53,211 bases of DNA from a virus (taxonomy: Duplodnaviria > Caudoviricetes), in the IMG/VR virus record IMGVR_UViG_3300025875_000036, positions 1 to 53,211 of that record, one strand, 5' to 3'. Positions 1-53,211 of this stretch are shown here, one piece after another. How positions within the stretch are numbered: position 1 is the first letter of the stretch; each line of letters starts with the position of its first letter. The notes beneath the pieces were generated by a model that had not been told where the DNA came from, made no database searches, and was given only the letters and a program-made list of their open reading frames with translations. The position numbers and the translations under genes are program-made.

Positions 1-234
1 CGCCTTAATAGTTGCGCCGTATTACATTTTATGCGTATATTTGTACATACTAAATAACTAACCGATTAAATGTTGTGAGAGATAATTTATTTGAGGGAGC
101 AAATTTACCCCCTAAAGAGGCCCGCCAAACCCTGGAGGGTATGTGTATCGCCCAACGGGAGATGAACTTTTTTAAGCCCATTGCCCCTGAGGAAATGGCT
201 ATCGAAAAGGACAACCTCGCCCAGCACGCTATCC
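1..234 (+). repeat. Direct terminal repeat / circular overlap, left copy
   Basis: 1-234 matches 52978-53211 except C108 vs A53085. Confidence 0.95.
11..54 (+). promoter_or_regulatory. Bacteroidota-type promoter with dyad box, copy 1
   Basis: GTTG at 11-14 and CGTATATTTG-TACATACTAAA at 34-54; TAnnTTTG is the Bacteroidota -7 element. Confidence 0.85.
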
Positions 235-572
235 GCCGCCAGGATGTTGAGCGCCGCAAAAAAGAGGCAAACGATGCGTTCAATGCCGAGATTAAAGAAC
301 TGAGCAAGCACTTTGACGAGACGCTCGAGGTTATTAAAACCGGCGGCGTAAACGTAGAGGAGGAGGTGTTTGACATCCCTGACTTTGAAACCCGGCAAAT
401 TGTAACCCGTGACGAGAACGGTAGTTACATCCAAGCCCGCCCCATGACCCCTGAGGAGCGCCAACGTAACCTGGGCCATGACTTAGCATACGCAAACGCT
501 ATTTTAATGAAGCCGATGCCGCCTAAAGACGACGATTTCCCTGCCGAGGAAACCGACGAGGATAATAAATAA
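75..572 (+). CDS. Phage hypothetical protein (coiled coil, acidic tail)
   Basis: 165-aa ORF (GTG start) directly after promoter copy 1. Confidence 0.75.
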   Translation: MRDNLFEGANLPPKEARQTLEGMCIAQREMNFFKPIAPEEMAIEKDNLAQHAIRRQDVERRKKEANDAFNAEIKELSKHFDETLEVIKTGGVNVEEEVFDIPDFETRQIVTRDENGSYIQARPMTPEERQRNLGHDLAYANAILMKPMPPKDDDFPAEETDEDNK

Positions 573-573
573 T

Positions 574-600
574 TTAACCGGGGCGGTATAACGCCGCCCC
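574..600 (+). other. Intergenic TTAACC + GC hairpin element
   Basis: TTAACC-GGGGCGG-TATAACG-CCGCCCC just after a stop codon, with no strong U-tract. Confidence 0.6.
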
Positions 601-615
601 TTAATTTTTATAACA

Positions 616-1353
616 ATGGAGCAAGAGATAGTCCACAACAATGAAATCACCCCGACCGAGGGTAACGGGTTTAGTTCAACCCACCAGACAATTTTAACCG
701 GCAAAGCCCTCGAGGAACGTCACGAGGAGGCGGTTAAGTTCGGCGGCATATTAAGCGCCCCGGCTGATTTCCTGGAGCAAAAAAAGTCAAACTTTTTGCC
801 CTCTGAGTGCCATGTACGGGTTGATTACCATAGTATGCAAATCGTATTCCACATGGACGAGCGCAAATTTAACGGCAACGAAGTACACGGTAAGCTCTCC
901 GAATCAAAGGTGCTAACCCGGTTCGGTATAAACACCGGTAAGGAATACAGTAATTTTGAGCTCGCTCAGCTGTTCCGCCTTAATAAATACTGGTTTGCAA
1001 GTGCCGAGGATCAGGTACGCATCATCTCGGAGTTGCAAAAGTTCCAGGCAAACGTTAGTACAAAAATAAAAGCCCATGCAGATAATAGCGGCGCGAGTTT
1101 GCAGCATTTAGAGCGGGAGGTAAACGGTATACAATGGAACAGAACCTTCCGATTAAATATACCTTTGTTTGAGGGTTACGAGCGTGTGGCGGTGCCGGTT
1201 GAAATCGGGGTTACTCCTACGGCCTCGGCGGTACGGTTCTTTTTAGAGAGCCCCGAGATTTATGAGCTGATTGAGGAACAAAAAGGCGGGTTAATTCAGG
1301 CCCAGATTGAACGGTTTAAAGACTGGGGTTGCTCTATTGTACGTATTAGTTAG
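616..1353 (+). CDS. Phage protein, possibly DUF2303/YfdQ-like
   Basis: 245 aa; the C-terminal F-x-L-x-IPLFEG...VPVEI pattern recalls DUF2303; the family call is weak. Confidence 0.5.
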   Translation: MEQEIVHNNEITPTEGNGFSSTHQTILTGKALEERHEEAVKFGGILSAPADFLEQKKSNFLPSECHVRVDYHSMQIVFHMDERKFNGNEVHGKLSESKVLTRFGINTGKEYSNFELAQLFRLNKYWFASAEDQVRIISELQKFQANVSTKIKAHADNSGASLQHLEREVNGIQWNRTFRLNIPLFEGYERVAVPVEIGVTPTASAVRFFLESPEIYELIEEQKGGLIQAQIERFKDWGCSIVRIS

Positions 1354-1380
1354 TTAACCTGGGCCGGGTAATACCGGCCC
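1354..1380 (+). other. Intergenic TTAACC + GC hairpin element
   Basis: TTAACCT-GGGCCGG-GTAATA-CCGGCCC. Confidence 0.6.
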
Positions 1381-1396
1381 CTTTATTTATAAAGCC

Positions 1397-1783
1397 ATGT
1401 ATTATATTGATTTAGGTTCAGGTGGCCATAAATTTGAAAAACAAAATTTAGTCACGCAATCAAGCCGCCGTGGCGGTTTTGATAAATATAAGTGCTCTTA
1501 TTGCGGTATGTTAGGCACGAGCCGAACACTGGGGGGGTTAGAGGTATCCGAGACTTATAAAAAAGATAATGTCTTGCTTTGCCACAAAGCCCCGCCGCCG
1601 CCCCAGAGGATAAAGATAACAAGATGCACCGCTAGCGGCCCGGCATTTAAAAACATTTTACCCGGCACGGAGCACGATGTTATAGAGCCGCCAGCCGGGT
1701 ATGCGAACACCGCCACCGGGGTATGGGTTCAAGGTTCAGGGGAGCCGGTTAAGGTTTTATCAAACGAGTATATAAGTTTATAA
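1397..1783 (+). CDS. Hypothetical protein with Zn-binding motif
   Basis: 128 aa; H...CSYC...C motif; closely packed with neighbours. Confidence 0.7.
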   Translation: MYYIDLGSGGHKFEKQNLVTQSSRRGGFDKYKCSYCGMLGTSRTLGGLEVSETYKKDNVLLCHKAPPPPQRIKITRCTASGPAFKNILPGTEHDVIEPPAGYANTATGVWVQGSGEPVKVLSNEYISL

Positions 1784-1784
1784 A

Positions 1785-2174
1785 ATGGCTGTTTACCAAT
1801 ACCCAACCGACTTAAAGGTTAAAGACACGTTCCCGCCCGAGTTAATATCAAAAAGTATACCCCAGGATTTTTTATCTAATTTTTTAGCCGATTGCGGGTT
1901 TGATATTTACATGGGGCACCCTACAAACCAGGGCGGGTTTTACGTAGCAAACCCCCGCGAGGATTTGTTGCTATTTTTGTACCCGGCCAGCCGCCCGAAC
2001 GCGGCAACCGGTAGGGCGGAGCGACACTTTGTTTTATCCGTGCCTTTCCATTACCCCGGCCCCAGGGCTGAGGTAGTAGGTTTAGAGGATATTTTTATTG
2101 ACGACCTCGGCCCTCACGGTGAGTTTAACAGGGATGCATCGGCTTTTACATATAGTTTTGATATAGGCAAATAA
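1785..2174 (+). CDS. Hypothetical protein
   Basis: 129 aa; starts 1 nt after the upstream stop. Confidence 0.7.
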   Translation: MAVYQYPTDLKVKDTFPPELISKSIPQDFLSNFLADCGFDIYMGHPTNQGGFYVANPREDLLLFLYPASRPNAATGRAERHFVLSVPFHYPGPRAEVVGLEDIFIDDLGPHGEFNRDASAFTYSFDIGK

Positions 2175-2182
2175 GATAATTT

Positions 2183-2380
2183 ATGAAAAAAGCACACAAA
2201 AGAGCCGCCGGTTATAGTATACTCGCGTTTATTTACGCGATGTTGATTTTAGTTTTTAAGTTCGCCCACCCCGAGTATAGCTGGGCCGCTGTTTTTGTTG
2301 CCTTTGGGATTATGGCTATCGTCGGCGGGGTGTTTGTAATTTTATTAATTATAGCGCTGGAGTTAATATTTGAGGATTAA
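2183..2380 (+). CDS. Small two-TM membrane protein
   Basis: 65 aa with two hydrophobic helices. Confidence 0.7.
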   Translation: MKKAHKRAAGYSILAFIYAMLILVFKFAHPEYSWAAVFVAFGIMAIVGGVFVILLIIALELIFED

Positions 2381-2381
2381 T

Positions 2382-2900
2382 ATGCAAGTTTGTGGCTGTG
2401 GCAGTTTTAAGATAGAGAACGTGGAGTTGGGTTTGTGCGGGTCTTGCAACCGGTTACGGCGCAAAGCAAAGGCACCGGCTAAACCTAAAAAAACTTATAC
2501 CCTCAAACAGGTAAGCACTAAAAAGGCGGTGGCCACACGGGCAAAAGAAAAAACCCAGCTCTCGATGCGCTCGCGAGGTGTGCGCTGGTGTGAAAGTTGC
2601 GGTTCCGCTGATAAACCTTTAAGCCATAGCCATACGATACCCGTGGGACGGGATGCATTTTTAGAAGCCGACCCGGAGAACCAGCTCTATGAGTGCTACG
2701 GCGATTCCGATAGTTGCCATTACATCTGGGAGCACGGCACCCTCGACCAGAAAATGGAGCTCCCTACCTTTGCCCGCAAAGTTAAATACATGGCCCGTGT
2801 ACGCCCGGCTTACCTGGCCCGCTTTGTCGCCAACGGCACCAATGCCGATAATTATGAGTTTTATTTAGCAAGAATCGAGGCCATTATTGAAAAAGAGTAA
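2382..2900 (+). CDS. HNH-fold nuclease, NinG/Rap-like (ATG 2382 preferred)
   Basis: CESCG...LSHSHTIP...DPENQLYEC...CH..WE, an HNH/NinG-type pattern, plus an N-terminal Zn finger. Confidence 0.65.
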   Translation: MQVCGCGSFKIENVELGLCGSCNRLRRKAKAPAKPKKTYTLKQVSTKKAVATRAKEKTQLSMRSRGVRWCESCGSADKPLSHSHTIPVGRDAFLEADPENQLYECYGDSDSCHYIWEHGTLDQKMELPTFARKVKYMARVRPAYLARFVANGTNADNYEFYLARIEAIIEKE

Positions 2901-3069
2901 ACGCCCCGCTAAACGCCGCAAAGGGCAAGAAAGGGGAGGGGATTTTTTTAAACGTAGAAACCTTAAACAGTTTATCGCCTATTTAGTAGTACACAAAATA
3001 ACCGCCGATGAGGAAAAAATTGAAGCTGGCCTGGAAAATAAAATAAAAACCAAAAAAACAAAAAAATAA
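2887..3069 (+). CDS. Small basic hypothetical protein
   Basis: 60 aa, Lys/Arg-rich; fills the gap to the next promoter. Confidence 0.45.
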   Translation: MKKSKRPAKRRKGQERGGDFFKRRNLKQFIAYLVVHKITADEEKIEAGLENKIKTKKTKK

Positions 3070-3075
3070 ATCCGG

Positions 3076-3121
3076 TTTGTGCAACTATTAATATAATTTA
3101 CGTATATTTGTATATACTAAA
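3076..3121 (+). promoter_or_regulatory. Promoter with dyad box, copy 2
   Basis: TTTGTGCA...CGTATATTTGTATATACTAAA (3101-3121). Confidence 0.85.
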
Positions 3122-3131
3122 TATATAAGCT

Positions 3132-3308
3132 ATGATATTAATAACTACTCCCGAGGTTTTCAATGCCGGTTTGGAACATCCAGACATAACGCAAACCCAC
3201 AAAGCACAAAAAGTTGAGAAGGCGGTTTTGTGCAAATGCGGACGGTTAAATTGCCCGGCTACAAAACGGCACCGGGCTAAATTATTATTTGTAACTTATT
3301 TAAACTGA
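3132..3308 (+). CDS. Small Cys/His protein (58 aa, not in the ORF track)
   Basis: MILITTPEVF...CKCGRLNC...H; starts 11 nt after the promoter; TGATG coupling with 3308. Confidence 0.65.
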   Translation: MILITTPEVFNAGLEHPDITQTHKAQKVEKAVLCKCGRLNCPATKRHRAKLLFVTYLN

Positions 3309-3607
3309 TGGAACTAATTTACAGGAGCTATGACGGCACCGTAGAATATAAATTCGTTTATATTGCTAAAACTAAATTTTACAGAACCCATTTGGGTAAA
3401 ACCTGGGCACCTTGTACCCAGTGTATAGTGTATTATAACGGACTTTTGGTTATTTGCGGCACGGTAATAAAACACCACAAGGATAAATTTAATCAAAAAT
3501 TTGCTTACACCGCCGCCACCAAAAAAGCAATGGCTATGGTGCCCGGAAAACTAACCCGCAAAGCTATATGGGATATGCTTTTTGAAAAACTTAATAATCA
3601 AACATAA
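3308..3607 (+). CDS. Hypothetical protein
   Basis: 99 aa, translationally coupled to the upstream ORF. Confidence 0.7.
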   Translation: MELIYRSYDGTVEYKFVYIAKTKFYRTHLGKTWAPCTQCIVYYNGLLVICGTVIKHHKDKFNQKFAYTAATKKAMAMVPGKLTRKAIWDMLFEKLNNQT

Positions 3608-3625
3608 TACTTAAACTAATACGCC

Positions 3626-3838
3626 ATGTGGGAAAATATAACAAATTTAGAAAACGAGCCAACCCATGAGGTGTTGGCCGCAAACTTTAAGCCGGGCACA
3701 TACGGTTTTAAAGAAAAGTTATACGGGTTTGTTAGTTACTCCGATGAGGAGGAGTGCTTTATATGCCAATCAGAGGGGGTTATACTTGAGAATGTTACCC
3801 ATTTTATTGATGTTGATTTAATACCTAAACCAGTTTAA
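3626..3838 (+). CDS. Hypothetical protein
   Basis: 70 aa with an AT-rich leader. Confidence 0.65.
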   Translation: MWENITNLENEPTHEVLAANFKPGTYGFKEKLYGFVSYSDEEECFICQSEGVILENVTHFIDVDLIPKPV

Positions 3839-3849
3839 AAATAGAAACC

Positions 3850-4341
3850 ATGAATCATTTAATTTCACAAATTGCAACCCTGGGGCGGGAGCAAGTTTTA
3901 AAGCACCTTAAAAGTAAAGGCATCCAACCCGATAAGGAGGATATTATTACCGACCGCGATACCCGTGCCCGGTTTTACCTTGTTATAAGTACTAAACGGT
4001 ATAAATCGATTGATACGAGTAAATGTACCGGGATGAACGATAAGCGCATCGCTACTATCGAGGAAAAGGTAAAAAAGTTAAACGCGGACGGGGCGTACCT
4101 TGTTTTTGTTGATGCAAAACTCGGTATATGCTACGGCGGGTATTTAAGCAAGCTCCAGCAGCCTAAAGAGTTCGACGGCATCCGCTGGCCACTAACCCAG
4201 GTCGGCCCCGCCGGGCGAATTACTTACTGGAGCGTTTTCCACATGCAAACCCTTTTTACTTTAGACGCCGCCGTTGTTAGCAAATTAGATGAGCTCGGCT
4301 CCGATAACAAATACGATAAAACCCAGGGTAAATTATTTTAG
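3850..4341 (+). CDS. Hypothetical protein, possibly degenerate PD-(D/E)XK fold
   Basis: 163 aa; the D...STK...TG...YLVFVD spacing recalls small phage restriction-endonuclease folds; weak. Confidence 0.5.
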   Translation: MNHLISQIATLGREQVLKHLKSKGIQPDKEDIITDRDTRARFYLVISTKRYKSIDTSKCTGMNDKRIATIEEKVKKLNADGAYLVFVDAKLGICYGGYLSKLQQPKEFDGIRWPLTQVGPAGRITYWSVFHMQTLFTLDAAVVSKLDELGSDNKYDKTQGKLF

Positions 4342-4344
4342 TTT

Positions 4345-5238
4345 ATGAAAATTTATGTAGCAAGTAGCTGGCGGAACGACACCCAACCGGCATTAGTTCA
4401 ATATTTAACCGAGCAAGGCCATGAGGTGTATGATTTTAAAAACCCGGCACCGGGCAACAACGGATTCGGGTGGCGGGAATTAGACCCTAATTGGCAAAAC
4501 TGGAATAATAATCAATATATCGCGGCACTTGAGCACCCCATAGCTGAGTCCGGTTACGCCAGTGATTTTAATGCCATGCAATGGGCGGATGCGTGTGTGT
4601 TAGTTTTACCGTGCGGGCGTAGCGCCCACACCGAGGCCGGTTGGATGCAGGGACAAGGTAAGCCAACAATAGTATTACTCGACCCCAACGGACAAGAACC
4701 GGAGTTGATGTATAAAATTTATTACTCAATAGAAACAACCTTTACCGGCGTTAAAAATAGCTTAGAATCTATAACAGATATACAAAATTTAACAAAACAG
4801 TTTTTGATATTTAAAGTAGGTGATTGGGTTTACTATGAATTCAAGCTCGGTAAGGTTTGCAGCCTTAACACCTGGGGAGAGGTAAACGGTATTGATTTCG
4901 GGTATAACGAGACGTTCGGCGCTTTAAACCCGAGTACGTTTCCTTTAAACATGGATAATAAACTTGTTAGCGCGGAGTTCGCGACATGGTACGACAAGCT
5001 TCGCCGGGAGGCACCCGACCTGGATATGCGTATGGTTCACCCCTACCTCGTACACCTATGGGAGGGGCTTGTTAGCGATTACTCCGAGGATAATTTTAAA
5101 ACCGTAATACAGGTACTCGATGACTTCGGCCATGCCTGTATAGACGCCCAGCACGAAAAAGACCTTTGCATGGGCACGGAACCCCGCCGGATAAACGGTA
5201 TTAGGATTTTTAATGGTTTTAGGCAAAAAACGGGTTAA
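4345..5238 (+). CDS. Nucleoside 2-deoxyribosyltransferase-like (nucleotide N-glycosidase fold) domain fused to an unknown C-terminal domain
   Basis: KIYVASSW...GHEVYDF...DFNAMQWADACVLVLPCGRSAHTEAGWMQGQGKP matches the NDT/Rcl pattern including the nucleophile Glu. Confidence 0.75.
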   Translation: MKIYVASSWRNDTQPALVQYLTEQGHEVYDFKNPAPGNNGFGWRELDPNWQNWNNNQYIAALEHPIAESGYASDFNAMQWADACVLVLPCGRSAHTEAGWMQGQGKPTIVLLDPNGQEPELMYKIYYSIETTFTGVKNSLESITDIQNLTKQFLIFKVGDWVYYEFKLGKVCSLNTWGEVNGIDFGYNETFGALNPSTFPLNMDNKLVSAEFATWYDKLRREAPDLDMRMVHPYLVHLWEGLVSDYSEDNFKTVIQVLDDFGHACIDAQHEKDLCMGTEPRRINGIRIFNGFRQKTG

Positions 5239-5312
5239 TTTGTGAACCTCGTCTCTATTTTGTAATTTAATCCAAAATTTGCCGTATAGGTAATTTTAAA
5301 TTAAACTACACA

Positions 5313-5867
5313 ATGGAGGAGCCACAAGACAACGAGTACCAATTGGGGGACAACCCCGGCTGGGCAAAATACAAAAAAATATTTTTTAGGAACGGCGAGA
5401 AGTACATGTCGGCCTGGGAGACCCTGGGGCGTATAGTACAAAGCGGGTTAACCGATGAGCAGCTTTGCGCCGTTTACGACATCGATACATCAACCTACTA
5501 TAAATGGCGGGAGCGGTATGCGGAATTTTCCGAGGCCGTTGATGTTAATAAAAGGCGGTTTGATGACGGGCGGGTTGAGGCGGCATTTTACCAACGGGCC
5601 ACAGGGTTTAAGGCCAAAGAGACCAAAGCCTTTGTTATCCAGGGTAAAATAGTTACAACCGAAGTGGATAAGTACTTTCCGCCCGACACTGGTGCCGGTT
5701 CAATCTGGCTTTACAACCGGCAACCGGACCGCTGGCGGGCGATTAGCCATATTGACTACACAAACAAAAACCCGGCGGCGGACGAGCAATTTGACACGAG
5801 TAAATTAACCGATGAGCAACTTGAGCTCTTTGAATGGCTTTTAGATATTATGCAAAAAAAGGATTAA
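5313..5867 (+). CDS. terS: Terminase small subunit (probable)
   Basis: N-terminal HTH (GLTDEQLC...STYYKW), RVEAAFYQRATG and PPDTGA..WL.NRQPDRWR are typical TerS motifs. Confidence 0.8.
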   Translation: MEEPQDNEYQLGDNPGWAKYKKIFFRNGEKYMSAWETLGRIVQSGLTDEQLCAVYDIDTSTYYKWRERYAEFSEAVDVNKRRFDDGRVEAAFYQRATGFKAKETKAFVIQGKIVTTEVDKYFPPDTGAGSIWLYNRQPDRWRAISHIDYTNKNPAADEQFDTSKLTDEQLELFEWLLDIMQKKD

Positions 5868-5870
5868 AAA

Positions 5871-6089
5871 ATGGATACAGAGCAAACCGCCAGCGCCCTG
5901 GCTAATTTAATTATCGCGTTTTTATTTTGTTTTTTTATAGGTGCCTTTATATGGCTGGCATCTACCTACGGCCTCGGGCTCACCTTTTTGATAGTTGCCG
6001 CCGTTTTATTAGTTTTAATTATTATCATTTATACCCGTTACATATATTATAAACGTTTTAAAAACCGTAAAAATGGAAATAAAAATTGA
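5871..6089 (+). CDS. Small two-TM membrane protein
   Basis: 72 aa; two hydrophobic helices and a basic tail. Confidence 0.65.
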   Translation: MDTEQTASALANLIIAFLFCFFIGAFIWLASTYGLGLTFLIVAAVLLVLIIIIYTRYIYYKRFKNRKNGNKN

Positions 6090-6309
6090 AATAGACGATG
6101 ATTTAACTAAAGAAGTTAAAACTCGAATCCCACACGATTGTATTAGTTGCGGTCAAGTTATACCCGCTAAACAGCAAGCCAGGGCGGTTAGTTACCGAAC
6201 CGATAACGGGCGTAAACTATACAAGGTGTACCAACATGCCGAGTGTGCAAAGACGGAGGATGCCAAAAAAATAGTTGTAAATAATATAACCCAAAGTTTG
6301 CAGGGTTAA
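6073..6309 (+). CDS. Small Zn-finger protein
   Basis: H-x-CISC...H..C motif. Confidence 0.7.
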   Translation: MEIKIEIDDDLTKEVKTRIPHDCISCGQVIPAKQQARAVSYRTDNGRKLYKVYQHAECAKTEDAKKIVVNNITQSLQG

Positions 6310-6338
6310 TATATTTGCGTATATTTGTACGTACTAAA
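6295..6338 (+). promoter_or_regulatory. Promoter with dyad box, copy 3
   Basis: AGTTTGCA...CGTATATTTGTACGTACTAAA (6318-6338). Confidence 0.85.
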
Positions 6339-6358
6339 AAACCTAATTAAAAACAGTT

Positions 6359-6543
6359 ATGAGAGGTAACCCATTACGAATTTTGCTATTATTGCCGTTT
6401 TAGGCTTGTTAATTTTTGCTTTTACCCGTTGCGATAGCCCCGAGGATGTTGCACCTAAAAAGGTAACGGTTGCACCAAAAACCGAAATCAAATCAGATGG
6501 AGGCATATTACGTGTTAGATGCTCGTGGTGTGATAAAGAATAA
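6359..6543 (+). pseudogene. Small lipoprotein gene broken by a 1-nt frameshift (or started at ATT 6373)
   Basis: The ATG-6359 frame stops after 14 codons; the -1 frame reads ITNFAIIAVLGLLIFAFTR-CDSPEDVAPKK...CSWCDKE* (signal peptide and lipobox). Confidence 0.55.
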
Positions 6544-6740
6544 TTAATAGTACCCTGATTGAAAGTAAAACCGGTAGAAATCTGCTCTATAGAGGGCTTG
6601 AATGGTGAATTAACACCATAGGAGAGTATTCCAGTTGTATCCCGACAGCGTTGGTTTTATGAGTAGATAATACAAGGCACCCGCCGAGGCGAGGAGAGCG
6701 TGTAAACTTATACTGGATTATAAGCAGGGTATTATTAATT
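6542..6740 (+). ncRNA. Candidate ~200-nt structured RNA
   Basis: 16-bp closing stem 6542-6557/6725-6740 with one G-U pair, several internal hairpins and a possible pseudoknot; no ORF. Confidence 0.6.
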
Positions 6741-6750
6741 TAAAGTACCG

Positions 6751-6827
6751 GTTGCCGCCGGTTCTATACACGAGGGCGTAATTTGAGGGCCGCGTTAAGC
6801 ATTGCCTGAAGCACGGGCGGCGGCAAC
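6751..6827 (+). ncRNA. Candidate 77-nt structured RNA
   Basis: GTTGCCGCCG...CGGCGGCAAC perfect 10-bp terminal stem. Confidence 0.5.
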
Positions 6828-6898
6828 TTCTTTATACATGGCCGTCAAGGTAGTGAATCAAATTCGTAAGCCGGGCCGCGTGAGTGCCCGGTAATACC

Positions 6899-6999
6899 GG
6901 GCGGTAAGGTGTATTTTGGAATAGCACGTGTGAAATAGCCCCGTTGACGGACGGTTAGCTTAGTAACAAGGAAAGCAGGTTCGAGTCCGGCACCACCCA
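6899..6999 (+). ncRNA. tRNA-like RNA with an extended, non-canonical anticodon arm
   Basis: Acceptor GGGCGGT/ACCACCC plus discriminator A; D-arm GTGT-ATTTTGGAATA-GCAC; T-arm GCAGG-TTCGAGT-CCGGC; ~46 nt replaces the anticodon and variable arms; no encoded CCA. Confidence 0.7.
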
Positions 7000-7018
7000 C
7001 AAATACTTAAAAGCAAAC

Positions 7019-7357
7019 ATGGGACTAAGAACTTTGGCAACCGCTGAGGCGGTAAAACTTAAAAAGAACGCCCCGGCGCGGGCCTTAAAAAACATTACCC
7101 CGGCCCGTATTATAGAGGAGGGATTATACGGAGTTTTAACCGGCTTTGTATACGGCAACTCCGCCGTAAAGCTCGCCCGCCGTTGCGCCCTACCTTATAG
7201 CGACCGGATTAAATATGTAACCGATGAAAACGGCGGATTTACTATTAGCAACGAACGGGCCTTTACCGCCCTGGAGTACTACGTTGCCCGGCCCGAGGCT
7301 CGGCTTGTTAACCTTTGCGATTTTTTAAGCAGTAAATCAGACAACCTTGTTTTATAA
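7019..7357 (+). CDS. Hypothetical protein
   Basis: 112 aa with an A-rich leader. Confidence 0.7.
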   Translation: MGLRTLATAEAVKLKKNAPARALKNITPARIIEEGLYGVLTGFVYGNSAVKLARRCALPYSDRIKYVTDENGGFTISNERAFTALEYYVARPEARLVNLCDFLSSKSDNLVL

Positions 7358-7359
7358 AT

Positions 7360-7611
7360 ATGGAACCTAAAAAATTTAAGGGGCAAAATATTGTGATAGG
7401 CGATACCCAGCCCCAGTACAAACCTTTGCCCGCTTTATTAATGTCGGGCAAAGAGGGCGAGGTAATAACTTGCTGGGAGTTAACCCAAGAGGAAATCGAT
7501 GAAATAGTTGCTAACCGGTGTTTATACTTGAGCCAGTTGACTTTTAACAACCCGCTACAACCGATAAAACCGATGGCAAATTTAGCGGATAATTATACCT
7601 TAATGCCTTAA
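7360..7611 (+). CDS. Conserved-looking phage hypothetical protein
   Basis: 83 aa; Q.QY.PLPA...G.VITCWELT.EE...L.Q.TF..PLQP motif. Confidence 0.75.
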   Translation: MEPKKFKGQNIVIGDTQPQYKPLPALLMSGKEGEVITCWELTQEEIDEIVANRCLYLSQLTFNNPLQPIKPMANLADNYTLMP

Positions 7612-7613
7612 AC

Positions 7614-7736
7614 ATGACACGGCCCCAAAGAAAAATAGTCTTGTACTTTATTTTCACCGTTGCAATTTGCCTCGTCGTAGGGGGTTTATCAGCCGTTATT
7701 TTAAATATTATTGATATGCTTAATTTTAAAAAATAA
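7614..7736 (+). CDS. Single-TM peptide (40 aa, not in the ORF track)
   Basis: MTRPQRKIVLYFIFTVAICLVVGGLSAVILNIIDMLNFKK; fits exactly between its neighbours. Confidence 0.6.
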   Translation: MTRPQRKIVLYFIFTVAICLVVGGLSAVILNIIDMLNFKK

Positions 7737-7737
7737 C

Positions 7738-8076
7738 ATGGCCGAGGAACCTGAAAAAATCAGCAAACGCAAACAACTATACATCACCCTCGCTATACAA
7801 CAGTATAACGATATTTATTTACCCCTGGCAAAACAACAGGAGCTCAAAAAAATAACCTCGGAACGTGATTACGTTGAGCGGGCGTTAGCTAATTTTGAGA
7901 ACTGGGAGGTGCAATCAAACCAGTGTAAACTATTAGGACACCAGCAGCAGACGCTCAATTTTTTCGGCAAAGACGTGACAGCATGTGCCCGGTGTGGGGT
8001 TACGGAGCAACTAAGTGATATCCTATTCCCGTCGGTAGCTAACAAGCTAAAAAATGGACTTCCTGACAATACTTAA
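7738..8076 (+). CDS. Hypothetical protein (ATG 7738 preferred)
   Basis: Coiled coil followed by a C...GH...CARCG Zn motif. Confidence 0.65.
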   Translation: MAEEPEKISKRKQLYITLAIQQYNDIYLPLAKQQELKKITSERDYVERALANFENWEVQSNQCKLLGHQQQTLNFFGKDVTACARCGVTEQLSDILFPSVANKLKNGLPDNT

Positions 8077-8329
8077 CATCCATAATCAAAACGAGCTCGA
8101 TAAAAAACTTTTTGGCGAGTATGCTTACCGGCCAATGCCTGAGCCTGGGGCTCTTTGTTTAACTAAAACCGAGCTGGGGTACATGCGGAGCACCGTTACC
8201 CGTGTAGGGGCAACGAGCTTTGATACCGAGTTTGCTTTGCGGTGCCCCCAGCCGGACGGAACCATTGTTTACATAGTCCACACGATGGACGATATACCCC
8301 TTAACCGTTTTAGACCTATAGAATCATGA
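8054..8329 (+). CDS. Hypothetical protein
   Basis: 91 aa; ATGA overlap with the next gene. Confidence 0.65.
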   Translation: MDFLTILNIHNQNELDKKLFGEYAYRPMPEPGALCLTKTELGYMRSTVTRVGATSFDTEFALRCPQPDGTIVYIVHTMDDIPLNRFRPIES

Positions 8330-8550
8330 AATATATTAAATTTGTGTGCGATTCACCTAATTGTAATAATTTTACAAACCTCCACGAAAACAACATCCCC
8401 AACGGTTGGTTAACCATAGGCAACCCCGATAATAATACCCTTGAGGTTGTAAATAATTTACCCGACCCGGCGACACTTAAAGTATCCGCCCACCAGGCTA
8501 TACATTTTTGCTCAAAAGATTGCTTAATTGATTTTTTATTTACAGAGTAA
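8326..8550 (+). CDS. Small treble-clef-like Zn protein
   Basis: CDSPNC...GW...HFCSKDC. Confidence 0.7.
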   Translation: MKYIKFVCDSPNCNNFTNLHENNIPNGWLTIGNPDNNTLEVVNNLPDPATLKVSAHQAIHFCSKDCLIDFLFTE

Positions 8551-8556
8551 ACAGCC

Positions 8557-9291
8557 ATGAACTATTATATTGATACTGAGTTTTTTGAGGGTTTTGTAAA
8601 CCCGTTATGGGGTAAGCGCCGCCATTTTATCGACCTTATAAGTATCGGTATCGTGAGCGGTGACGGGCGCGAGTATTATGAAATTAGTAGCGACTTTGAG
8701 GTGGCCCGTGCCTGGTATAATGCCGACACCTGGGTTCGCGATAATGTATTGCTCCCTATTGTTTTTGAGTGTAGTTATAAAGAGCACTTTATAGGTACAC
8801 CGAGCGAGGGGGTATATCAAAGCTGGGCCGATGGTGTAAAGGAAGCCCCTCAATGGGAGACGTTCTGGTATCACCGGGCGGTATTTTACTTTAAAAAGTA
8901 CGGCAAAAAAAACTCGGTTATCGCCAGCGAGATTGTTTTGTTTGTTTACCGGGGCGCGGCGGTTAAAACAGCTGAGGAGTGGGGTAAAAATGTTAAGTTT
9001 GATTTTTACGGTTATTATGCCGATTACGACTGGGTATTGCTTTGCAGCCTGTTCGGACGGATGGTTGACTTACCTACCGGGTTCCCGATGTTTTGCCGCG
9101 ATTTGCAACAAACCAAACAAGAGCTGGAGGATGCACTTGACAGGCCCGGCACCGACATCGATTATAATTTAAACGAGGATAGCGACTATCCACAGCAAAC
9201 CGGGCAGCATAATGCTTTACAGGACGCCCGCTGGAATAAACAATTACACGAGTTTTTATTAAAATACCGGGAGCGGCAAAAAAATAATTAA
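8557..9291 (+). CDS. DEDDh 3'-5' exonuclease, Rv2179c/RNase AS (DUF5051)-like
   Basis: YYIDTEF, LISIGIV, YYADYDW, CRDLQQ and HNALQDARW motifs. Confidence 0.85.
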   Translation: MNYYIDTEFFEGFVNPLWGKRRHFIDLISIGIVSGDGREYYEISSDFEVARAWYNADTWVRDNVLLPIVFECSYKEHFIGTPSEGVYQSWADGVKEAPQWETFWYHRAVFYFKKYGKKNSVIASEIVLFVYRGAAVKTAEEWGKNVKFDFYGYYADYDWVLLCSLFGRMVDLPTGFPMFCRDLQQTKQELEDALDRPGTDIDYNLNEDSDYPQQTGQHNALQDARWNKQLHEFLLKYRERQKNN

Positions 9292-9306
9292 AAATAATCC
9301 CGTAAA

Positions 9307-9360
9307 AGTTTGCACCTTATTTAATATTTTGCGTATATTTGTATATACTAAAACGGTAAA
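9307..9360 (+). promoter_or_regulatory. Promoter with dyad box, copy 4
   Basis: AGTTTGCA...CGTATATTTGTATATACTAAAACGGTAAA (9332-9360). Confidence 0.88.
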
Positions 9361-9364
9361 TAAG

Positions 9365-9541
9365 ATGACAACTTCAAAATGGAATGCCTTAATTAAAGAG
9401 TATTTGGAAACCGAAGGTTCCGTGCCGGTTACAATTGTTGATAACAATAACAATGTTACCAACAAAAGAATAAAAGGTAATTTGGATTTTGTTAAAGCCG
9501 AATTACAAGAGTTACAAAACCATAATACAGTTTATTTATAA
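9365..9541 (+). CDS. Small hypothetical protein (ATG 9365; the track start lies inside the promoter)
   Basis: 58 aa, MTTSKWNALIK... Confidence 0.65.
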   Translation: MTTSKWNALIKEYLETEGSVPVTIVDNNNNVTNKRIKGNLDFVKAELQELQNHNTVYL

Positions 9542-9542
9542 T

Positions 9543-9570
9543 TTAACCCGCCCCGGTGTAATGCCGGGGC
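9543..9570 (+). other. Intergenic TTAACC + GC hairpin element
   Basis: TTAACCC-GCCCCGG-TGTAATG-CCGGGGC. Confidence 0.6.
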
Positions 9571-9586
9571 ATAACCTAAACAGAAA

Positions 9587-9685
9587 ATGAAAACAACTTT
9601 ACAAGATTTAAAATACTGGGCCATAACAGCCGGTATTTTCGCGGTGAGTGCCGCCGGTGCTACTTATGCCGCCGCAAACTTTTAA
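9587..9685 (+). CDS. Single-TM peptide (32 aa, not in the ORF track)
   Basis: MKTTLQDLKYWAITAGIFAVSAAGATYAAANF, with an A-rich leader. Confidence 0.55.
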   Translation: MKTTLQDLKYWAITAGIFAVSAAGATYAAANF

Positions 9686-9711
9686 CGCCCGCCACGGGCA
9701 CCATAAGCGCC

Positions 9712-9951
9712 ATGAAATACGAGTTACAGATGCACCACACCGACACCGGGCTTTTATTTAGAACGGAGTTATACGATGCGCCCCCGGCCCAGGTTATTGT
9801 CCTGCATGATAGGCTAATTGCCAACTTTAAAGAGAAGGCCGGTTATACCTTAAAAGTTATAAAACACGTCACCGAGGAGCGGGATGTTGACATGGATATA
9901 CTGAGGGCCATAAACACGGCAAAGGCTAAAAAGCAAAAACCGAACCCCTAG
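9712..9951 (+). CDS. Hypothetical protein
   Basis: 79-aa ORF. Confidence 0.65.
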   Translation: MKYELQMHHTDTGLLFRTELYDAPPAQVIVLHDRLIANFKEKAGYTLKVIKHVTEERDVDMDILRAINTAKAKKQKPNP

Positions 9952-10001
9952 GACAAGATGAGTGAGATTATTACTAAAATTAAAAATAGGAGGTTCGAGT
10001 A

Positions 10002-10496
10002 ATGAAGCGGTATATAGAATTTAATTTGCTGGCCGAGTTGCGGGACCATTTACGTAGCGGCAAACTCGGCCACCGGGTTTTTGATTTTACTACCTATAAC
10101 AAAAACGTCTCGGCTGGAACCTACAATGAGCCCGGCCCTACATGCGGGACTCACGGATGCGCCGCCGGGGAGACTCCTGTTTTATGGCCGCTGGCCTGGA
10201 GGTTTAACGACAAGGGATTACCGGTGTTAATTGATAACCAGCTTATTAAAAGCGCCTCCGATGAGTATCTTGACACTAAAGGCCGCGACGGGTTTGCTAT
10301 GATGCCAACCCATTACTCTTTGATAGCCTTTTTCGGTACTACCTACGACGAGACGGTCCACCTGTTTTACCCCCGGCACCAGGAACCGGAAAAGTACGGC
10401 GGAGTTAAGCTCCCCGATAAAGCAACCCGCTTTCAGGTTGCCGATAACATCGATGCCTTTATAAGTTTTATGCAAAATAAATCAATTAACCTTTAA
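10002..10496 (+). CDS. Hypothetical protein with CGTxGCAAG motif
   Basis: FDF...CGTHGCAAG...FFG...LF pattern seen in small phage proteins. Confidence 0.75.
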   Translation: MKRYIEFNLLAELRDHLRSGKLGHRVFDFTTYNKNVSAGTYNEPGPTCGTHGCAAGETPVLWPLAWRFNDKGLPVLIDNQLIKSASDEYLDTKGRDGFAMMPTHYSLIAFFGTTYDETVHLFYPRHQEPEKYGGVKLPDKATRFQVADNIDAFISFMQNKSINL

Positions 10497-10506
10497 AATT
10501 AAAACA

Positions 10507-10875
10507 ATGCAAAACGAGGAATCAAAAACAATGCAAAACGACAAGGATAAAGCAAAAAAAGAGGTCAAAGACATGCTACCTGAGTGTAACATGTTCGGTA
10601 AAATATGCGATGACTTTACCGCAAAGTTCCACCCCGATGCCGACGAGGATAAAAAGGAGCTTATAAAAGAGGCCTTTTTTAGCGGCTCGGCGGCTATGTT
10701 TTCCATGCTAGAGATGCGGTTACCTAAAGCCCCCGGCCATATCGGCATCATAATGAAATTGCTTATCAGGATAGAGATACAGGAGTGGACAAAAGAAAGC
10801 CGCCCCGGCATGGAAGCAAATAAGGAGAACGATGCGGAGCAGGCATTAAAAAAAGAGGCAAATACAACCGTTTAA
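10507..10875 (+). CDS. Hypothetical protein, paralog of 10897-11244
   Basis: Core KELIKEAFFSGSAAMF. Confidence 0.7.
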   Translation: MQNEESKTMQNDKDKAKKEVKDMLPECNMFGKICDDFTAKFHPDADEDKKELIKEAFFSGSAAMFSMLEMRLPKAPGHIGIIMKLLIRIEIQEWTKESRPGMEANKENDAEQALKKEANTTV

Positions 10876-10896
10876 CCGTACAAACTTAAAAATAAG

Positions 10897-11244
10897 ATGC
10901 AAAATATTAGTATAGAAGCAAACTTTAAAGAGTTTATTGATAAAACCAAGCCCGGTTTCGCCATGTTACCGGAGAAGGAGCAAAAAGATATAAAAACGAC
11001 ATTTTTTGCCGGTGCCGCCTCAACCTTTAACACAATAACCAGCGACATCGCGTCTATGTCCGACGAGGACGCCAACCAGGCTTTAAACAACCTTAATTCT
11101 GAGATATCAAAGTTTGTAACTGAAAAAATAAAAGAGTCTATGATGCAAGAGGGCAACGCCAACCAGCTTGTTATGGCCATACTCGATACGATTGAGTCAA
11201 TAAAAGAAGAGCGCCGGGCTAAACAAGCCGAGGGGAATACATAA
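10897..11244 (+). CDS. Hypothetical protein, paralog of 10507-10875
   Basis: Core QKDIKTTFFAGAASTF. Confidence 0.7.
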   Translation: MQNISIEANFKEFIDKTKPGFAMLPEKEQKDIKTTFFAGAASTFNTITSDIASMSDEDANQALNNLNSEISKFVTEKIKESMMQEGNANQLVMAILDTIESIKEERRAKQAEGNT

Positions 11245-11290
11245 GGGGCGCACAACATACCGCCTTAACCGGGTATAGCATACGCCCGGT

Positions 11291-11324
11291 AAAAACCAGC
11301 CTTTTAACCGGGGCTGGTTTTTTT
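11291..11324 (+). terminator. Intrinsic terminator (bidirectional type) before terL
   Basis: AAAAACCAGCC-loop-GGCTGGTTTTTTT. Confidence 0.8.
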
Positions 11325-11348
11325 GTTCCCGGTTGCGTATATTGCGCC

Positions 11349-12839
11349 ATGATTAAGACCGCCCCCGGCAAAGAAAAAATACGTGAGGAGATGGCCCGCC
11401 GTAAATTGTTACGGTTTGTAACCTACATACGCAAAGATTACGAGGTTAACTGGCACCATGCGTATATTTGCGCCGCGTTGGATATGTTTGCCCGTGGGTT
11501 GATTAAAAACTTGATGATATTTGTGCCGCCCCAGCACGGCAAAAGTGAACTAAGCAGCCGCCAGTTACCGGCGTACATGCTGGGCCTTAACCCCGACAAT
11601 CGGATTGCGGTTTGTAGTTATAGCGATACTTTGAGCGGGCGGTTTAGCCGCGACTGTCAAAAAATTATCGATAGCGCCGAGTATAAAAAACTATTCCCCC
11701 GTACCTTTTTAAGCAGCAAGACGACTAAAAAAACTGACGTAGCTTACCAGCGCAATAGTGATATATTTGAGATTGTAGGTCACAAAGGCTATTACATGTC
11801 AGCTGGTATCCGTACCGGCTTAACCGGTAACAGCGTCGACATCGGTATTATTGATGACCCGTTCAAAGACCGTTTAGAGGCCGAGAGCCAAACTATGCGG
11901 GATAATGTTTGGAATTGGTACACGGACGTTTATAAAACCCGGCTACATAACGGCTCTCAAACCTTATTGCTACAAACCCGCTGGCACGAGGACGACTTGG
12001 CCGGGCGTTTACTTGCTAAAGACGATGAGCGAGCGGCCCAGGGCTTTATGCGTAAATGGACCGTTATCAACCTACCGGCAATCAAGGAGGACAACAGTAA
12101 CCCCGACGACCCCCGGCAAATAGGGGAGGCACTTTGGGAATCAAAACATAGCCGAGAGACTATACTTGAGCAGAAGGATATTAACCTCCGAACTTATTAT
12201 AGTTTATACCAGCAGCGGCCCCGCCCTCTTGAGGGTAACATTATTAAAACCGAGAAATTTAGTATCATAACCTGGGCCGACTTCCTTGAGTTGGTTAAGC
12301 ATAAACCGACACCCGTTTGGCAGTTTAAAGGTGATACGGCTTATACCGAGAAAACACAAAACGACCCCTCAGCTTTTTTAAGTGCTACGCTAATTGATAA
12401 CATTACCTATATCCGCCGGGTAAAATCAGTTCGTAAAGAGTTACCCGAGGCGATTGAGTACGTCAAGGAGTTTGCCGCCCTAAACGGGTATGGCGATAAA
12501 AGTTATATCCGCATAGAGCCGAAAGCGAGCGGGCTTAGTATCGTACAAGCCATTAAAAAAGGTACGATGTTAAATGTTGAGCCGTTTAAGTTCCCTAAAG
12601 TTAGGGGCGTCCGGATGGATAATAAAGACAAGGTTACCCGTGCCCATGCTATTACGGATATTATACAAGTAGGGCGCGTGGTGTTGATTGACGACGGCAC
12701 CGGGTGGGTAAAAACCTTTATGGATCAGTGTAGCGGGTTCCCTAATGCAACCCATGATGACGAGGTTGACGTGTTTGTGATGCAGCTCTTAGAGTTTTAT
12801 TTCGGTAAAGTAAAGAAAAAAATAAAAAATATTAATTAG
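11349..12839 (+). CDS. terL: Terminase large subunit
   Basis: Walker A PPQHGKS, Walker B IGIIDDP, QTRWHEDDLAG, YQQRP and nuclease-end FPNATHDDEVD. Confidence 0.95.
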   Translation: MIKTAPGKEKIREEMARRKLLRFVTYIRKDYEVNWHHAYICAALDMFARGLIKNLMIFVPPQHGKSELSSRQLPAYMLGLNPDNRIAVCSYSDTLSGRFSRDCQKIIDSAEYKKLFPRTFLSSKTTKKTDVAYQRNSDIFEIVGHKGYYMSAGIRTGLTGNSVDIGIIDDPFKDRLEAESQTMRDNVWNWYTDVYKTRLHNGSQTLLLQTRWHEDDLAGRLLAKDDERAAQGFMRKWTVINLPAIKEDNSNPDDPRQIGEALWESKHSRETILEQKDINLRTYYSLYQQRPRPLEGNIIKTEKFSIITWADFLELVKHKPTPVWQFKGDTAYTEKTQNDPSAFLSATLIDNITYIRRVKSVRKELPEAIEYVKEFAALNGYGDKSYIRIEPKASGLSIVQAIKKGTMLNVEPFKFPKVRGVRMDNKDKVTRAHAITDIIQVGRVVLIDDGTGWVKTFMDQCSGFPNATHDDEVDVFVMQLLEFYFGKVKKKIKNIN

Positions 12840-12906
12840 GTTCTTAAAAAATACCGTACATTAACAGCGTTATCATAAAACCTAACCCTTTAAAACGTTT
12901 TTATTT

Positions 12907-13551
12907 ATGAAATGTCCATGCCCAACCCCTCCCGGCATACCGGATATCCCGGATTTTGACTGCGAGTTTAAAATGGACCAGATTGTTCGGCTGATGTTTC
13001 AGCTTATACAACCTGGTAACGCCTCAACGTTTACCGCCGTGGCCGGCGGCGGTTTAGAAGATATTGCGGCTATAGATGCTGGCCGAGCCTTGGTAGCAAC
13101 CGACCCGGCCCGCCTTGTTTTGACCCCTTACTTTGGCGGTATGGTTATCCCTCCGTCCGAGGCTCAAACTGAAGGAGGTAACGATAACTCAACTCCGTTC
13201 GGGGTTGCCATCGATTTAGGCGAGACATCGGTTACTGTTAATGGTCTTTTCCGAAATATCCCACCAGCGGTAAAACGTGCGCTGGATGCTTACCGGTGTT
13301 TATCGCAATCCGCGTTCGGCGCTCCACGTATCGGCGCCTATTTTATAAACAAAGAGGGCGAGATTTTTCACAACCTTAACACCGGCGGTTTGCCGGTTGG
13401 TATACCTCTTTATAATTTCCGGACTAGCTCCAGGGGTTCTGAGGGTTTTAACCAAGCGGATAAAGTTAACTTCGGGTTTGGTTTACAATCGAACTGGGAT
13501 AACAACCTGGTTAAAACTATCCCGAATTATGGTTTAGTTGAGCTTACCTAA
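12907..13551 (+). CDS. Virion structural protein, probable major tail tube
   Basis: 214 aa; the CPCP...PDIP..C...QI...FQ start and GG.N.T..G recall a Bacteroides B40-8-type virion protein (from memory). Confidence 0.6.
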   Translation: MKCPCPTPPGIPDIPDFDCEFKMDQIVRLMFQLIQPGNASTFTAVAGGGLEDIAAIDAGRALVATDPARLVLTPYFGGMVIPPSEAQTEGGNDNSTPFGVAIDLGETSVTVNGLFRNIPPAVKRALDAYRCLSQSAFGAPRIGAYFINKEGEIFHNLNTGGLPVGIPLYNFRTSSRGSEGFNQADKVNFGFGLQSNWDNNLVKTIPNYGLVELT

Positions 13552-13563
13552 TCAAAGTAACTT

Positions 13564-13761
13564 ATGGCAAACCGTAAAACCGGGCCGACAGTTGAATTGA
13601 TACTAAGAGGGGATTCGGAAAACAAACGGGCAATGTCTGTTGAGCAAGCCGAATCCCTTTTAAGGTTCCAACAAATAAGAGGCCGAAACAACTGGGCTTT
13701 AATGCCTAAAAGCAGATACACGTTCACCGATGGCAAACTTATCAAACGTTCAAATAAATAG
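13564..13761 (+). CDS. Small conserved protein upstream of portal
   Basis: 65 aa; AE.LLR...W.L...Y.F..G motif; overlaps the portal start. Confidence 0.65.
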   Translation: MANRKTGPTVELILRGDSENKRAMSVEQAESLLRFQQIRGRNNWALMPKSRYTFTDGKLIKRSNK

Positions 13762-15595
13762 CATTTTTGAGAAGTCAAAAAACCGCGATATGATTGACCG
13801 ATGTATCGGCCAGCATGAGAGGCTAAGGTTGCACGTACAACCGGCACTGGACGCACGAGAGGTATCCCCGGCGTACCGTGTGTTCTTGAGGTGGCTAAAA
13901 GGTTATTTGACAAATGATAAGTATGAACAGGTTATACAGTTATTAACGTTCCCACTCCCCACGGTTGACTTAACCGAGAGTATTTTTAATGAGTTAAGCC
14001 GGGCGCTGGAGGGGGAGAACGGTTATACTAAATTTGATTTTACCGTTGATAATGCGGGAGAAGACTTTAACGACTACATTATTGTAAAACTAAAGGAAGA
14101 GGACTTTTTTTTACGCGAGGGCTTTGAGACCTTTAAGGTTGCCATTAATAACGTTTTAGTGGTTGATTTGCCCGTCACCCAGACCGGCACTTTACCGGAT
14201 CCGTACTTTTATTTTTTAGAACCCGAGCTATTATATGACATTGACATCAATTACAAGGGGGTTATCGAGTATATCGTTTTTAACGAGGCAAATAACCCAA
14301 ATATCCGCTACGTTTTTGATGATAGTTTTTATCGTACCTACACCCGCAAAGAGCAAACCGATATATTTACCTTACAATCGGAGGTTCGCCACAGCGAGTA
14401 CACCGCCGACGGAGAACGAATTACCGGTTTAGGGTATTGCCCGGCCCGTATGTTTTGGGATATACCGCAAACGCGGCCCGAGATTATGCAACGAAAAGGC
14501 CCGCTCACCTCAAAGCTGGGTAAACTGGATAAACTACTTTTCTGGGATGTAAGCACCGAGTATTATGAGAGCTACGGCACGTACCCTATTTACTGGGAGT
14601 ACGACAACGATGAATCGTGTGACTACGAGGACGGCGCGGGCAACCATTGTGAGGGCGGTTTTATAGGCGGCATGGCGGCGAACGGTGCCGTACTTGATAA
14701 ACGGGTTTGCCCTAAGTGTGCCCGTAATAACTATGTCGGCCCCGGTTCCGTTAAGCGGATAGAGCCGCCGGTTGATAACACCGATGCAGATTTAAGAGAA
14801 CCCGCCGGTATTATACCCGTGGATGTACCCGCTTTACAAAACGCCCAAGAGCGGTTAGATGCCAGATATGAAAAATTATTTATATCGGTAGTAGGTAAAG
14901 GCGGCGAGCCTAAAAACGACCAAGCTAAAAACCAAAAGCAAGTTGAGACGAGCTTAAACAGTAAAGAGAACGTCTTGCTTACTATCAAGGGGGCTTGGGA
15001 ACGGGCACGTAAATGGGGTCTGGATACGGTTGCCCGGTTACGCTACGGCGATGCTTTTATCGGTAGCACCTTAATAATGGGCGATGAGTTTTATTTAGTT
15101 GATGAGGCTGACTTACAGGAGCAATATTTAGCAGCAAAGGAAAAAGGGGCGCCGGCATACGTGCTGGCCGAGATGCTAAAAAACCTCCAACAAACAAAAT
15201 ACCGTTCTAACCCCGAGCAAATACAACGTATCGACATCCTGGCCGAGGTGTACCCTTACCCCGACCATAGTGTTGAGGAGTTGACTTTAATCGACGCCCA
15301 AAGCCCCGGTTTAATAAACCCCGATTTATTATTGCTTAAAATCGGATTTAATATGTATATTAGGCGCTTTGAAACCGAGGAGCTCGATTTAGTTAGGTTC
15401 GGTATCAAGTTAGATTTTAAAAATAAAATAGATTTAATCAAAACTAAATTACTAAGTTATGTCACAACAGATAAAACAGCCGCAAGTTCATGGGCTGACA
15501 GCCGAAGAGCTCAACAAATTGCAGACAAGCCAAGCGGGCCAGGTAATGGCAACATCGGGGGACAACCAAAAGGGAACGATAATCCCCGAGCATGA
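13730..15595 (+). CDS. Portal protein with Cys4 insertion
   Basis: 621 aa, helical, between terL and scaffold/capsid; H..GYCPA..FW motif. Confidence 0.8.
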   Translation: MANLSNVQINSIFEKSKNRDMIDRCIGQHERLRLHVQPALDAREVSPAYRVFLRWLKGYLTNDKYEQVIQLLTFPLPTVDLTESIFNELSRALEGENGYTKFDFTVDNAGEDFNDYIIVKLKEEDFFLREGFETFKVAINNVLVVDLPVTQTGTLPDPYFYFLEPELLYDIDINYKGVIEYIVFNEANNPNIRYVFDDSFYRTYTRKEQTDIFTLQSEVRHSEYTADGERITGLGYCPARMFWDIPQTRPEIMQRKGPLTSKLGKLDKLLFWDVSTEYYESYGTYPIYWEYDNDESCDYEDGAGNHCEGGFIGGMAANGAVLDKRVCPKCARNNYVGPGSVKRIEPPVDNTDADLREPAGIIPVDVPALQNAQERLDARYEKLFISVVGKGGEPKNDQAKNQKQVETSLNSKENVLLTIKGAWERARKWGLDTVARLRYGDAFIGSTLIMGDEFYLVDEADLQEQYLAAKEKGAPAYVLAEMLKNLQQTKYRSNPEQIQRIDILAEVYPYPDHSVEELTLIDAQSPGLINPDLLLLKIGFNMYIRRFETEELDLVRFGIKLDFKNKIDLIKTKLLSYVTTDKTAASSWADSRRAQQIADKPSGPGNGNIGGQPKGNDNPRA

Positions 15596-16352
15596 GCGGC
15601 ACCTAATCCACGTCGAGCTCCGGATGGCCGGTTATAACGAAACAACCGGGGCACCTAAATACCAGCCGTTTACCCAAAAATTTACCGAGGCCGAGTTTAA
15701 TCAAACTAAAGGCGTGGGCGGTTTTGAGGGTTACGAGGTTAAGGTGTTAAGCAAGCCCTCAGATTATGAGATAAGCCAAGGCGACCTTAAACGGCAACTG
15801 GCCACCGGCCCGTTATTAGGTCAGGCCTCTACCGAAAAAGGCCCGGCTGGTTCAATCGCTACAACCGCCGCCGCTACATTGGCACAAACCCAGGGCGAGG
15901 TAAAATTAGAAGGCGACCATTTACTCACCCCCGATAATGTATTGCGTAAAGAGAGCGAGCAACCTACCGGCACCGTGTTACAATACGATGCAAGCCTGGC
16001 CCGGCAAACAACTAACGCGGGTAACGGTGTTCTAGATACCGAGCTTAAAGATGTTACCGGTGAGCCCGGCCCACAGGGTGACCCCCAGAGCGTTGAGCTG
16101 AATGACCAACGGGCTTTGGTTGTACCTAATTTAAACCCGCTGGAGCTGAAGCAAGATACCGCCGAGACCCAGGACGGCCCGTTTGCAAATAACGGTTTGA
16201 TACAAGACCCGGCACCAGGTACAACCCCGGCGGCACCGCAAACCCCGAAGCAAAAATTGCAAGCCGATTACGAGCGGGTGGTAGGTACTAAACCGTCTGA
16301 TGACCTTACGATGAAAGAACTGGCCGAGCAGATTGATAAGCACGGCAAATAA
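15459..16352 (+). CDS. Head-module hypothetical protein (low-complexity middle, short helical C-terminus)
   Basis: 297 aa; overlaps the portal by 137 nt. Confidence 0.7.
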   Translation: MSQQIKQPQVHGLTAEELNKLQTSQAGQVMATSGDNQKGTIIPEHERHLIHVELRMAGYNETTGAPKYQPFTQKFTEAEFNQTKGVGGFEGYEVKVLSKPSDYEISQGDLKRQLATGPLLGQASTEKGPAGSIATTAAATLAQTQGEVKLEGDHLLTPDNVLRKESEQPTGTVLQYDASLARQTTNAGNGVLDTELKDVTGEPGPQGDPQSVELNDQRALVVPNLNPLELKQDTAETQDGPFANNGLIQDPAPGTTPAAPQTPKQKLQADYERVVGTKPSDDLTMKELAEQIDKHGK

Positions 16353-16452
16353 TACAACCCCCCGAAAAGGGGCCGGGCCGGACATTAGGTGCCGCTCGGC
16401 CCCGCTAGGGAGTTATTAACATATTAACAATTTTATACACAATTTAAAAACC

Positions 16453-16473
16453 CGTAAACGAGGGAAGTTTATG
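16453..16473 (+). promoter_or_regulatory. GAGGGAA-loop hairpin masking the scaffold start codon
   Basis: CGTAAAC-GAGGGAA-GTTTATG; the ATG lies in the 3' arm. Confidence 0.6.
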
Positions 16474-17379
16474 CCAATTCAACCAGAGGATTTAGTAGCA
16501 TTAGAGGCAATATTAAGCAGCGATAAAGCCGAACACGATTTATTGAAACCGCTTACAGATAAGGGGTTTATAATCCGTACACCTAAAGAGGAGGAAACAT
16601 TTAGAACTAACTACGTTGAGAGCAAGTTTGCCGAGCGCGAGCCGACAGCTTACAAAAACGTAGAGCAAGCCGTGGAGGAGCTAACCGGCATTAAAAAATC
16701 AAGCCCTACCGAGAAAGCCAGCGATTATTATACTCGGGCCATGAAGGAGTATAAAACCAGCGTAGAGGGTATCCGCTCCGAGCTTGCAACCCTAAAAGAA
16801 AAAGGCACCGAGGGTAACCCCGATGCAACTAAACGTATAACAGAACTTGAGACGTTACTCACCACAAAAGAAGCCGCCCACACCAAAGAGCTCACTAAAA
16901 AGGAGCAAGAGGTGTTCACCGCCCGCATCGAATCCCAAGTCGAGACCGCCGTTGCCACCCTCCGGGACAAATTAAAGACCCAGTACAAGGGGGTTGAGGA
17001 TGATATAATCGACGCTAAACTTGTTAAGTTTTACAAAACCCATACCCCTAAAAAGTTAATAACCGGCGAAACTGTATGGGAGGACAAAGACGGCAAAACC
17101 GTAAACGACCCAAAGGATTTTACCCCCCTGGGCACTAAGGCCGTAGTAACTAACTTTTTTAGCGACTTACTTGAGGAGAAAAAAGAGCAAGGCGGAGCCG
17201 GTAGCGGCCAGCAAGGAGGCTCAAAATACAAGCCGGGTGATCCCGTACCTAAACCGGGGCCGGAGGTTAAAAACCGTATCCAGTTGCATACCTATTTAAG
17301 CGAGTTCGGCTTAGTTAAGGATAGCCCCGAGTTTAACGAGGCATATAAAAAATTTAAAGAGGGTTTGCCTTTGCGGTAA
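16471..17379 (+). CDS. Capsid scaffolding protein
   Basis: 302 aa, charged coiled coil, GGAGS linker, directly upstream of the capsid gene. Confidence 0.75.
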   Translation: MPIQPEDLVALEAILSSDKAEHDLLKPLTDKGFIIRTPKEEETFRTNYVESKFAEREPTAYKNVEQAVEELTGIKKSSPTEKASDYYTRAMKEYKTSVEGIRSELATLKEKGTEGNPDATKRITELETLLTTKEAAHTKELTKKEQEVFTARIESQVETAVATLRDKLKTQYKGVEDDIIDAKLVKFYKTHTPKKLITGETVWEDKDGKTVNDPKDFTPLGTKAVVTNFFSDLLEEKKEQGGAGSGQQGGSKYKPGDPVPKPGPEVKNRIQLHTYLSEFGLVKDSPEFNEAYKKFKEGLPLR

Positions 17380-17382
17380 AAA

Positions 17383-17435
17383 CTTGTTTATCTGATTTTA
17401 TAAATTATATTTGCGTATAACGGCGAGGGAAGCCG
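17383..17435 (+). promoter_or_regulatory. Capsid promoter followed by a GAGGGAA-loop hairpin
   Basis: CTTG at 17383, TATATTTG at 17406-17413 (no dyad box), then CGGC-GAGGGAA-GCCG at 17421-17435. Confidence 0.7.
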
Positions 17436-17473
17436 GATTAAAAATAAATTGTTTAACCTAACCATTTTAAAAA

Positions 17474-18517
17474 ATGTCTTTAGTAGCCACACTCATGCAA
17501 GAGTTTAGAACGGACTACACTGAGCAACTAGATAAACACGAAAACCGTGCTTCCCGTTACCGAGTGTATGACCTGTTCCGTCAACAAACTAACGCCGCAA
17601 ACAGTATTATAAGCGAGCAAACCCGAACCGCCATAAAGGACTCGTTCGGCAAAACCATTAAAATACCCGTCTTCCTTAACCAGGATGTGAGTATAGGTAA
17701 CGTCCGGACGTGTGCTATCCGTGCCGGGGAATCAACGAACGCGTTCGTGACCCTAACCTTTGCCACATTAGCGTTCGGGTTTAGCATGTTCCCGGCTGAG
17801 TACGGTAACAACGACACCTCTTACGCCCAGGACTGGAACAACCGGTTACGGGGTTACATCAATAAAATGAACGCTCACCTAGATACCCTGGGGATATCGT
17901 TTTTAAATATTAACCGGAACCAGTATTGGACGCCGGAAATAACCGCCGTTTACCCGGTTGTTAACAATGCTTTACAGGTAAGCAAAGCGGGAACCGAGGA
18001 CTTTTATAACCAAGCGAGCGCCATATTTGAGCAAATGGATTTTTATGACCGGATTGACGTAGCGGCTAACACCTTACATAAACCGGTTGTTAAACGTTTG
18101 ACAAACCAGGGCCAGGGCAACGATGTAAACGATGCTTTCCAGTTTAACGAGTACGACTTCGGTTATAGCAACCATATTTTAAACGGCCCCGGTATCGCCT
18201 CAACCGCTTATCTAGTTCAAAAAGGTAGCGTGGCAATGGAGAACCGGAACGACCGTGATGCTATCATGGGCCATAGTGCCGCCGGGGGCGGTAAACAATG
18301 GGGCCAGGAGTACGTGCCGGGTATAGGTTTGACAATGGGTACTTATTATACCGATGATTGTACAGACGCCTCAGCCCGTGTTGGCGCGGACGGTTTAACC
18401 CGTACAAAAGTAGAGAGCTTTGAATGGAGTACCGATATTTGTTTAATCGGTGCCTATAACAGCAACCCCGCCGGACGGTTCCAGCCGATACTTAAAGCCG
18501 AGTTTGCAGCGGCTTAA
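17474..18517 (+). CDS. Major capsid protein
   Basis: 347 aa; follows the scaffold with its own promoter and terminator; MSLVAT...SIIS...S.G.T..IPV...NVR.C recalls Bacteroides siphophage capsids. Confidence 0.85.
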   Translation: MSLVATLMQEFRTDYTEQLDKHENRASRYRVYDLFRQQTNAANSIISEQTRTAIKDSFGKTIKIPVFLNQDVSIGNVRTCAIRAGESTNAFVTLTFATLAFGFSMFPAEYGNNDTSYAQDWNNRLRGYINKMNAHLDTLGISFLNINRNQYWTPEITAVYPVVNNALQVSKAGTEDFYNQASAIFEQMDFYDRIDVAANTLHKPVVKRLTNQGQGNDVNDAFQFNEYDFGYSNHILNGPGIASTAYLVQKGSVAMENRNDRDAIMGHSAAGGGKQWGQEYVPGIGLTMGTYYTDDCTDASARVGADGLTRTKVESFEWSTDICLIGAYNSNPAGRFQPILKAEFAAA

Positions 18518-18544
18518 TAATTTTAATGTTTCATAGTTTCCTCC

Positions 18545-18577
18545 AAAAAGGCCCGTTTTTTTAAGACGGGTTTTTTT
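18545..18577 (+). terminator. Intrinsic terminator after the capsid gene
   Basis: AAAAAGGCCCGTTTT...AAGACGGGTTTTTTT. Confidence 0.8.
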
Positions 18578-18605
18578 GTTATATTTAATACCTAAATAAT
18601 ATACT

Positions 18606-18821
18606 ATGGCAGAAGTAAAACCGTACCGTATAATATATACTGATTGCACTAAGGTTGGTTACCCAACCGGAAGCCATATTGAATGGGCTTACGACGCCAC
18701 GGATGCACTGGTTCAATTTAAAGTTTCAAAACCGCCGGAGGATTATAATATACGGGTAATTACCCCGGCCCCAGAGGAGTTATCTAGCGTACAATTCATA
18801 AGCGACGAAAAGAATGTATAA
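18606..18821 (+). CDS. Hypothetical protein
   Basis: 71 aa; overlaps the next start. Confidence 0.6.
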   Translation: MAEVKPYRIIYTDCTKVGYPTGSHIEWAYDATDALVQFKVSKPPEDYNIRVITPAPEELSSVQFISDEKNV

Positions 18822-20163
18822 TTTAACAAAAATACAAGAGGGGTTATTCGGCCAGGTAGGGTACGCCCAAACCGCCAACCCTGATTACGGTTTGTTGCCC
18901 GCTGATTTAGTGGCATCGCGGAGCGGTTTGCGGGTTGATGAGGCCCATGCACTCCTTACCCGTTCAAATGTACATGCGTCAATAAATAGCGCCGAGTACG
19001 AGCATTACCCCGCCTGGCAATCGGGTACACCTTACCGGGTCGGGGACCGGGTTGCCCACAAGATGCAGCTGTGGGAGAGCTTAACCGGTAACGCGAGCAT
19101 GGCGGTGGTTGATGATGTAAACAATACTTTATTTATACCGTTGACGGAGGTAGGTAATACCCAAGAGCCTGGCACCGGTAACAACTGGCTCCCCTCAAGT
19201 TACCTCGGCCTCTATTTACGGGATGTAATGCGGGCGGCGATAAATGATGTAATAACAAAGGTTTTTATCGCTAATAAGTTAGATTTAAACACCCGCTCCC
19301 TATTCCAGCAAACGCAATTATTCCAGGCCACGGGTAACGGTGCCCACCTAATAATTAAGAGCGACCGCCTTGTCGGTTTAGAACTTGATTTAAAACAGGT
19401 TACGGATATAATCTTAAACGTGAGTAAGATAGGGTTACAAATTAACCGGCCCAACCCCGAGTTCCGGTTGTACCTGTTCCGCTCAACCGGGCGCGGGCGC
19501 AATATGCAAGAGATAAGACATTGGGATTTTAACATCGATAAACCGGGTTACTTTCAGTGGTTCCCGATTGATGATTTACCTTTAAGCCATTACACGGATA
19601 ACACCGGGGGGACTTTTATGTTTGCATATTTTGAGCCGGACTTTGAGGGACAGGCGGTTGAGGTTCAGCGCGACCTCTTGCTCGGCCCGTGCGGTGGTTG
19701 TAGCCCGGTAGAAAAGGACTCATTCTCAAAGTATAGCGAGTTTTTAAGTGTACACCCGTTCGGGTTCCCCGCCGGTAGTTATGACGGCACGGACATCGAG
19801 TACGGTGAGCAAAGCTATTACTATAACACCAACTTCGGCATTAACCTGGCATTTACCGCTCAGTGTGATTTGACGGAGTTTGTGCTACGTAATAAAAACT
19901 TATTTACTATCGCGATACAAAAAGCGGCGGCGGTACGGTTGCTCGAGGGTATTGCTTACAGTACGGAAAACAAAGGTTATTTAAACCAGGTTAAGGACAT
20001 AGCCCGCTACGAACTGGATAACAAGCCCGAGCATACGCCCGGCTTACGCAAAGAGTACGAGAACGCGTTAAAAGCATTAAGTTTTGATATGAGCGGGTTG
20101 AATAGCAGGTGCATCCCGTGTGCCCCCCGGCGGCGGGTAAGCCACGGGGTAATGGGTAAATAG
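18814..20163 (+). CDS. Virion structural protein, probable head-tail adaptor with a CBM5/12-like insert
   Basis: 449 aa; YPAWQSGTPYRVGDRV...WE..L...EPG...W is a chitin-binding-module-like motif; C-terminal C.PC. Confidence 0.65.
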   Translation: MYNLTKIQEGLFGQVGYAQTANPDYGLLPADLVASRSGLRVDEAHALLTRSNVHASINSAEYEHYPAWQSGTPYRVGDRVAHKMQLWESLTGNASMAVVDDVNNTLFIPLTEVGNTQEPGTGNNWLPSSYLGLYLRDVMRAAINDVITKVFIANKLDLNTRSLFQQTQLFQATGNGAHLIIKSDRLVGLELDLKQVTDIILNVSKIGLQINRPNPEFRLYLFRSTGRGRNMQEIRHWDFNIDKPGYFQWFPIDDLPLSHYTDNTGGTFMFAYFEPDFEGQAVEVQRDLLLGPCGGCSPVEKDSFSKYSEFLSVHPFGFPAGSYDGTDIEYGEQSYYYNTNFGINLAFTAQCDLTEFVLRNKNLFTIAIQKAAAVRLLEGIAYSTENKGYLNQVKDIARYELDNKPEHTPGLRKEYENALKALSFDMSGLNSRCIPCAPRRRVSHGVMGK

Positions 20164-20207
20164 TTAAAATAAATCCCGGTATATTTAGTATTAGAGGGTA
20201 AGTTTTG

Positions 20208-20227
20208 CGTATATTTGTAAATACACC
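20208..20227 (+). promoter_or_regulatory. Promoter with degenerate dyad box, copy 5, inside the structural module
   Basis: CGTATATTTGTAAATACACC. Confidence 0.7.
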
Positions 20228-20242
20228 TTTTAAAATTGCTTT

Positions 20243-20500
20243 ATGGTTGAGGAGCTGACATCATTTGAGCGGGCTAAAATATCAAACTTAATACCGGAGC
20301 TGGCCCAGCGTACCGGCATTAGTTATAAAAAACTGGCGGCTATACTTTGCCCGCCTAAAAAAGATTACGGCCCCGGCACGGTTGTACGTATACCAATGAA
20401 GGAGGGCTGGGCTTACGAGCTAAGACAAGACCCAACCGGCTTATTATTAAAGGATGTAAGATATGAACGCGATTCAATTATTAAAGCGACGTTTACTTAG
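20243..20500 (+). CDS. Moron-like small protein with HTH-like N-terminus
   Basis: IPELAQRTGISYKKLAAIL; has its own promoter. Confidence 0.6.
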   Translation: MVEELTSFERAKISNLIPELAQRTGISYKKLAAILCPPKKDYGPGTVVRIPMKEGWAYELRQDPTGLLLKDVRYERDSIIKATFT

Positions 20501-20912
20501 TATACCTATTGAGTTAATGATACGGGATGCCGCTGAGGCTAATAAAGACGTTATCGAGGATATGAACTCCCAGCAGTTGTTAAAAGGTACGTATACCAGC
20601 GGGCGCGACATTACCCCTACATACCGGAACCCGATATACGCAGCCGCTAAACAGTTTATGAACGCCCGGCCCAAGCCCGGTGTACCGGATATTAAATTGA
20701 CCGGCGCTTACCATGAATCGATAACCGCTACCGTAACCGGCGGCGGTATTAGCATGGAGGCAACGGATGAAAAAGCCCAGGATTTAGAGGATAAATACGG
20801 GAACGAGTTAATAGGTTTAAGCGAGGAGAGCAGGGGTGAGCTCGCACACGGTTATATTAAGCCCCATGTACTAGAACAGGTTTATGATTATTTGAGCAGA
20901 TGGAGGCAGTAA
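20463..20912 (+). CDS. Neck/tail-completion protein
   Basis: QLLKG...G..I.P.Y...L..TG.Y..SI...L..KYG..LIGL pattern typical of neck proteins. Confidence 0.65.
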   Translation: MNAIQLLKRRLLSIPIELMIRDAAEANKDVIEDMNSQQLLKGTYTSGRDITPTYRNPIYAAAKQFMNARPKPGVPDIKLTGAYHESITATVTGGGISMEATDEKAQDLEDKYGNELIGLSEESRGELAHGYIKPHVLEQVYDYLSRWRQ

Positions 20913-21193
20913 AAAACGAGCAGGAGCTTACTATGATTTATCGGGACATGGATACTAAAGAGGTATACGAGCACCGGAAAATAATTTTATTAAGCAACGT
21001 TACAAGTATTGAGGAGTATGTTGATAAATGGCTAAACGACAAGGACGAGAGGCCTAAAAGTCTTGTTTACTGGTCGGACAACGAGCGGCCCGGTTGTTTC
21101 CTTATTGCTTACGAGCTGTTTAAGGACAAGTGGCTAAAGTATCGCAACGAGAACTCGTCTAACATTAAGTATAATAAATTTTTTGAGGGTTGA
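20900..21193 (+). CDS. Hypothetical protein
   Basis: 97-aa ORF. Confidence 0.6.
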   Translation: MEAVKNEQELTMIYRDMDTKEVYEHRKIILLSNVTSIEEYVDKWLNDKDERPKSLVYWSDNERPGCFLIAYELFKDKWLKYRNENSSNIKYNKFFEG

Positions 21194-21194
21194 T

Positions 21195-21965
21195 ATGATA
21201 TATAAAAACATATTTGATTTAATAGGCTCGGCCCAACAGGTTGATATTATTAAACAGGCTATCGATAAAATACATTTCCCGTGGGACCGGATACGCCCGC
21301 CCGGCGGGGTTTTTAAAATCGGCTGGGCTAACCTAAATAGCGGCACGGGCTTGTATAAGGTAAACAACGAGCGGCACCACAAGGGGCACAATGACGGGCC
21401 ACAGGCTATTAACGGTACTTTACACGGGCGCGAATATGTTATGGGAGTATTTTACCCGCATAACGGCGACATATACCTTGATAGCAAGTTGGTTTTATAC
21501 CCCCACCTCGCCCAGGCCACGGTTAGCGCCGAAATGGCCCATTTAGTTGATGAGTACCTACCTTTAACCGAGGCCCAGCGACACGACCTCCATAAACTGA
21601 TGCACCTTGACGGTTTAATACCGCGTAGTGAGGGAGCTGGGTATTGGTTTGAGCGGGTTGATTATAGTACGGAGTACTTTAGTTTACCCGGCGAGTTTTT
21701 TATGGCCCAGTTTACTTTGGCTTATAGCGATATGCCGTTTGATGCCGGTTCCTTCTCTCACTCAATGCCTAAAAGCTCAATCCCTCGGGTACGGCAAATA
21801 ATAGGTATCGAGCGGACGGACTTAGTACCGGCCCCGCCGAAAGTAACTTATAAACGCCTGGGCACCGGCAAAACTTATCACCGCCTTACCCATTACCCGG
21901 CTAAACCCGGCAAACAAATCACCGACACCACGGGCCTTTACCCGTGTAAAACCTGTAAACCGTGA
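21195..21965 (+). CDS. Zincin-like protein with a variant AEMAH motif and C-terminal YH...CxxC domain
   Basis: G.FYP..G.IYL...TVSAEMAHLVD...E.F...F; the tail GKTYH...GLYPCKTCKP resembles an Ada-type metal-binding motif. Confidence 0.55.
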   Translation: MIYKNIFDLIGSAQQVDIIKQAIDKIHFPWDRIRPPGGVFKIGWANLNSGTGLYKVNNERHHKGHNDGPQAINGTLHGREYVMGVFYPHNGDIYLDSKLVLYPHLAQATVSAEMAHLVDEYLPLTEAQRHDLHKLMHLDGLIPRSEGAGYWFERVDYSTEYFSLPGEFFMAQFTLAYSDMPFDAGSFSHSMPKSSIPRVRQIIGIERTDLVPAPPKVTYKRLGTGKTYHRLTHYPAKPGKQITDTTGLYPCKTCKP

Positions 21966-22234
21966 AGCCTAAACGACCAAAACGGCTTAAGCTAATAAGC
22001 CACCGGATACGGCTCGGTAAGCCTTTACGCCTGGGTACTTATTATAGGCCCGGCCCGCCCGGCGAGGTGAGGGAGCCTATTTATTTTCCTATTAATCAAC
22101 AAATTATATTTATTATACCCGAGGACTTTAATGGACTATTTAAACCCCAAAATACCGATAATAGAGAACCCGATAAACCTGGATGCAGCCATAGCTCAGC
22201 TCCAGGAGATTTTAGGTCAACTCCCCTGGCTTGA
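21962..22234 (+). CDS. Doubtful basic hypothetical protein
   Basis: GTGA coupling to the upstream stop, but overlaps the next gene by 104 nt. Confidence 0.3.
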   Translation: MKPKRPKRLKLISHRIRLGKPLRLGTYYRPGPPGEVREPIYFPINQQIIFIIPEDFNGLFKPQNTDNREPDKPGCSHSSAPGDFRSTPLA

Positions 22235-22706
22235 GCGGGTGTACGGGCGGGCCACCACGGGGATAGTTAAAAACATAGTAAGCCGGGAATATAAATACCC
22301 CGAGGTATACGCGGGTAAAGGTGCCTATTTGATACTGGAGCCTAATAACTATTTAAGCGCCCACGCCTTTTTTAGAGTTGAGGGGAGCCAGCAAGCGGTT
22401 GAATGGAAGCCGTACATCAAAAACACCTATAAGCAAACCCTCAGTATAATCTTATGGGCTAACTTAGAAAAGGTAAGTAAGCGCGACCCCGAGATGGCTT
22501 TTAAACACCGGTACACCGAGGAGATAAAGAACGCCGTTTTGCGTAAACTAGAGAAGCAATCAAAATTTTTTATCGGGCGGGTGTACGAGGCACCGGGAGA
22601 CGTGTTTAACGGTTATAACTATAACCATGCCGACAATCAAACTTTTAAACATCCCGAGTACGGCTTACGTATCGAGGGGCTTTTACACTATGACGAGGTC
22701 TGTTAA
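22131..22706 (+). CDS. Tail terminator / neck protein (probable)
   Basis: 191 aa; LPWL...YGRA...P.VY and HP..GLRIEG motifs; position before the chaperones. Confidence 0.6.
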   Translation: MDYLNPKIPIIENPINLDAAIAQLQEILGQLPWLERVYGRATTGIVKNIVSREYKYPEVYAGKGAYLILEPNNYLSAHAFFRVEGSQQAVEWKPYIKNTYKQTLSIILWANLEKVSKRDPEMAFKHRYTEEIKNAVLRKLEKQSKFFIGRVYEAPGDVFNGYNYNHADNQTFKHPEYGLRIEGLLHYDEVC

Positions 22707-22708
22707 TT

Positions 22709-22924
22709 ATGGAAGAAAAGTATTTTAATAAATTATTGAGGCGGGTTGCCACGGGCGACCTTGACCCGGTGGCCGGGGTGTACATTACCCAAGACCAGTA
22801 CGACACTTTAAAAAAGGTCGTTGACAGCAAATTAGGTGCCGCCGCCGTTACCCCGTTTAAGCGGAACGATTACTTGTATTTTTTAGAGCAAGCTAAAACC
22901 CGTATAAAAGAGGAAGTAAAATAA
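22709..22924 (+). CDS. Hypothetical protein
   Basis: 71 aa; TAATG coupling to the next gene. Confidence 0.6.
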   Translation: MEEKYFNKLLRRVATGDLDPVAGVYITQDQYDTLKKVVDSKLGAAAVTPFKRNDYLYFLEQAKTRIKEEVK

Positions 22925-23190
22925 TGATAAGTAACTATTTGCAGTTCCTAATATTTGCCGCCGGTACTAACGCGTTCGCGATGCATATACTTTATAAGTA
23001 TGACACCCCCCGGTTATACGATTACCACCGCCCCGTATGGTTCCCCGAGTGGTGCGACCCGTGTTGCGCTTTTTGGCTCGGTATGATTGCCGCCGTTGCA
23101 ACCTTTTTGGTTTGGCCCGCTTTGTTTAGCTGGCTTATATTTTTATTAGTGCCCGCCCTGGCCGCGTTCACCCTTTATATTTTAAGGTAG
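22924..23190 (+). CDS. Small membrane protein with C..C..FW motif
   Basis: 88 aa; three hydrophobic segments; WCDPCCAFW. Confidence 0.7.
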   Translation: MISNYLQFLIFAAGTNAFAMHILYKYDTPRLYDYHRPVWFPEWCDPCCAFWLGMIAAVATFLVWPALFSWLIFLLVPALAAFTLYILR

Positions 23191-23191
23191 C

Positions 23192-23455
23192 ATGGAGCGG
23201 ATAGCTTTACCGGGCGGTTATACCGTTGTCCAGGATTACACTAAAGAGGGGGAGCCTGTTTATATTGTGAGCGATAGGGGTGAGCGGGGTATTTTGCCGT
23301 TGGGGGTATTTATTAGCTCAACCGATGCCTCGCCTGATGTTTACGATGAGAACCGCCGATCTATTGACAGGGTTATACTCGGCGCTAAACGTTTAATACA
23401 CTATGAGCGCGGAGGCCTTACTAAAATTACAAGAGCTGATTTAGAACACGAGTAA
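23192..23455 (+). CDS. Hypothetical protein
   Basis: 87 aa, coupled on both sides. Confidence 0.6.
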   Translation: MERIALPGGYTVVQDYTKEGEPVYIVSDRGERGILPLGVFISSTDASPDVYDENRRSIDRVILGAKRLIHYERGGLTKITRADLEHE

Positions 23456-23904
23456 TGAGGGAACTAACATTAATTAAAAGCGGTATTACGGTCGGGGTGT
23501 ACGATGATATACATGAGTTACCCGAGTATAAGCTAATAGCTTTCCAGATTGCTTTAATGCAAGACGCCGGTATGGGGAGCAGCATTGAGGACGTCGACGC
23601 CCGGTTAGCCAAGTATGATAGTTTTTGCAGCGCGGGCAAATTGCCGGAGGCATTACGGGAGCGGGCTAACATGCGTTTGGGTATGTTTTTCCTCTTAGAG
23701 GGGGTAAGTACTAAGGCACTCGCCCTGGCCAACTTAGTAGCAACAATCGGCGGGGTGCCGGTAGCGGATGCAACGGATGAGGATATACTTAAAATAAGCC
23801 GGGTATTAATTAGCGGCGGTATTACCCACGGGGAACTTACCGGGTTAATAGATACCATAAAAAAAAAATTAACGGAGAGATTGAGCTATATTACCCCGAG
23901 TTAA
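23455..23904 (+). CDS. Tail assembly chaperone (gpG analogue)
   Basis: 149 aa ending IKKKL over an A10 slippery run. Confidence 0.7.
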   Translation: MRELTLIKSGITVGVYDDIHELPEYKLIAFQIALMQDAGMGSSIEDVDARLAKYDSFCSAGKLPEALRERANMRLGMFFLLEGVSTKALALANLVATIGGVPVADATDEDILKISRVLISGGITHGELTGLIDTIKKKLTERLSYITPS

Positions 23905-24239
23905 CGGAAAGCGATGCCGCCTTTGATTTTGCCATAAATGTTATCCAGCGGGCCTTGTTTAAAATAAAGACGGTAACCCAACCCGATTACCCCGGCTTAA
24001 TGGAGCAGATAGCAAAACTAAACGATTGGTTATTAACCCAGGCCCGGCCCCATAACTTTAACCCCGACGATGCCAAAAATATTATGGTGCAACAAGAGCG
24101 CTCGTTCGTTGAGGCTTGTACCGTGTTAGAGGCGGCGGGCGTACCACAACCGGAGCGCTTACCGGTATTTAAATTTTTAGCGCGGGTAAAATACTTTAAG
24201 GACAAAAACAGTAAACAACAGGACAATGAAAGAGTATAG
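23455..24239 (+). CDS. Tail assembly chaperone -1 frameshift product (gpGT analogue, ~261 aa)
   Basis: The -1 frame is open from the A-run at 23859-23868 through the 23955-24239 ORF (KKINGEIELYYPELTESDAAFDFAINVIQRALFKIK...). Confidence 0.7.
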
Positions 24240-25032
24240 CATCGAAAAGTTCCCTAAAAACAAAAAAGAGGACTCAAACCTGTTATCAAGAGAGCAAAAA
24301 CTAATAAGGTTAAAGTCTACTAAAAAGGTCTATACATACGGCGGGACGTTACAATGTAAAAGATGTACTACGGTTTTACCCATTACCGAGTTTTATGTAG
24401 CTAACAAGGAAACAGGACGGAGACACACCACGTGCCGGGATTGCAAATTAAAAGCGGCTGGCGTTCTGGAGGTGGGTAAACTAAGGTTCGCAAAAAAAAT
24501 ATTAACTAAAGGATTCAGGAGATGTAGTATTTGTAAAAACATCCAGCCCATTATTAATTTTTGTAATAGCAAATACGGTTCTTATGGCAAATCCAACACG
24601 TGCCGGGCTTGCTCCTACACCATGAGCCGGGAGTTTATAATCAAACATAAAAGCAACTTAAAGCCCGAGCCCAAATACTTTTTTAACGACCTAAAGTTTT
24701 TTACTAAAGAATCATTTGCCAACTACATTGCCGCCGAGTATAACTTAAAGCCGGATACGGTGTTAAAAAGAATAAAGGCCGGATACTCCAACGATAAGTT
24801 AGTATTAACCACCGGCTCAGCCCGGAGCATGGCGTACACCCAGGGCAAAATAAAGGTAACCGATACAATTACCGGGCAAACCCTTGTATTTACTAATACA
24901 TCGGATAAAGGCTTGACATCGATGTTTAGCGGCTCGGCGGTGCTTAAAGGTATAAGGACCGGCACCCCGACAAAGGTTACCAGTTTAAGCAAATATAAAA
25001 ACCCTTGTATTATTGAGAGAATAAAAGAATGA
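24226..25032 (+). CDS. Zn-finger repeat protein resembling the DNA-binding part of a homing endonuclease
   Basis: Two CxxC-x~20-CxxC units, a helix-turn-helix-like segment and a NUMOD-like C-terminus; no clear catalytic HNH or GIY-YIG motif. Confidence 0.6.
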   Translation: MKEYSIEKFPKNKKEDSNLLSREQKLIRLKSTKKVYTYGGTLQCKRCTTVLPITEFYVANKETGRRHTTCRDCKLKAAGVLEVGKLRFAKKILTKGFRRCSICKNIQPIINFCNSKYGSYGKSNTCRACSYTMSREFIIKHKSNLKPEPKYFFNDLKFFTKESFANYIAAEYNLKPDTVLKRIKAGYSNDKLVLTTGSARSMAYTQGKIKVTDTITGQTLVFTNTSDKGLTSMFSGSAVLKGIRTGTPTKVTSLSKYKNPCIIERIKE

Positions 25033-25050
25033 TATTTAATTTAAAAAAGC

Positions 25051-25413
25051 ATGAAACTAACTAACATATTAACCGGCACACTTACCCAGGGCAAATTATT
25101 AAAAGCCTGTTTATTAGCCGTCTTTATCCTCGGCACCTTTGTATCTATCCGCTCGTGCGTACAACGGGAACAGGTTGCCGCCGTTACCCGTAGCAATACT
25201 AAAACCTCTATCATCGACAGCGTCAAGACAGCTGAGCGCCGTATAGTAATAGACAGCTTAAAGGGAGAGCTAAAAAAAGGTGATAGCCTCCGCATAGTAG
25301 TAAACAACCTTAAAAAAGTAAACACTAATTTAACTAAGCAAAATGAGAAAAATCGCAAAAAGTATGACAGCCTTAATGCTGTTTTACGCTGGGTTCTCCG
25401 CCCCCGCTTTTAG
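25051..25413 (+). CDS. Spanin-like membrane/lipoprotein with coiled coil
   Basis: N-terminal TM ending SIRSC, then a coiled coil; overlaps the next gene by 71 nt. Confidence 0.5.
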   Translation: MKLTNILTGTLTQGKLLKACLLAVFILGTFVSIRSCVQREQVAAVTRSNTKTSIIDSVKTAERRIVIDSLKGELKKGDSLRIVVNNLKKVNTNLTKQNEKNRKKYDSLNAVLRWVLRPRF

Positions 25414-25831
25414 CCAGGTTGTAACGGACCCGTACACCCTATTAACAAGGGGCCAGCCGTCACCCTACGACACCGCCGTCGCCATACAAGTTAAAACGTA
25501 CCGAACGGAGACACTTAAAATGGAGCAAGCCGATAAGGTTATCAATGATTTACAAATCTCCAACAACTACTTAAAACAAACCCTATACCAGGCAGAGCTA
25601 AAAAGTAAGCAAAGCGAGGCGGTTCAGGCTAAAATTATCAGTGAGCAGGGTAAACAAATGGCAGAGGATGCCAAAACAAAAGAGGACTTTAAAAGGCAAT
25701 TTGATAAACTCGCTAAAGTAGCAAACCGCCCGCGAGGGTTTTTTAGGTCACCCGCCCTCTGGGGCACAATAGGGGCCGTATTAGGCGGGGCCGCATACCA
25801 CGGGATACATACATTTATTTTAAAACACTAA
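25343..25831 (+). CDS. Spanin-like secreted coiled-coil protein with C-terminal TM
   Basis: Signal peptide ending AFS-Q, coiled coil, then hydrophobic WGTIGAVLGGAAY. Confidence 0.5.
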   Translation: MRKIAKSMTALMLFYAGFSAPAFSQVVTDPYTLLTRGQPSPYDTAVAIQVKTYRTETLKMEQADKVINDLQISNNYLKQTLYQAELKSKQSEAVQAKIISEQGKQMAEDAKTKEDFKRQFDKLAKVANRPRGFFRSPALWGTIGAVLGGAAYHGIHTFILKH

Positions 25832-25835
25832 CACT

Positions 25836-26342
25836 ATGAACCAACCGAGTTTGAGTAAATCAGTAACAGTATTAGTAAAGTTTTTAAAAGAGGACGCCGA
25901 CTACCGAGAAGGGTGGTTGGCTAACATAGCAATGGCGTTCTCGGATGCTATCGCAAACGAGCTCGGGCCGGACATGAGCGGGGAGCTAACCCCGAACGAT
26001 ATACACCGGTTAAGCAATAAAGCGGCTAATGATTTTATAAACCGGCTTTGTACTACGGTAGAGCATAGTAATTTAATAGAGCCTGAGCCTGAACCCCAGC
26101 CGATGAGCCGTATTGATAAAGTAACGTTTGCAGATTTGTTTGATTTTACCGATGATGCACCGCTTAAAGAGGCCACGGATGCGATACAAGCCTTAAACAT
26201 AGTAGTAAACCAGATGCAGGGTAAACTGGAGGCGCTAAAATATAAACCGGTTAAACAAAGCAGCTTTAAGAAAGATTTATTACTTTTAGCGGCCACCGGT
26301 ATTGTTGCCGCCTTTGCACGGGCGTTGGCAAAGCCTAAATAA
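25836..26342 (+). CDS. Two-part protein whose C-terminal half copies the tape-measure N-terminus and ends in a TM helix
   Basis: DKVTFADLFDFTDDAPLKEA vs TMP DKISFSDLFDFGNDGELTKA; in-frame ATG at 26103. Confidence 0.7.
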   Translation: MNQPSLSKSVTVLVKFLKEDADYREGWLANIAMAFSDAIANELGPDMSGELTPNDIHRLSNKAANDFINRLCTTVEHSNLIEPEPEPQPMSRIDKVTFADLFDFTDDAPLKEATDAIQALNIVVNQMQGKLEALKYKPVKQSSFKKDLLLLAATGIVAAFARALAKPK

Positions 26343-26350
26343 AAAGCCTA

Positions 26351-29300
26351 ATGGATAAAATAAGTTTTAGTGACCTTTTTGATTTCGGTAATGACGGCGA
26401 ACTAACTAAGGCGGTACAATCACTCGAGGGGTTTGAGCAACAAATCCAGAAGCTGGGGACCGCCTTGCAGATGTTTAGCGACCGGAACGCTAAGGCCATG
26501 TCCGCGATTGTAAACGACTTAACCCGTAGCGAGGCCACCCTCAAAAAACTAAACGTAACAAGTGCCGACACCCAGCAACAGGCTATAAAATTAGCCGGTT
26601 CAGTGGATAAGGAGGTAGCACGTTGGAAAGAGCTGGAGGCCTCGCAAAAAGGTATTATCGCGACCCAGAACTTATTTAACCAAAGTGTCAACGGCTTAAA
26701 AGACCGGTTAAAGGTATTAGCTAAAGAGTTTGACGAGGTAATACAATCGCAAAACCCTGAACGCTGGAAACAGTTAGCCGGTGAGATACAGGATACGCGG
26801 GCCGAGATACAGATGATGACCTCCGCTACTAAGGCCACCCGCCAGGTAGTAGATGCCGCCGCCGGTAGTTATAACGCCCTCGTACAACAAAACACCGCTT
26901 TAACCAAAATATTAAAGTCCTCCACCGGGGGGATGGATAGCAACAGCGAGGCCGCTAAAGAGCTTAAAAAGCAAATATACGACAATACCCAACGGTTAAA
27001 GGAGTTTGACCGGGAGCTGAACCAGAACTTCCGCAACGTCGGTAACTACGCCCAGGGTATCATAGATGCTAAAAACGCCCTCAACCAACAAAAAGCAGCC
27101 TTAACAAGTGCCGTGGCCGCTTTAAACGAGCAAGCGCGGGCAACCGGGCGCTCAGCGGCGGAGCAAGACGAACTCCAAGCCGAGTTACGGCAAACACGGG
27201 CGGCGCTTGACGGGGTAAACAACGAGCTCAAGGCTTACGGGGTCGGGGTAACCGCCGCCGGGGGTATGGGCGAGAAGCTCGCCGGGGGTATAAAACGCAT
27301 GGGCCTTGAGGCCGTCGGGGCTTACGTAGGGTTCCAAGCATTGATTAGCGGGGTAACCGGTATAATAGGAGCCAACGGCGAGATAAGTGATAGCCAAGCA
27401 GATGTTATTAAAACAACCGGCGCAACGGCGGAGGAGGTTGATAAGTTAACCGCATCGTTCGCTAAACTCGACACCCGTACCGCCTTAAAGGATTTGCTGG
27501 ATATTGCAAAGGTAGGGGGTCAGCTCGGTGTTAGTGCCGCCGATGTTGAGGGCTTTACAAATGCAATGGATAAGGCTAACGTCGCCCTGGGTGATGAGTT
27601 TACCGGCGGGGCCGAGGAGATTGCCACAGCACTTGCTAAAATAAATAACGTATTCGGTATAAGTAAAGAGGTCGGTTTAGAGCGCGGGCTGACTAACATC
27701 GGTTCAGCTGTTAACGCCCTCGGTTCGGCGGGTGCCGCTACCGGCCCGTATTTGGCGGACTTTGCCCTCCGCGTCGGTGCCGTTGCTAAAAACATGGGGA
27801 TTAGTTTACCCAACGTTCTCGGCTACGGTGCCGCGTTAGAGGAGCTGGGTGTTAGTGCCGAGGTAGCGGGTACGGCGTTTAAACAAATAGTAACCGCAAT
27901 GGCCGCAAATAGTGAAGGCTTTTTTGATGTTGCAAGGATGGCAGATGCTAACCTAACCCTCAAAGAGTTCACTACTTTAATCAATACCGATGCAAACGCC
28001 GCTTTCCAAAAGTTTATCAAGGGGGCTAACGCCGGGGGTAAAGAGACGACAGCATTCGCATCAATCCTCGCAGAACTCAAGCTAAAAGGCGGGGGCGCTA
28101 ATACCGTTTTAACCTCGTTAGCAAAGGAAACGGACTTAGTGGCTAAACGGCAAAAGTTAGCCGCCGAGGAGATGATAAAGGGCACCAGCCTCACGGCTGA
28201 GTTTAACGTTAAGAACGAGAACCTCGCCGCCGGGCTTGCTAAATTAAAAAACAGCATAGTAAACACGTTCACGGGACAGGAGGTACAAAACTTCTTAAAG
28301 CAGGGGGTAAAAGGTTTAATCGACTTTATCGCCGTGACTAAGGAGGTAATAAGCGCCCTATATGAGAACCGTAACATTATCGGCCTCGTCCTCCTTGTAT
28401 TTGCCGCTTACCGGGTGCAACTATTGGCAACATCGGCGGCGGAAAAAGGCTGGGCTATAACGTTAGGCATTACCCGCCTGGGTATATTGCAACGCATAGC
28501 GGCAATGGCGGCGACAGTGCCCGCCCTATTAGGCCAGAAGGCCGCTATTATTGCAACGAGTGTGGCCGAGCGGGGCTGGGCGGCAACCATGACAATCTCG
28601 CGGGTTGCTATATTGCGTAATATAGTAGCCATGCGGGCCTGGGCGGCATCGTTTTTGATTAGTAACCCGGTAGGTATTGCCATTGTGGCCATAGCGGCCC
28701 TCGTTATAGGTTATAATAAGTTAAGCGAATCAAGTGAGCGCAACATCGGCGTCCAGGATAAGCTAAACAAGATACACGGGCAAAGTGAGTTCGCGATTGT
28801 AAAGGTAGGGCTGGCCCAGGGCAAAATAAATAAACAGGTTAACGACTACCTTAATTTAAGCCCTAAACAACAAGCCGCCCTCCGCGAGGAGATTGCGAAC
28901 CAAAAGAAGTTAGCAGAAGTCACCCTGAACCGTTTAGAGGCCCAGCGGATAGCAGCCGTACAACAAGCGAGCGAGGTTAACTACTATGACAAGCTGGCGG
29001 CAAACGTTAGGAGCTTTGTCAATGTTAGTGAGTACGCCTCGGAGTTAAGTATAGCACAATCAAACCGGATGAAGGCGGCATCGGCACAAAGCGCGGCGGA
29101 TATTAAAAAGCTACGCGATGCCATAAGCGGTTTTGATAAAGAACTGGAAACGATTAATAATAAGCAAACACAATCGGACGAGGAGAAACGGGCAACCGAT
29201 GAGGCTAATGCCGCCGCCGAGGCTGATAGACGCAAAAAGCGCTCGCTCGCCTTGTTGGAGTTGCAAAAGTTCAGGATAGAGCAGCAAGCCCTCGCCCTGG

Positions 29301-30574
29301 AGGAGTTTGTAGCCAACACCCAGGAGCAAAACGCGGTTTATACTAAGCAGTTCGAGGAGGGTAAAATTACCGCCGAGATGTTGCGGGATAAGATAGGCGA
29401 CACGGGGCTGGAGATACTAAACGCCCAACGGGAGGCATCGCTGGCCCGCATACGCATCGCCGGGGTTGAGCGGAATATATTACTAAGTAACGAGGAGCTA
29501 ATAGGCGAGGAGCGGACTAAGATAATTGAGGAGTACGGGGCAAAGGTTAGCGCAATACAAAAAAAGCTGGCTAAGGATTTAAATATCGAGGAGCTTGTAC
29601 CTACTTTACCCTCCGTAGACGTTGACGAGGTAACTAAAATTGAGGACGACGCCGTTGCCGCCTCGGTTAAACGTATGGCCGACTTCACGGCAAAGTATAA
29701 GGAGAACGAGGAGGCCCGTACTAAGTTATTAAAAGAGGAAGAGGAAAAACGTAAAGCTATACGGGAGGCGGGTTTAGCCTTTGCGGGCGAGGCGATTAAC
29801 GGGTTCTTTGAGTTGGGTGCCGTGTTTAACGAGCGCAACTTACAGGAGCTGGAGGTGCAAAAAGAAAAGGAGACCGCGTTAGCGGGGGACAACGAGGAGG
29901 CCAAAGCTAAAATCGCTGAGGATTACGATAAACGTATGGCCGCTTTAAGGGTTAAGCAAGCCAAAGCCGACAAGGTTGCCGCATTGTTTAATATTGCCTT
30001 AAATACGGGTATTGCCATAACTAAAGCCATAGCCGCCACGCCTATAACGTTCGGTTTACCGTTTAGTGCCTTTGCTTTGGCCCAGGGTGCCATACAAGCC
30101 GCCATAGTGCTTGCTAAACCGTTGCCGACTTATTACAAGGGGCGTAAAGGCGGGGCGGCGGAGTTTGCTATCACCAACGAGCTCGGGCCTGAGTTAAGGG
30201 AGCACCGGGGCAAATACTACCTCGACCCCCGGCCCGGCCCACAGCTGACTTACCTTGAGCAAGGCGAGAAGGTTTACACCAACGTAGAGACCGAGCGTAT
30301 GCTTAACAACATCGTCGAGGGGGATACAAATGTTAAGCACGTTACGAACTTGAGCAATAGTACGGCGGTTATCAGTAAGCAACTAAACCCGGCACCGCAA
30401 AGCAACGGAGCGGAGATGTTGGCAAAACGGTTTACCCAGCAAATCGGGCGGCTCGAGCAGGTTATCAAAAACAAAAAGGAGACCCACCTCGAGATTAATA
30501 AAAACGGGCTTGAGATTTATGTTACCGAGAGGAACAACAAAACGGAGTACATCAACAAACGATATCGCGGCTAA
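26351..30574 (+). CDS. Tail tape measure protein
   Basis: 1407 aa, Ala-rich and helical, with a TP901/PhageMin_Tail-like core, RNVGNY and NPVGIAIVAIAAL motifs. Confidence 0.95.
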   Translation: MDKISFSDLFDFGNDGELTKAVQSLEGFEQQIQKLGTALQMFSDRNAKAMSAIVNDLTRSEATLKKLNVTSADTQQQAIKLAGSVDKEVARWKELEASQKGIIATQNLFNQSVNGLKDRLKVLAKEFDEVIQSQNPERWKQLAGEIQDTRAEIQMMTSATKATRQVVDAAAGSYNALVQQNTALTKILKSSTGGMDSNSEAAKELKKQIYDNTQRLKEFDRELNQNFRNVGNYAQGIIDAKNALNQQKAALTSAVAALNEQARATGRSAAEQDELQAELRQTRAALDGVNNELKAYGVGVTAAGGMGEKLAGGIKRMGLEAVGAYVGFQALISGVTGIIGANGEISDSQADVIKTTGATAEEVDKLTASFAKLDTRTALKDLLDIAKVGGQLGVSAADVEGFTNAMDKANVALGDEFTGGAEEIATALAKINNVFGISKEVGLERGLTNIGSAVNALGSAGAATGPYLADFALRVGAVAKNMGISLPNVLGYGAALEELGVSAEVAGTAFKQIVTAMAANSEGFFDVARMADANLTLKEFTTLINTDANAAFQKFIKGANAGGKETTAFASILAELKLKGGGANTVLTSLAKETDLVAKRQKLAAEEMIKGTSLTAEFNVKNENLAAGLAKLKNSIVNTFTGQEVQNFLKQGVKGLIDFIAVTKEVISALYENRNIIGLVLLVFAAYRVQLLATSAAEKGWAITLGITRLGILQRIAAMAATVPALLGQKAAIIATSVAERGWAATMTISRVAILRNIVAMRAWAASFLISNPVGIAIVAIAALVIGYNKLSESSERNIGVQDKLNKIHGQSEFAIVKVGLAQGKINKQVNDYLNLSPKQQAALREEIANQKKLAEVTLNRLEAQRIAAVQQASEVNYYDKLAANVRSFVNVSEYASELSIAQSNRMKAASAQSAADIKKLRDAISGFDKELETINNKQTQSDEEKRATDEANAAAEADRRKKRSLALLELQKFRIEQQALALEEFVANTQEQNAVYTKQFEEGKITAEMLRDKIGDTGLEILNAQREASLARIRIAGVERNILLSNEELIGEERTKIIEEYGAKVSAIQKKLAKDLNIEELVPTLPSVDVDEVTKIEDDAVAASVKRMADFTAKYKENEEARTKLLKEEEEKRKAIREAGLAFAGEAINGFFELGAVFNERNLQELEVQKEKETALAGDNEEAKAKIAEDYDKRMAALRVKQAKADKVAALFNIALNTGIAITKAIAATPITFGLPFSAFALAQGAIQAAIVLAKPLPTYYKGRKGGAAEFAITNELGPELREHRGKYYLDPRPGPQLTYLEQGEKVYTNVETERMLNNIVEGDTNVKHVTNLSNSTAVISKQLNPAPQSNGAEMLAKRFTQQIGRLEQVIKNKKETHLEINKNGLEIYVTERNNKTEYINKRYRG

Positions 30575-32673
30575 TGTATAGGTATACACTATTAAATAAA
30601 AAGCGGGGCCGGTATGTTTTAAAGCACGACCCTATCGGTTGGGACTCAACCCGGTACAACCTTAAACGCTCAGAGCGATACCACGGCATAGTGGCCGAGT
30701 ATAGCGCCGACCTTAGTTTCATAAAAGACGGGCGCGACTACATCCAGGGGGTGTACGAGGACGAGGGGCCGGAGGGCGTAATAGGCATTATTGTTGAGGA
30801 CCAGAATTTGGATATGCGCTGGGAGCGGGAGTTTAGCGGGGTGTTAAACCTCGATAACTACGACATCGATGACGTCAAGGTAACAACCAACATCGAGCAA
30901 GACGGCTTCACCCAACGGTTCCTCAGCGGCGAGGACTTAGAGATAAACTTACAAAAGTTAACCACCCCCCAGGGCGATGCGATGCAACCATTTGCCCAGG
31001 AGACAATCGGGCTTACCCTACATAGTAAGGTAATCAGCCGGGGGTATTACGCAAAGGTAATGGAGGGGCAACACGAGGTCGAGAGCGATTTAGTTGACAA
31101 CAGCAACAAGCGGGATTCAACTGTTGTAATCGGTTTTAGTGATGTAATACAAAACGACATGGAGGCTTATACTTACCCGCTCGGCTGGTCGCCGGACGGT
31201 AACGTGTTCCCCTTGTTCCCCCGTGCAACCGAGACGGGGCCGCTTGAGTTAACTATCCGGCTAAAAGCTACTATCCGGATGAACCTAATACAAGGCGACT
31301 TCGATAAAGTAGAGATTGACTTTTTATACCGGGTAAACAACCGCCCGCCCGTTTATTTATCAAGGTACAAAACCGGTGAGGCCCACGGCGATATAGTAAA
31401 GGAGGTATATTTTGATTTTTACACCCTTGAGGATATACAGGAGGGCGACCAGATTTACGTTTGGGGCCGGGTTTACGGGGGCGATACGGCTGGGGCTTAC
31501 CGGTGGAGGAACAAGATAACAATCGACACGGCTAACACCTTCATAAAAGTAGCAGCGCAAACGCAAACAAGGCCCACGGAGAGCAGGGGTATGCTCGCCC
31601 ATGAGGTAGGTGCCCGCCTCGTCCAGGCTATAACCGGGGAGCAAGACGGCTTTTATAGCGAGTTTTTAGGGCGCACGGATAGCCAGCCCAGGCAATATGC
31701 AACGGACGGCCCCGGTAGCATGTTATTTTTTGCCAACGGGTTCCAGATACGTAACTTCCCGTATAATGAGCGGCCCGTAACAATGACGTATAAAAAATGG
31801 TACGAGGGCACGGATGCGATATACGGTTTAGGCACCGGGATAGAAATTATCGAGGGCAAAGAGCGGGTCAGGGTTGAGCACCGCTCGCACTTTTACCAAA
31901 AAGTAGTTGTGGCCTCCCTGGGTAAAGTAACCGGCCTCCGTAAACGGTTCGCTAACCAGTACGCGTATAACCAGGCGGAGTTCGGGTATACTAAATGGCA
32001 AACCGGTTCCGATAACGGGCTTGACGAGTTCAACACTAAACGGGCTTACGCCACACCGCTAACCCATACAAAAAAGAAATATAGCGCGATAAGCAACTTT
32101 ATCGCCTCCGGTTATAGTATCGAGACGGCCCGGCGCGAGCAATACACCCTGGCCGCTAACAAGGACAATACGAACGACGACGAGATTTACGTGATTTGTG
32201 TTTTGCGCGAGGGCGGTGCCTTTGTAACGGAGCGGGACCAGTTGTTTGCCGAGTTGTACGGGGTAATATCACCCGAGACGGTTTATAACGCCCGCATAAG
32301 CCCGGCTCGTATGGTTAAAAACCACAGCGGCATATTAAAGGCGGGTTTATTGCACCAGTTAGATAAATACATTAAATTTACCACAGGCGAGGCGAACTAC
32401 ACAATGGCCTCCCGGCTTTTTAACGAATCGATAATAGTTGCGGAGGATGCCGACTTTTTAATCGCCCAATTACCCGACCCGTTATTTATGCCGGAGGAGT
32501 ATAAGTTTACCGCCGCCGTAGACCGCCACACTTTGAAACTACTCAGGGCAAACCCCTACGGGTTGATTGAGTTCCAGGATACGTTCGGCAACTTAAAGCA
32601 CGGGCACCTCCTTGAGGCAAATTGTAGTACAATGGAAAGCAGCGAGTTCACACTTTTAAGGAGATTTGAGTAA
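30574..32673 (+). CDS. Tail tip / baseplate hub protein
   Basis: 699 aa directly after TMP; P.GW..., GY.KW...GLDEFN, YN.RISP.R motifs. Confidence 0.75.
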   Translation: MYRYTLLNKKRGRYVLKHDPIGWDSTRYNLKRSERYHGIVAEYSADLSFIKDGRDYIQGVYEDEGPEGVIGIIVEDQNLDMRWEREFSGVLNLDNYDIDDVKVTTNIEQDGFTQRFLSGEDLEINLQKLTTPQGDAMQPFAQETIGLTLHSKVISRGYYAKVMEGQHEVESDLVDNSNKRDSTVVIGFSDVIQNDMEAYTYPLGWSPDGNVFPLFPRATETGPLELTIRLKATIRMNLIQGDFDKVEIDFLYRVNNRPPVYLSRYKTGEAHGDIVKEVYFDFYTLEDIQEGDQIYVWGRVYGGDTAGAYRWRNKITIDTANTFIKVAAQTQTRPTESRGMLAHEVGARLVQAITGEQDGFYSEFLGRTDSQPRQYATDGPGSMLFFANGFQIRNFPYNERPVTMTYKKWYEGTDAIYGLGTGIEIIEGKERVRVEHRSHFYQKVVVASLGKVTGLRKRFANQYAYNQAEFGYTKWQTGSDNGLDEFNTKRAYATPLTHTKKKYSAISNFIASGYSIETARREQYTLAANKDNTNDDEIYVICVLREGGAFVTERDQLFAELYGVISPETVYNARISPARMVKNHSGILKAGLLHQLDKYIKFTTGEANYTMASRLFNESIIVAEDADFLIAQLPDPLFMPEEYKFTAAVDRHTLKLLRANPYGLIEFQDTFGNLKHGHLLEANCSTMESSEFTLLRRFE

Positions 32674-34472
32674 TGCCATCGATAACCGCGATAAAATTAT
32701 TAGTGACTTTGAGCTGTCAGGACGACGGGTTCAACCAAGTCCATTTTGATGTTATCGACGGTGATTTAGTAGACCCCGAGAACCCTACGTATTACAGTCA
32801 CGTCCTGGATGTTGACGGGGCTTTGCATTTCGGCCCCTACGGCCCGCAAATTGACTGGACTTTTTATAACATCAATAACGGCGAGTATACCTGCTGGGTT
32901 GAGGATAACAAGGGGCGCAAAAGTAACACCGTTATCCGGTACGGCTCTTGTCGCTCGGTTGAGCCGCCGCCGGTTTGCGATGTTGTTTTTAACCCCGCCC
33001 CGCCCGCCGCAATGGAGCCGGGTGATATTTTTTTAAATGCTACTACAAGCGCCGACGGTTTACAGATAAGGATTAGCCCGAGCGGAACGCCAGGCACTAA
33101 TTGGCAAAACGCCCCCTCGGGCGTATCGGTAAATTACTCGGTAAGCCCCGGCTCGTACACTATACAGGCACGGGACGGGCGCGGGTGTTTAACGCCGGTG
33201 TATACTTTACAGGTAGCCACCCAAGCGATTATGGGTTGTACCGACCCCACGGCGCTAAACTACGACCCGAACGCCACAAGCGATGACGGAACGTGCGAGT
33301 ACAAGCCCGGCGAGGTTTGGGTGTACTACGACATCCCGATGATGAATAGTTTGCGCTTTACCCAGCCCGCTTACCCCGACGGGTTGTATAGCTTTGCCAC
33401 ACAAGACAATACCCCAGAGTGCGAGTACAAGCTACGCGGCGAGGTTAAGATACCGTATTTGCAAAAAGTTATAAACGCCGATATTATTAACATCCAGATT
33501 TTGAGCAACCTACCGGAACACCGGGCGGAGGTGTTTGATTTGGAGGGCAACTTACTCGGCACCATGCCGGTTAAAAAGGTATTAAGCAACACGGATAAAA
33601 GTAGTTTGTTTACAACCTTTATCCGCAAACATAACGAGACCCAGACCCGGGTCTACTTTGATGAAAGTTTATTTAACTTTAACGTCGAGCCGTCGCAAAT
33701 CCTTGAGCTAAGGAACGCGGGTGCCTATAACGGGCGGTATACGATGCAGGGGATTGACCAGGAAACACCGGGGAGCAGCCCGTTCTTTATTATTAACCGG
33801 GCCTTTACCGGGCCGGGAGAGACGTTAGGGGTTACCGTTTTTGCTGAGTACAATGTTGCCCCGTTTGATGTTTATGAGGCCACCTTTACTTTTAGCGGTA
33901 TACCCGCCGGTACTTGCTACGCAAAAATCACCGGCATAAGAGGGGGTTTTGAGTTCCCGGCATTTAGTGAGCCGATTGATGTACAATTTGAACACCCCGG
34001 CGCTTATTACATTAGATACCGTAACAACGACCCGTGGTGCGATTTATATTATACAACCGGTTTAGTCCACATGTTGAGGGTCGACGGCAACTTATGGCAC
34101 CATGAGCCTGGTATTGATAAAAAGGTACACCGGAATAGTAACGGCTCAATCGTAAACATGTACTCTCAGGTCCGCCGCGTATTAACTTTTAATACCTATT
34201 TGTTACCCTCGTGGCTCCATGAAAAATTAGCCGTTGTTTTTGCGTATGATTATATTTATATTAACGGCGTAGAGTACCAAACCGAGGATGCTTACAAACC
34301 GGAGTACAACCCCCGGCACAACCTCAGCAACGGGGTAATAAATATTGAGCAAGTTAAATTCTTTAATAACACTAACAACGGCCATGACGCGGGCAACCCA
34401 GGCAACGTTGACACCGATACCGAGGGCGGATTCATAATTGTAGGAGACGACGGAGGTTTATTAAAATATTAA
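32673..34472 (+). CDS. Tail tip protein with Ig-like inserts and a [21 protein letters not shown] motif
   Basis: 599 aa; beta-rich repeats ([14 protein letters not shown]); coupled by TAATG. Confidence 0.7.
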
Positions 34473-34473
34473 T

Positions 34474-35820
34474 ATGGCGGATAATTTAAGAATCAAACAG
34501 TTGCCCCTAAAGGGGACGCTGATAAACGGCAACCAATTTGTGGTGTACGACCCGGCAACCGATAAAACTTATCGGGTGGATTGGGCGTCCATGAACCGGA
34601 CAGCTGTAGGTATACAAGGCCCGCCGGGTATACAAGGCCCGCCCGGTGTTCCCGGCGCTCCCGGTGCCGCCTCAACCGTTCCCGGCCCTCCCGGCCCTCC
34701 CGGCCCCAACGGTGAACCCGGCCCTACCGGTTTAAACCTTTTTGAGTGGTGGCAGGAGCAAAACCCCGAGGGCACTATTGATGATTTTATTGAGTATTTT
34801 CGGGGATTACCAGGATTACAAGGCCCGCCCGGTGAAAACGCGGCAGTATATGAAGTAGTAGATGAACTGCCTAATACAACCGCACTGCCCCGTGGCCCAA
34901 GTTCGGCTAAAAATGCTTATACCATTAAAAATCCAGACACCCAAGCGGATCATATTTGGGGTTGGCTACCAGGCGCGGCAGACTGGAAAGATTATGGCCC
35001 TATCGCTGGTATTCCTGGCCCGGCTGGCCCGCAGGGTGAAACGGGGTCGCAAGGGGAGATTGGCCCTGCTGGCCCGCAAGGCCCAGCAGGGGATGGTGGA
35101 CTTTCCAATATAAGCGATTTGATTACACCCGGTTATAGTATGGATTTTGACGGTGATGGAACACCAGAAAGCCCGTATGTGGTGAATTGGGTTAACACCG
35201 TTAAGGCTGTTTTGCTTACGGCTGAACAGTATGACGTTGGTATTGGGTTAAATGTAATGCTACATGCCGACATATCAGAAACCGAGGTTATACGAGTTGA
35301 CCTATTTGAGGGTGATAATTTTTTGGCATCTCAAGTTGCCGACCCTATTCGATATGAAGTACTAAACCCCACACCGGGAACCCATTTTTACCATGCCATA
35401 ATTTATTACGAGGACGGTACAACCGGAATTTCGGATGTTTTACCGGTTTTCGTACGGGGTACAATACCGCCGCCGCCAACGGCAACGGACTGGAGCCACA
35501 AGGCGGATAAAATAATTAGTATTATTAGCCTTAACGAAGCCGGAAGTTTAAAACCTGAACACCATACAGCTTGGCTTTGCTTGGATATTACAACAATAAA
35601 TAGTTTTAATTTTCCTACCGATGCACAAGAACCTAATATTTTAGTTGGTTATCATGGGATAATTCAACAAAGGGCGGGAGGGTTAACTACTTTTACTAAA
35701 ACAAGCGGGGTTATTATTGATAATTTAGGTAATAAATTAATTTCAGCGGGGCAAGGTGCTGTTTTCGGTTGGGTCAAAACCGGCCCTAATCGCTATACTC
35801 TAAACGGCGAGTTAGTATGA
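34474..35820 (+). CDS. Collagen-like tail fibre with Ig-like domain
   Basis: Three Gly-X-Y tracts (e.g. [13 protein letters not shown]), GDGTPESPY and a Big-type domain. Confidence 0.85.
34609..34644 (+). repeat. 18-bp tandem repeat in the collagen tract
   Basis: GGTATACAAGGCCCGCC(G/C) twice. Confidence 0.8.
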
Positions 35821-36626
35821 TAAACCCACACCATAGTATTAGCAACAGGGTAGCGTTGGCCGCAAAGCCGAATATAAATACAAAGCACTTACGCTTTACC
35901 GGGCAGGGCGCAACTACAATGCCGGGGGTTATACCGGTGGGGCAAGCCTTAATTATTCATTTTCATCAATATTTAACTACTGCCGAAGCCAATGCAATGG
36001 TAAGCCCGGTAGCTGGACTTTTTAGCTACGGACAAAATCAGGAGGATAGGTGCCAGTGCTATCCTTATATTAACAATCAGATTTATTTCCAATACGGGGA
36101 TTACCGAAATGATAATGTTGTAAATCCTAATGTTAGCGCGGTTTATACGTCTTACCTGGACAAATGGACACACGTTGCTTTTGTAGCAGACGATAATTAC
36201 CGGGCGGTTTATTTAGACGGGGTACTAAAAGGGGAGATAACCAGCGGAGCGCCTTATCCATTGCGGGATGTAGGAAACGTTAATACTACGCAAATGATAA
36301 ACTCATTTGGTACCTACTTTCCAAATCAACCATTCTACCGGGGCGCAATTGATGAATATCAGGTTTGGTTTTTTGCTGCCGGACAAGCCAGAGCCAACGC
36401 ACAGGCGCATATCTTAGCTAATATAAAACGGCAAATATTAGAGCCGGAAACGGGCTTATATTTTTGTTCTAATTTTTCTACCGTTTTAGAAATTATTGAC
36501 GGGCTTTATCGGATGCCTAATAGTGCTGTAATAGGAAACGAATACGAAAAAGCGCAAGGTGGCATGGACTTTAGAACCCCACAAATGCAATTAGAAAACT
36601 CATCCTTAATACTTAACGCAAACTAA
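35817..36626 (+). CDS. LamG/concanavalin A-like receptor-binding protein
   Basis: WTHVAFV...VYLDG...[12 protein letters not shown]...I...E.GL motif. Confidence 0.8.
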
Positions 36627-36627
36627 A

Positions 36628-36786
36628 ATGGAAGCAATTATAGTAGGGCAATGGAAACATATTAACATGGTTTCAAGCGCAGAAGAAAGCAAGGTTTATA
36701 TAAATAATAAGCCGGTTGTATCTAAAAAAGGCCGAGCTTCTGGTATGGAAATTATTTGTAATAAAGTTAAACTCCTTAATCCTTAA
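36628..36786 (+). CDS. 52-aa ORF resembling a LamG fragment (not in the ORF track)
   Basis: MEAIIVGQWKHINMVSSAEESKVYINNK... Confidence 0.5.
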   Translation: MEAIIVGQWKHINMVSSAEESKVYINNKPVVSKKGRASGMEIICNKVKLLNP

Positions 36787-36789
36787 CCC

Positions 36790-37323
36790 ATGATAAATAC
36801 TTATCCTGAAATACGCGGCGGCGAAAACTACCTTTTTACGGTAGGCAAAGATTTAGCAGCCGGGAAAACAAACAATTTTTTTATTAAACCAAACGAAGTA
36901 GATGTTTTAACCGGCCAAAAATATAAGTATTACCCAGTAAAACTAACCGTTGGCTTTGATGAAATTAATTGCGATGGTAACGTAACCTCTATTGATACCG
37001 AATGGTGGCGGGTTTTGATTGCCGTTAACGGAAGCCCAATATTAAAAACGGCTGAAAAGTGGGGTAATGTTATAACTAGCAAATTAGACATATTCTATTT
37101 TATTGCAGGTTTAGGGGATGCTATTCAATGGAGTATGGTAAACGGCACTATAAGGGATTTATTAGGGTTTAATAAATTACCTTTGTTTGCTACTACGCCT
37201 ATAAAAGATAGTACGGGTACTATAATTGTTCCTGCTGGTGGCGTAATACCTTACACCGAAGAACAGCAAAACGAGCCTCCTACTTTTGATTATAATAAAC
37301 AAGATTTAGTCAAAGTGCCATGA
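36790..37323 (+). CDS. Hypothetical tail-associated protein
   Basis: 177 aa in the fibre cassette. Confidence 0.65.
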   Translation: MINTYPEIRGGENYLFTVGKDLAAGKTNNFFIKPNEVDVLTGQKYKYYPVKLTVGFDEINCDGNVTSIDTEWWRVLIAVNGSPILKTAEKWGNVITSKLDIFYFIAGLGDAIQWSMVNGTIRDLLGFNKLPLFATTPIKDSTGTIIVPAGGVIPYTEEQQNEPPTFDYNKQDLVKVP

Positions 37324-37829
37324 AAGTAAAAATACGACCCCTGCTTATTCATAATCCTTTTCAAAGAAAGGAAAAACTTACCTACTTTTCAAAAGCAATT
37401 AGAATTGCCACGGGCAGTCGGTGGAACCATATCGCGATTGTTATTATACTCCCAAATGGCGATGAATGGGTAATTGAGAGCGTGGGCCGGGGAGTAATTT
37501 ATACCCGGTATGAAGAATGGAGGTTGAAAGGGCCAAGAACGGTTAAACCATTAAACTTGCCGGGGCGCGAATTTGACTTGGCAACCATTGAAGCATTAAT
37601 AGGGTTGCCATACGGACGGTGGGATATAGCCCGTATTGCATGGCATCTACTTTTAACCCGCGGCTTTAAATTAGACCGAGAGTGGAAACCATTGAAATAC
37701 AAAAAATACGGCTTGGTTTGTACTGAGGTTCTTAGTTTGATATTAGAAGATGACCCTGGGCTTTTTAAAGTACCGGCGGATTTTGAGTTTGACCCAAGAT
37801 TTGCGCCTGGCCCGGAATTTAATACTTAA
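37320..37829 (+). CDS. Permuted papain-like NlpC/P60 (YiiX/YebB-like) amidase
   Basis: His precedes Cys: SRWNHIAI...VIES...GV...GLPY..D...LVCTE. Confidence 0.8.
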   Translation: MKVKIRPLLIHNPFQRKEKLTYFSKAIRIATGSRWNHIAIVIILPNGDEWVIESVGRGVIYTRYEEWRLKGPRTVKPLNLPGREFDLATIEALIGLPYGRWDIARIAWHLLLTRGFKLDREWKPLKYKKYGLVCTEVLSLILEDDPGLFKVPADFEFDPRFAPGPEFNT

Positions 37830-37914
37830 TTAAGTTGGTGTGTTATATTATTTAGTTTTTTGCTTTATATCGTTTAAATTGCGTAATAAATAAAAAATTC
37901 AAATTACCCGGTTT

Positions 37915-38313
37915 ATGAGTTTAGAAGATATTGTTTCATGGGTTTTAAAAGTTGCCATTTTACCGATGTTAATAGGCTTGATAAACGCCCGTGATAACAT
38001 ACGGGATAACCGCCGGGATTTAAAAGAGAACGTGGAGCGGCTGGGTAAATTAGAGCTAAAAACCGCCGCAATAGAAAAAAAGGTTAGCGATGACGGTATT
38101 GAGTACCACAGCGCGTTAGCAACAATTAAAAGTGTAGACACCTTAATTGATGTTAAGTTAACCGCGTATTTTAAGGAATTAGCCCAACAGAGACACCAGG
38201 ACTATCAAAGTATACGCGATATTAGCGGGCAACTCGAGGGGGTTTTGCGCGAAATTAGCGTTGAGATGAAGCACTTAAAAGAGGATGTAAAAGAAATAAA
38301 AGCATCGAGATGA
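37915..38313 (+). CDS. Single-TM coiled-coil lysis protein (holin/antiholin-like)
   Basis: N-terminal TM followed by a coiled coil; first gene of the lysis cassette. Confidence 0.55.
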   Translation: MSLEDIVSWVLKVAILPMLIGLINARDNIRDNRRDLKENVERLGKLELKTAAIEKKVSDDGIEYHSALATIKSVDTLIDVKLTAYFKELAQQRHQDYQSIRDISGQLEGVLREISVEMKHLKEDVKEIKASR

Positions 38314-38864
38314 TAGATAACTTATTAAACGCCGCCGACAAATCGTTCGGCTCCCTTTTACCGGTAGTTTTGTGGCTTACCGTGCTCATTGTTGTTTTAT
38401 ATTATACCGGTGTTTTTAAATGGTGGCAAAACAATTACGAGGAATGTGCCCGCGATAACGCCACGGGTAAGTTTAGTATAACTAACCAACTCCGTATCTG
38501 GTTCGGTATTGCCTTTATTATTAGGTGGTTTGCCAACGGTTTTGATATTGTAACCGTGCCCGCGTTTAAGTTAGTGCCGCAAAAGATGGACTTATCTGAG
38601 ATGGCTTTAATATTTGGGTTTCTCTCCGGTAGTTATGCCGTCCAGCAATACTTAAAAAAGAAGGAGTTTAACAACCCCGAGCCCGCTACGGTAAACGTAA
38701 ACGACACGGCCCAGGCGACGGTAATAACGCCCGGCACCGGCCCGGTAACAGAGCCGGGTAAAATTAATTGTCCCAAAGCGGCGGCAGAGGCGGCGGCACG
38801 AGCAGCTGGGGCTCCGTTCGTTGTAGATAAAAGTAAAGCCGACCCCGGCGTTATAAATGAATAG
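38310..38864 (+). CDS. Holin (probable)
   Basis: Three hydrophobic segments, G.FS...L motif, overlaps the endolysin start. Confidence 0.6.
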   Translation: MIDNLLNAADKSFGSLLPVVLWLTVLIVVLYYTGVFKWWQNNYEECARDNATGKFSITNQLRIWFGIAFIIRWFANGFDIVTVPAFKLVPQKMDLSEMALIFGFLSGSYAVQQYLKKKEFNNPEPATVNVNDTAQATVITPGTGPVTEPGKINCPKAAAEAAARAAGAPFVVDKSKADPGVINE

Positions 38865-39471
38865 CGATGCCTTTTTTAATGCTGTTAAGCGCGATATTTT
38901 TGGTGGCCGCAAATACAACCAGGGCCAGGTCGACACCTTAAATAATATAATCGCGGAGTGTACAGAGCAGAAGGTTTTTGACTACCGGTTTACGGCGTAC
39001 ATACTTGCAACGGCATACGCGGAGAGTTATAGTAGAAAGAGCAACCCCACCTGGGCACCCGTCCGCGAGGGGTTTGCTGTTACTAACGCCGGGGCGATTG
39101 CGGCGGTTACCGCCCTACACAAAGCCGGGCGGATTAGCACTAATTACGCCCTCCCCCATAAAAACGGGTTAAGCTATTACGGGCGGGGCTGGGTACAAAT
39201 TACCCACGGAACTAACTACGATAAAATCGGGCGCTATTACGGCCTCCCGTTATACACGAACCCCGACCTGGCTTTGCGCCGGGATGTGGCCGCTAAACTT
39301 TTAGTGGGTGGCTTGTTGGAGGGGTGGTACACCGGAGTCGGGTTGCCTGATTTTATTACAAGTAAAAAAACGGACTTTGTACAAGCCCGAAGGATAGTAA
39401 ACCGGTTAGACCGGGCGGAGGAGATAGCGGGGTATGCGAACGATTTTTATAACGCGATGATTATACTGTAA
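38857..39471 (+). CDS. Endolysin, glycoside hydrolase family 19
   Basis: AYILATAYAES, P.RE, YYGRGWVQITHGTNY, NPDLAL and ARRIVN motifs. Confidence 0.9.
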   Translation: MNSDAFFNAVKRDIFGGRKYNQGQVDTLNNIIAECTEQKVFDYRFTAYILATAYAESYSRKSNPTWAPVREGFAVTNAGAIAAVTALHKAGRISTNYALPHKNGLSYYGRGWVQITHGTNYDKIGRYYGLPLYTNPDLALRRDVAAKLLVGGLLEGWYTGVGLPDFITSKKTDFVQARRIVNRLDRAEEIAGYANDFYNAMIIL

Positions 39472-39472
39472 A

Positions 39473-41809
39473 ATGGAAATTGACTTAAATGAGTTTTTAA
39501 AGCGGGTAAGCCCCGCCGGAACCCCGATTGTACTCTGGGCCTTTCAATGGTCGCCGGAGGGTGATATTTTTCAATATACTGATAGCGGCCCCGTTTTAAT
39601 GGTACACCGCAACATGGTAAACATAATTCAAACTGAAATGGCAAAAAAGGACAGACCCGGTAAATCAGAGGATGCACCGGGGCAACAAAACAAACCCGGC
39701 AAACCCGGCAAACCTGACAAGACTAAACCCGTACCGGCAAAAACCGATCCGGTAAAAATCGAACCGGTGCCCGAGCCTCCTAAAGTTGAGCCGCCGGTAG
39801 TAACACCGCCAGCCCCGGTTGAGCCGGTGCCCGCCCCCGAGCCGGAACCTTTACCCGTGCCCGTTGAGCCGGTACGCCCGCCCGCCCCGGTTGAGCCGCC
39901 TAAAGTTGAGCCGGTGCCCGAGCCGGTAGATGCACCGGAACCGGAACCGGTACGCCCGGCACCAGAGCCGATTGAGGTTATAAACACCCCCCGCCCGAAG
40001 CCGACCGGCAAACGCATAATCGGTAATATTTTCCCGTACCTAATTAAGCACTCCAACGACAGGGGGACAGCTAAATTTGATTTCCTGGCCGATGGTATTG
40101 TAAACCAGAACGGGCTGTTTTACGACTATGCCGCCAAGCCGACACCGGGAGTAACCCAGTTATTTATGCAAGTACCGAAGCTGTTAAACGCTAAAATCCT
40201 AAAAGTTAATTTAGGGGATGCCAAAGGTGTTAGCGTAAACCCGGTAAAAATAAACGCTCTTTTGGCCGACGGCAAATTAACGAGGGTCGATAATTACGTT
40301 CCTGAGTTTTACGGCAAATCCACCGACATTATGAATAGTTATGCTATACCCGACCGGTATAGTAACGTGGATTTATTTGAGGTGTTAGTGCCGATAAAGG
40401 CTGACGGGAATCAAGATTCTGTTTTCCCGAGCGAGTGGGAAATTATAGCCGAGCACGACGAGTTCTATGAGCAAGAGCCCGCTATCGGGTTGTATAAATG
40501 GGAAAAAACCAACGGCGTGGTATGTTATCCCTGGAACTTTTGTAACGTATCGGGGCGCGGGCTTAACGATGAGATGCTGGCCGTGGCCGACACCTTTGAC
40601 GAGTATCGTATGTACCTTGAGCGGAACGATTGCTACACCGCCGAGGGGGTATTCCGGACGCAACCTATGGCCAAAGGTAACTGGCACCTGGACGCGTTTG
40701 TTGACTGGTGTTTTGCACGGGGCAAAGTTTTAATCCTTTGTTTACGCGGGAGCGAGCGGGACCCTAAATTTACCCAGTTCGTTCGCGATATTGCTACTAA
40801 ATATAAAGGCAAAGTTCGTATCCAGTTAACCAACGAGATAAACGGGCACTGGCGTCACGATTTCATGAAGCCTTTCGAGTGTGCTGAGTGGCACGCTAAA
40901 CACTACAACTTAATCAAATCGATAGACCCCGACATGGAGGTTTATAGTTGCGGTTTTGCCTTAACCCAGCCTAACTACCTAGAATCAATGGGCTTATGGT
41001 CTCGCTTGTACAACGGCGGGCGGCGTTTGTTTGACGTGTTTTGTTACCATGATTATTGCAAAGAGCGGGCCGAGGAGCAACGGGTTAGTAAAGGCATGGG
41101 CCAGGCACCGGAAAAAACAAACTATTACAAAAACGGTATCCGCTTGAACCGTACTTTGCATCGGTTATGGCCCGGCGTTAAGTTCGGCAAAACCGAGACC
41201 GGTTATAGCCACGCCGTAGCAAACCCCGAGCAAGCCGTTAAAGCAATCGGCACCCGTACCCGTAAACAGGTAATGGGGGATTTTATTATCCGTACCAAGC
41301 TCGAGGATATGCGTATGGGGAGCTATGTTTTAGCCCTCTATCAAATGTACGACGACAAAGGTTATATCACCGCCGTAAATGCTTTAATCGCCCAGGGCCG
41401 CACACGGGAACAAGCCGAGGCCGAGGCTAAAGTAAACTGGGACCAAGCGAACGGGGTTTGTAACCGTAACATCGACAATAAACACAAACGCGATGTCGCC
41501 TCCGATTACTTGTACCAAATGGCTCAATACTTACGCGGGTACGAGATGACAAAACCTACCGACCGGACAAAACCGGTATGGGTTGACGTGCTAGAGCGCG
41601 AGGGTGCCCCTAAGTTTTACACCGCCGTAATCCCTGATTATATCGATGCTAAAATACCCAACTTTAAATTAAATTTACCCGGTGTAACGAGCGTGACAAT
41701 TATACGCCCGGCTAAAGGTGATAAAGCCTTTGAGGAAACGCGGGTAATTAACGGCGAGCTGGAGTTTGAGGTAAACGAGAGCCCGGCATTTGTTAGGGTT
41801 AATAAATAA
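39473..41809 (+). CDS. Clan GH-A-like glycoside hydrolase with a Pro-rich linker
   Basis: TNEIN (acid/base Glu), IKSIDP, FDVFCYHDY, KTETGY (nucleophile Glu); PEP-rich N-terminal region. Confidence 0.75.
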   Translation: MEIDLNEFLKRVSPAGTPIVLWAFQWSPEGDIFQYTDSGPVLMVHRNMVNIIQTEMAKKDRPGKSEDAPGQQNKPGKPGKPDKTKPVPAKTDPVKIEPVPEPPKVEPPVVTPPAPVEPVPAPEPEPLPVPVEPVRPPAPVEPPKVEPVPEPVDAPEPEPVRPAPEPIEVINTPRPKPTGKRIIGNIFPYLIKHSNDRGTAKFDFLADGIVNQNGLFYDYAAKPTPGVTQLFMQVPKLLNAKILKVNLGDAKGVSVNPVKINALLADGKLTRVDNYVPEFYGKSTDIMNSYAIPDRYSNVDLFEVLVPIKADGNQDSVFPSEWEIIAEHDEFYEQEPAIGLYKWEKTNGVVCYPWNFCNVSGRGLNDEMLAVADTFDEYRMYLERNDCYTAEGVFRTQPMAKGNWHLDAFVDWCFARGKVLILCLRGSERDPKFTQFVRDIATKYKGKVRIQLTNEINGHWRHDFMKPFECAEWHAKHYNLIKSIDPDMEVYSCGFALTQPNYLESMGLWSRLYNGGRRLFDVFCYHDYCKERAEEQRVSKGMGQAPEKTNYYKNGIRLNRTLHRLWPGVKFGKTETGYSHAVANPEQAVKAIGTRTRKQVMGDFIIRTKLEDMRMGSYVLALYQMYDDKGYITAVNALIAQGRTREQAEAEAKVNWDQANGVCNRNIDNKHKRDVASDYLYQMAQYLRGYEMTKPTDRTKPVWVDVLEREGAPKFYTAVIPDYIDAKIPNFKLNLPGVTSVTIIRPAKGDKAFEETRVINGELEFEVNESPAFVRVNK
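39760..39990 (+). repeat. Pro/Glu/Val-rich coding repeats
   Basis: Recurrent GTTGAGCCG / GAGCCGGTGCCC units encoding VEPVPEP and EPPKVEP. Confidence 0.75.
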
Positions 41810-41875
41810 CCTTAACCCGCCGCCGCCCGTATAACCAGGGCTTTTACTTATTTGTTTTTATCCCGTTTTGTATAC

Positions 41876-41908
41876 AAAAAAGCCCGGCATGAGACACCGG
41901 GCTTTTTT
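41876..41908 (+). terminator. Intrinsic terminator ending the late region
   Basis: AAAAAAGCCCGG-CATGAGACA-CCGGGCTTTTTT. Confidence 0.85.
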
Positions 41909-41943
41909 GTTCCTATAAAAATAATTAAAAATAATCCCGTTAA

Positions 41944-41997
41944 AGTTTGAACCCTATTGAGTATTATACGTATATTTGTATATACAAAACGGGTAAA
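41944..41997 (+). promoter_or_regulatory. Promoter with perfect dyad box, copy 6
   Basis: AGTTTGA...CGTATA-TTTGTATATACAAA-ACGGGTAAA. Confidence 0.88.
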
Positions 41998-42002
41998 GCA
42001 AT

Positions 42003-42422
42003 ATGAAAAAGTTAATGATAGGAGGCCAGGCATTAGTAAACATGGGAAACGACCGGTTCACCCTTGACACCGACTACCTAATAAACGATACTACCTCCAC
42101 GGAGACGTTTATTTTTGACCACGAAAACAATATCGATTATATTAACGCCAACGGTAATAAATTTTTTAACGAGATATGGAAATTAGAGGCCGACAACAAT
42201 GGCCCGCTCGCCTCGCCCCGTGCCTTGTTAGAGTTAAAGGCTTACAGTTTGGTGATGCATTGCCGGAACCGGCAATTTGCCAAAGCCGATGCCGCCGAGT
42301 ACGATATGAAATTTTTAGTGCGTAATTATAACCTCGGCCCGGTAGCGGTTAACATAGTTAAACGGCATGTTAGCGCCGGGGAGTTTAGCGAGATAATCAA
42401 AATAATAAACATCAAAAAATAA
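42003..42422 (+). CDS. Minimal nucleotidyltransferase (Pol-beta superfamily; AbiEii/MenT/DUF6036-like motif)
   Basis: LMIGGQAL...G..RFTLDTDYLI, third Asp in NIDYI, LLELK and K.D..EYD. Confidence 0.7.
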   Translation: MKKLMIGGQALVNMGNDRFTLDTDYLINDTTSTETFIFDHENNIDYINANGNKFFNEIWKLEADNNGPLASPRALLELKAYSLVMHCRNRQFAKADAAEYDMKFLVRNYNLGPVAVNIVKRHVSAGEFSEIIKIINIKK

Positions 42423-42442
42423 TTTAAAAAAAGTTCATAAAA

Positions 42443-42490
42443 AGTTTGCAGTATTGATATTTATACGTATATTTGTACATACTAAAACAG
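42443..42490 (+). promoter_or_regulatory. Promoter with dyad box, copy 7
   Basis: AGTTTGCA...CGTATATTTGTACATACTAAAACAG. Confidence 0.88.
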
Positions 42491-42504
42491 CAAATAAAAA
42501 CGAT

Positions 42505-42711
42505 ATGAAATACACACTAACAACCGGACAAGTAATTAAAACCGCTAAAACATCAGACGGTGAGACTTTAATTAAAATTTTTACCGGCGGGATTTGGCAG
42601 TGTGCCGCTTTTATTAACGAGCGCGGCCAGCTTGAAAGCGGCGGGTTTTTATACCGGGCTTTAAGCACCGCCTCAAAACAAGAAATCAAAAATAACATCG
42701 GTACTTTTTAA
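42505..42711 (+). CDS. Small hypothetical protein (ATG 42505)
   Basis: 68 aa, MKYTLTTGQ...; the track start lies inside the promoter. Confidence 0.65.
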   Translation: MKYTLTTGQVIKTAKTSDGETLIKIFTGGIWQCAAFINERGQLESGGFLYRALSTASKQEIKNNIGTF

Positions 42712-42741
42712 TTAAAAATAATTTAAAAATAAATCGCAAAA

Positions 42742-42795
42742 AGTTTGCAACTAATTGATTAAATTACGTATATTTGTATATACAAAAACGGTAAA
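42742..42795 (+). promoter_or_regulatory. Promoter with perfect dyad box, copy 8
   Basis: AGTTTGCA...CGTATA-TTTGTATATACAAA-AACGGTAAA. Confidence 0.88.
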
Positions 42796-42822
42796 AAACA
42801 AACCTTTTAAACTACTAAAAAA

Positions 42823-43800
42823 ATGGAAACTACTAACAACACTTTTGACATCACAAAATTAGAGAACGGAACTTTAATCGTTGTAAATGATAACCGGTTT
42901 ACCACGGGCGACAATCCTAAACAAGGAACCTTCCGCCGGTTTAGTGCTGACTTCGCTAAAATGCAACTAACTATCGGCGGTAAGCTGGTATGGTTAGAAT
43001 CAGCTAATTTTATTAGCTTAGGTAGCGCCTGGCCCGGTAAACGTACCGAGCAAACAGAAGCCGCCGTTACAAGCCCCACAATTGCGCCAGAAGCCCTAGA
43101 GGTTAGCGTTGCACCGGTAGCAGAAACAGCCGCCGAGCCGGTTGCCGCCGAAGCAGCCGCCGAGGAAACGGATGCACCGGCCCCGGTTAAAGCCCCGGTA
43201 TATTTACCCGCCCCCCAGGAGGCGATAGTAACATTTTTACAAAAAAATAGAAACGCCGCCGCCGCCGGTGATATTGCAGCCGGGGTTGGCCGGGCCGAGG
43301 CCGGTATTAAAGGCAGTTTAAACAATTTGTTTAAAAATAAATATTTAGATTTTGCCGCCGGGTTTTATACCTTAACCGAAAAGGCTGTTAATTATGTACC
43401 GGCCCCGGTTGTAGAGAAACCGGCAAAACCGGCAAAAGTTAAAGCCGAGAAGCCCGCAAAAGTAGCGCAACCTTTAAGCGCCGCCCGTGAGCGCTCACAA
43501 AAAATGTTTGAGCTATGGGATGCCGGTAAAACCGACAAAGAAGTAGCCGAGGCCGTAGGTACAGATTTAAGCACCGCCCGCAACATTAAAATCACTTACT
43601 TAAAAAACCGCTTTGAAAAAACCGGCGAGAAGGTTTTATTTACAGGTAAGCCCGGCACAAAAATTTATCAAATTGTTGAGCTATACGACCAGGGCAAAAC
43701 ACCCGCCGAGGCCCGTAAATTGATACAAGCCGATGCCTCGTATTTTAGCTTTACTACATATTTTACCCTAGACCCTGAAAAGGCGGTTAAAAATGACTAA
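42823..43800 (+). CDS. Multi-HTH DNA-binding protein
   Basis: Winged-HTH (IAAGVGR.EAGIKGSLNNL), HTH (GKTDKEVAEAVGTDLSTAR), a third unit (GKTPAEARKLI) and Ala/Pro linkers. Confidence 0.7.
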   Translation: METTNNTFDITKLENGTLIVVNDNRFTTGDNPKQGTFRRFSADFAKMQLTIGGKLVWLESANFISLGSAWPGKRTEQTEAAVTSPTIAPEALEVSVAPVAETAAEPVAAEAAAEETDAPAPVKAPVYLPAPQEAIVTFLQKNRNAAAAGDIAAGVGRAEAGIKGSLNNLFKNKYLDFAAGFYTLTEKAVNYVPAPVVEKPAKPAKVKAEKPAKVAQPLSAARERSQKMFELWDAGKTDKEVAEAVGTDLSTARNIKITYLKNRFEKTGEKVLFTGKPGTKIYQIVELYDQGKTPAEARKLIQADASYFSFTTYFTLDPEKAVKND

Positions 43801-44563
43801 TATTGATTTAAACTATTTATCCCCGGTACAAGTTACCGGGGATTTTTTTGTCAAGCGGGATGACCTTTTTGAGGTTGCCGGGGTACGGGGCGGTAAAGTT
43901 CGCTCCTGTTTTGCCCTGGCCGAGCGGGCTAAAAGTATGGGCGTCGAGGGTTTAACCACGGCGGGCTCCCGCTCCTCGCCACAGGTGAATATAGTTGCTA
44001 ATATTGCAAAGCACCTCGGCCTCGCATGTACGGCTCACTTGCCCCAGGGCAAACTAAACACCGAGATAATTTTAGCCCAGGAGGCCGGTGCCCACATAAT
44101 CCAACACAAAGCCGGTTACAATAGTGTAATCGTGGCCCGCTCCCGAGAGTACGCAACGGTGAACCGGTTTTGCGATATACCTTTCGGTATGGAGTGCTGG
44201 GAGGCAATACGGCAAACTAAGCAGCAAGTCGCAAACATACCGGCGGGCGTTAAACGGATAGTGATGCCGGTGGGTTCGGGGATGTCGTTTTGCGGGGTTT
44301 TGCACGGGCTAAAAGAAACGGGGCGCGATATACCGGTGTTAGGAATTGCCGTAGGTGCCGACCCTACAAAAAGGATAAACCGGTTCGCCCCGATATTTAG
44401 TTACAATTATAAAATAATACCGGCGGGTGTGCCCTACGATACGTATGTCGACGCGAGCATCGGCGGGGTTGTATTGGACCCGGTGTACGAGGCTAAATGC
44501 TTAAAATTTTTAGAGCCGGGGGATTTGCTTTGGTGTGTAGGTATCCGCCAAAGTAAAATTTAA
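43793..44563 (+). CDS. PLP-dependent fold-type II enzyme, ACC deaminase / D-cysteine desulfhydrase-like
   Basis: FVKRDDL...GGKVR (PLP Lys), IVMPVGSG.S..G and VLDPVYEAK. Confidence 0.85.
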   Translation: MTNIDLNYLSPVQVTGDFFVKRDDLFEVAGVRGGKVRSCFALAERAKSMGVEGLTTAGSRSSPQVNIVANIAKHLGLACTAHLPQGKLNTEIILAQEAGAHIIQHKAGYNSVIVARSREYATVNRFCDIPFGMECWEAIRQTKQQVANIPAGVKRIVMPVGSGMSFCGVLHGLKETGRDIPVLGIAVGADPTKRINRFAPIFSYNYKIIPAGVPYDTYVDASIGGVVLDPVYEAKCLKFLEPGDLLWCVGIRQSKI

Positions 44564-44589
44564 AAAAGTTTAAAAAAAATACCCTCCGG

Positions 44590-44643
44590 AGTTGCATTGT
44601 GTTACTTTTTATACGTATATTTGTATATACTAAAACGGTAAAT
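44590..44643 (+). promoter_or_regulatory. Promoter with dyad box, copy 9
   Basis: AGTTGCA...CGTATATTTGTATATACTAAAACGGTAAA. Confidence 0.88.
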
Positions 44644-44653
44644 AATAAAGCAA

Positions 44654-44908
44654 ATGGCACTCCCCGGAAACAAACTAAACGAAGCCCTCACCGCATACGC
44701 GGCGGGCGATACCAAAAAATATTTAGCTATATTTAAAAACTTCCCGTTCGGTTTTACAAAAGAGGAAAGCCGGGCTTTACAAATAAGCCATGAGATTTTA
44801 AGTAACCCCTCGCGGGCCGGTTTTTATAAAAGCCTGGGCGAGGATATAGAAGCAACACACAAACAGGCCGAGGAGGCCGTACAACGTTACATTAAACAAA
44901 AAATTTAA
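44654..44908 (+). CDS. Hypothetical protein
   Basis: 84 aa; GD.K..L.IF..F..GFTKEE...FYKSLG motif. Confidence 0.75.
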   Translation: MALPGNKLNEALTAYAAGDTKKYLAIFKNFPFGFTKEESRALQISHEILSNPSRAGFYKSLGEDIEATHKQAEEAVQRYIKQKI

Positions 44909-44912
44909 GGCG

Positions 44913-45068
44913 ATGGAGGGTAAAATTAGCGATTGCTGCAAAACTCCGGTATGGCATGATTGGGCTGGGGTGTATTATTGCTCGGCTTGTAAAAAATACC
45001 TAGTTTATCCCGGTTGCGAGTACCGGAACGCCGCTCTCGAGCAATTAAGGATTAAAATAAAACACTAA
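44913..45068 (+). CDS. Small SxCC...CxxC Zn protein (51 aa, not in the ORF track)
   Basis: MEGKISDCCKTPVWHDWAGVYYCSACKK... Confidence 0.6.
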   Translation: MEGKISDCCKTPVWHDWAGVYYCSACKKYLVYPGCEYRNAALEQLRIKIKH

Positions 45069-45085
45069 ACAAAAAATTTAAAATT

Positions 45086-45298
45086 ATGGCAAATCAAAAC
45101 GAGTGCGCTACGTGCGCCGGGTTAGGTATTTTGAGCAGATGTTGCGAGGTTGATATAACAGGTGATGCAAACGGCGATAATATTTGCTCCGGTTGCGAAA
45201 GCCCGATAGAGCATGTAGGTTTTAAAGAGTGCCCGGTTTGCGAGGGTGAAGGGACGGATACCTGGGAGCCGGACGAGGATTACTGGAAAGACAGGTAA
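45086..45298 (+). CDS. Small DnaJ-like Zn-finger protein
   Basis: CATCAGLG, SRCC, CSGC, CPVCEGEG. Confidence 0.7.
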   Translation: MANQNECATCAGLGILSRCCEVDITGDANGDNICSGCESPIEHVGFKECPVCEGEGTDTWEPDEDYWKDR

Positions 45299-45513
45299 TG
45301 CAAAGCAACAATTTAATCAAGCGGGTGCGAACGTTGTACAAGTTTAAAGACAAGGCAACGTTCCTCGACCGCATGGCCGACACCGAGGCGTGGGAGGCCT
45401 ATAAAAAACGGGAGTTGGGGTACTACAAAGACCCCGGCTATTTTATCGTGGCGGACCCGTTTACGCTCCGCATTGAATTGTACTATACTGTAAAAAATAG
45501 TACTTTAAAATAA
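45298..45513 (+). CDS. Hypothetical protein
   Basis: 71 aa; TAATG coupling. Confidence 0.6.
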   Translation: MQSNNLIKRVRTLYKFKDKATFLDRMADTEAWEAYKKRELGYYKDPGYFIVADPFTLRIELYYTVKNSTLK

Positions 45514-45522
45514 TTTAAATAA

Positions 45523-45570
45523 AGTAGCACTATATTAATTTTTATACGTATATTTGTATATACAAAACGG
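45523..45570 (+). promoter_or_regulatory. Promoter with perfect dyad box, copy 10
   Basis: AGTAGCA...CGTATA-TTTGTATATACAAA-ACGG. Confidence 0.85.
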
Positions 45571-45579
45571 CTAACAAGT

Positions 45580-45810
45580 ATGAAGCATTATTTTTATTAT
45601 ATAAGTTATGTATACACCACGGATGATAAACCCGAGCAAACGTTCGGCGGCGGCGAAGCCTCGACCGTTCAGCCTATAACCAGGGGCGAGCATGTAATCG
45701 CCATAGCCGAGGGGATAGCCCATTACGGCGGTTTTAAAACCTTATCGATTGTCTCTTATACGTTTATGAGGGAAGAGGATGTAATGCCGTTCGGCAGAAC
45801 TATGAATTAA
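45580..45810 (+). CDS. Hypothetical protein
   Basis: 76 aa directly after the promoter. Confidence 0.7.
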   Translation: MKHYFYYISYVYTTDDKPEQTFGGGEASTVQPITRGEHVIAIAEGIAHYGGFKTLSIVSYTFMREEDVMPFGRTMN

Positions 45811-45812
45811 TT

Positions 45813-46526
45813 ATGGGACATTGTACAAACCCCTACGACCTCAATCATTATTTTACACCGGAGCCGAGCCGCCGCAACCCAAACACCCGCCGGTCCTGGG
45901 AGGACGAGAGGGGTTTTTATTTTGACGACGACGACCCAAACGTTATCCGCTGGCGGCGGAGGTGTGAGCGAGACCAAAGGTTAGCAAATTTTAACAGTTA
46001 CAAACCACAGGAGGAACAAAAAATGACAGTAGTAAAAAAACAAATAACCTTAACCGCCGAGGATGCAAAGGCGATGCTGGGCAAAAGTACCGCCCTCGAT
46101 GTATTAATACGGGCTAATTTTACCCCCACAGAACTGGGCGTAGCGGCTAAAACCCGCGATGATTTACCTGTTATAGAGGGTTATTTTATAAGCCACAGCT
46201 CCCGGCTTGTTCCATACAAATCGGTAGTACCGGCGGAGGATAATAAAAACGTTTTTGCAAAACAACGACAGGCGATGGCAGCATTGGCCTGGGCGCAACT
46301 TACTATATTTATGGAGAACGTAAACGGCAAATGGGAGCCTGACTGGAGTACCGACGAGCCTAAATATTGCGTATTATCTAAGTATGACAATGAAGGTAAG
46401 TTTGTTTTGTATACCGATATGTTTACTAGACACCAGCGTAATTTTGTTTTTAAAGATATACAATCCGCCAAAGTTTTTATGGCCAACCATGAGGAGTTAC
46501 TTAAAAATTATTTTTTAGGTTTATAA
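45813..46526 (+). CDS. Hypothetical protein
   Basis: 237 aa; C-terminal A.AQL...N..WEPDW....KY...F...A..F...L..YF domain; possible second start at 46023. Confidence 0.7.
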   Translation: MGHCTNPYDLNHYFTPEPSRRNPNTRRSWEDERGFYFDDDDPNVIRWRRRCERDQRLANFNSYKPQEEQKMTVVKKQITLTAEDAKAMLGKSTALDVLIRANFTPTELGVAAKTRDDLPVIEGYFISHSSRLVPYKSVVPAEDNKNVFAKQRQAMAALAWAQLTIFMENVNGKWEPDWSTDEPKYCVLSKYDNEGKFVLYTDMFTRHQRNFVFKDIQSAKVFMANHEELLKNYFLGL

Positions 46527-46527
46527 C

Positions 46528-47196
46528 ATGGCGGAACCGGTAAAAAATTACAACATTAGCAACGGCCAGGACATGATTGACCTGGCCGTTGATTTGGCAA
46601 AGTTTATCAAAGATAACAAACTTTACCAAAATATTCAGGGTAAGGAGTACGTAAACGTAGAGGGCTGGCAATACGCCGGGGCACGGCTCGGGATTGTGCC
46701 CGTGCTAAAAGCGGTTAACAATATAGGTACACCCGAGGAGGTAAAATATAACGCCGCGATAGATTTAATAGATATTAAAAGCGGGCTAAATATGGGCGGC
46801 GGCTTTGCGGTTTGCAGTAACAAGGAGCAAGGTAAAAAATATTATCAGGAGTACGCGATTGCAAGTATGGCGCAAACACGGGCCGTCGGTAAGGCTTACC
46901 GGAACTTGCTTAGTTACTTAATACGGTTAGCCGGTTACGAGCCGACACCAGCCGAGGAGATGGACACGGCACCGGCACCGGCAGAAGCGGCACCGGCGGA
47001 GGGCTTACCGATTACAATGGTATACGCTACGGAGCAGCAAAAAAAGACGATGATGGACCTTATCAAAAACCCCAAAGTCACAAAAGAGGAACACGATAAA
47101 ATGTTGCCTAATATTAACAAGCTGGATAAAATTAGAGCCAATGAGGCCATAGCAAAACTTAAAAAAACCATAACCGAAAGGGGCGGGGTAATATGA
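46528..47196 (+). CDS. Single-strand annealing protein, Rad52/Sak-like (probable)
   Basis: IQGKEYVNVEGW...SMAQTRAVGKAYR...TPAEEM, then AT.QQ in the C-terminal domain. Confidence 0.65.
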   Translation: MAEPVKNYNISNGQDMIDLAVDLAKFIKDNKLYQNIQGKEYVNVEGWQYAGARLGIVPVLKAVNNIGTPEEVKYNAAIDLIDIKSGLNMGGGFAVCSNKEQGKKYYQEYAIASMAQTRAVGKAYRNLLSYLIRLAGYEPTPAEEMDTAPAPAEAAPAEGLPITMVYATEQQKKTMMDLIKNPKVTKEEHDKMLPNINKLDKIRANEAIAKLKKTITERGGVI

Positions 47197-47663
47197 GGAG
47201 TTTATTATTAATCGGGACAGAGATGCCGGGGGCACCACTTACCAAAAAAGATATAATTAAAACCGCCCAGGCCGAGGCCGACGAGGTAATCGCGCGAGCC
47301 GATACTGATTTGTTGCGTCTCGTTGTAGCGGCGGCACGGGTGGCGGAGTACGTTTCCGCTTTTACCTCTAGGCTCCGCCCTGGTGCCCTGGTTGATTTGT
47401 ACCGGGGCGAGGTGCCGCGTAGCGTAAACGGGGCAAAACTAGAAGCCCGAGAGGTCGGCACGGTTTATGATTATACCGGCGACCCGGTGTGGGTGCAACT
47501 AAACGGCGAGATAAAAGGTTTACAAAGTAAGCTAAAAGAGCGAGAGGCTTTTTTAAAAACATTAAAAGAACCGTTAACAACGGTAGACCACGACACGGGG
47601 GAGGCTATAACAATAACGCCCCCGGTAAAACGGAGCACCACCGCATTGGTGATTACATTATGA
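47193..47663 (+). CDS. Conserved recombination-associated hypothetical protein
   Basis: EVG..YDY..DP.W..L...KEREAFLK...D..TGE...PP.K.S; coupled to the SSAP gene. Confidence 0.65.
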   Translation: MRSLLLIGTEMPGAPLTKKDIIKTAQAEADEVIARADTDLLRLVVAAARVAEYVSAFTSRLRPGALVDLYRGEVPRSVNGAKLEAREVGTVYDYTGDPVWVQLNGEIKGLQSKLKEREAFLKTLKEPLTTVDHDTGEAITITPPVKRSTTALVITL

Positions 47664-48100
47664 AAATGGCTACAAAAAATTATTTAGACAGGCCTCTGGA
47701 TGAGCTTACCCGAGAGGGGATTGAGGAGGAGATACGGGTAAAGTTCGGCAGTTTAGCCCAGTTTTTATTTGCCGTGAAATGGTCTTATAACAAGTTTAAC
47801 CGCTTGTTTAACGGCTATATAAAATATAAACAATCCGGGAAACCGGATGCCGGGGAGAGGTTGCGAGAGCTTGTCGACCTAATCAAAAAAACCCGCAAAC
47901 CCCGCGTGGTGAGTACCGGGCTAACTGATGCCGACCGGGCAATAATTAGCAAAGCGGTTGAGGATAGCGGTAAAAACCTAACAGCTATCGAGGAGGAGAA
48001 CGGCTTACCAAAAGAGTTTATTTATAACGTTTTAAGTAAACGCATCGTCCGCTCACCTTTTTTAAATAAATTATACAAGGGGCTAAATATAAAAATATGA
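47660..48100 (+). CDS. Protein with two HTH-like units
   Basis: I..KFGSLAQF...SYNKF and SGKNLTAIEEENGLPKEFIYNVL. Confidence 0.6.
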   Translation: MKMATKNYLDRPLDELTREGIEEEIRVKFGSLAQFLFAVKWSYNKFNRLFNGYIKYKQSGKPDAGERLRELVDLIKKTRKPRVVSTGLTDADRAIISKAVEDSGKNLTAIEEENGLPKEFIYNVLSKRIVRSPFLNKLYKGLNIKI

Positions 48101-48327
48101 GCGAGGCAGAGGCACAACTAAAGCAAGTAGAGCACGAGCTTATGGAGTTAAAAACAAGATATAGTCGGTTAGTGGCGGCGGGCAAAAACATGCGCGAGAA
48201 ACAAGCGGCATATTTTAACCCGGCAACCCGCAACGGAACAACCCTAAACGCGAGTAAACAGGCTGAGTATAATTTTGATTTATTAGTAGGATTAAAGGAA
48301 CCTAACAACCAAACAAACTTATTTTAA
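48097..48327 (+). CDS. Hypothetical protein
   Basis: MREKQ..YF...L..SKQ.E...D motif. Confidence 0.7.
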   Translation: MSEAEAQLKQVEHELMELKTRYSRLVAAGKNMREKQAAYFNPATRNGTTLNASKQAEYNFDLLVGLKEPNNQTNLF

Positions 48328-48328
48328 A

Positions 48329-49285
48329 ATGGGTAAAGTACAAAATTTTGATTTATTTGGCGAGCCTATTGTCGTCGACGAGTTATTACGGGATAAGTTT
48401 ATGGAGCCGCCTTTTAGCGTACTAGATACGCGTAGCGGTGCATGGCAAAACCGCCGCCGGGCCTGGTTGCGTAAAGGTTTGCAGTCTGAGCTGGGCCGGG
48501 GCCAGGATATATTGTACAAAGGTGCCGAGATTAAAAACATGGACCATTACCGCGAGAAGGAGGGTAAGCGCAAACCGACCGCCGAGTGTTTGCCGACAAG
48601 TATGACGGATAAGTACGGGCGCAAACCGCAAACCGGCGTCAGTATTTTTGACCCGGCACTGACCGAGCTGATGTATCATTGGTTTTGCCCTACCGGCGGC
48701 AAAATACTCGACGTGTTTGCGGGCGGCTCGGTACGGGGTATCGTTGCAAATTATCTGGGTTTTAATTATACCGGCATCGACCTCCGCGAGGAACAGGTAA
48801 CAGAGAACTATCGCCAGGGCGGTATTATTACCCCCGATAATATACCGGAGTGGATTATAGGGGATAGCAACGAGGTACTCGACCGCCCCGAAATAGTGCC
48901 CCGCAAAAATACGTTCGACTTTTTGTTTACGTGCCCGCCCTATATGGACTTGGAGGTTTATAGCGAGTTGCCCGAGGATTTAAGCACAATGGACGACGAG
49001 AAGTTTATTGAGGCTTATAGCAGTATTATCGGTAAGAGCGCCGCTTATTTAAAAAAAGGGGCTTACGCCGGTATAGTTGTCGGAGAGGTACGGGACCGCA
49101 AAACAGGGTACTATAAAGATTTCCTGGGTATTACTAAAGACGCGTATAAGCGGGCCGGGTTGCACTTGTATAACGACATGGTATTACTAAATAGCCTGGG
49201 CACCGCCCCGATTAGGGCTAACAATGCCATGAAAAATTTAAAGATGGTCAAGGTACACCAGAACGTCTTGATTTTTCAAAAGTAA
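48329..49285 (+). CDS. SAM-dependent DNA amino-methyltransferase-like protein (TCPPY type)
   Basis: PPFSVLD...W, SIFDP.L.E..Y.WF, motif I ILDVFAGGSVRG, motif IV FTCPPY.DLE.YS, HQNVLIF.K. Confidence 0.85.
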   Translation: MGKVQNFDLFGEPIVVDELLRDKFMEPPFSVLDTRSGAWQNRRRAWLRKGLQSELGRGQDILYKGAEIKNMDHYREKEGKRKPTAECLPTSMTDKYGRKPQTGVSIFDPALTELMYHWFCPTGGKILDVFAGGSVRGIVANYLGFNYTGIDLREEQVTENYRQGGIITPDNIPEWIIGDSNEVLDRPEIVPRKNTFDFLFTCPPYMDLEVYSELPEDLSTMDDEKFIEAYSSIIGKSAAYLKKGAYAGIVVGEVRDRKTGYYKDFLGITKDAYKRAGLHLYNDMVLLNSLGTAPIRANNAMKNLKMVKVHQNVLIFQK

Positions 49286-49308
49286 TTAAAAGCAACACCA
49301 CGGGATAA

Positions 49309-50061
49309 ATGAGTATAATAAAAACAAGTTTTAAGGAGCACCCGTTCGCTCAAATTGACAAGCGGATGCTCGAGAACCCGGCACTTAGCTGGCGGGCTAA
49401 AGGTTTGCTCTCTTACCTACTAAGCAAGCCGGACAACTGGCAAATCCGGACAGCTGACTTAATAGCTAAGTCAGTCGAGGGGAGGGATGCCGTGTACTCA
49501 ATACTTAAAGAGCTGATAAAAGCCCGGTACATTATAACGGAGCAAGCCCTCGTCCAGGGTAAGTTCGCCGGGGTTAATTATACGGTGTACGAGGTACCGC
49601 TTACGGGATTGCCGTATACGGTAGAACCGGACCCGGTTGCACCGGACCCGGCCAAGCCCGACCATAGTAATAATAATAATAGTAATATAGAGTTTAGTAA
49701 TAATGAATCCTTTGGGGCCGACTTTATAGGTTGGTTCCTCAAAACCTTTAACCGCTTAACAAAAAAAGGGGAGGGACGTGGCCACCGCATGATTGACACT
49801 AAAACCCGCGAGAACATAATCAAGCTATTAAAAGCCGGGTATAAAAAAACAGACTTTGAGGATGCAATAAAAAACGCACACGAGAACGAGTACCATGTTA
49901 GCACGGGCCACACGTACCTTACACCCGAGTTTATTTGCCGCCCGGTAAAATTTGAACAATACTTAAACGCAAACAATGGAGGAAGCAAAAAACCTAATAA
50001 CCCAGATACAAAGCCGGTTAGAACATCAGATAGCGGCGGCAAAAAAGACTCCTTTGACTAA
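49309..50061 (+). CDS. Replication initiator (N-terminal wHTH plus conserved phage C-terminal domain)
   Basis: LSWRAKGLLSYLLSKPDNW...ELIKARYI; YLTPEFICRPVKFEQYLN. Confidence 0.8.
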   Translation: MSIIKTSFKEHPFAQIDKRMLENPALSWRAKGLLSYLLSKPDNWQIRTADLIAKSVEGRDAVYSILKELIKARYIITEQALVQGKFAGVNYTVYEVPLTGLPYTVEPDPVAPDPAKPDHSNNNNSNIEFSNNESFGADFIGWFLKTFNRLTKKGEGRGHRMIDTKTRENIIKLLKAGYKKTDFEDAIKNAHENEYHVSTGHTYLTPEFICRPVKFEQYLNANNGGSKKPNNPDTKPVRTSDSGGKKDSFD

Positions 50062-50644
50062 GACCCTAAGTAATGCCGATATAAAGACGGCGTTCGTAGT
50101 AACGAGCCAAGCACTTACCCCGCCGGGCCGCGAGTATGTAGTAGACGGAGAGAACCGGGCGGTAATAAATAACGTTTTGTATTATTTTAATTCCGACCCG
50201 GTGTTTGAGGGGGATTTGGGCCGGGGGTTGTTTATACGCGGTAATATCGGCTCTGGTAAAACCCACCTCCTCGAGGTTTTTAAGACAATAGGTTTGCGAG
50301 CCTTTGTTTTATTTAAAACCCGGTTAGCAGAGCGGGAGGTGGCAATTAAGGGACACGAGTATTTAAAAACCCTAAACCGGGCAACCGACATGGGTTTTGA
50401 CGACCTGGGTGCCGAGGCTAATATTAAAAGCTACGGCAACGAGGTAAATGTTATGGCCGAGGTGATACAAGACCGTTACGATTTATGGAAAAAAACCGGA
50501 GCCGTGACGCACTTTACCACAAACCTTACCAACCCCGAGATTATAAGCCGGTACGGGGACAGGTGTTTAAGCCGGTTAATGGAGATGTCAAACTTTATAA
50601 CCCTGGGCGTCGGTGCCCATAGTAAAGACCGCCGAATAGTATGA
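49976..50644 (+). CDS. DnaC/IstB-like AAA+ ATPase (helicase loader)
   Basis: Walker A GNIGSGKT, Walker B FDDLGAE, TTNL and YGDR..SRL.EM. Confidence 0.85.
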   Translation: MEEAKNLITQIQSRLEHQIAAAKKTPLTKTLSNADIKTAFVVTSQALTPPGREYVVDGENRAVINNVLYYFNSDPVFEGDLGRGLFIRGNIGSGKTHLLEVFKTIGLRAFVLFKTRLAEREVAIKGHEYLKTLNRATDMGFDDLGAEANIKSYGNEVNVMAEVIQDRYDLWKKTGAVTHFTTNLTNPEIISRYGDRCLSRLMEMSNFITLGVGAHSKDRRIV

Positions 50645-51057
50645 CAACACGGACAGCGGAGCAAGTATTTAAAGAGGACGAGGAACGCATCGCCTCAATG
50701 GTAAAAGATAGCCGGGCGTTTATGGTAAAAATGCAAATTGTATGGGAGGGGGCTGATACCCACGCCCGCTTGGCTATGTTGCCCGGCTTACTTGAGGTAC
50801 AAGCCGCCAACCCCTCGTTTTACGGTGCCCAGCAAGTGGCGGTATGTAATAATTTAAAAACAAAATATCCACCTAAAAAACAATATTATGGCGTTAAAGC
50901 TCCGGCTCCTACTCCCGAGCCTGAACAAGTTAGAGACACTCCCTCGCATAATCCAGGGGGTGAGGAACGTAAACGGACCACAGTGGCTGGTAAGCCTGTT
51001 AGAGCAAATCCCGGAAAGGCTAAAGGAGGGGAAGGTGTACAAGGTTTACTTTTCTGA
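50641..51057 (+). CDS. Hypothetical protein
   Basis: 138 aa; ATGA coupling upstream; last 170 nt overlap the NinB-like gene. Confidence 0.55.
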   Translation: MTTRTAEQVFKEDEERIASMVKDSRAFMVKMQIVWEGADTHARLAMLPGLLEVQAANPSFYGAQQVAVCNNLKTKYPPKKQYYGVKAPAPTPEPEQVRDTPSHNPGGEERKRTTVAGKPVRANPGKAKGGEGVQGLLF

Positions 51058-51373
51058 CCAAAAGCCCTCGCGTAGTGCCGCCCAGAACAGATACCTGTGG
51101 GGGGTTGTTTACAAAACCATTGCCGATGATACCGGGTACGAACCGGAGGAGGTTCACGAGGTAATGAAAGCAAAGTTTAGCCTCAAAACAAGTTTTGACT
51201 TCGCCGGTGAGGTTATTGAGAGCACTAAAAGCACTACGTTAATGGATACGGGCGAGATGAGTATTTATATTGATAGTATTATAAAATGGGCCGCTGAGCA
51301 TTATATAAATATACCGAATGCAAACGCGGTGCCCGATGATGCTTATATTGATTATTTAGAAACAAAAAAATGA
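50888..51373 (+). CDS. NinB/Orf-like recombination protein
   Basis: RS.AQNRYLWG...IA..TG...EEVHE..K...STT.M...EM..YI..I...AAE..I. Confidence 0.75.
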   Translation: MALKLRLLLPSLNKLETLPRIIQGVRNVNGPQWLVSLLEQIPERLKEGKVYKVYFSDQKPSRSAAQNRYLWGVVYKTIADDTGYEPEEVHEVMKAKFSLKTSFDFAGEVIESTKSTTLMDTGEMSIYIDSIIKWAAEHYINIPNANAVPDDAYIDYLETKK

Positions 51374-51635
51374 GGTCGGGTTTATTTTATTATAACCAAC
51401 TACCGAGGACAATACGGGAGCAGTTTAAAAAAAACCTCGGGCCGTCCTGGGGGGGTTGTCGCCCCAGGAGCGGTTTGAGCACCTAATGAAGCGAGAGTAC
51501 GATGGCCGGGAGCAGCTTTTATCGTATGCCTTTTTGTGGCACTCCACACCCAAGGGGTTTATGTTTTGGTATATGTGGGCAACCGATTTTGAGGAGTTTG
51601 ATTTTGCAACCATTGCCGATATGTTAAATAAATAA
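51370..51635 (+). CDS. Split gene: 38-aa ORF continuing in the -1 frame into an AF.W..TP.G..FW domain
   Basis: The 0 frame stops at 51486; the -1 frame is open across the A8 (51427-51434) and G7 (51449-51455) runs to 51635. Confidence 0.5.
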
Positions 51636-51658
51636 TTTTAAAAAAAACCTCACAAAAT

Positions 51659-51703
51659 AGTTGCACTATTAAAAACTTTACGTATATTTGTACATACTAA
51701 AAC
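51659..51703 (+). promoter_or_regulatory. Promoter with dyad box, copy 11
   Basis: AGTTGCACTATTAAAAA...CGTATATTTGTACATACTAAAAC. Confidence 0.88.
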
Positions 51704-51719
51704 ATTAACAAATATAGCC

Positions 51720-51935
51720 ATGTTTGTAAACGATAAGTTAAAGCAATTACTCGAGGACTATTACGCCCTAGAGGCCCAAACCCCAAAGAACTCAGGTGCC
51801 GCCGGGTATGAGCGCAAAAACGCCGCCGCCCAACGTGCTTATAACAAATACGCCGCCGAGGCAATAAACCAGGGCCATAATGCCTTAACAACGGCGCAAA
51901 ATTATTTTATTGAAAAACGTAAAAAAAGTTCATAA
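51720..51935 (+). CDS. Hypothetical protein
   Basis: 71 aa, alone between two promoters. Confidence 0.7.
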   Translation: MFVNDKLKQLLEDYYALEAQTPKNSGAAGYERKNAAAQRAYNKYAAEAINQGHNALTTAQNYFIEKRKKSS

Positions 51936-51938
51936 AAT

Positions 51939-51989
51939 AGTTGCACTATTAAAAATAATACGTATATTTGTATATACTAAAACGGTAAA
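51939..51989 (+). promoter_or_regulatory. Promoter with dyad box, copy 12
   Basis: AGTTGCACTATTAAAAA...CGTATATTTGTATATACTAAAACGGTAAA. Confidence 0.88.
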
Positions 51990-52001
51990 CAAATTAACAA
52001 C

Positions 52002-52175
52002 ATGAAAGCACAATTAACAACCGCCGCCAAACAACTGATAAAAAAAATCGCAAAACGGGACCGTTATGCAACAACCGAGACAGTGAGCCGGGTCGTAGCT
52101 ATTAATTTCCCCTCCCTTGATGTTAAGGAGTTTACCGTTTTTATTGATAATGTTTTATACGCTAAAAACTTTTAA
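52002..52175 (+). CDS. Small hypothetical protein (57 aa, not in the ORF track)
   Basis: MKAQLTTAAKQLIKK..., directly after the promoter. Confidence 0.65.
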   Translation: MKAQLTTAAKQLIKKIAKRDRYATTETVSRVVAINFPSLDVKEFTVFIDNVLYAKNF

Positions 52176-52176
52176 A

Positions 52177-52320
52177 ATGGAAAAAGGACCTGTTACCCTG
52201 GAAATTACCGGACGCGGATGTTTAGCCGTATCCCATGCAACCGCCGCCATGCAGCGCGAGGAGATTATAATTTTAGAGGAGGCGATAACCCGCTATAAAT
52301 TAGGCTTAAAAATTGATTAA
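52177..52320 (+). CDS. Small hypothetical protein (ATG 52177)
   Basis: 47 aa, MEKGPVTLEIT...; starts 1 nt after the upstream stop. Confidence 0.5.
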   Translation: MEKGPVTLEITGRGCLAVSHATAAMQREEIIILEEAITRYKLGLKID

Positions 52321-52720
52321 AAATAAAGGACAGGATACAATATCGGCGGCGGATTACTTAGCTATAAAAAGCAAGCCCGCCCCCGGTAATAAATTTAAGG
52401 CCGAGCCGGTTACTACCGGCGGGGTCAAATATGATAGCACAAAAGAGGGTAAATATAGCCACACCCTTGACTACCGGAAAAGGTTGCCGCCCGGCACTCC
52501 CGACCGGGTTTTGTTTTACCGCCGCCAGGTGAGGTTTGATTTTTACATTAACGGAATTTTAATAACCTATTACAAGCTCGACTTCCTTGTTTATTACGAG
52601 GACGGGCGGATTGAGTTTATTGATGTCAAAGGTTTAAAAAAAGGTAGCGTTTGGCGTACTTTTGTGATAAAGCAAAATCTGATGCTGGCCGTCTACGGTA
52701 TAAGGGTAGAAACAAGATGA
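52313..52720 (+). CDS. DUF1064-family PD-(D/E)XK nuclease (possible resolvase)
   Basis: NKFKA...G.KYDS.KE...Q..F...Y..DF.VYY.DG..E.IDVKG. Confidence 0.8.
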   Translation: MIKNKGQDTISAADYLAIKSKPAPGNKFKAEPVTTGGVKYDSTKEGKYSHTLDYRKRLPPGTPDRVLFYRRQVRFDFYINGILITYYKLDFLVYYEDGRIEFIDVKGLKKGSVWRTFVIKQNLMLAVYGIRVETR

Positions 52721-52971
52721 TGATACATTATTATTTATTAATTAGCATCGCCACGGCCCTGGCGGTATACCTTATTAATTATACGGAGGTTTACATTGAG
52801 ACCCGAAAAAATACGGCCCGCTACGTAGCGGACTACGACGACAACCCGTTCACGGATGAGTTTTTGCACGGCATGGGTCACGTGTTATTTATCGCCCTCA
52901 CGGCTTACGATGCGTTTATACTTTTGATTTGTGCCGCCGGTTTAGATAAAATAATTAACATTTATTTTTAA
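52717..52971 (+). CDS. Small two-TM membrane protein (ATG 52717)
   Basis: ATGA coupling; two hydrophobic segments. Confidence 0.6.
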   Translation: MMIHYYLLISIATALAVYLINYTEVYIETRKNTARYVADYDDNPFTDEFLHGMGHVLFIALTAYDAFILLICAAGLDKIINIYF

Positions 52972-52977
52972 AAAAAC

Positions 52978-53211
52978 CGCCTTAATAGTTGCGCCGTATT
53001 ACATTTTATGCGTATATTTGTACATACTAAATAACTAACCGATTAAATGTTGTGAGAGATAATTTATTTGAGGGAGCAAATTTAACCCCTAAAGAGGCCC
53101 GCCAAACCCTGGAGGGTATGTGTATCGCCCAACGGGAGATGAACTTTTTTAAGCCCATTGCCCCTGAGGAAATGGCTATCGAAAAGGACAACCTCGCCCA
53201 GCACGCTATCC
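52978..53211 (+). repeat. Direct terminal repeat / circular overlap, right copy
   Basis: Matches 1-234 with one substitution. Confidence 0.95.

Follow-up and report, generated by a model that had tools for sequence, protein, structure and literature searches.

Why does a phage keep, between the genes for its small terminase subunit (terS) and those for its large terminase (TerL) and portal, several hundred nucleotides without an ORF of ordinary length? The question is raised by IMGVR_UViG_3300025875_000036, an entire virus record from IMG/VR, 53,211 nt long and 99% complete, whose full length is referred to here as the window; all its long ORFs lie on the + strand. A sequence-only reading had described the region as the longest non-coding stretch of the window, a series of self-closed RNA units that lies downstream of a promoter and ends in a tRNA mimic. 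We find that the folded RNA elements of this region, hereafter the cassette (6541-6999; Table 1), are real and form a conserved block whose last member is a degenerate tRNA.

Results

A non-coding gap behind a recurrent promoter-like motif

The segment 6544-7018 is indeed the biggest + strand gap of the window without an ORF of at least 40 aa (475 nt, the second biggest being 240 nt), and is overlapped only by mechanical ORFs of 25-67 aa on either strand. No conserved ORF was seen in the cassette on reading the ORF lists and the homologous sequences of the window and of the related contigs L117 and L124. Upstream, where a promoter had been proposed, stands TTGCGTATATTTGTA, which the window matches 18 times when up to 3 mismatches are allowed (3.56 expected; 0 of 100 shuffles reach 18), 17 of the 18 on the + strand. 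The same motif also stands 5' of the L117 cassette, and its TAnnTTTG-like core presumably resembles Bacteroidota promoters. It is probably a promoter of this phage, and the transcription unit carrying the cassette likely starts at the 6315 motif, together with the small upstream ORF.

That small ORF is lipoprotein-like and is broken in the window: the frame opened by the ATG at 6360 meets a stop near 6402, and a second frame (ORF 6406-6543) encodes the hydrophobic and Cys portion. Unbroken homologues adjoin the 5' side of the cassette in L117 (3816-3999) and L124 (7389-7583). The stop codon of this ORF (..DKE) marks the 5' end of the cassette in the window, L117 and L124, while another gene precedes the cassette of a third related contig, L140. 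The 112-aa orphan ORF on the 3' side has its sole relative in contig G001 (41% identity); a search of 5.8 billion proteins returned that protein alone, and viral contigs gave no relatives. The RNase AS-like exonuclease that had been noted elsewhere in the genome corresponds to the Rv2179c-like gene, but the minimal nucleotidyltransferase named along with it was not found among the 40 window ORFs scanned with Pfam, and neither was an integrase, a reverse transcriptase or a Ro/TROVE protein. No RNA run was found to contain the sequence, and three DNA runs yielded identical fragments only, 6616-7270 being without cover in the two non-source runs.

Table 1. Coordinates of features in the window and, in the last three rows, of the related cassettes on their own contigs
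Feature	Position	Strand	Basis or detail
Nucleoside deoxyribosyltransferase-like gene	4345-5238	+	
Small terminase subunit	5313-5867	+	phrog_309, E 5e-32
Promoter-like motif TTGCGTATATTTGTA	6315..6329	+	recurrence in window
Small lipoprotein-like ORF ending ..CDKE*	6360..6543	+	ORF reading
Unit 1, multi-helix RNA domain	6541..6745	+	z = -4.31; helices tabulated in four homologues
Unit 1 P1	6542-6557 with 6725-6740	+	16 bp
Unit 1 P2	6565-6571 with 6654-6660	+	
Unit 1 CCAGU-loop hairpin	~6630-6635	+	
Unit 1 conserved GUAGAUA	6663-6669	+	
Unit 1 P5 hairpin	6707-6712 with 6719-6724	+	loop CUGGAU 6713-6718
Unit 2, GC-rich hairpin closed by GUUGCCGCCG/CGGCGGCAAC	6751..6827	+	z = -2.37
H1, small variable hairpin abutting CGUAA	6855..6865	+	GAAU-CAA-AUUC; sequence reading
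CGUAA + H2 hairpin	6865..6892	+	stem GCCGGGC/GCCCGGU, loop CGCGUGAGU; model R1
tRNA-derived (tRNA-like) element	6899..6999	+	read from sequence
Acceptor of tRNA-like element	6899-6905 with 6992-6998	+	GGGCGGU/ACCACCC, 6/7 paired, one C.A
D arm of tRNA-like element	~6908-6927	+	loop with GG
Expanded anticodon domain of tRNA-like element	~6928-6974	+	
T arm of tRNA-like element	6975-6991	+	GCAGG-UUCGAGU-CCGGC, 4/5 paired, one A.G
Discriminator A of tRNA-like element	6999	+	
Orphan ORF, 112 aa	7019..7357	+	start 20 nt past tRNA-like element
Rv2179c-like 3'-5' exoribonuclease	8557-9291	+	PF16473, E 3e-7
Large terminase (TerL)	11349-12839	+	
L117 cassette	4192-4650		same architecture as window 6541-6999
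L124 cassette	7574-7978		same architecture as window 6541-6999
L140 cassette	about 4300-4633		same architecture as window 6541-6999

Stability of the units and comparison with known RNA families

The minimum-free-energy fold of 6542-7010 reproduces the self-closed units that had been described. The region as a whole has z = -1.88 (5 of 100 shuffles as stable), and its minus strand z = -1.01 (14 of 100). Among the single units, 0 of 200 shuffles were equally stable for unit 1, and 2 of 200 for unit 2 (scored over 6747-6830; z-scores of both in Table 1). The H1-H2 unit (6838-6898) has z = -1.40 with 14 of 200 shuffles, and the tRNA-like unit z = +0.56 with 133 of 200. At gathering score, Rfam 15 returned no match in the window, in agreement with the earlier remark that the units could not be matched to a familiar RNA family; group I intron, GOLLD, ROOL, glnA/Downstream-peptide, YrlA, c4 and small ribozymes were all included. 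With E allowed up to 10, the segment 6200-7300 gave four meaningless weak matches and no tRNA, and Rfam on the homologous cassettes gave tRNA matches only.

Recurrence of the cassette in other phages

Three more contigs of uncultured phages carry the cassette: L117, which is a longer version of G001, L124 and L140. G001 carries the closest TerL relative (70% identity, syntenic), and the contig ends 231 nt 5' of its homologue of the orphan ORF. In those 231 nt we found a hairpin, UUAAGGC-CGCGUUAGU-GCCUUAA, followed by a tRNA-like element; the counterpart of the hairpin in the window is CCGGGC-CGCGUGAGU-GCCCGG, called H2 below. A pattern made of the H2 loop and the T loop found G001 only in viral contigs and 26 stretches in metagenome contigs, 4 of which (L117, L124, L114 and L119) have 4-5 extra stem pairs, the other 22 having 0-2. 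L140 was added by a later scan of viral contigs. The 16 stretches that the same pattern picked out of 185,579 species genomes were rejected as chance matches, which lie 5' of ordinary tRNAs or within coding DNA.

Other searches with the cassette returned next to nothing. When the cassette and its homologues were compared by blastn with 50,697 GenBank phage records, no cassette match appeared, the only matches being of 29 nt (93% identity, E 0.04) between the D arm of the L117 tRNA-like element and three Staphylococcus and Enterococcus phage records; blast against five TerL relatives gave nothing significant, and scanning viral contigs for exact 25-mers found none.

A 187-nt segment that reaches from P5 of unit 1 through H2 into the D arm of the tRNA (its first 20 nt) is 94.1% identical between L117 and L140, and the window TerL has no match in the complete 68.6-kb genome of L140, which together imply that the cassette moves between lineages. 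In L124 a strong intrinsic terminator of 10 bp lies about 75 nt past the tRNA-like element, as is expected at the end of an RNA-producing unit.

Unit 1 is a conserved multi-helix domain

Unit 1 is closed by P1, an AT-rich stem of 16-17 bp across the homologues, shorter in L140; in the window it begins at the stop codon of the small upstream ORF. All four unit-1 homologues have the junction sequence AUUGAAAG and also GAGUAGAUA in common, and a hairpin displays CCAGU on stems that are unrelated from one homologue to the next. P2 (GUAAAAC/GUUUUAU) shows an A-U to G.U change in L124, and the entire P2 domain is missing from L140. The unit further contains a variable domain closed by P3. The inner helices differ among the homologues and some are topologically unconserved; GAGUAGAU, for example, pairs with a partner on its 5' side in the window but on its 3' side in L117 and L124.

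The sequence-only reading had named covariation among homologues as one of the checks to be made. With the three relatives in hand P5 and the pairing of the P5 loop do covary, and the H2 stems do so in a larger set of sequences (below). P5 (CUUAUR/YAUAAG) is paired at 6/6 positions in 4/4 homologues, with one G-C to A-U exchange. Its loop is complementary, by at least 5/6 Watson-Crick pairs, to a site 22-24 nt 5' of GUAGAUA in 4/4 (in the window, to AUCCCG at 6639-6644), in the versions AUCCCG/CUGGAU (window and L117), UUCCGU/ACGGAA (L124) and AUCCUG/CAGGAA (L140). There are only four cassette homologues, so that the unit-1 covariation rests on three sequence versions; it is suggestive, not proof, of a pseudoknot or kissing contact. 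An alternative partner for the loop is present in the window (UCCAGU/ACUGGA). P1 stacked on P5 would give a helix of about 22 bp, which could be an RNase III site.

Two scans of viral contigs with unit-1 patterns gave 0 stretches and 23 stretches, respectively, L140 alone being real among the latter. L124 and L006 seemed to contain unit-1 motifs a second time, but these were rejected as chance matches in coding DNA.

The last element descends from a tRNA and cannot decode

The tRNA mimic proposed for the 3' end of the cassette is borne out as a tRNA-derived element. The acceptor, T and D arms can be read, with a GTTCRANYC-type T loop and a discriminator, and the homologous slots match the tRNA model RF00005; neither ARAGORN at default, which finds 0 tRNA or tmRNA in the window, nor Rfam calls the element itself. 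A call by ARAGORN, at 6899-7000, required the intron option together with a score threshold of 80%. The element has no RF00005 match at the gathering score of 29 bits, and in place of a 5-bp anticodon stem with a 7-nt loop there is no standard anticodon arm.

Where the window has this element after H2, L140 has an intact tRNA-Gln(UUG) and L114 an intact tRNA-Asp. RF00005 scores for the slot are 55.6 bits in L140, 38.4 in L117 and 23.8 in L124; the L117 slot thus exceeds the gathering score, yet has a 14-nt insertion. Counted from acceptor to T stem, the distance is 40 nt in the tRNA-Asp of L114, 48 in L119, 56 in L117, 68 in L124 and 69 in the window. Acceptor stems remain paired at 6-7 of 7 positions and T stems at 4-5 of 5 among the homologues, with differing sequences. 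In L147 the tRNA lies upstream of H2 and has a 4-nt loop replacing the anticodon loop (41.1 bits). Non-decoding tRNA-likes thus stand beside H2 in five contexts, with an expanded loop in the window, L117, L124 and L119 and with a 4-nt loop in L147. The element in the window is the most degenerate of the set. We conclude that 6899-6999 has tRNA ancestry, keeps the acceptor/T/D 'top half' and cannot decode.

A tRNA with an intron was considered and rejected. ARAGORN places the 'introns' at 38/39, 34/35 and 33/34, in the window and L124 only at relaxed settings, and since these positions are inconsistent a spliced tRNA is unlikely. A tmRNA was likewise rejected: ARAGORN finds none, even when its threshold is lowered, G-C instead of G.U occupies position 3:70, and the only Rfam tmRNA signal, of 7.7 bits, is a fragment that falls outside the element (6266-6322). 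Each phage has an entirely different insert, and the longest antisense match of the window insert within its own genome is 9 nt, shuffled inserts mostly giving 9-10 nt.

H2 is a hairpin motif of many phages

H2 is defined, in the description that we call model R1, as CGUAA directly 5' of a stem of 6-7 bp that closes a CGCGUNAGU loop, on the sense strand. Model R1 matches the window at 6863-6899 with 41.8 bits (E 5e-13; next window match 11 bits), a match that is partly by construction as the window H2 is among the 38 sequences from which R1 was built. A scan of viral contigs with the pattern CGTAA, 4-8 nt, GCCGCGTNAGTGC gave 56 matches in 54 stretches with GC contents of 35-66%. At 48 of the 56, at least 3 further complementary pairs flank the fixed core, where about 5% would be expected by chance; 4 of those 48 are one coding-sequence family and probably spurious. 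Of the 8 remaining matches, 3 are bulged variants that R1 still scores at 28-31 bits. In all, the motif is present in about 45 viral contigs, from dozens of unrelated phages.

We aligned 38 distinct 37-mers, leaving out matches with fewer than 3 extra pairs, exact duplicates, L141 and L144. In this alignment, whose loop and two inner (closing) pairs are set by the search pattern and whose pairs 12-14 served in row selection, 91.4% of the cells are paired against 62.8% after shuffling, and 75 cells are changed on both sides against 21.3; 0 of 500 shuffles were as high in either measure. Slid registers gave 30-46% paired. Pairs 10 and 11, which lie outside the selection, pair in 34/38 and 19/38 cells. 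The invariance of the loop, of the closing pairs and, in some scans, of the T loop is partly by construction, these being fixed by the pattern. The one variable position of the loop is A in 26 sequences, U in 6, G in 4 and C in 2, and the loop can alternatively be drawn with a bulged C, a G.U pair, a C-G pair and a GNNA tetraloop. G.U occurs 5 times in the stems against A.C once, row selection having favoured G.U.

Model R1 found only the known copy of G001 in 80 other phage loci (892 kb), and in five complete genomes it found 1, 3 (clustered within 520 nt), 1, 1 and 0 copies. H2 is thus confined to one locus where checked; it is no repeated promoter or terminator. No Rfam family covers it in 12 + 6 loci, and there is no glnA or Downstream-peptide match at H2 in the loci scanned; judged by Rfam 15, the hairpin is an undescribed motif.

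Where does the motif lie? At 20 sites, of 37 loci examined, it is within about 120 nt 3' of a same-strand ORF stop. No protein family is shared by its flanks, up- and downstream ORFs clustering within close relatives only, and PHROGs leaves the function of the flanking ORFs mostly unknown. An ARAGORN tRNA or tmRNA on the same strand lies within 500 nt of 10/43 H2 sites. With introns allowed (ARAGORN -i), 9 of 18 calls lie within 400 nt of H2, about 0.8 being expected. Permuted tmRNAs called by ARAGORN begin 53-76 nt 3' of H2 in L137, L149 and L163, the last having a second H2 copy at the 3' end of the tmRNA gene; in L138 ARAGORN calls no tmRNA, yet a permuted-tmRNA match of Rfam starts about 80 nt 3' of H2. 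H2 is thus enriched beside tRNAs, tRNA-likes and permuted tmRNAs. At 28 of the 43 sites, however, no tRNA-type gene is nearby (L138 and four degenerate tRNA-likes being counted as having one) and ORFs follow; as most sites precede ORFs, H2 is not strictly a tRNA-leader element.

H1, just 5' of H2, is replaced by a hairpin of other sequence in L117, L124, L114 and L119. Unit 2 contains a degenerate copy of CGUAA with a CGCGUUA.. hairpin, which model R1 does not detect, and sequence comparison gives it no counterpart in L117, L124 or L140; it looks like a window-specific duplication of the H2 region within a GC stem. The confinement of unit 2 to the window, the wide occurrence of the 6865-6892 hairpin among phages and the intact tRNA-Gln in the L140 slot all go beyond the sequence-only reading.

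Discussion

A conserved cassette and how it would work

Our best explanation, which we hold with a confidence only a little above even, is that 6541-6999 is a conserved, horizontally mobile, co-transcribed ncRNA cassette that is cut at its tRNA-like element by RNase P/Z. The cassette is conserved, it is structured with covarying stems, its last element is of tRNA ancestry and H2 is associated with tRNA-type genes; we infer its transcription, its processing and any function of the released RNAs. Its core modules would be unit 1, of about 200 nt, stabilised by a loop-to-strand tertiary pairing and closed by the 16-bp AT-rich stem; the H2 motif, CGUAA-stem-CGCGUNAGU-stem; and the non-decoding tRNA-derived element. 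Transcription from the 6315 motif would span the small upstream ORF and the cassette, and host RNase P, then RNase Z or 3' exonucleases, would cut at the tRNA-like element. Such cutting would part the upstream structured RNA, with the stable H2 hairpin as its new 3' end, from the mRNA that follows, and would also free a non-decoding tRNA-like RNA. That the element serves as the cutting signal is suggested by the kept 'top half' alone, and would be the most economical mechanism.

Alternative readings

A plausible alternative would be a decaying tRNA (or tmRNA) expression unit, with unit 1 and H2 as cis-acting leader or regulatory elements. The tRNA of the window, L117 and L124 would then have been disabled by insertions in the anticodon loop and be a functionless relic. 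This dying tRNA gene with a conserved leader is the main rival, one that we consider unlikely but to be taken seriously; DNA-level roles and small ORFs are less likely. It accounts for the intact tRNAs of L140 and L114, for the fall of the RF00005 scores from L140 to the window and for the stem mismatches of the latter. The element of the window could indeed be dead, a relic with its recognition by RNase P lost. A published phage tmRNA gene has a predicted riboswitch in its 3' domain, which its authors read as controlling the tmRNA (PMC9004378). Neutral decay, however, would not be expected to leave non-decoding tRNA-likes beside H2 in five independent contexts with T loop and acceptor pairing kept, and most H2 copies stand before ORFs, not tRNAs.

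A wider idea, which we regard as doubtful, is that H2 marks an unrecognised RNA island, present at one locus per genome and common to many unrelated phages. The islands would make non-decoding tRNA mimics (with an anticodon loop of 15-45 nt or of 4 nt), permuted tmRNAs and ornate domains like unit 1, the tRNA body might be a natural scaffold by which a variable insert is stabilised and delivered, or a decoy for tRNA-targeting defence nucleases of the host, and H2, with its ~16 fixed nt, might be a new small aptamer or ribozyme in control of, or processing, the transcripts of the island.

We consider it improbable that the non-decoding tRNA-likes, unit 1 or both are anti-defence mimics or decoys that titrate tRNA-targeting nucleases or RNA-sensing defences. 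Nothing that we found points to the decoy or antitoxin mimic of the sequence-only reading: we identified no partner related to defence, the inserts have nothing in common from phage to phage, and the insert of the window finds no more complementarity in its own genome than chance would give. A literature search on tRNA-like RNAs and anticodon nucleases also found nothing specific. Such a role would fit the recurrence of altered anticodon loops on an otherwise kept tRNA scaffold and the travel of the cassette between unrelated phages, accessory counter-defence genes often moving in this way.

A DNA-level element with hairpins in single-stranded DNA, acting in recombination or mobility, as an origin of replication or in packaging, is distinctly improbable. 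It would agree with the single locus per genome checked, the site between terS and TerL, the long AT-rich inverted repeat and the mosaic transfer with sharp boundaries, but it leaves the kept tRNA T arm and acceptor unexplained, every copy read shares the strand of its flanking genes, and G.U is present in the H2 stems with A.C nearly absent (a difference that row selection favoured). As to packaging, H2 occurs in phages with a terminase unrelated to that of the window and at various genome positions. Lastly, small proteins missed by the ORF-length cut-off are scarcely credible, for although mechanical short ORFs overlap the region, no counterpart was seen by eye in the ORF lists and sequences of L117 and L124, the sole shared peptide is an antisense reading of the T loop, and the conserved blocks are short and separated by variable-length indels, which is incompatible with a reading frame.

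Relation to known systems

Phage T4 makes stable RNAs (species 1 and 2, or band C and D RNAs) within its tRNA cluster, and the c4 RNA of P1/P7 is processed by RNase P. Like these, the RNAs proposed here would be small structured phage RNAs co-transcribed with a tRNA or tRNA-like and freed by host tRNA-processing enzymes. They differ in having no sequence or Rfam relation to them, a non-decoding tRNA partner, and H2 and a 200-nt domain in the unit. In MALAT1-mascRNA and the tRNA-miRNA transcripts (TMER) of MHV68, a tRNA-like element in a longer transcript recruits RNase P/Z, and in transcripts of this type the upstream RNA keeps a structured, protective 3' end, of which H2 would be the analogue under the proposed cutting. 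Those systems belong to another domain of life and their sequences are unrelated, and processing in our case is predicted.

The ends of YrlA, a bacterial Y RNA-like RNA, form a Ro-binding stem, not an acceptor stem. YrlA has a tRNA-mimicking module and resembles the element of the window in being non-decoding ncRNA with a T arm, a D arm and an acceptor-like stem (PMC4201824); in contrast, the window has no Rfam match to it and no Ro/TROVE gene among the ORFs scanned. The large phage and prophage RNAs GOLLD and ROOL are, like the cassette, ornate ncRNAs of unknown function, and GOLLD is reported to lie often near tRNAs and in prophages (PMC5737381). The cassette, unlike them, is smaller (~460 nt), modular and equipped with a tRNA-derived element, and has no Rfam match. 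For the OM43 phage Melnitz, a two-piece (permuted) tmRNA gene with a predicted glutamine riboswitch has been described (PMC9004378). The likeness is that a phage gene for a translation-type RNA carries a small structured element that is conserved, H2 lying 53-80 nt 5' of the permuted tmRNAs of L137, L138, L149 and L163; the differences are that H2 has no glnA or Downstream-peptide match in Rfam and the window no tmRNA.

Significance

Phage ncRNAs are poorly charted, and the locus adds two candidate new RNA families, the 200-nt domain with its covarying tertiary pairing and the H2 motif of about 30 nt, which occurs in dozens of phage lineages and beside tRNA-type genes. Model R1 offers a simple handle for finding such RNA islands in viromes. 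The non-decoding tRNA-likes that recur by H2 bear on how phages use the tRNA-processing and tRNA-surveillance machinery of their hosts.

A recurrent motif and two protein-coding genes in the window

The motif (T/A)T(G/A)CGTATATTTGTA, which recurs in the window (see table), is also carried by L117, a phage contig with a homologous cassette, and is probably the promoter of the window phage. In the region 5' of the cassette, a small lipoprotein-like gene appears to be frameshifted at window 6360-6410: the ATG frame opening at 6360 meets a stop at about 6402, and from about 6370 onwards the hydrophobic segment and Cys lie in a different frame (listed ORF 6406-6543). The ORF of this gene is intact in L117 and in L124, another contig with a homologous cassette, and either a genuine frameshift or a fault in the assembly may account for its disruption in the window. 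Both the PHROG family and the homologue in G001, the closest TerL relative, match only the first ~143 of the 297 aa of the nucleoside deoxyribosyltransferase-like protein, so it has a second, unassigned domain fused at its C-terminal end.

Locations of the recurrent motif, hairpins, short segments and protein
Feature	Location	Strand	Description
Motif (T/A)T(G/A)CGTATATTTGTA	window, 17 sites, e.g. 31, 3098, 6315, 9329, 20205, 41966, 42463; further examples 42764, 44611, 45544, 51678, 51958, 53008	+	intergenic, recurrent
GAAGGA-loop hairpins	L147 about 8480; L148 about 4760; L155 about 5850		near H2
Short high-identity segments (examples)	L117 2117-2203; L140 3573-3659; L124 5354-5405
Nucleoside deoxyribosyltransferase-like protein	window 4345-5238		297 aa

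Structured elements in contigs carrying the H2 hairpin

Hairpins with a common GAAGGA loop occur near the H2 motif in three unrelated contigs, L147, L148 and L155; their stems covary (..ACG-GAAGGA-CGU..) across the three, and Rfam gives no matches to them at gathering score. On the minus strand of L147, 7350-8520 is occupied by an array, longer than 1 kb and non-coding in appearance, that contains three H2 copies, long-stem modules in repeated copies (CAUCAACACG.. / ..CGUGUUGAUGAAUG), a tRNA whose 'anticodon' loop measures 4 nt, and an element resembling tRNA-Sec.

On the minus strand of L119, the stretch 8200-8810 includes three hairpins whose loops are 9 nt long, with GGGCCAACA after each one. 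The leader and trailer of the tRNA-like element in this stretch form a 14-bp stem around it, and the intact tRNA-Asp of L114 is likewise enclosed by a leader/trailer stem. L114 is a GC-rich contig of 1.57 kb that looks mostly non-coding; promoter-like boxes (..CTTTGACAA..GGGATT(T)TCAGGA..) are repeated in both orientations at 150-800 and 1440-1470.

Short segments common to diverged cassette loci

The 15-nt string CTGGTAATCAATCCG is present in both L117 (about 4349-4363), within the variable insert of unit 1, the multi-helix domain, and L124 (about 8003-8017), just 3' of the tRNA-like element. At several sites in their otherwise diverged loci, L117, L124 and L140, a third contig with a homologous cassette, have segments of 45-87 nt in common with 88-94% identity. 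These short segments may be mobile regulatory cassettes.

What the first reader, a model, noticed from the sequence alone, without database searches (positions are those of the whole stretch)
6840..6999. tRNA-like RNA with an intact elbow, replaced anticodon arm and an upstream leader able to unfold it
Seen: D-loop GG and T-loop TTCGAGT are canonical, and the acceptor and T stems each have one mismatch. The anticodon region is a long irregular arm (TAGCC-CCG-TTGA-CGG-AC-GGTTA) with no 7-nt loop. Upstream, CCGTCAA (6842-6848) is exactly complementary to TTGACGG (6944-6950) at the tip of that arm, and the hairpin GCCCGGTAATACCGGGC (6886-6902) sequesters the first four acceptor bases. Known: the elbow is what RNase P and CCA-adding enzyme recognise, and bacterial YrlA RNAs and tmRNA use tRNA mimicry. 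Inference: a non-decoding tRNA mimic whose folding or maturation is switched by its leader, possibly a decoy for tRNA-targeting toxins. An intron-containing or decaying tRNA is the alternative.
Basis: partly seen in the sequence, partly recalled or inferred. Interest (0 to 1): 0.75.

Follow-up and report, generated by a model that had tools for sequence, protein, structure and literature searches.

The report
Phage tRNA relic-like RNA without anticodon
A phage carries, behind a conserved leader hairpin, a tRNA-shaped sequence that keeps the acceptor, D and T arms but has no usable anticodon loop; related phages have either an ordinary tRNA or a similarly damaged one at the same place, so it is a tRNA derivative that cannot decode, and the proposed leader switch is not supported.

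Summary
The described bases are all there. Alone, the element is weak. ARAGORN and the Rfam tRNA model find nothing, and fold energy is ordinary.

Relatives settle that it is tRNA-derived. The window is a 53-kb phage. Its closest relative has a tRNA-like element in the syntenic place, ahead of the homologous small ORF. That element scores 38.4 bits on Rfam tRNA and has a 21-nt anticodon loop. Further phages share the leader hairpin. Three contigs follow it with a normal tRNA-Gln and one with another aberrant tRNA frame.

An unrelated phage group shows the same design: hairpin, tRNA frame with an unalignable middle, then an ORF.

The long arm and the leader-arm pairing are not conserved. The 7-mer complement arises in 948 of 5000 shuffles.

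Best reading: a non-decoding tRNA derivative kept for its processing frame. A decaying tRNA is the main rival. No expression data exist.

The parts
6406..6543 (+). Small lipoprotein-like ORF inside what first looked like a 709-nt gap. It leaves 6544-7018 as the truly noncoding stretch.
   Evidence: Largest + strand gap is 6310-7018. The ORF is homologous to L316:3814-3999. Its N-terminal part is out of frame with the upstream ATG.
6648..6672 (+). Conserved upstream noncoding block (GCGTTGGTTTTATGAGTAGATAATA).
   Evidence: Near-identical blocks lie upstream of the tRNA slot in L308 and L318; alignment A2.
6707..6745 (+). Conserved block CTTAT..ATAAG hairpin followed by CAGGGTATTATTAATTTAAAG; possibly a promoter or regulatory site.
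   Evidence: Present in all 5 aligned regions: window, L316, L310, L318, L308.
6834..6869 (+). Conserved leader block ending in CGTAA.
   Evidence: Aligns with ATACCCGGCCCAAGTCGGTATAATGAGACGTAA of L102/L274. The 7-mer complement to 6944-6950 is at chance level.
6870..6892 (+). Leader hairpin GCCGGGC-C-GC-GUGA-GU-GCCCGGU, member of a widespread motif (CGUAA, N3-5, GGC CGCGUNAGU GCC).
   Evidence: -15.5 kcal/mol. In 18 aligned instances 97.5% of cells pair, 26 cells change on both sides, and 0 of 500 shuffles reach this. Found in 11 viral and 26 metagenome stretches.
6886..6902 (+).
   Evidence: -12.0 kcal/mol. It is mutually exclusive with 6870-6892 and is not chosen in the fold of 6866-6906 or of 6840-6999.
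6899..6999 (+). tRNA-like element. Acceptor 6899-6905/6992-6998 (6 of 7 pairs); linker AAG; D arm GTGT-ATTTTGGAATA-GCAC 6909-6927; basal 'anticodon' stem 6929-6933/6964-6968; 30-nt loop 6934-6963; T arm 6975-6991; discriminator A6999. No CCA is encoded.
   Evidence: Relaxed ARAGORN (-ps80 with introns) draws the same acceptor, D and T arms. Default ARAGORN and Rfam give no hit. The frame-constrained fold is -24.6 against an MFE of -24.7 kcal/mol.
7000..7005 (+). CAAATA, short conserved block just 3' of the slot.
   Evidence: CAAATA follows the discriminator in L102/L316 and follows CTG in the tRNA-Gln phages; L318 has CAACAT.
7019..7357 (+). 112-aa ORF of unknown function that starts 20 nt after the element.
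   Evidence: 41% identical over 95 aa to the ORF that follows the L102/L316 element. No Pfam or PHROG family. No informative Atlas hit.

Best explanation
The element 6899-6999 descends from a tRNA gene. It sits in a conserved 'tRNA slot' of a phage leader region, directly behind a conserved leader hairpin and 20 nt ahead of a small ORF.

It has kept the parts that tRNA-maturation enzymes read: the acceptor/T-arm minihelix, the T loop and the D-loop GG elbow. It has lost the anticodon stem-loop, which is now a 30-nt irregular insert, so it cannot decode.

The mechanism I think most likely is as follows; all steps are inferred and none is shown. The leader is transcribed through the hairpin and the element. 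RNase P cuts at G6899 and frees the hairpin leader. A 3' endonuclease cuts after A6999 and CCA may be added. This yields a stable tRNA-shaped small RNA and a defined 5' end for the downstream message.

Only the frame is then under selection and the middle is free to vary. In sister phages a working tRNA-Gln does the same job in the same slot.
For: 1. Orthology. The closest relative has TerL 70% identical by tblastn (66% over 289 aa on L316). It has a tRNA frame in the syntenic gap between homologues of window genes 6073-6309 and 7019-7357. That frame has a perfect 7-bp acceptor, a T arm with the identical GGTTCGAGTCC, and a 21-nt anticodon loop. It scores 38.4 bits on Rfam tRNA.

2. The same leader hairpin is followed by a normal tRNA-Gln(UUG) in 3 contigs (L274=L310, L308, L309). 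In L318 it is followed by another aberrant frame with a 34-nt loop, scoring 23.8 bits. L310 and L316 share the leader up to the tRNA 5' end and then differ.

3. An unrelated phage group has the same layout: a hairpin, 5-6 nt, then a tRNA frame with a 30-63-nt middle, then an ORF about 25 nt later. L052 and L056 share the acceptor and D arm, have one compensatory T-stem change, and have unalignable middles of 63 and 61 nt.

4. In all 6 aberrant element types the lesion is in the anticodon domain. T loops stay canonical and acceptors keep 6-7 of 7 pairs.

5. In G001 and G004 the aberrant element is the only Rfam tRNA match at E<=1.

6. The tRNA-frame fold of the window element costs nothing against its MFE: -24.6 versus -24.7 kcal/mol.
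Against: No transcript data exist: no RNA run holds the region, so expression, ends and CCA addition are unknown.

The window copy is the most degenerate of the set. It has mismatches in both the acceptor and the T stem, A instead of U at position 8, a 3-nt linker, and no Rfam hit even at E<=10. This fits relaxed constraint.

In L318 the element is followed by an intrinsic-terminator-like hairpin rather than an ORF, so 'mRNA 5'-end maker' cannot be the whole story.

Acceptor differences between window and L316 may reflect replacement by different tRNAs rather than compensatory evolution. The second phage group was first noticed with a frame-based descriptor, which biases towards intact frames.

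Only 6 aberrant types from two phage groups were seen.
Confidence: 0.4

Rival explanations
1. A decaying tRNA gene. The slot normally holds a working tRNA. In this lineage the gene was inactivated by an insertion or rearrangement in the anticodon loop and is drifting; the frame is still recognisable only because little time has passed.
For: The same slot holds an intact tRNA-Gln in 3 contigs. There is a graded series of Rfam tRNA scores: slot tRNA-Gln 55.6-60.8 bits, L316 38.4, L318 23.8, window no hit. The window copy has mismatches in the acceptor and T stems and A at position 8. The middle is not conserved in sequence or shape.
Against: All 6 aberrant types are hit in the anticodon domain and keep canonical T loops. 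L052 and L056 keep perfect acceptors with a compensatory T-stem change while their middles are wholly replaced. The window and L316 elements sit at an orthologous place in phages whose flanking protein is only 41% identical; a neutral sequence should be unrecognisable unless both losses are recent and independent.
Confidence: 0.3
2. A trans-acting tRNA mimic. The processed RNA would bind and titrate a tRNA-recognising factor such as a host tRNA-targeting defence nuclease, a synthetase or a modification enzyme. Several relatives' frames look tRNA-Leu-like, and LeuRS does not read the anticodon (both points recalled, not tested), so some could even be charged without decoding.
For: The frame is retained, the anticodon is lost, and the form recurs in two phage groups. 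It is the only tRNA-like gene in G001 and G004. In L318 it looks like a stand-alone small RNA gene with a terminator.
Against: Nothing links it to any defence or partner. A decoy for anticodon nucleases should mimic an anticodon loop, and it does not. The middles find no significant match in the phage or in 2.8 Mb of held loci. The 112-aa neighbour has no family.
Confidence: 0.15
3. A real decoding tRNA whose anticodon loop carries a short intervening sequence that is removed after transcription.
For: With introns allowed, ARAGORN at default thresholds calls L056 as tRNA-Tyr(GUA) with a 19-nt insert at 37/38 and L316 as tRNA-Ser(ACU) with a 14-nt insert at 37/38.
Against: For the window, intron mode at default thresholds finds nothing. 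No cut of the 30-nt loop leaves Y32-U33...R37, read directly from the sequence. No bulge-helix-bulge is apparent. The inserts are far too short for group I introns. The ACU anticodon and the L052 call (ATC, insert at 34/35) are implausible. The tRNA-Gln in the slot has U1-A72, a bacterial trait (recalled), and bacteria have no known protein-based tRNA splicing (recalled).
Confidence: 0.05
4. Chance resemblance: a T-loop-like 11-mer plus fortuitous pairings in a regulatory spacer.
For: The statistics for the window alone are weak. No program calls it at default settings.
Against: A tRNA or tRNA frame occupies the same place, with the same spacing from the same leader hairpin, in every relative seen.
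Confidence: 0.02

Closest known systems
Phage-encoded tRNA genes and tRNA pseudogenes / 'tRNA-like' candidate structured RNAs of phages
   Same: It sits where sister phages carry a working tRNA-Gln, and it has acceptor, D and T arms. A survey of IMG/VR reports candidate RNAs that only sometimes overlap ARAGORN tRNA calls (PMC10690425, passages read).
   Different: There is no anticodon stem-loop, and default ARAGORN and the Rfam gathering score are not met. The same kind of lesion recurs in 6 element types. I could not see that paper's supplements, so I cannot say whether these elements are among its candidates.
YrlA / bacterial Y RNAs
   Same: A non-decoding RNA with T-arm and D-arm mimicry that tRNA enzymes can act on; also found in phages (PMC4201824, abstract and passages read).
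   Different: [quoted passage not shown] It is encoded next to Ro60. Here the order is that of a normal tRNA with an open acceptor. No TROVE gene is in the phage and there is no Rfam match.
tmRNA tRNA-like domain
   Same: Acceptor plus T arm with the anticodon arm replaced by other RNA. The same leader hairpin motif also precedes a permuted tmRNA in L292.
   Different: The element is about 100 nt with no tag reading frame. It has G3-C70 rather than G3.U70. ARAGORN's tmRNA search finds nothing.
tRNA-like processing signals (mascRNA at the MALAT1 3' end; mitochondrial tRNA punctuation; tRNA-mRNA co-transcripts)
   Same: This is what I think it works like: a tRNA-shaped module inside a longer transcript, read by RNase P and a 3' endonuclease. 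The L316 element gave a weak mascRNA-menRNA alignment of 19.5 bits, below that family's gathering score of 42.5.
   Different: It is not a member of those families, since the Rfam score is far below threshold. Processing is not shown here, and the known examples are eukaryotic or organellar (recalled).
Stable RNAs 'species 1 and 2' of the phage T4 tRNA cluster
   Same: Phage small RNAs in a tRNA context with tRNA-like 3' parts (recalled from memory, no call).
   Different: No sequence relation was tested, and their function is also unknown.

Membership tests
Canonical tRNA (Rfam RF00005 / ARAGORN) | 7-bp acceptor stem with a discriminator base | tested here: inconclusive
   6 of 7 pairs with a C4.A69 mismatch; discriminator A6999; no CCA encoded.
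Canonical tRNA (Rfam RF00005 / ARAGORN) | T arm with a 5-bp stem and a TTCRANN loop; D arm with GG in its loop | tested here: met
   GCAGG-TTCGAGT-CCGGC with 4 of 5 pairs and G53-C61 kept; D arm GTGT-ATTTTGGAATA-GCAC. The linker is 3 nt, and position 8 is A rather than U.
Canonical tRNA (Rfam RF00005 / ARAGORN) | 5-bp anticodon stem closing a 7-nt loop with U33 | tested here: not met
   The stem UGUGA/UAACA has a G.A mismatch and closes a 30-nt loop that starts AA.
Canonical tRNA (Rfam RF00005 / ARAGORN) | Score over the family threshold or a default program call | tested here: not met
   ARAGORN finds 0 genes. Rfam gathering gives 0 matches. There is no tRNA hit at E<=10. Only ARAGORN at -ps80 with introns draws it.
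YrlA / Y RNA | Encoded next to a Ro60 (TROVE) gene | tested here: not met
   PF05731 gives 0 matches in the 99%-complete phage record.
YrlA / Y RNA | Permuted layout: T arm before D arm, closed acceptor-like stem-loop, Ro-binding stem formed by the RNA ends | tested here: not met
   The window element has D arm before T arm and an open acceptor. The family layout is taken from PMC4201824 passages.
tmRNA | tRNA-Ala-like acceptor with G3.U70, a tag reading frame and pseudoknots | tested here: not met
   G3-C70. ARAGORN tmRNA searches are empty, including at -ps80. No Rfam tmRNA hit.
attP core carrying the 3' end of a host tRNA gene | An integrase in the phage, and identity of the fragment to a host tRNA 3' end | tested here: not met
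   No tyrosine integrase or serine recombinase domain. The 21-mer T arm plus acceptor occurs in only 2 of the genome contigs records, both in coding-looking sequence without a tRNA. Only one genome per species was searched.
Intron-containing tRNA | Removing the insert restores a 7-nt loop with U33 and a purine at 37; a splicing motif or a self-splicing intron is present | tested here: not met
   ARAGORN intron mode at default thresholds finds nothing in 6300-7100. No cut of the loop gives Y32-U33...R37 (reading). A 30-nt insert is too short for a group I intron (established knowledge). Splicing itself cannot be tested with these tools.
Leader hairpin motif (unnamed; CGUAA, N3-5, GGC CGCGUNAGU GCC) | CGUAA, then a stem with a variable outer part and an invariant GGC/GCC inner part, and a CGCGUNAGU apex | tested here: met
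   Window 6865-6892 fits. The outer 4 pairs covary in 18 instances. No Rfam family matched it at gathering score in the window or in the 14 loci that carry it.

The most novel reading that the evidence does not exclude
Phages of at least two unrelated groups carry a class of 'tRNA-scaffold' RNAs. These have a conserved tRNA frame (acceptor, D arm, T arm) in which the anticodon arm is replaced by an exchangeable 30-63-nt insert. They are transcribed behind a conserved leader hairpin that is itself a widespread, unannotated RNA motif.

The frame would give processing, stability and perhaps charging, since some frames look tRNA-Leu-like and LeuRS ignores the anticodon (both recalled). The insert would be a variable functional cargo, or a way to escape or bait tRNA-directed host defences.
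Probability: 0.2. Interest if true: 0.8.

Novelty: new variant of a known kind. Interest (0 to 1): 0.5.

Why it matters
Phage tRNA genes are usually read as codon-usage helpers or as replacements for tRNAs cut by host defences. Here the tRNA frame is kept while decoding is lost, at a fixed place behind a conserved leader hairpin, in two unrelated phage groups. This points to a use of tRNA shape that has nothing to do with translation: processing, stability or mimicry. It could be tested with simple RNA-end mapping.

It also shows that standard tRNA finders miss these elements, so phage 'tRNA-less' genomes may carry them unnoticed. If the window copy is only a relic, the finding is ordinary. 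The recurrent pattern in relatives is the part worth following.

Tried and rejected
- Direct similarity searches with the window region found nothing: blastn against 50,697 phage records, an exact 25-mer in viral contigs, and nhmmer against the first 100 and then 170 loci.
- The 112-aa ORF gave no related loci in viral contigs, no tblastn hit in phages and no informative Atlas neighbour.
- attP / host tRNA 3' end: rejected.
- Y RNA and tmRNA membership: rejected.
- Expression: no RNA holder was listed by the look-up of sequencing runs. Read laying on three DNA runs gave no contig across 6616-7270, so nothing could be learnt about variants or ends.
- Antisense or guide idea for the middle. The best matches inside the phage are 11-mers on the same strand, and 144 of 300 shuffles reach 11 or more. 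The six middles against 2.8 Mb of loci gave nothing below E = 0.15 apart from self-matches.
- blastn of the L310, L318 and L052 regions against phage records gave only tRNA-Gln hits in Caulobacter phages, or nothing.
- The promoter/terminator scan of 6200-7200 gave no clear picture.
- My first hairpin regex was mis-registered and was redone.
- The enforced-frame energy for the window is not comparable, because non-standard pairs were forced. It was recomputed.
Relatives cannot be drawn for a virus record. Metagenome loci are not held for the genome search. One literature query had a bad term.
- Literature searches found no description of this element or of the leader hairpin. Supplements were not seen.

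Full report
**What is in the window**

The window is a whole IMG/VR phage record of 53,211 nt, estimated 99% complete. Almost all genes are on the + strand. They include a large terminase, portal, head and tail genes and a replication module. There is no tyrosine integrase or serine recombinase domain. The best cultured TerL relatives are Flavobacterium phages at 44% identity, so a Bacteroidota host is a reasonable guess (inference).

The finding lies at the 3' end of the largest + strand gap, 6310-7018. Part of that gap is a small lipoprotein-like ORF at 6406-6543. This leaves 6544-7018 noncoding. A 112-aa ORF starts at 7019.

**Check of the observation**

I add two points. First, a 3-5-bp basal stem (6929-6933 with 6964-6968) closes the irregular arm, so the layout is that of a tRNA whose 7-nt anticodon loop has become a 30-nt insert. 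Second, the tRNA-frame fold is as good as the unconstrained optimum: -24.6 against -24.7 kcal/mol.

By itself the element is not convincing.
- ARAGORN finds no tRNA or tmRNA.
- Rfam finds nothing at gathering score, and no tRNA match even at E<=10.
- Only ARAGORN at 80% thresholds with introns allowed draws the same acceptor, D and T arms.
- Fold z-scores are -0.67 and +0.56.
- The T-loop 11-mer appears in 12 of 100 shuffles of the window.
- A shuffled upstream sequence supplies the acceptor and D arm in 937 of 20000 trials.
- A loose descriptor hits 103 times in 2.8 Mb of other loci.

**Relatives**

The closest relative by TerL is L102, 70% identical. The complete contig of that phage is L316. 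It is syntenic around the gap: homologues of window genes 5313-5867, 6073-6309, 7019-7357, 7711-8076, 8557-9291 and TerL lie in the same order.

At the matching place, directly before the homologue of the 112-aa ORF (41% identity), it has an 88-nt tRNA frame. The acceptor GGCAAGG/CCTTGCC is perfect, the D arm is Leu-like, the T arm is UCGGG-UUCGAGU-CCCGG, and CAAATA follows, as in the window. Default ARAGORN misses it. The Rfam tRNA model scores it 38.4 bits and aligns a 5-position anticodon stem, with one A.A mismatch, around a 21-nt loop.

Both elements are preceded by a hairpin with the same apex, CGCGUKAGU, and different but complementary stems.

**The leader hairpin and the slot**

Scanning for that hairpin motif gave 11 viral and 26 metagenome stretches (contexts).

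Among phages that also share two further upstream blocks with the window, the hairpin is followed at the same spacing by one of two things.
- A normal tRNA-Gln(UUG) in L274=L310, L308 and L309 (cut by the contig end). These are supported by ARAGORN and by Rfam at 55.6-60.8 bits.
- In L318, a 100-nt tRNA frame with a 34-nt loop, scoring 23.8 bits, below the gathering score. A terminator-like hairpin follows it.

L310 and L316 are almost identical through the leader and diverge exactly at the tRNA 5' end. The slot therefore exchanges its occupant.

The hairpin is real. In 18 aligned instances 97.5% of cells pair, 26 cells carry changes on both sides, 0 of 500 shuffles reach that, and slid controls pair at 21-49%. 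Of the 32 distinct instances listed, I left out 7 that lie in coding-looking sequence, plus near-duplicates.

The same motif also occurs in other settings:
- ahead of a permuted tmRNA (L292);
- ahead of a tRNA buried in a long stem (L312);
- in 5' untranslated regions (L183, L298, L315);
- near the terminator of a roughly 170-nt small-RNA-like unit in betaproteobacterial contigs.

No Rfam family matched it at gathering score.

**A second phage group with the same design**

Loci fetched through the deoxyribosyltransferase gene include phages with a different hairpin, CCGGG-UGAAAGY-CCCGG. It is followed by 5-6 nt, a tRNA frame, and about 25 nt later an ORF beginning MAKYN.

There are three types: L052 (115 nt, 42.6 bits), L056 (112 nt, 35.1 bits) and L046 (79 nt, no hit). 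L052 and L056 share the acceptor and D arm. Their T stems differ by a compensatory change (CTCGG/CCGAG versus CCTGG/CCGGG). Their middles of 63 and 61 nt cannot be aligned.

In G001 and G004 the aberrant element is the only tRNA-model match at E<=1.

The core idea holds: this is a tRNA-shaped RNA that cannot decode. The switch does not.
- CCGTCAA lies in a conserved leader block that reads GGCCCAAG in relatives.
- Its 7-mer complement in the arm is expected by chance, with 948 of 5000 shuffled leaders having one.
- The arms of relatives are unrelated in sequence, length and predicted shape, with energies of -3.4, -5.3 and -9.4 kcal/mol.
- The hairpin 6886-6902 (-12.0 kcal/mol) competes with the conserved leader hairpin (-15.5 kcal/mol). 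It is not chosen in folds of the longer stretch. A weak analogue exists only in L316 (my reading).

A switch is therefore not excluded, but it has no comparative support.

**Mechanism**

The parts that stay intact in all six aberrant types are those that RNase P, 3' processing enzymes and the CCA-adding enzyme read (established knowledge). The anticodon domain, which they ignore, is free. A working tRNA can fill the same slot.

I therefore favour a processing and stability module: a tRNA handle cut out of the leader transcript. I give this 0.4.

The main rival is plain decay of a tRNA gene, at 0.3. The window copy is the most degenerate of the set, and scores fall in a graded series.

A trans-acting mimic or decoy (0.15) and a spliced tRNA (0.05) remain possible. 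ARAGORN in intron mode calls L056 and L316 with inserts at 37/38, but it calls nothing for the window at default thresholds.

No step of any mechanism is shown. There are no RNA data.

**Comparison with known systems**

It is not a YrlA/Y RNA: the layout is different and there is no Ro60 gene. It is not a tmRNA. It is not an attP tRNA fragment. It does not pass as a canonical tRNA.

It works most like tRNA-like processing signals. It belongs with phage tRNA derivatives of the kind loosely reported as 'tRNA-like' candidates in IMG/VR (PMC10690425, passages read). I could not see that paper's supplements.

**Verdict**

The feature is real and tRNA-derived. It is a new variant of a known kind. 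Interest is 0.5, mostly because the same form recurs in relatives and because of the unannotated leader hairpin, not because of the window copy itself.

Noticed in passing
window 6865-6892; L183, L190, L237, L246, L290, L292, L293, L298, L300, L312, L315 and others: A widespread hairpin motif (CGUAA, N3-5, variable outer stem, GGC CGCGUNAGU GCC) with strong covariation. It is not matched by any Rfam family at gathering score. It occurs in leaders of tRNAs, tRNA-like elements, a permuted tmRNA and mRNAs of phage-like contigs.
   Followed up: partly
L303:11090-11290 (- strand) and about 15 similar metagenome loci (L293, L295-297, L301-307, L313, L317, L320-322): A conserved unit of about 170 nt between two intrinsic terminators. 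It has a TACAAT-like -10 and ends with the same hairpin motif plus a terminator. It looks like an unannotated small RNA gene of betaproteobacterial (prophage-like?) DNA. Rfam gave only sub-threshold Trp_leader and isrK alignments.
   Followed up: partly
L312:900-1090, L290, L185, L294: A larger conserved structure: the hairpin motif, then a long stem (ACCATCACG...CGTGATGG) that encloses either a complete tRNA (L312, 51.9 bits) or other inserts. It has conserved ends (..GCAGTACC..GGCAAATGG.. and ..GGCAGCAGCCCATGAGGCACCTGAAACATG) just before an ORF.
   Followed up: no
L052:1010-1170, L056:798-955, L046:1848-1970: A second family: hairpin CCGGG-UGAAAGY-CCCGG, then a tRNA frame with a 30-63-nt non-anticodon middle, then a DUF1064-like ORF (my reading of the MAKYN... 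sequence; not scanned). The frames are identical between L052 and L056, but the middles are wholly different.
   Followed up: partly
L310:4950-5060 versus L316:4460-4570: The two phages share a nearly identical leader up to the first base of the tRNA slot, then carry different occupants (tRNA-Gln versus an aberrant frame). This implies cassette-like exchange at the slot.
   Followed up: partly
window 6352-6543: A small lipoprotein-like ORF homologous to L316:3814-3999. In the window the upstream ATG (near 6358) is in another frame and runs into a stop after 14 codons. The signal-peptide part therefore looks shifted by one base, or the gene starts at TTG 6406.
   Followed up: partly
window 6943-6956 and L052 middle: The window arm and the otherwise unrelated L052 middle share CGT(T)GACGGACG(G)TT, with an exact 9-mer TGACGGACG, in both cases at the tip of a small hairpin. 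My rough estimate of chance is about 0.01 per pair before correcting for the several pairs compared.
   Followed up: no
L046:4807-4872 (- strand): A further tRNA-model match (32.9 bits) with good D and T arms but four non-standard pairs in the acceptor. It may be another damaged tRNA in the same phage.
   Followed up: no
window 6648-6672 and 6707-6745: Two noncoding blocks upstream of the leader are conserved in phages that share no detectable proteins with this part of the window (L310, L308, L318). The noncoding module is therefore more conserved, or more mobile, than its flanking genes.
   Followed up: partly
window 8557-9291: A DEDD-type 3'-5' exoribonuclease-like gene (PHROG 'RNase H', Pfam Rv2179c-like) lies 1.5 kb downstream of the element. 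Its homologue lies 1.1 kb downstream of the L316 element. Any link to 3' trimming of the tRNA-like RNA is pure speculation.
   Followed up: no

What the first reader, a model, noticed from the sequence alone, without database searches (positions are those of the whole stretch)
26103..26440. Membrane-anchored mimic of the tape-measure N-terminus encoded just upstream of the TMP
Seen: from the in-frame ATG at 26103 the upstream gene reads MSRIDKVTFADLFDFTDDAPLKEATDAIQALNIVVNQMQGKL, which aligns with the TMP start MDKISFSDLFDFGNDGELTKAVQSLEGFEQQIQKL. It then ends in a hydrophobic helix (LLLLAATGIVAAFARALAK). The DNA has diverged while the residues are kept, implying selection on the protein. It is joined by an EPEPEPQP linker to a separate ~80-aa domain. 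Known: TMP ends engage chaperones and tail-completion proteins, TMP acts at the membrane during injection, and some defence and exclusion systems target TMP or tail assembly. Inference: a TMP decoy that titrates a host sensor, blocks superinfecting DNA entry, or tethers tail assembly to the membrane.
Basis: partly seen in the sequence, partly recalled or inferred. Interest (0 to 1): 0.72.

Follow-up and report, generated by a model that had tools for sequence, protein, structure and literature searches.

The report
Membrane-anchored copy of tape-measure N-terminus
A groundwater phage and one relative keep, just upstream of the tail tape measure gene, a small membrane protein that carries a diverged but clearly selected copy of the tape measure's first ~45 residues; what it does has not been tested.

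Summary
Residues 92-137 of the 168-aa ORF 25836-26342 are a significant copy of the TMP N-terminus (BLASTP E 3e-7; 0 of 2000 shuffles reach the score; 71 bits against a family profile). The protein ends in a hydrophobic helix.

A phage with a 65%-identical TMP has the same element as a free-standing 71-aa gene in the same slot. Three more distant relatives have the TMP motif but no copy.

Between the two copies only three things are kept: the 12-residue core (8 of 12 identical, against 6 of 32 after it), the hydrophobic spacing of the following helix (12 of 13 positions), and the C-terminal helix. So it is selected, not a scar.

The motif heads a large TMP family (46 of 65 hits are 794-1813-aa proteins matched from residue 1-7). 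In phage 80alpha the equivalent strand-plus-helix docks on the tail completion protein.

The ATG at 26103 has a poor start context, so the window's product is probably the 168-aa fusion.

Function is untested. My best reading is an accessory, membrane-tethered mimic of the TMP cap. No integrase and no promoter of its own were found, so a prophage-style exclusion gene is not supported.

The parts
25836..26342 (+). 168-aa ORF: N-terminal helical domain + acidic Pro-rich linker + copy of the TMP N-terminal cap + C-terminal hydrophobic helix
   Evidence: No Pfam, PHROG, NCBIfam or PADLOC family. The only cluster-mate is a 99%-identical variant.
25836..26078 (+). N-terminal domain, residues 1-81, three predicted helices; absent from the relative's gene
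   Evidence: AF2 model has low confidence (pLDDT 43.6), helices 6-19, 21-43 and 53-77. Atlas model gave no informative match. No paralogue in the window or in the loci. No similarity to the L003 55-aa ORF.
26079..26102 (+). EPEPEPQP linker (residues 82-89)
   Evidence: modelled without secondary structure.
26103..26246 (+). Copy of the TMP N-terminal cap (residues 90-137); the 12-residue core is residues 93-104 (26112-26147)
   Evidence: (71.0 bits, E 4.7e-15).
26274..26330 (+). C-terminal hydrophobic helix (residues 147-165), preceded by a Lys-rich stretch; predicted tail anchor
   Evidence: Kyte-Doolittle 19-residue mean 1.79. Not detectably derived from the TMP: at least 150 of 1000 shuffles reach the score in each of 4 comparisons.
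26351..30574 (+). Tape measure protein, 1407 aa; its N-terminal cap is 26351-26485
   Evidence: PF10145 and 12 PHROG TMP families. Cap model: arm 1-15 and helix 16-79, pLDDT 78.6.
25343..25831 (+). 162-aa protein with a signal-peptide-like N-terminus and a Gly-rich C-terminus, overlapping the gene before it; conserved in L003 and L009
   Evidence: 45.5% identity to L003.
25051..25413 (+). 120-aa protein with an N-terminal TM helix and a coiled coil; forms a spanin-like overlapping pair with the 162-aa gene
   Evidence: 36% identity to L003.
23455..24239 (+). Tail assembly chaperone G (23455-23904) and its -1 frameshift extension (frame open 23814-24239); A10 slippery run at 23859-23868
   Evidence: Both ORFs hit phrog_8914, at profile positions 8-143 and 179-249 of 250. 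Frame and A-run are conserved in L003.

Best explanation
The gene encodes a small tail-anchored membrane protein. Its cytoplasmic part displays a paralogous copy of the TMP's N-terminal 'cap': a short strand-forming arm with the core DK(I/V)TFxD(L/I)FDF, followed by an amphipathic helix. It arose by duplication of the 5' end of the TMP gene in the common ancestor of this phage and one relative. It has been kept by selection on three features only: the core peptide, the helix periodicity and the hydrophobic tail.

It most likely works by mimicry. Held at the inner membrane, it would dock onto whatever the real cap docks onto. By analogy with phage 80alpha, that is the other TMP N-termini and the tail completion protein that sits between the TMP and the DNA end.

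It is sporadic among relatives, evolves fast and varies in architecture. I therefore read it as an accessory, conflict-type or entry-control factor of the HK97 gp15 kind of job: acting on the cap/completion-protein/DNA-end complex of incoming or co-infecting related phages. I do not read it as a core assembly part.

Shown: the copy, its conservation pattern, the predicted anchor and the gene context. Inferred: topology, binding partner and biological role.
For: Copy is real.

Conserved as a free-standing 71-aa gene in the same slot of a phage whose TMP is 65% identical.

Selection pattern:
- Core 8/12 identical between the two copies against 6/32 in the next 32 columns. The binomial P for 8 or more of 12 at that rate is 3.7e-4.
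- 12 of 13 family-hydrophobic positions are kept in both copies.
- Both copies keep a C-terminal hydrophobic helix.
- Both ORFs stay open although off-frame stop density is 0.08-0.09 per codon. By my arithmetic, a random 71-79-codon stretch would stay open about 0.1-0.2% of the time.

The motif is a functional module of a large TMP family. 46 of 65 hits are 794-1813 aa with the match starting at residues 1-7, with strong column conservation.

An 80alpha preprint (passages read) shows that TMP residues 1-37 form a strand plus a helix. Three such strands join the hairpin of the tail completion protein in a five-stranded sheet.

HK97 gp15, a small inner-membrane exclusion protein, is encoded between the chaperone and TMP genes (PMC3594210, passages), which is the same slot.

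Accessory character: absent from 3 of 5 related records that keep the TMP motif. It is the least conserved syntenic gene, at 29.6% against 36-65%. It is fused to an extra domain here but followed by an extra 55-aa ORF in the relative.
Against: There is no direct evidence of expression, membrane insertion or binding.

Only two independent genomes carry it, and the exhaustive profile search found no third membrane-anchored copy.

It sits in the late tail operon with gaps of 4 and 8 nt and no promoter or terminator of its own. None of 5 related records has an integrase. It is therefore not a prophage-expressed moron like gp15.

A mimic made together with the phage's own TMP could interfere with the phage's own tails.

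The tail completion protein of this phage could not be identified.

The AF2 model of the 168-aa protein is unreliable (pLDDT 43.6). The monomer model of the TMP cap shows an arm and a helix but no strand.

The Lys counts on the two sides of the window's helix (about +4 against +3, from the sequence) make the topology call weak for this copy.
Confidence: 0.35

Rival explanations
1. Tail-assembly helper or virion passenger. The copy joins the phage's own TMP cap, or holds the completion protein, during assembly. It either tethers nascent tails to the membrane or rides in the tail lumen, where its hydrophobic helix would be shielded like the TMP's own, and is ejected with the TMP into the next host's membrane.
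For: It lies directly upstream of the TMP in the late tail operon and is probably co-expressed. The TMP itself carries three hydrophobic segments. The cap is a docking module. Earlier unchecked notes of this scan read short cap copies in other phages this way.
Against: Three relatives with the same TMP cap, whose records are 97-100% complete, lack it, so it is not needed for the cap to work. It evolves faster than every structural neighbour. Its architecture differs between the two carriers.
Confidence: 0.25
2. Neutral remnant of a recombination accident at the TMP 5' end, in a slot where cassettes are swapped. It would be read through by chance and have no function.
For: The slot is a swap site. 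Relatives carry three different endolysin families there, and an HNH-like gene is polymorphic in the population. Only two carriers are known. The region after the core is about 19% identical.
Against: The ORF is open in both lineages despite near-saturated divergence. Conservation is concentrated in the core (P 3.7e-4). The helix periodicity is kept at 12 of 13 positions, and a hydrophobic C-terminus is kept in both. Conserved residues carry synonymous differences.
Confidence: 0.1
3. Anti-defence decoy. The cap copy soaks up a host sensor that recognises TMPs, either at the membrane or in the cytoplasm.
For: Host systems that bind TMPs exist. SNIPE acts at the inner membrane (PMC13190303, passages). 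Avs18 senses TMPs (PMC13581612, passages).
Against: Those systems were reported to depend on other TMP regions: residues about 100-150 and 300-400 for SNIPE, and a central segment of about 130 residues for Avs18. Late co-expression would not protect the phage's own DNA at entry. A copy of the epitope could trigger a sensor rather than block it. No PADLOC match.
Confidence: 0.08
4. Lysis-module membrane protein, such as a holin/antiholin-like regulator or a spanin partner, whose cytoplasmic part happens to derive from the TMP. It might couple lysis timing to tail assembly or to superinfection.
For: In relatives the slot between the chaperone and the TMP holds endolysins and holin-like genes. 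The gene follows a spanin-like overlapping pair.
Against: No PHROG lysis family matched. The window's endolysin, with two N-terminal-TM proteins before it, lies 12.5 kb away. L009 has the full cassette without this gene.
Confidence: 0.08

Closest known systems
HK97 gp15 superinfection-exclusion moron (PMC3594210, passages read)
   Same: [quoted passage not shown] Its effect depends on features of the incoming phage's tail.
   Different: gp15 is a YebO-like protein with its own promoter and terminator and is expressed from a prophage. It has no TMP similarity. Here the protein is a TMP paralogue fragment with no transcription signals of its own, no Pfam family, and no integrase in the record.
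TMP N-terminal cap docked on the tail completion protein in the phage 80alpha/SaPI1 neck (bioRxiv 10.1101/2024.12.10.627806, passages read)
   Same: It is an N-terminal arm followed by an amphipathic helix, about 37-45 residues, at the extreme N-terminus of the TMP. The family here has the matching pattern, and both copies keep it.
   Different: There is no detectable sequence relation to 80alpha. Here the module is on a separate small membrane protein, not on the TMP. The completion protein of this phage was not identified.
Stand-alone copies of TMP pieces noted elsewhere in this scan (e1-6183786, e1-6098083, e1-5865861, e1-6036991; AI notes, unchecked)
   Same: They are small genes that copy a docking end or a segment of the phage's own TMP. 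Some lie just upstream of the TMP and some are membrane-anchored.
   Different: They come from other TMP families and other genomes. Here an N-terminal cap copy is combined with a C-terminal membrane anchor, and in this window with an extra N-terminal domain. None has experimental support.
Tail assembly chaperone G/GT
   Same: It is encoded upstream of the TMP and acts on the TMP.
   Different: The real G/GT pair is 23455-24239, with an A10 slippery run. The finding is a different gene three genes downstream, with no frameshift and no similarity to it.

Membership tests
TMP N-terminal cap module (profile A4, built here from 5 TMPs and the 2 copies) | Significant match to the motif profile or to the TMP N-terminus | tested here: met
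   71.0 bits, E 4.7e-15 in 1.84 billion proteins, though the sequence is itself a row of the profile. Independent pairwise tests.
TMP N-terminal cap module (profile A4, built here from 5 TMPs and the 2 copies) | Hydrophobic residues at the 13 family-conserved positions (4, 6, 9, 10, 12, 18, 21, 22, 25, 28, 32, 35, 39) | tested here: met
   12 of 13 in the window copy and 12 of 13 in the L003 copy. The five TMPs score 11-13 of 13.
Tape measure protein | Module at the extreme N-terminus of a long protein (about 800-1800 aa) with the PhageMin_Tail core | tested here: not met
   The module lies at residues 92-137 of a 168-aa protein with no PF10145 match. It is a fragment paralogue, not a TMP.
HK97 gp15-type exclusion moron | Small membrane protein encoded between the chaperone and TMP genes | tested here: met
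   Position. Hydrophobic helix. This is a prediction only.
HK97 gp15-type exclusion moron | Own promoter and terminator, expression from a prophage | tested here: not met
   Gaps to the flanking genes are 4 and 8 nt. No sigma-70-like site or terminator flanks the gene, but that scan does not cover other promoter types. No tyrosine or serine recombinase in 5 of 5 records.
HK97 gp15-type exclusion moron | YebO-family sequence | tested here: not met
   0 Pfam families at E 0.01 or below.
HK97 gp15-type exclusion moron | Blocks DNA entry of superinfecting phage | not testable with these tools
   Needs the host and the phage; the record is a groundwater metagenome contig.
80alpha-type cap/tail-completion-protein interface | The arm forms a beta-strand that pairs with the completion protein's hairpin, and the helices bundle | tested here: inconclusive
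   The monomer model gives a non-helical arm 1-15 and a helix 16-79 at pLDDT 78.6. The partner was not identified.
Holin, antiholin or spanin | Match to a lysis family, or adjacency to the endolysin | tested here: not met
   No PHROG lysis hit. The window's endolysin is at 38857-39471. Only relatives have endolysins in this slot.

The most novel reading that the evidence does not exclude
Phages can turn the docking cap of their own tape measure into a membrane-tethered micro-protein. From the cytoplasmic face of the inner membrane it would capture the TMP-cap/completion-protein/DNA-end complex of an incoming or co-infecting relative. That would be a new, mimicry-based way to control DNA entry or tail completion. 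It could be part of a wider, undescribed class of 'TMP-piece' mini-genes, since unchecked notes of this scan report several in other phages.
Probability: 0.25. Interest if true: 0.8.

Novelty: new variant of a known kind. Interest (0 to 1): 0.55.

Why it matters
The N-terminal end of tape measure proteins is the least understood part of the tail. A naturally occurring, selected, membrane-tethered copy of just that end marks the first ~40 residues as a self-contained docking module, and it offers a ready-made probe for finding what they bind. If the copy acts on incoming or rival phages, it would add a mimicry-based mechanism to the short list of known injection-stage exclusion systems. My five full-text searches found no description of such a protein. 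That library omits most subscription journals.

Tried and rejected
- **Hydrophobic tail from the TMP:** I tested whether the copy's hydrophobic tail also derives from the TMP, which would make it an internal-deletion mini-TMP. It does not. In 4 comparisons of the C-terminal parts with both TMPs, 150 to 983 of 1000 shuffles reach the observed score.
- **More carriers:** GenBank phages by tblastn and blastn gave no match. The word-index protein search with the 168-aa protein found only a 99% variant, and with the 79-aa part found nothing. The metagenome scan returned only the same relative again. The viral-contig scans returned that same relative, three more distant phages and three still more distant TMP loci, none with a copy. 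The genome-contig scan found no relative.
- **A closer relative, out of reach:** A phage with a 72%-identical chaperone exists (P0068), but its contig could not be reached.
- **Short hits in the exhaustive search:** P0009, P0015, P0025, P0030, P0033, P0039 and P0045 have no hydrophobic tail and look like TMP N-terminal fragments. P0021, P0048, P0049 and P0051 are unrelated repeat proteins.
- **Family libraries:** The 168-aa protein matches nothing in Pfam, PHROGs, NCBIfam or PADLOC.
- **N-terminal domain:** The Atlas gave only generic helical-bundle look-alikes. It has no paralogue in the window or loci.
- **Structure of the 168-aa protein:** pLDDT 43.6, not usable, so no fold search was run.
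- **Tail completion protein:** No PDB sequence match for the ORFs at 20463 and 20900. No HK97-gp10-like match in 5 records.
- **PDB search with the cap profile:** Only chance coiled-coil hits, at E 0.44 and above.
- **Expression:** No RNA holder was listed.
- **Population variation:** Contigs of three groundwater runs gave a single difference in the gene (25945 A>T, Asp37Val), too little for a selection test.
- **Co-variation of copy and TMP:** Leu in both window sequences and Ile in both L003 sequences at core position 9. This rests on two pairs only and is not evidence.
- **Nucleotide-level explanation:** A conserved promoter or start region is rejected, because conserved residues use different codons.
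Full report
**What is there.** The window is a 53,211-bp, 99%-complete virus record from groundwater metagenomes. ORF 25836-26342 encodes 168 aa:
- a roughly 81-residue N-terminal part;
- an EPEPEPQP linker (residues 82-89);
- a segment from Met90 (ATG at 26103) that reads like the start of the TMP;
- a Lys-rich stretch;
- a C-terminal hydrophobic helix.

The TMP (26351-30574, 1407 aa; PF10145 and 12 PHROG TMP families) starts 8 nt after the stop of this ORF.

**Is the similarity real?** Yes.
- BLASTP gives 16/36 identities, E 3e-7 for the pair.
- The Smith-Waterman score is 76, against 40.4 +/- 5.3 for 2000 shuffles of the 168-aa protein. None reaches 76.
- tblastn and a profile scan of the whole record find exactly these two copies.
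- The DNA copies are old. Conserved residues use different codons, so this is conservation at the protein level and not a recent duplication or a conserved DNA signal.
- The hydrophobic tail passes the Kyte-Doolittle criterion (1.79). It is not detectably derived from the TMP.

**Relatives.** A viral contig (L003, the same phage as L007, L008 and L010) has a TMP that is 65% identical. In the same slot it has a free-standing 71-aa gene. That gene begins directly with the motif and ends in a hydrophobic helix (Kyte-Doolittle 2.03). A 55-aa ORF and then the TMP follow it.

Three more distant phages (L009, L011, L013; best-segment TMP identity 30-44%) keep the motif at the TMP start but have no second copy anywhere in their 97-100% complete records.

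An exhaustive profile search of 1.84 billion representative proteins gave 65 hits at E 1e-3 or below:
- 46 are proteins of 794-1813 aa matched from residue 1-7, that is, TMPs;
- 2 are the window protein and the L003 protein;
- 7 are short proteins without a hydrophobic tail that look like TMP fragments;
- 10 are matched elsewhere in the protein, or are repeat proteins.

So the motif is the conserved head of a large TMP family. The membrane-anchored copy is known from two phage lineages only. A closer relative exists (chaperone 72% identical, P0068) but could not be reached.

**Selection.** Between the window and L003, syntenic proteins are 36-65% identical and the copy is 29.6% identical. That identity is not spread evenly:
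- 8 of 12 in the core, the same as between the two TMPs;
- 6 of 32 in the next 32 columns, where the TMPs share 18 of 32.

The binomial chance of 8 or more of 12 at the background rate is 3.7e-4. At the 13 positions that are hydrophobic throughout the family, each copy keeps 12. So the amphipathic helix behind the core is kept in kind though not in letter. Both lineages also keep an open frame and a hydrophobic C-terminus, although off-frame stop density is 0.08-0.09 per codon.

**Which product?** Gene starts in this phage are preceded by A+T-rich sequence (mean 68% over 51 starts), and only 10 of 51 have an SD-like word. The figure is 80% before 25836, 70% before the TMP and 30% before 26103. 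The window therefore most likely makes the 168-aa fusion. L003 makes the 71-aa form. A free N-terminus is thus not required for the copy.

The extra N-terminal domain has no relative in the libraries, the window or the loci. Its model is unreliable.

**Context.** The true chaperone pair is 23455-23904 plus a -1 frame open from 23814 to 24239. It has an A10 slippery run that is conserved in L003.

Between it and the TMP lie:
- an HNH/EndoVII-like gene that is polymorphic in the population;
- an overlapping pair of envelope proteins, 120 aa with an N-terminal TM helix and 162 aa with a signal-like N-terminus, conserved in L003 and L009;
- the finding itself.

In L009, L011 and L013 the same slot holds endolysins of three different PHROG families, plus holin-like genes in L009 and L013. 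The window's own endolysin is at 38857-39471, behind two proteins with N-terminal TM helices. The slot is thus a cassette-exchange site for envelope-directed genes.

No tyrosine or serine recombinase is present in any of the five records. No promoter-like or terminator-like site flanks the gene.

**What the motif does in TMPs.**
- A TP901-1 study (PMC5099701; abstract and passages) found the N-terminal 154 residues essential. It proposed contact with the terminator or connector.
- An 80alpha/SaPI1 neck preprint (passages) resolves TMP residues 1-37. Each of the three copies gives one strand to a five-stranded sheet with the hairpin of the monomeric tail completion protein. Their helices bundle with its helices, and the completion protein touches the DNA end.
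- T5 may differ (passages).
- The family here fits that anatomy. An AF2 model of TMP 1-80 with a 59-row alignment has a non-helical arm 1-15 and a helix from 16 (pLDDT 78.6). A strand would form only in a complex.

I checked it in the preprint.

**Mechanism.** The shared, selected part is a docking module, and the private part is a membrane anchor. So the simplest mechanism is mimicry at the membrane. The copy would join or compete for the sheet-and-bundle formed by TMP N-termini and the completion protein.

On the role, sporadic occurrence, fast evolution and variable architecture point to an accessory, conflict-type or entry-control function. The positional analogue is HK97 gp15, an inner-membrane exclusion protein encoded between the chaperone and TMP genes (PMC3594210). 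However, the moron and prophage features of gp15 are not met here.

The rivals are an assembly helper or lumen passenger, a decoy for TMP-sensing defences, a lysis-module protein, and a neutral remnant. None could be tested.

**Novelty.** Five full-text searches found no description of a membrane-anchored copy of a TMP N-terminus. That library omits most subscription journals. Unchecked notes of this scan list small copies of TMP ends in other phages, so this may be one case of a wider class that has not been published.

**Verdict.** It is a real, selected and unusual small gene, known from two lineages. The binding logic is plausible and the function is untested.

Noticed in passing
window 23455-24239: Tail assembly chaperone with a textbook -1 frameshift. 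G is 23455-23904, and the -1 frame is open from 23814 to 24239. An A10 run lies at 23859-23868 and is conserved in L003. In L013 the two parts are one 259-aa ORF.
   Followed up: partly
window 24226-25032: An HNH/EndoVII-like gene lies between the chaperone and the envelope-protein pair and has no counterpart in L003. Contigs in two runs join a different sequence immediately before 25051, so the insertion is polymorphic in the population.
   Followed up: partly
L009 3366-4264; L011 3113-3715; L013 3033-3877: In three relatives the slot between the chaperone and the TMP holds endolysins of three different PHROG families, with holin-like membrane proteins beside them in L009 and L013. This places a lysis cassette inside the tail operon.
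   Followed up: partly
window 25051-25413 and 25343-25831: Overlapping gene pair: one protein has an N-terminal TM helix and a coiled coil, the other a signal-like N-terminus and a Gly-rich C-terminus. It is conserved in L003 and L009 and has a spanin-like layout, but a Cys in the signal-like N-terminus occurs only in L003. No family match.
   Followed up: partly
window 22924-23190: An 88-aa membrane protein with a conserved W/R-C-x-x-C motif is encoded in the tail module. It is present in all five related phages (L003 3549-3839, L009 2245-2592, L011 2013-2351, L013 1894-2199) and matches no family.
   Followed up: no
window 37915-39471: A second envelope-directed cluster: two proteins with N-terminal TM helices (132 and 184 aa), followed by a GH19-like endolysin.
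   Followed up: no
L003 6222-6389: A 55-aa soluble helical ORF lies between the relative's cap copy and its TMP. It is absent from the window and unrelated to the window's N-terminal domain.
   Followed up: partly
window 26351-30574: The TMP has three hydrophobic segments that pass the TM threshold, at residues 676-694, 768-786 and 1236-1254.
   Followed up: no
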